A DNA stretch of 16,147 nucleotides. Origin: Cyanophyceae cyanobacterium. GTDB taxonomy: Bacteria > Cyanobacteriota > Cyanobacteriia > Cyanobacteriales > JBHJGN01. Location of the stretch: NCBI GenBank assembly GCA_050331735.1, contig JBHJGN010000034.1, forward strand, positions 1 to 16,147, written 5' to 3'. The notes under the pieces were generated by a model. The model ran no database searches, was not told the origin of the DNA, and worked only from the letters and a program-made list of their open reading frames with translations. The stretch's first letter is position 1. Each line of letters begins with the position of its first letter. Positions 1-16,147 of the stretch are shown here, piece after piece. Made by a program: the position numbers and the translations under genes.

Positions 1-61
1 AATGGCTTTGTTTGGGATCTATTTGCTTTGCAGCAATAAGTATGGCATCTATTTGTATAGC

Positions 62-541
62 TCATATTAGGTTGTCACCTCTGAGTTTGGCATCTCTGAG
101 GTTGGCACCGCTGAGGCGGGCATCGCTGAGGTTGGCACCACTTAGATCGGCACCGCGGAGGTTGGCATCGCGGAGGTTAGCACCGTCGAGGTTAGCACCG
201 TTGAGGTCAACACCGCTGAGGTCGATACCACTGAGGTCGGTATCGCTGAGGTCAGCTATCTCTAAATTTCTGTTGTCAATGCGGAACTTGAGAAAAAGAA
301 AGACTCCACCAGCAACCGTCGTGATCGCACCAATACCCCTGACGAAGGTTTCACGATGTTGGCGAGTAAGAGTTGCTCTTTCGTTGTGGGATAGATGACC
401 GTAATCTGGCTGATGTCTACGATTGAGGAGTGACCCAAGCCACCATCCCATCCAGAGAGAGACTGGAGTGGCGATCGCTCCAATTACCCACCACTTGTTG
501 ATTTTTCTCTTTGGCTGCCGCTGCTTGAATCGCTCCCGCAT
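62..541 (-). CDS. Pentapeptide-repeat protein with N-terminal hydrophobic segments; 3' end degraded or low quality
   Basis: Tandem A(D/N)Lxx repeats (ANLDG ANLRD ANLRG ADLSG) follow two hydrophobic stretches. Degenerate repeats continue in frame past the TGA at 62-64 to the window edge. Confidence 0.75.
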   Translation of the reverse strand: MRERFKQRQPKRKINKWWVIGAIATPVSLWMGWWLGSLLNRRHQPDYGHLSHNERATLTRQHRETFVRGIGAITTVAGGVFLFLKFRIDNRNLEIADLSDTDLSGIDLSGVDLNGANLDGANLRDANLRGADLSGANLSDARLSGANLRDAKLRGDNLI

Positions 542-650
542 TCTTAAGGCTCCCTCAATGCTGAACCCATTGTCGCTCCCCTGATTTGGGAACGCTCTAA
601 TATTCTAATATTTATGTACGCTTAACCACCCCATTCACTCCAATGTAGAC

Positions 651-1015
651 AAGTTTCTCGACACGTTCCGGGCGGCCTCGATGCGATTGCGGCGGACGAA
701 AACGTAGCATCCAAAGCCTATCGGGCGATTGGATTGAGCGCAAAGGAGAAACAGGGTCAGCGCTTAGGGGTGAATAGTCATACGAATCTTTCAAAGCTAC
801 GTCAACTGGATTAAACGCCGGATCATGTATCACGGCAAACGACATCCGAGAGCAATGGGTGGAAGAGAAGAAGCAAAAATTCAAAAACGAGTCCGTTGCC
901 ACACGGTTCCGTCATAGTTTTGCTAAGCATTTACGACAAAATGGCTATGACATTCGGACAGTACAAGAATTGCTGGGACATTTTGCATAGCGATACTAAA
1001 AAGCTATTCTTCTAC
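651..1015 (+). pseudogene. intI: Integron integrase (IntI-type tyrosine recombinase) remnant
   Basis: 792-905 reads [38 protein letters not shown]. After a +1 frameshift, 907-990 reads [25 protein letters not shown]. This is the IntI N-terminal motif joined directly to box II, with the central region deleted. In-frame stops lie upstream. Confidence 0.85.
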
Positions 1016-1107
1016 TGCTACTGAATTTAACTGTCGTTATAGTCAAGGCGATCGCTCTACAAAAATCAAATAGCGAGCAAATTTTAAATGAAGAGATTGT
1101 CCATCGC

Positions 1108-1503
1108 TCAAAGGCGAGGACAGGTTTCTAAATCCTCGAAGAGCGTTGGCGGAGCTAAGCCAATCCAGGCATCAACTTTAGCGCGATCGAACCCACATTG
1201 GTAGACCTCTCCTACCTGAATCAGGGGACGACGGATCAAGAGTGGATGTTGGATCATCAGCTCTAAAGCCGCCATTGGGGTTAATTCTTCAGGGACAACA
1301 GCCCCCGACTTAACGGCAGGAGCTGTTTTATTGAACCATTCAGCGACAGGGCGATCGCCAAAAAAGGGTCGCAGGCTAGCAACCGTCCAGGGAGTTTCGA
1401 GGAGATTGTAAGCAACAACTTCATGTCCCGCCGCCCAGAGCAAAGCTTTCTGCTTAGCATTGTTAATGCAGCCTGGTTTTTCATAGAAAATGACTTGTGC
1501 CAT
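1108..1503 (-). CDS. Nitrogenase-associated protein, ArsC/Spx-like family
   Basis: MAQVIFYEKPGCINNAKQK, FNKTAPAVKSG and HPLLIRRPLI motifs. ATG at 1503 preferred over the upstream TTG. Confidence 0.85.
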   Translation of the reverse strand: MAQVIFYEKPGCINNAKQKALLWAAGHEVVAYNLLETPWTVASLRPFFGDRPVAEWFNKTAPAVKSGAVVPEELTPMAALELMIQHPLLIRRPLIQVGEVYQCGFDRAKVDAWIGLAPPTLFEDLETCPRL

Positions 1504-1569
1504 CGTTGCCTCCAGTGTCAAGGACTCTGTTGATGGTTGGTGGTTGATTCATTGATCATTGATCACTGC

Positions 1570-2136
1570 TTACTGGTTACTGCTCACTGCCTCTGAGTAA
1601 TGCGCTGCAAGCAGGGAGGCAAGGGAACGAGGATTGACGTAGGCATGTCTGACTCGACCCGGCATCAAAATGAAGCTGGGCGCTTGTTTGCATTGCTTCT
1701 GACAGCCAGTGAGTTCGATTTTGACTCGATCTTGTAGTCCCAACTGTTTGAGGGTTTCTACCAGAGCATAGTAGAGTTGCTTGCCTCCTCGTTTAGAACA
1801 GCTCGAGTTGTAACAGAGCAGAATCTTGCCCTGTTGTGAAGCGGCAGATTTAAAGACGGAGGATTTGTTGTCAGCGTCGAGTCGTTCCACATGGTCAGTT
1901 CTTAATTTGAGACTTCCTAACCCTGAACCCGATTTCTCTAGAAATACCGCGAGGCGATCGCCTTCTGTCAGTTGTTGACCCAGAGTAGCCCGTAATTCTT
2001 TGGCCAGTTTGATCGGAACGATCCGCTCTCCTACCCGAAACTGCATGTATTTAGATTCACCTCCAGGCAGGGGGATAAAACCCAGAAATTCTCCCTCAAT
2101 CTGATGGGTCGCTGGTTGAGCGTTAATAGTTTTCAT
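1570..2136 (-). CDS. Thioredoxin-like [2Fe-2S] ferredoxin-domain protein with an extra N-terminal domain
   Basis: C-terminal C-x4-C (CYNSSC) and C-x3-C (GCQKQC..AP) ligand pattern. ATG at 2136. Confidence 0.8.
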   Translation of the reverse strand: MKTINAQPATHQIEGEFLGFIPLPGGESKYMQFRVGERIVPIKLAKELRATLGQQLTEGDRLAVFLEKSGSGLGSLKLRTDHVERLDADNKSSVFKSAASQQGKILLCYNSSCSKRGGKQLYYALVETLKQLGLQDRVKIELTGCQKQCKQAPSFILMPGRVRHAYVNPRSLASLLAAHYSEAVSSNQ

Positions 2137-2202
2137 CGTGTCTATATCCGTGAACAGTGAGCGGTCAACAATTAACAATCAGCAAGGAGCAATTAACAGT
2201 TC

Positions 2203-3168
2203 CTAACGACTCGTTACCAAGGCTTTTTCTTCCTCTAAGTCTTGGAATAGAGGAGTGCTTAAATATCGTTCGCCGAAACTGGGCTGAATCATGACAATTA
2301 ATTTGCCCGCATTTTCTGGGCGTTTGCCCACTTTAATCGCGGCGGCTAGGGCAGCCCCGGCAGAAATGCCGGAAAGTAAGCCTTCTTCGCGGGCTAAACG
2401 ACGACCAAAATCAAAAGCTTCGTCGTTAGTGACGGTGACAATTTCATCAATCATCTCCACATTTAAGACATCGGGCACAAAACCCGCACCGATGCCCTGA
2501 ATTTTGTGGCTGCCGGGACTGCCCCCAGAAAGAACGGGGCTATCGGTTGGTTCAACGGCGATCGCCTGAAAACTCGGTTTGCGTACTTTGATGGTTTCGG
2601 CAATGCCCGTAATGGTTCCTCCTGTGCCGACACCCGCAATCAAGATATCTACCTCTCCGTCGGTATCAGACCAGATCTCTTCCGCCGTTGTCGAGCGGTG
2701 GATTTCTGGGTTCGCCGGATTTTTAAACTGCTGGGGCATAAAGCTATTGGTCAGGGATGTAGCTAGCTCTTCAGCGCGGGCGATCGCTCCTTTCATACCG
2801 CCACTGGCGGGAGTTAATTCTAGCTGTGCTCCGTAAGCTTTCAACATGGCCCGTCGCTCTTTACTCATGCTTTCGGGCATAGTGAGGATGATTTTGTAGC
2901 CCTTCGCCGCCGCCGCCATTGCTAGTCCAATTCCTGTGTTACCAGAAGTCGGCTCGATCAAGACGGTTTGACCCGGGGTAATTAACCCAGCTTGTTCTGC
3001 CGCATTAATCATGTTCACTCCAATGCGGTCTTTTACTGAGGCAGCCGGATTCATGCTCTCTAATTTGACTACGATTTGAGCCAGACAGCCTTCCGCAAAG
3101 GGAATCGAATTTAAGCGCACTAAAGGAGTCTTTCCAACTAGTTCCGTGACATTATTCGCGATTTTCAT
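2203..3168 (-). CDS. cysK: Cysteine synthase A (O-acetylserine sulfhydrylase)
   Basis: SVKDRIG (PLP lysine), [22 protein letters not shown] and [10 protein letters not shown] motifs. Confidence 0.96.
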
Positions 3169-3367
3169 AGTGAATCAGTGAATGGTAAATTTTGCTTCTA
3201 TAGAGAATAGTTTCAAGTTTTTGCTTTTTGTTAATTGTTGATGGCTTATTGTCCTCTGGTACTGCCCTTCTCTAGCTCACTAATTTGAACGTTATTGTAA
3301 ACCCTATCAAGATGAGGAAACAATCAACAACCAGGATGTCCGATATTTCATATAACTGAAGACTACC

Positions 3368-3631
3368 CTACTGTCCCTCTGAAACCGAGGATAATTCTGG
3401 ATACAAGCCTAACTGTTTGGCAAGCTGACGAGCAATAAAGATGAGGAACTGAGCGCCTTCTTGGTTGTTTTCGTGGGCCATAATGGTCGCCACCTGCATA
3501 ACAGTTCTAATAAAATTCTCATCGATGAGCTCGGCACTAGCATCTAGAACCTCCGGTTCTTTGCCGTTGGGACAGCGAAGCAGGCGATCGATTAATTGCA
3601 GGTATTCTTCTTGGCGTTGGTTGTCGGTCAT
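3368..3631 (-). CDS. Small cyanobacterial hypothetical protein (87 aa)
   Basis: Clean ATG ORF 21 nt downstream of the previous gene. YLQLIDRLLRCPNGKEPEVL resembles a recurrent cyanobacterial helical motif. Confidence 0.75.
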   Translation of the reverse strand: MTDNQRQEEYLQLIDRLLRCPNGKEPEVLDASAELIDENFIRTVMQVATIMAHENNQEGAQFLIFIARQLAKQLGLYPELSSVSEGQ

Positions 3632-3652
3632 TGGATTTGTCCTTGTTGATTT

Positions 3653-4138
3653 TTATTCATCTTCATCAGGAGATTGGGTGAGCACTTCAAAGACGGTCGT
3701 AGCACAAAACTCGCGGCTGTCATCAAGTTCTTTAACTCTTTGAGTCACAAGCTTGGCTTGTTCGATTTTGCCAAGCTGAGCGAGAACTAAACCTGATGCA
3801 GCATAGGCATTAAGATACAGGCGAATCTGAGGGTCTTGTTTGCGAGACTGTAGAAGCGATCGCAGTTGCGACCATTCGACGGGAAGATTCTCTTTGATAG
3901 CAATTAACTGGAGAACCTGTTGAACAATGGAGAGGGCGACAGCGGGTTGATGTTTGTAGAAAAAGAAACGATACGCTCCTACTAAAACATCCAGATTGTT
4001 TCCCGCTCTTAATAAAGCTTCCTTGACATAATCTTCAGCGAGTCCAGTGTATTCCCAATTTTCGCTGGCCAACAGCAATAACTGTTTAACTTCTGGTTCA
4101 ATATTATACCAAGAAACTTGCTCTTGAATTGTTTGCAT
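3653..4138 (-). CDS. Hypothetical helical (TPR-like) protein
   Basis: 161-aa ATG ORF co-oriented with the left arm, with VLVGAYRFFFYK and YLNAYAASGLVLAQLG helical motifs. Confidence 0.75.
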   Translation of the reverse strand: MQTIQEQVSWYNIEPEVKQLLLLASENWEYTGLAEDYVKEALLRAGNNLDVLVGAYRFFFYKHQPAVALSIVQQVLQLIAIKENLPVEWSQLRSLLQSRKQDPQIRLYLNAYAASGLVLAQLGKIEQAKLVTQRVKELDDSREFCATTVFEVLTQSPDEDE

Positions 4139-4179
4139 AATTGGTGAGTTAGCAATAATATTACATCTAGTTAACCAAT

Positions 4180-4239
4180 TAGTGGTTGATGGTTAGTTGA
4201 CATTGGTCTTCATTGGCAACAATTAACCAAAAACCACTA
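4180..4239. repeat. Imperfect inverted repeat built from STRR-like heptamers
   Basis: TAGTGGTTgaTGGTTAGTTG (4180-4199) pairs with CAATTAACCAaaAACCACTA (4220-4239). Confidence 0.6.
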
Positions 4240-4377
4240 GCTAAGGAAACAGTTCAACAAAGTTTAACTATTTCAATAGGGCATAAACTAAGCAAGCTTG
4301 CCGCAAGGACTCGTTATCTATGTTTTTTTACCTTGCATTAGTATCTTTGTCGCTAAAGACAGAAACTAGACGATAGA

Positions 4378-4527
4378 CTAATTGTTTGCTTCCATTAATG
4401 GCAGTCTTTCCACTGAAGATGTTTTGTCAAATACTTCTGGAGTTAGATTGCTAGAGGTAAAAGCAAGAGTTAGGATGAGAACTAAAATAGTTGCTATTTC
4501 TTCTCGAACGTTTTCTGAATCTTTCAT
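4378..4527 (-). CDS. Candidate 49-aa small protein with one hydrophobic segment
   Basis: MKDSENVREEIATILVLILTLAFTSSNLTPEVFDKTSSVERLPLMEANN*, with AGTAGG 4 nt before the ATG. Too short for the supplied ORF track. Confidence 0.4.
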   Translation of the reverse strand: MKDSENVREEIATILVLILTLAFTSSNLTPEVFDKTSSVERLPLMEANN

Positions 4528-4804
4528 AGTGCCTACTAGAATTCGTTGCTAATTAGTGCTAACGCTCCTCATTTAAAGCTTAATAAAAATCTCCAAATGC
4601 TCTCACTGTTGGTTCAGCTTAAAGGTATCTTCCCGTTCCACAATGAACTTTGTCTGGAATTGTCCAACATCTGCCGATCGCACAACTCTGAATTGGATCG
4701 TTTGGAAAAGACATCGAACATCAAAGCCAGAGTCAACAGAAGAATGAGAAACTTACGACGAACAGCTAAAGACATTTGGAGATCTTGTGAGTAATCCTTT
4801 TAAA

Positions 4805-4965
4805 AGGAGGCAGAAGGGGATGCTTGGGAAGAAGCTTGACACCTTTCCTCTACTCCTGCTCTCCCTACAAGAAAACACGGGGGGCGCGTCGTATGCGCTA
4901 CGGTAAGATGTCCGTGGAGAGGTTTGTATCCTTGGGGGAGTGAAGGATCAAACCTTCTGCCTCCT
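4805..4965. repeat. MITE-like element bounded by 13-bp perfect inverted repeats
   Basis: AGGAGGCAGAAGG (4805-4817) and CCTTCTGCCTCCT (4953-4965), plus an internal hairpin at about 4920-4955. Confidence 0.5.
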
Positions 4966-4969
4966 GCCC

Positions 4970-5007
4970 TCTGTATAACCGAAGGCAAAGGTCTTCGGTT
5001 ATACAGA
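4970..5007 (-). terminator. 15-bp perfect hairpin overlapping the fdxB stop (terminator or stabiliser)
   Basis: TCTGTATAACCGAAG (4970-4984) and CTTCGGTTATACAGA (4993-5007), with an 8-nt loop and no U-tract. Confidence 0.55.
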
Positions 5008-5292
5008 TGCAAGTTCGTGAGTATGGCATTTCTTAGGACAAATTCGAGCACAGGCTTCACAACCGATGCATTTTGAGGCATCAACAATGGTCATAACCTG
5101 GCGTTCGATATCATCGTCATCATCTTCGTCGATAAATTCGCCAAATTCGTTCATGGGTTTCAAGCCGAGGACGTTGCGACCGCAGACTTTAAAACATCTG
5201 CCACAGCCAAGACACGTTTCTTGATTAATTTCTGTGATGAATTTAGGTTCCCAAGCTAATCCGCCTTGAGTTAAACCAGTTAGGGTAGCCAT
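4999..5292 (-). CDS. fdxB: Nif-specific ferredoxin III, 2[4Fe-4S]
   Basis: [11 protein letters not shown] and [11 protein letters not shown] motifs, an acidic insertion (DEDDDDD), and the N-terminal GLTxGG..WEPKF. Confidence 0.9.
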
Positions 5293-5348
5293 GAGTGTTC
5301 TCCTTTAAGTAGTTAGCTTTTGTTTATTAGAGATGAATCACGAAGAAA

Positions 5349-5549
5349 TTACAGCTTTGTAGCATTGAAAGTTTGAGGAAGTTTAGTGTCGTCTTCTAAA
5401 TTCTTAAAAGACAACTGCCAACCATTTGCTAAAGTCAAAATTTTGCCTTCTGGAGTCGTAGACTGCTCGACGACTTCTTCTTCTAAATCTTTCTTGGGAA
5501 CATAAACAGAAAGATGCCCGAGGTCGTTTTTGTGCAACATTACTTTCAT
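5349..5549 (-). CDS. nifT: NifT/FixU
   Basis: MKVML..LSVYVPKKDLEEEVV..LANGW signature, 66 aa. Confidence 0.93.
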   Translation of the reverse strand: MKVMLHKNDLGHLSVYVPKKDLEEEVVEQSTTPEGKILTLANGWQLSFKNLEDDTKLPQTFNATKL

Positions 5550-5578
5550 GATGATTGATGGTGGTAAGGGGATAATTG

Positions 5579-5624
5579 GTCATTGGTCCTTTGTCCTTCG
5601 TGCTGATAACAAAGGACTAATGAC
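5579..5624 (-). repeat. STRR-derived hairpin overlapping the nifV stop
   Basis: GTCATTGGTCCTTTGT (5579-5594) and ACAAAGGACTAATGAC (5609-5624), 15 of 16 positions paired. Confidence 0.7.
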
Positions 5625-6729
5625 TGGCGACTAACGACAACAACTCATTAGGGGTTAAGCTGCGCTTCAACTCCACCGAGAGATCCCGGACAGCATCGAC
5701 GAGCGATCGCGTTTCTTCTGTACTGAGAGTGATGCCGTACTGCTGAAGCAGGTTCGTGACGAGATGTTTGCCAGTATGTTTGCCAATCACTAAGCTCCGT
5801 TCGCGTCCGACTTCTTCCGGGGTAAAGGGTTCGTAGGTGGCAGGGTTTTGCAGGACACCGTGCCCGTGAATGCCAGATTCGTGGGCAAAGGCATTCTTGC
5901 CGACGATCGCTTTCCAGGGGGGGACGTCGCAGCCAGAAGCATTCACAACAAACTCGGAGATTTCTTTGAAGCGGCGGGTATCAACCCCGATATTTAGGCC
6001 ATAGATGCGCTTGAGCGCCATGACAACCTCCTCTAACGCCGCATTTCCCGCTCTTTCTCCTAAACCATTGACGGTGGTATTGACCGACGTGGCTCCGGCT
6101 CTAACGCCTGCTAAAGCGTTGGCTGTCGCCATTCCTAGATCATTGTGGGTGTGCATTTCGACAGGGATAACGAGCCGACTGACGAGCTGCTTGACCTTAT
6201 CGTAGGTAGTGAGGGGATCGAGAATGCCCACCGTATCGCAGAACCGAAAGCGAGAGGCTCCCCACTCTTGCGCTGCTAGGGCGACATCGAGCAAGAACTG
6301 AGCATCGGCGCGGGAGGAATCTTCGCCACCGACAGACACATACAGACCGCGATCGCGGGCATAGCTAATTGTACTTTGCAGTCGGTCGAAAACAAGCTGA
6401 CAGTTCCCCTCAAATTTGACCGCGATCTGAATTTCTGAGACGGGAACGGAGATATGCACCCGCTGTAGTCCACAGGCGAGAGAAGCATCAATATCCGAAC
6501 GGACAGCGCGGTTCCAGCCCGTGAGGAGGGTTCGTAAACCGAGGCGAGTCATCTCTGTAATGGCAGTGGCTTCGGTGCTGCCCATGGCCGGAATACCAAC
6601 CTCTAGTTCCTGAACGCCGATGGTATCCATGAGCGTTGCAAAGACAACTTTTTCGGCGACGGTAAACGCGACTCCGGCGGCTTGTTCTCCATCTCGTAAC
6701 GTGGTGTCGTTAATCTGAATCGGTGGCAT
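5617..6729 (-). CDS. nifV: Homocitrate synthase
   Basis: DTTLRDGEQ, ELEVGIPAMG, HTHNDLG, GLGERAGNA and AHESGIH motifs, in nif context. Confidence 0.95.
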   Translation of the reverse strand: MPPIQINDTTLRDGEQAAGVAFTVAEKVVFATLMDTIGVQELEVGIPAMGSTEATAITEMTRLGLRTLLTGWNRAVRSDIDASLACGLQRVHISVPVSEIQIAVKFEGNCQLVFDRLQSTISYARDRGLYVSVGGEDSSRADAQFLLDVALAAQEWGASRFRFCDTVGILDPLTTYDKVKQLVSRLVIPVEMHTHNDLGMATANALAGVRAGATSVNTTVNGLGERAGNAALEEVVMALKRIYGLNIGVDTRRFKEISEFVVNASGCDVPPWKAIVGKNAFAHESGIHGHGVLQNPATYEPFTPEEVGRERSLVIGKHTGKHLVTNLLQQYGITLSTEETRSLVDAVRDLSVELKRSLTPNELLSLVASH

Positions 6730-6741
6730 GATAATCGAACC

Positions 6742-6960
6742 TCAGTAGTTTAAGAGTGTTAACCGGGAGCGGTCGTCTAACCAATCAAAGAGGCGGTCTA
6801 ATTGTTGGCAGGTGACTAAGCCGTATTGCCAGAGCAGCATGGGGATAGGAGCATTGAGTTCCTCTTGCTTCTGCATGACCAACTCGATTTCGGCAGCAGA
6901 TACCGTCAACTCATCCTGTAAAAATCGACCTAATTCCGTGACTTCATTCAATTCCATCAT
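6742..6960 (-). CDS. DUF2949 family protein
   Basis: FLQDEL...PMLLWQYGLVTCQQLDRLFDWL signature. Confidence 0.85.
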   Translation of the reverse strand: MMELNEVTELGRFLQDELTVSAAEIELVMQKQEELNAPIPMLLWQYGLVTCQQLDRLFDWLDDRSRLTLLNY

Positions 6961-6991
6961 TCAATACCTGTTTAGCCTATTGGGATGGGTT

Positions 6992-7013
6992 GGATGGGGA
7001 CTTAACCCCATCC
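6992..7013 (-). other. GC-rich intergenic stem-loop after dps
   Basis: GGATGGGG (6992-6999) and CCCCATCC (7006-7013), with a 6-nt loop. Confidence 0.55.
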
Positions 7014-7026
7014 TGGTATCGGCAAC

Positions 7027-7581
7027 TTAACGACTGTTTCCGTTCCCCACGAATGCCAGTGTGAGGCTGTCGTGAGCGAGGAAGTGAGCCAGATGGAAGG
7101 CTCTTTCTTCAGTTTTTAAGAGAATTTGCTCATAGAGATAACGGGTGGCGCGATCGCCGACGCTTTCTGCTTGAGCCGATTGACGGCGAACCAGCTCAAT
7201 CACCTTCTGTTCGGCAGCGAGATCGTTTTCGATCATCTGACGACAGTCGAAGATGCCATCGTCTTCGGGAGTAAAGCAGCACAGTTCAGCTAATTTAGTA
7301 AAGCTAGCCGCAGGAGTGCCTCCCAACCCATTTAAGCGTTCGCCAATCTCGTGGGCGTGTTCCTGCACCGCATCGTAACTCTCTTGGAAGTATTGATGGA
7401 TCGAATAGAATTCCGAACCTTCTACCACGAAGTGATGCTTTTGGTATTGCAGATATAGCCCTTGGAAGCTTGCTAGAGCTAGATTTAATCCTTCACACAC
7501 AGGAGTGGTGACTTCTTTATCTAGACCAATAACATTGTTGGCAACTTCTCCGAAGGATTGCAGGATTGTTGTTTGTGTCAT
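7027..7581 (-). CDS. dps: Dps/ferritin-like protein (cyanobacterial DpsA type)
   Basis: [30 protein letters not shown] and [19 protein letters not shown] motifs. Confidence 0.9.
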
Positions 7582-7592
7582 GATTTTTGGGG

Positions 7593-7753
7593 GTTGATGG
7601 TTGATGGTTAATAGTTGATGGTTGATAGCTAATAGTTTTGTTCTTGGTCATCTGTTATTCGTCTTCGGTACACAGCCATTAATTCAAGCTGCTGATTAAT
7701 GAGCCATGAACCGTGAACAATCAACAATGAACAATGAACTAACGACTAACAAC
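7593..7753 (-). repeat. Dispersed STRR-flanked repeat element, copy A
   Basis: The reverse complement shares GTTGTTAGTCGTTAG, GGTTCATGGCTCATT, GCTGTGTACC, AAGAACAAA and ATCAACTATTAACCA, in order, with 12930-13046. Confidence 0.8.
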
Positions 7754-8005
7754 GCTTGATTCGGTTTCCCAGCATCGCTCTAACCAGTCGGTTAACTCAT
7801 AACGAGTGCTAGCGAATTGCTGTATGGTACTGCGGAGCAGAATGGCATCGATGCAGTGATCGATTTCTACCCAGAGCGTGCCATCTTGAGGACACCAGCA
7901 GGAAATATTGAGTTCTTGCAGGCGACGATAGACGCTCCAGCGATCGCTGCGATGAATTTTGGCAACCTGACTGACGAAGGCATCAGGGCGAGTGATGTTA
8001 TTCAT
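7739..8005 (-). CDS. Asr1405/Asl0597 family protein
   Basis: [18 protein letters not shown] and LTDWLERCW motifs. Start overlaps the cysE end by 8 nt. Confidence 0.85.
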
Positions 8006-8708
8006 AATTTTGGGGGGTGTAGAGGGTTAATTTCTGTATCTGTTGTTCCAAATTTTCAATCCGCTCTAGTAGAGCGCGGATCACCTTGGCTTCAGGGTCG
8101 GGGAGTTTGCCGTGTTCGAGAGGGCAGCCATGACCCGTGCGGGAGACGATGCGACCAGGCACTCCTACCACTGTGCAATCATCAGGAACTTCCCGCAGCA
8201 CAATCGAACCCGCGCCAACGCGAACGTTATTTCCGATATTAATATTGCCTAGAATTTTGGCCCCAGCACCGACAACAACGTTGTTGCCTAGAGTCGGATG
8301 GCGTTTTCCCGTTTGTTTGCCGGTGCCGCCAAGAGTGACATTTTGATAAATGAGACAGTAATCTCCGACGATGGCGGTTTCGCCAATCACAACTCCCATG
8401 CCGTGATCGATAAACACTCCCTTACCAACCGTTGCTCCCGGATGAATTTCAATTCCGGTGAGTAATCTGCCCACCTGGGAAAGAACGCGGGGCACTAGAG
8501 GAACCTGCTGCTGCCACAGCCAGTGAGCGACGCGATGAAACGCCAGGGCATGAACGCCAGGGTAGCAAATCAGTACCTCTAGCCAATTCGTGGCGGCGGG
8601 GTCGCGCTCAAAGATAATTTTAAGATCTGTCCAGATTGTCAGCCCTGGTAGAGCGGCCCACCATTGGCGGGACTTTTGACCTCGGTTGATAGTTAGTATC
8701 TGTTGCAC
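7998..8708 (-). CDS. cysE: Serine O-acetyltransferase (nif-associated CysE/NifP)
   Basis: [29 protein letters not shown] and KRHPTLG hexapeptide motifs. GTG start, exact position uncertain. Confidence 0.93.
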
Positions 8709-8760
8709 GATCTTGGTGGGGGTGAGCTGGGGTGGTTTGGTTTAAATCTCTTTGTAATGC

Positions 8761-9036
8761 TTATAGCAACTGCCGAAATGACCCCCTTCCCTGTCGCCCC
8801 AGGTTAGATTGATTAAGTTGCTTAAGCTGTACTCGCGGATTCAAAACTTAGACTAGAAGGGAGTTTGAGGGCCCTAAATTTTTTTTGAGGGGGTCAGCGA
8901 CTGGTATTTTCGCCAATGGGTCTGAGTATTATTTGGTTGAGGGATTAGTATTTGGTACTCACCGAGGATTTTTCTATATCCTAGTTAGGCTAAGACATAC
9001 AGCGTCATGCGATCACCAAAATTTGGGTACTCACCC
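8761..9036 (-). promoter_or_regulatory. Leftward (nifP/cysE) promoter module, putative CnfR/PatB cis-element
   Basis: TGCTATAA -10-like box at 8761-8768, TTAATCAATCTAACC at 8802-8816, three AATAC boxes at 22-bp period (8902, 8924, 8946), and TGAGTAC motifs at 8955 and 9027. Mirror of 9361-9628. Confidence 0.7.
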
Positions 9037-9081
9037 AGCCTCAGAAACCGACTAGGACAGAACTCAGACAGGATGGGGTTT

Positions 9082-9095
9082 GTAGCTTCTGTTAC
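9082..9095. promoter_or_regulatory. NtcA-binding site
   Basis: GTAGCTTCTGTTAC fits GTA-N8-TAC, including the preferred GTAnC..GnTAC positions and a 5' T. Confidence 0.65.
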
Positions 9096-9144
9096 GGTTT
9101 AAAAATTGGTTGCTCGTCGGATAGCAAACTCAGCCGAAACAGAA

Positions 9145-9153
9145 TGTTAAATT
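9145..9153 (+). promoter_or_regulatory. Extended -10 element of the candidate sRNA
   Basis: TG-T-TAAATT fits TGnTAnnnT and predicts a TSS near 9160. Confidence 0.45.
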
Positions 9154-9159
9154 AGATAC

Positions 9160-9238
9160 GGATTCGAGACAAACCAAATTTCCGCAATTGAATTCCGTGA
9201 CAGCCCTGGAGGGGGTTGGCAGCCCTCTCCAGTTTTTT
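9160..9238 (+). ncRNA. Candidate ~80-nt trans-acting sRNA
   Basis: Bounded by an extended -10 and an intrinsic terminator, with no ORF. Segment 9185-9202 is complementary to five start regions in this window. Confidence 0.55.
9206..9238 (+). terminator. Rho-independent terminator with no upstream plus-strand gene
   Basis: CTGGAGGGGGTT-GGC-AGCCCTCTCCAG stem followed by TTTTTT (9233-9238) and CTTT. Confidence 0.75.
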
Positions 9239-9360
9239 CTTTCTCTAAACCAATACCAAACGAAGAACGAGCGCTATTTTTATTGATCTCTTTCCTCCTT
9301 ACCCTTTTCCCCAGCTCTAGTTCCGTGCAACCTCGACAAAGATAACTGGTGTCAAAAACA

Positions 9361-9628
9361 GGGTGAGTGCAGCAAATTCCTCCGGCAAATCCCCGGGCAT
9401 AAATAGCTTCAAACCCTCGTACTGACAAGGTTCAAGAGTGAGTGGGACAAATACTAGGAACTTTTGGAATAAATACTAACCCCCCAACGCGAAAATACTA
9501 GCGTCCTCCCCCCTAAAAAATTTTTCTCCTCATCAGGCAAGGGTTTGAGGGGCTGAGTCCTTTCTAAGTAGTTTAATCAAACTAACCGAGTGCAAGTTCT
9601 AGATGTCGCCAAAATCCGAGTGCTATAA
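9361..9628 (+). promoter_or_regulatory. Rightward (nifB) promoter module, putative CnfR/PatB cis-element
   Basis: GGGTGAGTGC at 9361, AAATACTA at 9449, 9471 and 9493, TTAATCAAACTAACC at 9573-9587, and TGCTATAA at 9621-9628. Confidence 0.7.
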
Positions 9629-9763
9629 CTCTCATAACGACATCGAACAAACCTGAATTTCACACGCGGTCAACTATTGCCTAACTTATATACGAGAAAT
9701 TTAGAGTTCGACGAATCCAATCTCAGTTCCTATCTTTATCCTTTATTTGCGGAATTCAATTCA

Positions 9764-11182
9764 ATGTCACCAACCACTACCACTCCCCTAGCGCCAGAGA
9801 CCAAAGCAAAGACTTCTAAAGGCTGCGGCTGCAGTTCCTCAAAGCCCCAACAGATTGACCCCAAAATTCAGGAAAGAATCGAGAAGCATCCTTGCTACAG
9901 CGAAGAAGCTCACCATCATTACGCACGCATGCACGTAGCGGTTGCTCCAGCCTGCAATATTCAGTGTAACTTTTGCAATCGCAAGTATGACTGCGCCAAC
10001 GAAAGTCGCCCTGGAGTAGTCAGCGAACTGCTCACTCCCGAAGAAGCCGCCCACAAAGTCCTCGTCATTGCTGGAAAAATTCCTCAAATGACCGTTCTGG
10101 GTATTGCTGGACCTGGCGATCCGTTAGCGAATCCGCAGCAGACCTTCCGCACCTTTGAATTAGTCGCCGCTGAAGCACCAGATATTAAACTGTGCTTGTC
10201 TACAAACGGGTTAATGCTTCCCAACTACGTGCAGCAGATTAAAGATCTCAACGTCGATCACGTGACGATTACCATTAATATGGTAGATCCCAAAGTTGGA
10301 GCTAAAATTTATCCTTGGGTACGCTACCAGCGCAAGCGGTGGAAAGGCGAAGACGCGGCTCAGATCCTCCACGAACGGCAGATGGAAGGCTTACAGGCAC
10401 TACAAGAAGCCGATATCCTCTGCAAAGTTAACTCGGTGATGATTCCCGGCATTAACGACGAACACCTGGTTGAAGTTGATGAGGTGATTCGCTCTAAGGG
10501 AGCCTTCCTACACAACATCATGCCCCTCATCTCTGCCCCCGAACACGGCACCTACTTTGGACTCACCGGACAAAGAGGACCGACTCCCAAAGAACTCAAG
10601 ACTCTCCAGGATAGCTGTTCGGGCAACATGAAGATGATGCGCCACTGCCGTCAATGTCGGGCGGATGCCGTGGGCTTACTCGGCGAAGATCGTTCTCAGG
10701 AATTTACCAAAGAGAAGTTCCTCGAAATGACTCCAGAATACAATCTGGAAAAGCGCCAAGAAGTTCATGCTGGCATCAAGCAGATCAAAGAAGCGATGCA
10801 GGCAGCTAAAGCTAAAAGAGCCGCCGAGAAGCAGCAGCGCGGCGAGAAAATCTTGGTCGCAGTCGCCACTAAAGGCGGTGGCGTGGTTAACCAACACTTT
10901 GGTCATGCTAAAGAGTTTCAAATCTTTGAAGTGGATGGCGTAGACACGAAATTTGTCGGACACCGCAAAGTTGACCACTACTGTCAGGGTGGCTACGGCG
11001 AAGACGCAACCTTAGACAATATTATTGGCGCGATTAAAGATTGCAAAGCTGTCCTCGCTTCCAAGATTGGCGATTGCCCTCAAGGAATGCTCAAGGAAGC
11101 CGGTGTAGAACCTGTACAGGGCTACGACACCATCGATACCCTAGCGCTTAAGTTCTACGAGCAATTCAAGCAGTCCAAGTAA
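9764..11182 (+). CDS. nifB: FeMo-cofactor biosynthesis radical-SAM protein NifB
   Basis: [17 protein letters not shown] (CxxxCxxC), [15 protein letters not shown] and a C-terminal NifX-like domain. ATG at 9764 preferred over TTG at 9677. Confidence 0.97.
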
Positions 11183-11220
11183 TTCTGAATCCGAATCGCA
11201 ACTATCTTAGGAGTAAGACC

Positions 11221-11583
11221 ATGACTTACACCATTTCCGACCAATGTATCGCTTGTGAAAACTGTCTGCCTCACTGTCCAACAGGAGCAATTTCTGAGAA
11301 CAATCAAGGGACATTCTCCATCGATCCAACTCTTTGCGACAATTGCGTTGGTTCCTACGGAGTTCCTCAGTGCATGGCAGGGTGTCCGACTGCTAACGGC
11401 TGTACCCCCACTCTCTCTAGTTTGATTCAGTCGGCTAAAACAACAACCGCTAACTACTGGGAGAACTGGTTTGCCACCTACGATCGCCTGACCTCCAGAA
11501 TGAAAGCTAAGCAAGAAACTCAATACTGGCAGCGTTGGTTTAAAACCTATTCCCAGAAGCTAGACCTCCTGCTGAATGTGTAA
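11221..11583 (+). CDS. fdxN: Ferredoxin FdxN, 2[4Fe-4S], with a Trp-rich C-terminal extension
   Basis: CIACENCLPHCP and CDNC-x8-CMAGCP motifs, located between nifB and nifS, uninterrupted. Confidence 0.92.
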   Translation: MTYTISDQCIACENCLPHCPTGAISENNQGTFSIDPTLCDNCVGSYGVPQCMAGCPTANGCTPTLSSLIQSAKTTTANYWENWFATYDRLTSRMKAKQETQYWQRWFKTYSQKLDLLLNV

Positions 11584-11624
11584 GATTATATCCGGTTGAA
11601 TTAGTGGAATCTAAGTTAGTGAGA

Positions 11625-11714
11625 GTGAGTGGTTAGTAGGAAACAGACTGCATCGGGTACGACTAACCACTCACCACTCACCAAACAGCCACTCACCAAC
11701 ACTCACCCCCTCAC
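11625..11714. repeat. CACTCAC heptamer repeats with a 13-bp hairpin
   Basis: GTGAGTGGTTAGT (11625-11637) and ACTAACCACTCAC (11662-11674), followed by further CACTCAC copies. Confidence 0.75.
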
Positions 11715-11741
11715 TTAGAAGTCACGGATTAATTGAGACTA

Positions 11742-12944
11742 ATGAACGACTGCATCTATCTCGATAACAATGCCACAACCAAAATAGATGAAGAGGTGCT
11801 AGCAGCGATGCTTCCCTACCTCAGCACCTATTACGGCAACCCTTCTAGTATGCATACCTTTGGCGGGCAACTCGGTCGCGCCGTCCGCGAAGCCAGAGCT
11901 CAAGTTGCTTCTCTCTTGGGAGCCGAAGATTCAGAAATTATCTTTACCAGTTGCGGCACTGAAGGAGATAATGCAGCCATTCTGGCCGCTCTTAAAGCTC
12001 AGCCGGGTAAAAAGCACATTGTGACCACCGCCGTCGAGCATCCAGCGGTTCTCAATCTGTGCAGAAAACTGGAAAAAGACGGCTACACCGTGACCTATCT
12101 TTCCGTTGACGGGAAAGGTCAGCTCGATTTAGACGAGCTAGAAGCGTCGCTTACGGGCAACACCGCCGTCGTTTCCGTGATGTATGCGAACAACGAAACC
12201 GGAGTCGTATTCCCCATCGAGCAGATTGGGCAAATCGTCAAAGCCTACGGCGCTCTGTTTCATGTCGATGCGGTGCAGGCAGTCGGGAAGATCCCTCTAA
12301 ATATGAAAGCTAGCACCATCGACCTGCTCACCCTCTCCGGTCACAAAATTCACGCTCCCAAAGGCATTGGGGCTCTCTATGTCCGTCGCGGCGTCCGCTT
12401 TCGTCCTCACCTTGTTGGCGGACACCAGGAACGCGGACGCCGAGGCGGCACCGAGAACGTTGCCGGTATTGTAGCGCTCGGCAAAGCCGCAGCACTCGCT
12501 CAGCAACATCTAGCCGATATCGCTTGGGAACGACGGCTGCGGGATCGTCTCGAACAGGGCATCCTCTCTACAATTCCGAATACGGTAGTCAACGGTGATC
12601 GCCTCAGCCGTTTACCCAACACCACCAACATCGGCTTCAAGTACATCGAGGGCGAAGCGATCCTCCTCTCCCTCGATCAGTACGGCATCTGCGCCTCTTC
12701 GGGGTCAGCCTGCACCTCTGGCTCCCTCGAACCCTCGCACGTCCTCCGCGCCCTCGGACTACCCTACAGCGTCCTCCACGGCTCCATTCGCTTTAGCCTC
12801 TCGCGGTTCACCACCGAAGCCGAAGTCGATCGCGTCCTCGCCCTTCTCCCCGGCATCATCGATCGCCTCCGCGAAATTTCCCCCTTCAACAGCGACGATG
12901 CCGAGTGGCTCAAAGAACAAGAATCGTTAGTTGTTAGTCGTTAG
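11742..12944 (+). CDS. nifS: Cysteine desulfurase NifS
   Basis: IYLDNNATT, SGHK (PLP lysine) and SSGSACTS (catalytic Cys) motifs. ATG at 11742. Confidence 0.97.
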   Translation: MNDCIYLDNNATTKIDEEVLAAMLPYLSTYYGNPSSMHTFGGQLGRAVREARAQVASLLGAEDSEIIFTSCGTEGDNAAILAALKAQPGKKHIVTTAVEHPAVLNLCRKLEKDGYTVTYLSVDGKGQLDLDELEASLTGNTAVVSVMYANNETGVVFPIEQIGQIVKAYGALFHVDAVQAVGKIPLNMKASTIDLLTLSGHKIHAPKGIGALYVRRGVRFRPHLVGGHQERGRRGGTENVAGIVALGKAAALAQQHLADIAWERRLRDRLEQGILSTIPNTVVNGDRLSRLPNTTNIGFKYIEGEAILLSLDQYGICASSGSACTSGSLEPSHVLRALGLPYSVLHGSIRFSLSRFTTEAEVDRVLALLPGIIDRLREISPFNSDDAEWLKEQESLVVSR

Positions 12945-13046
12945 TTGATTGTTCGTGGTTCATGGCTCATTGATGCGCTGTGTACCAAGAACAAATCCAT
13001 TAACTATCAACTATCAACTATTAACCACCAACTACTAACTACTAAC
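12930..13046 (+). repeat. Dispersed STRR-flanked repeat element, copy B
   Basis: Homologous to the reverse complement of 7593-7753. Begins in the last nifS codons. Confidence 0.8.
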
Positions 13047-13054
13047 AAAAGACA

Positions 13055-13957
13055 ATGTGGGACTATACAGACAAAGTAATGGAGCACTTCCATAACCCTC
13101 GTAATCAAGGCACGATTACCGAAGAACAGGAAGGAGAAAAAGTTGTCACCGGAGAAGTGGGCAGTATTGCCTGTGGAGATGCCCTCAAGCTGCACCTCAA
13201 GATTGATGAACTGACGCAAACGATTAGCGATGCCCGGTTTCAAACCTTCGGATGCGCCAGTGCGATCGCCTCTTCTTCGGCCCTGACTGAATTGCTCAAA
13301 GGCAGAAAAGTTGAAGAAGCCCTCAATCTCACGAACCGGGAAATTGCCGAATCCCTTGGCGGGTTGCCGGAAGAAAAAATGCACTGCTCCGTCATGGGCC
13401 AAGAAGCCCTCGAAGCGGCGATCTATAACTACAAAGGCATTCCCCTCGACACCCACGAAGACGAGGAAGGCACTCTAATTTGTCGCTGTTTTGGTATAAC
13501 CGATACAAAAATCAAACGCATTATCCGCGAGAATAAGCTTACGACCACAGAACAGGTAACGAACTATGTTAAAGCAGGTGGCGGATGCAGTTCTTGTTTA
13601 CCAGATATCGACGATCTGCTCTACGAAGTTTCCCAAGAGAAGGAAGTGGCGGTGGCAACACAAGCTTCTCCTCGCCCTGAACCACTTCCAGAACCAGCCT
13701 CAGTTGCTCAAATTCCAACCTTGACAAATTTGCAAAAGATCACCCTCATTCAACAGGTTATTGACCAAGAAATCCGACCCGTGCTCGCTGAAGACGGCGG
13801 CGATATGGAACTCTTCGATGTAGTCGGTGACACAGTGAAAGTCCTCCTCAAAGGTGCGTGCAGTGGCTGTGCTTCTTCGACCGAGACCCTAAAGCTGGCT
13901 ATCGAAGCCACCCTTAGAGAGCGCGTAACCCCCACCCTCGTCGTTCAAGCAGTTTAA
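13055..13957 (+). CDS. nifU: Fe-S scaffold NifU
   Basis: Three domains: GSIACGD/FGC/KMHCS, CRC..CSSC, and the C-terminal GACSGC. Confidence 0.97.
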   Translation: MWDYTDKVMEHFHNPRNQGTITEEQEGEKVVTGEVGSIACGDALKLHLKIDELTQTISDARFQTFGCASAIASSSALTELLKGRKVEEALNLTNREIAESLGGLPEEKMHCSVMGQEALEAAIYNYKGIPLDTHEDEEGTLICRCFGITDTKIKRIIRENKLTTTEQVTNYVKAGGGCSSCLPDIDDLLYEVSQEKEVAVATQASPRPEPLPEPASVAQIPTLTNLQKITLIQQVIDQEIRPVLAEDGGDMELFDVVGDTVKVLLKGACSGCASSTETLKLAIEATLRERVTPTLVVQAV

Positions 13958-14044
13958 TTGCAAGCAACAAGCAACCATTAACCATCAACGCTTGATTATG
14001 TTTTTCCCTAATTACGGAGAGCGATCGCCCCCAAAGCCTAGCTC

Positions 14045-14261
14045 CCAGAAGGGTTGAAGACTAGCAACCGAGCAAGATTGATTCGCCGGGAACGAAATTT
14101 CCCCTCATACCAACACTCATCTCAATCAACTTGTTATGGTTGCAATCGACAAGCCCCATCGTTGAACTCACTCCTTGTACTCTCAATTCAGCACCCATCT
14201 CCAGAAGCGAAACCCCTCAGATGAACGCAACAGGCGAGGGTTCGCCGGGACGAAATTCCCC
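14045..14261 (+). repeat. Two copies of a structured motif in the nifU-nifH spacer
   Basis: CCAGAAG...TTCGCCGGGAACGAAATTTCCCC (14045-14104) and CCAGAAG...TTCGCCGGGACGAAATTCCCC (14201-14261). Confidence 0.75.
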
Positions 14262-14339
14262 CCACGTAAATATCATTAGACCCAATTCGTTCTGGTGCGG
14301 CATCTGAAAGTAGTTTCTTCATTGTCCACTAACCACTAA

Positions 14340-15233
<894 letters not shown>

Positions 15234-15244
15234 CTAACGCTCAC

Positions 15245-15268
15245 AGGGAGGACGAGATGCTCCTCCCT
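15245..15268 (+). other. nifH-nifD intergenic stem-loop
   Basis: AGGGAGGA and TCCTCCCT form an 8-bp stem with an 8-nt loop. Confidence 0.6.
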
Positions 15269-15313
15269 CCCATTCCCACCGCCCAAATCCGATCATTCTA
15301 AGGGGATAACATC

Positions 15314-16147
15314 ATGTCAACTGTAGAAGAGAACAAAAAACTGATAGAAGAGGTTCTAGAAGCCTATCCAGAGAAGGCAGCCAAAAAGCGGGAAAAGCAC
15401 CTCGGCGTTCATGAAGAAGACAAATCCGACTGCGGCGTTAAGTCCAACAAAAAGTCGGTTCCGGGAGTAATGACCACCCGTGGTTGCGCCTATGCTGGAG
15501 CAAAGGGAGTTGTTTGGGGTCCGGTCAAAGACATGATCCACGTCAGTCACGGGCCGGTCGGCTGTGGTTACTACTCCTGGTCTGGTCGTCGTAACTACTA
15601 CATCGGCACTACTGGGGTCGATACCTTCGGCACCATGCAGTTTACCTCCGACTTTCAAGAGCGAGATATCGTCTTCGGCGGTGACAAAAAACTGGCTAAG
15701 CTTATCGATGAACTCGAAGTGCTCTTTCCCTTGAGCCAAGGAACCACCATTGAATCCGAATGTCCGATTGGCTTAATTGGAGACGATATTGAAGCCGTCG
15801 CTCGCAAAAAGGCGAAAGAAACAGAAAAACCTGTCGTTCCAGTTCGTTGCGAAGGATTTAGAGTAGTTTCCCAGTCGCTCTGACACCACATCGCTAACGA
15901 TACCGTTCGAGACTGGGTTCTGCCCAAAGCCGACGAGTACCGCAAGACTCCTGAAGGATTTGAACCCGGCCCCTATGATGTCAACATTATTGGTGACTAC
16001 AACATTGGTGGAGATGCTTGGCCCAGCCGGATGCTGCTCGAAGCGATTGGCTTGAGAGTGATCAGCCAATTTTCTGGAGACGGCACCTTTAACGAAGTCG
16101 TCATGACTCCCCTCGCCAAACTGAACCTGATTCACTGCTATCGGTCG
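15314..16147 (+). CDS. nifD: Nitrogenase MoFe protein alpha chain, partial, with an in-frame TGA at 15881-15883
   Basis: RGCAYAG, HGPVGCG and [11 protein letters not shown] motifs. After the TGA the same frame continues [27 protein letters not shown] to the window end. Confidence 0.95.

Follow-up and report, generated by a model that had tools for sequence, protein, structure and literature searches.

A candidate trans-acting small RNA between the divergent nif operons of cyanobacteria, with a predicted pairing site at the start of nifB

The window analysed here, a stretch of 16,147 nucleotides from a cyanobacterial contig, carries a small RNA-like gene at 9145-9240 on the plus strand, located between two divergent nif operons, with nifP/cysE on its left side and nifB on its right. 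Comparison across genomes indicates that this is probably the gene of a trans-acting, base-pairing small RNA (sRNA) whose seed pairs with the mRNAs of nifB, on which the first committed step in making the nitrogenase cofactor (FeMo-cofactor) depends, and of a nif-linked DUF2949 gene. We also lean towards the broader reading of an old, order-wide sRNA that gates NifB translation together with the nif-linked DUF2949 gene and with sulfur-supply genes (nifP, nifS or cysK, according to lineage). To our knowledge, no control region of cyanobacterial nitrogen fixation has been studied more closely than the one between nifB and nifP, and it has been interpreted solely as a transcriptional switch that depends on CnfR. 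An sRNA conserved between its enhancer modules would add a post-transcriptional layer at the nifB ribosome-binding site and would be, if true, the first regulator known to act on nitrogenase assembly after transcription in cyanobacteria.

According to the mechanism that we propose, the sRNA would be made from its own extended -10 promoter, present an unpaired 5' seed (AAUUGAAUUCCGUGAC...) and end at an intrinsic terminator, its gene being placed between the two CnfR-dependent enhancer modules that would drive nifP/cysE and nifB. The seed would pair with the nifB mRNA across a Shine-Dalgarno-like GGA up to the AUG, as well as with the mRNA of the nif-linked DUF2949 gene around its start and, in other lineages, with nifP; nifS and cysK are possibly further targets in this genome. 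Pairing would block ribosome binding and lower NifB synthesis, and the sRNA would thereby act, after transcription, as a brake on the genes of FeMo-cofactor synthesis and sulfur supply.

Anatomy and distribution of the sRNA gene

The predicted transcript is about 80 nt in length (9158-9240, +), with its 5' end placed from an extended -10 promoter element, TGTTAAATT (9145-9153, +), which is predicted without a clear -35 element. The pattern TGnTAwwTT is kept about 7 nt 5' of the conserved GATACAGAA in most family members, and the 5' sequence of the sRNA, GATACAGAATTGAATTYCG, is conserved along with the extended -10 box at a fixed distance between them. Further upstream, a TAGCAAA box (9122-9128, +) is located 16 nt 5' of the TG of the extended -10 and recurs with identical spacing in 5 of the 27 upstream sequences listed (window, L063, L062, L059 and L072); it is possibly a contact for an activator or a sigma factor. 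A reading of GTTAAATTAGATAC as an NtcA site (GT-N10-AC-like) was rejected on inspection because the spacing from box to seed varies and the box is missing in some members, and this box appears better read as an extended -10.

The seed AAUUGAAUUCCGUGACAGCC occupies 9185-9205 (+), with its core CAATTGAATTCCGTGACA at 9185-9202, and forms a conserved 5' region. Columns corresponding to TGAATTCCGTGA are invariant or nearly so among the 15 sequences of alignment A2, and the seed columns are unpaired in the family consensus structure. The window fold consists of the terminator hairpin and a 5' stem which partly covers the seed; in this lowest-energy fold, which concerns the window only, the 5' end ACGGAUUCGAG pairs with part of the seed and therefore seed accessibility could be lower. 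The window sRNA also contains a 25-nt insertion, in which a first, degenerate copy of the seed is located (9176-9187), and is longer than most of its relatives, which measure about 60 nt.

A terminator scan placed a Rho-independent terminator at 9206-9238 (+), with a 12-bp stem (9206-9232) and a 3-nt loop followed by TTTTTT. Among 35 distinct homologues, 91.9% of the cells in the stem are paired and compensatory changes are present in 5 of 10 pairs, a covariation score that none of 500 shuffles reached. Like a trans-encoded sRNA, the element is an intergenic, independent unit with a predicted promoter of its own and an intrinsic terminator, and its seed is conserved and unpaired. The sRNA candidate of the original prediction thus holds up as a conserved sRNA-like gene with a predicted promoter and a covarying terminator.

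Searching Rfam 15 with the whole window on both strands gave no match at E <= 1, the Yfr1 and NsiR9 families included. A strict seed-plus-terminator pattern located 13 cyanobacterial loci, and a covariance model (R1), which matches the window at 9179-9240 with 67.9 bits (E 6e-15), identified the sRNA in 28 of the 151 genomes sampled from the order; nifB is present in 24 of these carriers. In 18 of the carrier genomes the sRNA precedes nifB by 0.35-1.3 kb and shares its strand, and the order cysE <- sRNA -> nifB is seen in most loci. Outside the order, R1 gave one match only in the phylum sample (G227), which is without a T-run and without nif context and looks spurious. Carriers range over unicellular and pleurocapsalean cyanobacteria, family f7, which may be the heterocystous lineage, and diatom endosymbionts. 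The sRNA is kept in the reduced endosymbiont genomes (2.8-3.0 Mb), which argues for a function.

Four carriers (G132, G149, G154 and G155) have no nifB match, and when G132, G154 and G155 were searched by pattern for targets, no convincing gene emerged. A second copy of the sRNA, far from nifB and away from nif genes, is found in a Crocosphaera-like clade (SU2, the diatom endosymbionts and G044). On account of these carriers and this second copy, the sRNA is not strictly nif-specific.

Pairing with the nifB mRNA and layout of the intergenic region

The nifB target site and start codon, UUGCGGAAUUCAAUUCAAUG (9747-9766, +; ATG at 9764), span a GGA triplet resembling a Shine-Dalgarno sequence. 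The seed forms 15 contiguous pairs, two of them G-U, with 9747-9761 (-17 to -3 of nifB). Across genomes, 11 to 15 contiguous pairs are possible in 21 of 21, at about -11 to +2 of nifB, while none of 123 control start regions has 11 pairs and their maximum is 10. A duplex of -16 kcal/mol or lower is predicted at nifB in 16 of 18 genomes (17 of 18 after correcting one mis-called start), and such a duplex is absent from all 17 fdxN, 14 nifU, 16 nifH, 15 nifD and 17 nifV genes compared.

At least five changes in the seed, each specific to a lineage, have a counterpart in the target. UUUCGCA in the seed is matched by UGCGAAA in the target (4 genomes), UUUCGCUA by UAGCGAAA, and UGAAAUUCCGUGGU by ACCACGGAAUUUCA with one base inserted on each side; a diatom endosymbiont carries AUCGAAUU with AAUUCGAU, and its sister AUUGAAUU with AAUUCAAU. 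The differences between seed and nifB that are not matched (window, L015, L060 and L064) are all G-U compatible. Since related genomes are not independent, these comparisons amount to about five compensatory events and not 21. Complementarity at nifB is thus kept by compensatory change, as for the target of a trans-encoded sRNA, in line with the seed-target covariation that the original prediction led one to look for. We consider this covariation to be the decisive evidence for the predicted pairing, and the variants of seed and target that the lineages carry in nature constitute a ready-made set of compensatory mutants.

Complementarity and covariation fit pairing in cis equally well. The element might be a cis-acting leader or insulator, in which the terminator shields the nifB enhancer from upstream transcription, the seed, on read-through transcripts, folds over a distance of about 520 nt to reach the ribosome-binding site of nifB as a long-range anti-Shine-Dalgarno sequence, and the short RNA is a by-product. 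The position of the element on the nifB strand and always closely upstream (346-713 nt from the terminator to the nifB ATG in ten loci) would allow this reading, which we regard as improbable. Copies located far from nifB, or in genomes without a nifB match, cannot act in cis, and targets encoded on the opposite strand (DUF2949 and nifP) require action in trans. Moreover, both the published Anabaena mapping, as far as its available text goes, and the motif positions in the window place the core promoter of nifB and the CnfR repeats 3' of the terminator, so that the seed would be missing from the main nifB mRNA.

This CnfR-type module with the likely core promoter and a predicted transcription start of nifB extends over 9364-9629 (+), with TGAGTGCA at 9364, TGAGTGGG at 9439, TGAGTCC at 9554 and TGCTATAAC at 9621-9629. 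Its counterpart for nifP/cysE, a context feature outside the sRNA, lies at 8828-9034 (-) with (T)GAGTAC repeats at 9026-9034, 8954-8962 and 8828-8835. The layout of sRNA, three repeats on the plus strand with spacings of about 72 and 117-127 nt, and nifB is present in 6 of 9 other loci examined; the remaining three and the window have only one or two exact repeat matches.

Further targets and chance matches

Five complementarities to the seed had been proposed, at nifB, nifS, a DUF2949 gene, cysK and a [2Fe-2S] gene, and all of them are present in the sequence at the positions given for them. They differ in conservation. Besides nifB, the nif-linked DUF2949 gene is predicted to be a conserved target. 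Its target region (6932-6960, -) contains an 11-nt perfect complement (GUCACGGAAUU, 6932-6942) and a second near-complement over the likely start (AUGGAAUUGAAU, 6946-6957). The duplex is at or below -16 kcal/mol in 9 of 16 genomes, the lowest being -30.9 kcal/mol, and usually spans the AUG and the non-coding GUGCUGUC just 5' of it. The site is confined to the nif-linked paralogue, the non-nif paralogues being without it, and pairing with the sRNA would provide a first functional handle on this gene. Among 22 other genomes, at least 8 have nifP (cysE) as a predicted target, with no nifP site in the window.

The other three sites are conserved in part or not at all. The site in the 5'UTR of nifS, GUCACGGAUUAAUUG (GTCACGGATTAATTG; 11721-11735, +; -21 to -7), is partly conserved: its duplex reaches -19.5 kcal/mol in the window and -16 kcal/mol or lower in only 1 of 17 genomes, a related GAUCACGGAAUUUAU is present upstream of nifS in L077 and L079 of the Crocosphaera-like clade, the two loci showing it, and the nearest relative has a degenerate GUCACAGAAU. 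The site in the coding region of cysK (3142-3151, -; +18 to +27) is a 10-nt perfect complement in this genome only. The original prediction looked to synonymous-site conservation here, with the caveat that the site encodes a (V/I)TEL motif. Both relatives with a cysK in the cluster keep I-T-E-L with other codons, carrying ACA or ACC for ACG (a synonymous change), and pairing is lost at -7.0 kcal/mol each. The cysK site could be a young target or a chance match. A weak 7-nt complement (2147-2153, -) is located upstream of the ATG at 2136 of an ORF that gives weak matches to 2Fe-2S ferredoxin models, below their cut-offs; it is not conserved, as 3 of 11 relatives reach -16 kcal/mol at unrelated positions. 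Of the five-gene regulon that was proposed, nifB and DUF2949 are thus retained on conservation, nifS partly, and cysK and the ferredoxin-like gene are not.

All sites are in mRNA sense and near start codons, though nifB is encoded on one DNA strand and nifP on the other. The two arms contain exactly four copies of the heptamer TCACGGA in mRNA sense (11722, +; 2147, 3143 and 6935, -), each within 30 nt of a start codon, just as had been described from the window; the remaining copies are in the sRNA itself (9194) and, antisense, inside nifS (12174). The nifH and nifD starts in the window have no comparable site, which also agrees with the earlier observation. A duplex of -16 kcal/mol or lower is predicted at six of the window's 21 start regions, against a mean of 1.43 and a maximum of 5 for shuffled seeds, so that the predicted excess over shuffled seeds is seen at the window starts (0 of 300 shuffles reach 6) but not genome-wide, where 55 complements of 10 nt or more are observed against a shuffled mean of 71.5. 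These contiguous complements were counted because duplex energy alone is unspecific, 4141 sites at or below -16 kcal/mol being found genome-wide. Among the 54 sites of at least 10 nt listed, 4 are on the 16-kb contig (0.29% of the genome), namely those of the sRNA gene, nifB, DUF2949 and cysK. The best sites outside the window were set aside, since they lie inside apparent longer genes (acyl-CoA dehydrogenase-like and pyruvate formate-lyase-like, with translations judged by eye).

It is an even question whether the cysK and ferredoxin matches, and possibly that of nifS, are coincidences or products of V/I-T-E-L codons, with only nifB and DUF2949 as real targets. The loss of cysK pairing in relatives that keep the peptide, the shortness of the ferredoxin match, the background of shuffled seeds at window starts and a pentapeptide-repeat gene in the window that scores -17.7 kcal/mol without rationale all point this way. 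On the other side stand the excess of window starts over every shuffle, the position of all four heptamers near start codons, the similar nifS site in another clade, and the sulfur and Fe-S theme that the targets have in common. The question concerns the extra targets only and is compatible with a trans-acting sRNA.

Relation to CnfR elements and to known sRNAs

The recurrence of the motif near several nif genes and in a regulatory intergenic region, together with the palindrome GAATTC that it contains, could suggest a DNA operator: TCACGGAATTCA and its reverse complement would be bound by a regulator, and the changes among lineages would reflect drifting protein specificity. A protein-binding site had also been raised as an option in the original prediction. 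We consider it very unlikely. The sites lie at the start codon or in coding sequence, always in mRNA sense, and not at promoters; nifB uses UUGAAUUCCGUGA, while the DUF2949 complement extends through GACAGCAC into the foot of the terminator; the unmatched differences are transitions compatible with G-U pairing; and the motif forms part of a unit whose promoter is conserved and whose terminator covaries. The CnfR elements described in the available part of the literature, three TGAGTACA repeats together with A/C-rich motifs, both upstream of nifB and nifP (bioRxiv 10.1101/2025.04.01.646610; PMC8510180), also differ from it and are located elsewhere in the region.

A trans-acting sRNA, our preferred reading, would share the intergenic region and the organisms with the CnfR cis-elements (1A-1C and 2A/2B; motifs I-IX in Leptolyngbya boryana, as given in the accessible sections of these sources). 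Its gene adjoins repeat 1A of the nifB module but lies outside the 1A-1C interval, and the seed has neither a TGAGTACA-type repeat nor an A/C-rich motif between repeats 1B and 1C. Taking the seed itself for a CnfR motif was rejected, as the published motifs map to 8828-9034 (-) and 9364-9560 (+), outside 9145-9240. Unlike these elements, the sRNA differs in sequence, has the anatomy of promoter and terminator and covaries with a distant mRNA site. The block may already be marked in the literature as a conserved motif (motifs I-IX or CS1-CS3).

Pairing of sRNAs with nif mRNAs is known from other organisms. NfiS and NfiR of Pseudomonas stutzeri A1501 are described, in the available text, as pairing with nifK and nifD mRNA (PMC6606865, PMC6755748, PMC9170634). 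Like them, the candidate would be a trans sRNA that pairs directly with a nif mRNA and sets nitrogenase output post-transcriptionally. NfiS and NfiR, however, stabilise or activate the structural genes nifK/nifD according to the same portions of these papers, whereas the candidate would target the cofactor gene nifB, and its pairing at the ribosome-binding site points to repression. Moreover, they are species-specific and encoded outside the nif cluster, as far as those texts go, while the candidate spans many cyanobacterial families, and the sequences are unrelated. sRNA154 of Methanosarcina mazei, which acts on the nifH, nrpA and glnA mRNAs in the part of the review available (PMC9170634), is archaeal, unrelated in sequence and mainly stabilising, with targets other than those of the candidate.

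Among cyanobacterial sRNAs, IsaR1 of Synechocystis, presented in the accessible text of PMC8634477 as a Fur-controlled iron-stress sRNA that represses Fe-S genes such as sufBCDS, resembles the candidate as a short sRNA, and the putative targets of the candidate share the Fe-S and sulfur theme. The isaR1 Fur box (Table S7 of that paper) is unlike the promoter of the candidate, and isaR1 is in an operon with crtH while the candidate lies between nifP and nifB; by promoter and context, the two may be distinct. NsiR1, NsiR3, NsiR4, NsiR8, NsiR9, NsrR1 and Yfr1 are, like the candidate, short and possess intrinsic terminators and unpaired motifs (PMC4734099, PMC9170634); some of this group respond to nitrogen and, unlike the candidate, none is reported to target a nif mRNA in the available portions of these sources. 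The available text of the 2022 review (PMC9170634) likewise names no cyanobacterial sRNA with a nif mRNA target, and the supplements of PMC4734099 do not mention nifB or all1517. Yfr1, NsiR9 and Cyano-1 are counted among known RNA families in PMC12873609, with an RF accession given for Yfr1. Searches of the available literature with the seed string returned no cyanobacterial paper, and those with nifB and sRNA terms returned no description of the element.

The placement of the gene also bears on the transfer of nitrogen fixation. The Leptolyngbya nif cluster has been transferred to Synechocystis with the nifB-nifP intergenic region kept (PMC5943405). Where present, the sRNA would travel with the nif cluster and could limit NifB production, which would make it, if true, a hidden component carried along when this intergenic region moves to other hosts.

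A conserved sRNA-like gene between two nif arms

Contig C34 (16,147 nt) is part of a 5.57-Mb cyanobacterial genome and carries a nif cluster in two divergent arms. The plus-strand arm contains nifB (ATG at 9764), fdxN, nifS (start at 11742), nifU, nifH and then the 5' part of nifD. On the minus strand lie cysE/nifP (7998-8708), an Asr1405-family ORF, a Dps/ferritin gene, a DUF2949 gene (6742-6960), nifV, nifT, a 4Fe-4S ferredoxin gene, two unknown ORFs, cysK (2203-3168), a weakly 2Fe-2S-like ORF (1570-2136), and ArsC and pentapeptide-repeat genes. The 1,056-nt cysE-nifB spacer contains an sRNA-like gene with the 18-nt seed (9185-9202), directly followed by a 12-bp hairpin (9206-9232) and a T-run.

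When relatives were searched with the whole spacer, the block around the seed proved to be conserved in other families whether or not its flanks were. A strict seed-plus-terminator pattern matched 13 cyanobacterial records, including a Coleofasciculaceae, a Xenococcaceae, a Pleurocapsa, Gomphosphaeria aponina, Aphanothece hegewaldii, the unicellular strain SU2 and five diatom endosymbionts of Rhopalodia and Epithemia. Fifteen sequences went into a covariance model that matched 28 of the 151 sampled genomes of the order (E <= 0.01) and 12 of 151 genomes in a phylum-wide sample; the only one of the latter outside the order looks spurious. Family members share an extended -10 box TGnTAwwTT preceded by an A-run (box at 9145-9153 here), GATACAGAATTGAATTYCG about 7 nt after it, and a hairpin with a T-run. 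Over 35 distinct sequences the terminator hairpin is 91.9% paired, with 5 of its 10 pairs changed on both sides, and its covariation score was reached by none of 500 shuffles. Judged by the promoter box, the covarying terminator and the family across genomes, the seed is probably part of a conserved sRNA-like gene, as the original prediction held.

In most members the RNA would be about 60 nt long and would start with the seed. The window genome and a few relatives contain an insertion of about 25 nt that includes a degenerate first copy of the seed (9176-9187), and in the lowest-energy fold of the window sRNA the 5' end is paired with part of the seed. This 5' end (ACGGAUUCGAG, within 9158-9198) resembles the target motif, and G043, L016 and G029 share the extension and its first half-copy of the seed; it may be a built-in seed mask. 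Another locus (L003; contig C62 of G038, minus strand, ~330-420) has the promoter box and ATTGAATTCCGTAA, with no recognisable terminator after the latter and no covariance-model match; this copy may be degenerate.

Rfam gave no match in the window. A search of literature text with the seed string, and with nifB and sRNA terms, returned no paper describing the element, which may previously have been marked as an unexplained conserved motif. Among the sRNAs of nitrogen metabolism reviewed in 2022 (PMC9170634), no cyanobacterial one is listed as targeting a nif mRNA. A 2026 paper surveying 202 cyanobacterial genomes for RNA structures (PMC12873609) reports elements upstream of nifH and nifK, its text containing nifB once only, in the reference list, and the supplements of a Nostoc sRNA survey (PMC4734099) do not mention nifB or all1517. 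An sRNA of seed plus terminator is a well-known kind of element; by this text search, the family and its nifB target appear to be new.

Covariation of the seed with the nifB start region

In the window, the nifB complement of the seed lies in mRNA sense at -17 to -3 and forms 15 contiguous pairs including two G-U. All 21 genomes in which both partners are readable retain 11-15 contiguous seed-nifB mRNA pairs. The duplex usually begins at about -11, ends with the AU of the start codon and includes a GGA which, from its sequence, could be a Shine-Dalgarno element. Seed and site differ between lineages, both sides changing together: seed UUGAAUUCCGUGA faces nifB site UCACGGAAUUCAA in most genomes, UUGAAUUUCGCA faces UGCGAAAUUCAA in four genomes of a possibly heterocystous family (f7), UUUCGCUA faces UAGCGAAA in one genome, and UGAAAUUCCGUGGU faces ACCACGGAAUUUCA in two genomes with one base inserted on both sides. 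One Epithemia endosymbiont pairs AUCGAAUU with AAUUCGAU, and its Rhopalodia sister AUUGAAUU with AAUUCAAU. Since related genomes are not independent, these amount to about five independent compensatory events. The unmatched changes (window, L015, L060 and L064) are transitions keeping a G-U pair.

Start regions of other cluster genes never reached 11 pairs (0/123; maximum 10). A duplex energy of -16 kcal/mol or below was obtained for nifB in 16 of 18 genomes (a wrongly chosen start accounts for one of the other two) and at no start of fdxN (0/17), nifU (0/14) or nifV (0/17). The absence of sites at the nifH and nifD starts, first claimed for the window, holds across genomes at this threshold (0/16 and 0/15, respectively).

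We propose that the element would be a trans-acting base-pairing sRNA, predicted to occlude the ribosome-binding regions of two genes, nifB and the nif-linked DUF2949 gene, and to cover sulfur-supply genes that differ by lineage. We infer its transcription, an inducing condition, and repression rather than activation.

Other candidate targets and chance matches

The original prediction of a nif regulon named five start regions, and all its coordinates and pairings were found in the sequence. Besides nifB, mRNA-sense complements lie at -21 to -7 of nifS and, over 11, 10 and 7 nt, at DUF2949, cysK and the ferredoxin-like ORF, so that sites at start codons occur on both DNA strands; each of the four mRNA-sense TCACGGA heptamers is within 30 nt of a start codon. 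In the window, 6 of 21 start regions reached -16 kcal/mol, against a mean of 1.43 and a maximum of 5 in 300 seed shuffles. Genome-wide there was no enrichment in complements of at least 10 nt (55 against a shuffled mean of 71.5). Of the 54 listed complement sites, 4 nevertheless fall in contig C34, 0.29% of the genome; the surplus is a local feature of the nif cluster.

Pairing at DUF2949 is conserved: the nif-linked gene reaches -16 kcal/mol in 9 of 16 genomes, with values down to -30.9. The usual duplex runs across the AUG into GUGCUGUC, paired with GACAGCAC between seed and terminator; GUGCUGUC is untranslated and therefore codon constraint cannot explain this part. The window and its nearest relatives have one site over the start (AUGGAAUUGAAU, one mismatch in the window) and a second at GUCACGGAAUU. 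Such sites are absent from other DUF2949 paralogues in five genomes. A protein-binding DNA motif is an unlikely reading of the seed because unmatched changes follow a G-U pattern, separate targets use separate parts of the RNA, and the element has a gene-like anatomy.

At nifP/cysE, at least 8 of 22 genomes have CACGGAAUUYR directly 5' of the AUG, and one of them pairs UCACGAAAUUCA with a matching UUUCGUGA seed; the site is absent from the window and its closest relatives. For nifS the window site stands, but the threshold is reached in 1 of 17 genomes, the window only; a related site occurs upstream of nifS in two loci (L077 and L079) and is degenerate in the nearest relative. The cysK site is lost in both relatives with the gene via synonymous threonine codons, and the 7-nt site of the ferredoxin-like ORF is not conserved. 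Chance matches are a fair reading for these last two sites only. By sequence comparison, a regulon of all five genes is not supported; nifB and DUF2949 would be the conserved partners.

Genomic position and copies away from nifB

The gene order cysE <- sRNA -> nifB is found in most loci with enough flank, with 346-713 nt from the sRNA terminator to the nifB ATG (ten loci). The nifB-nifP spacer also holds CnfR elements, described in published work as three TGAGTACA repeats, the last two of which enclose A/C-rich motifs (bioRxiv 10.1101/2025.04.01.646610, PMC8510180). Three plus-strand repeats of this type lie downstream of the sRNA terminator, on the nifB side, in 6 of 9 other loci examined, three of which also have three minus-strand repeats upstream of the sRNA, on the nifP side. 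The window contains one exact plus-strand and two minus-strand repeats, the remaining copies being degenerate. With repeats on both sides, the sRNA gene sits between two enhancer modules. The seed itself was rejected as a known CnfR motif, the published elements being clearly separate from the sRNA.

Mirror-image TGAGTRC-type arrays flank the gene at 8828-9034 (minus) and 9364-9560 (plus), with spacings of about 72 and 117-127 nt that recur in several other loci, in agreement with the published CnfR layout for nifP and nifB.

Among the model-positive genomes, 24 of 28 have a nifB match, compared with 57 of all 151. The family is not strictly nif-specific: a nifB match is missing from G132 and G149, both with strong sRNA matches, and from two further carriers, Aphanothece hegewaldii (G154) and one Microcystaceae genome (G155), and a target search in G132, G154 and G155 found none. 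A Crocosphaera-like clade has, besides the copy at nifB, a second one at a different location, which favours action in trans. A role in cis, on read-through transcripts, is unlikely because nifB promoter elements lie downstream of the terminator and unlinked copies exist.

Second copies far from nif genes occur in endosymbionts and SU2 (L013, L017, L018, L020, L022, L023) and on contig C8 of G044 (L076). Those of L013 and L023 follow the same large ORF (starting MQS.DVTTLTA...), and that of L013, a Rhopalodia gibberula endosymbiont, adjoins peroxiredoxin-like and Fur-family-like ORFs, as read by eye from translations. In a Pleurocapsa sp. MAG (L024/L073) the sRNA adjoins the cysE-DUF2949-nifV arm, with no nifB within 10 kb downstream; something appears to have been inserted, or the cluster rearranged.

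Insertions in or before nifD are known for heterocyst-forming strains. They are suggested in L065 (G093), where about 3.5 kb separate the nifH start from that of nifD, and in L058 (G006), where nifD was not found within the locus. In the window, nifD (frame of ATG 15314) has an in-frame TGA at codon 190 (15881-15883, SQSL*HH). Beyond it, NifD homology goes on in the same frame as far as the contig does, reaching residue 275 of a relative's NifD. A nonsense mutation, a sequencing error and a decaying copy are possible explanations. Contig C25 of the same genome (27749-29195) carries a second nifH-3'/nifD copy with ~89.5-89.7% DNA identity to window 14735-16147 and a full-length nifD (480 residues aligned). 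Since both copies are at contig ends, either a diverged duplicate interrupted the assembly or the genome has two nifHD sets.
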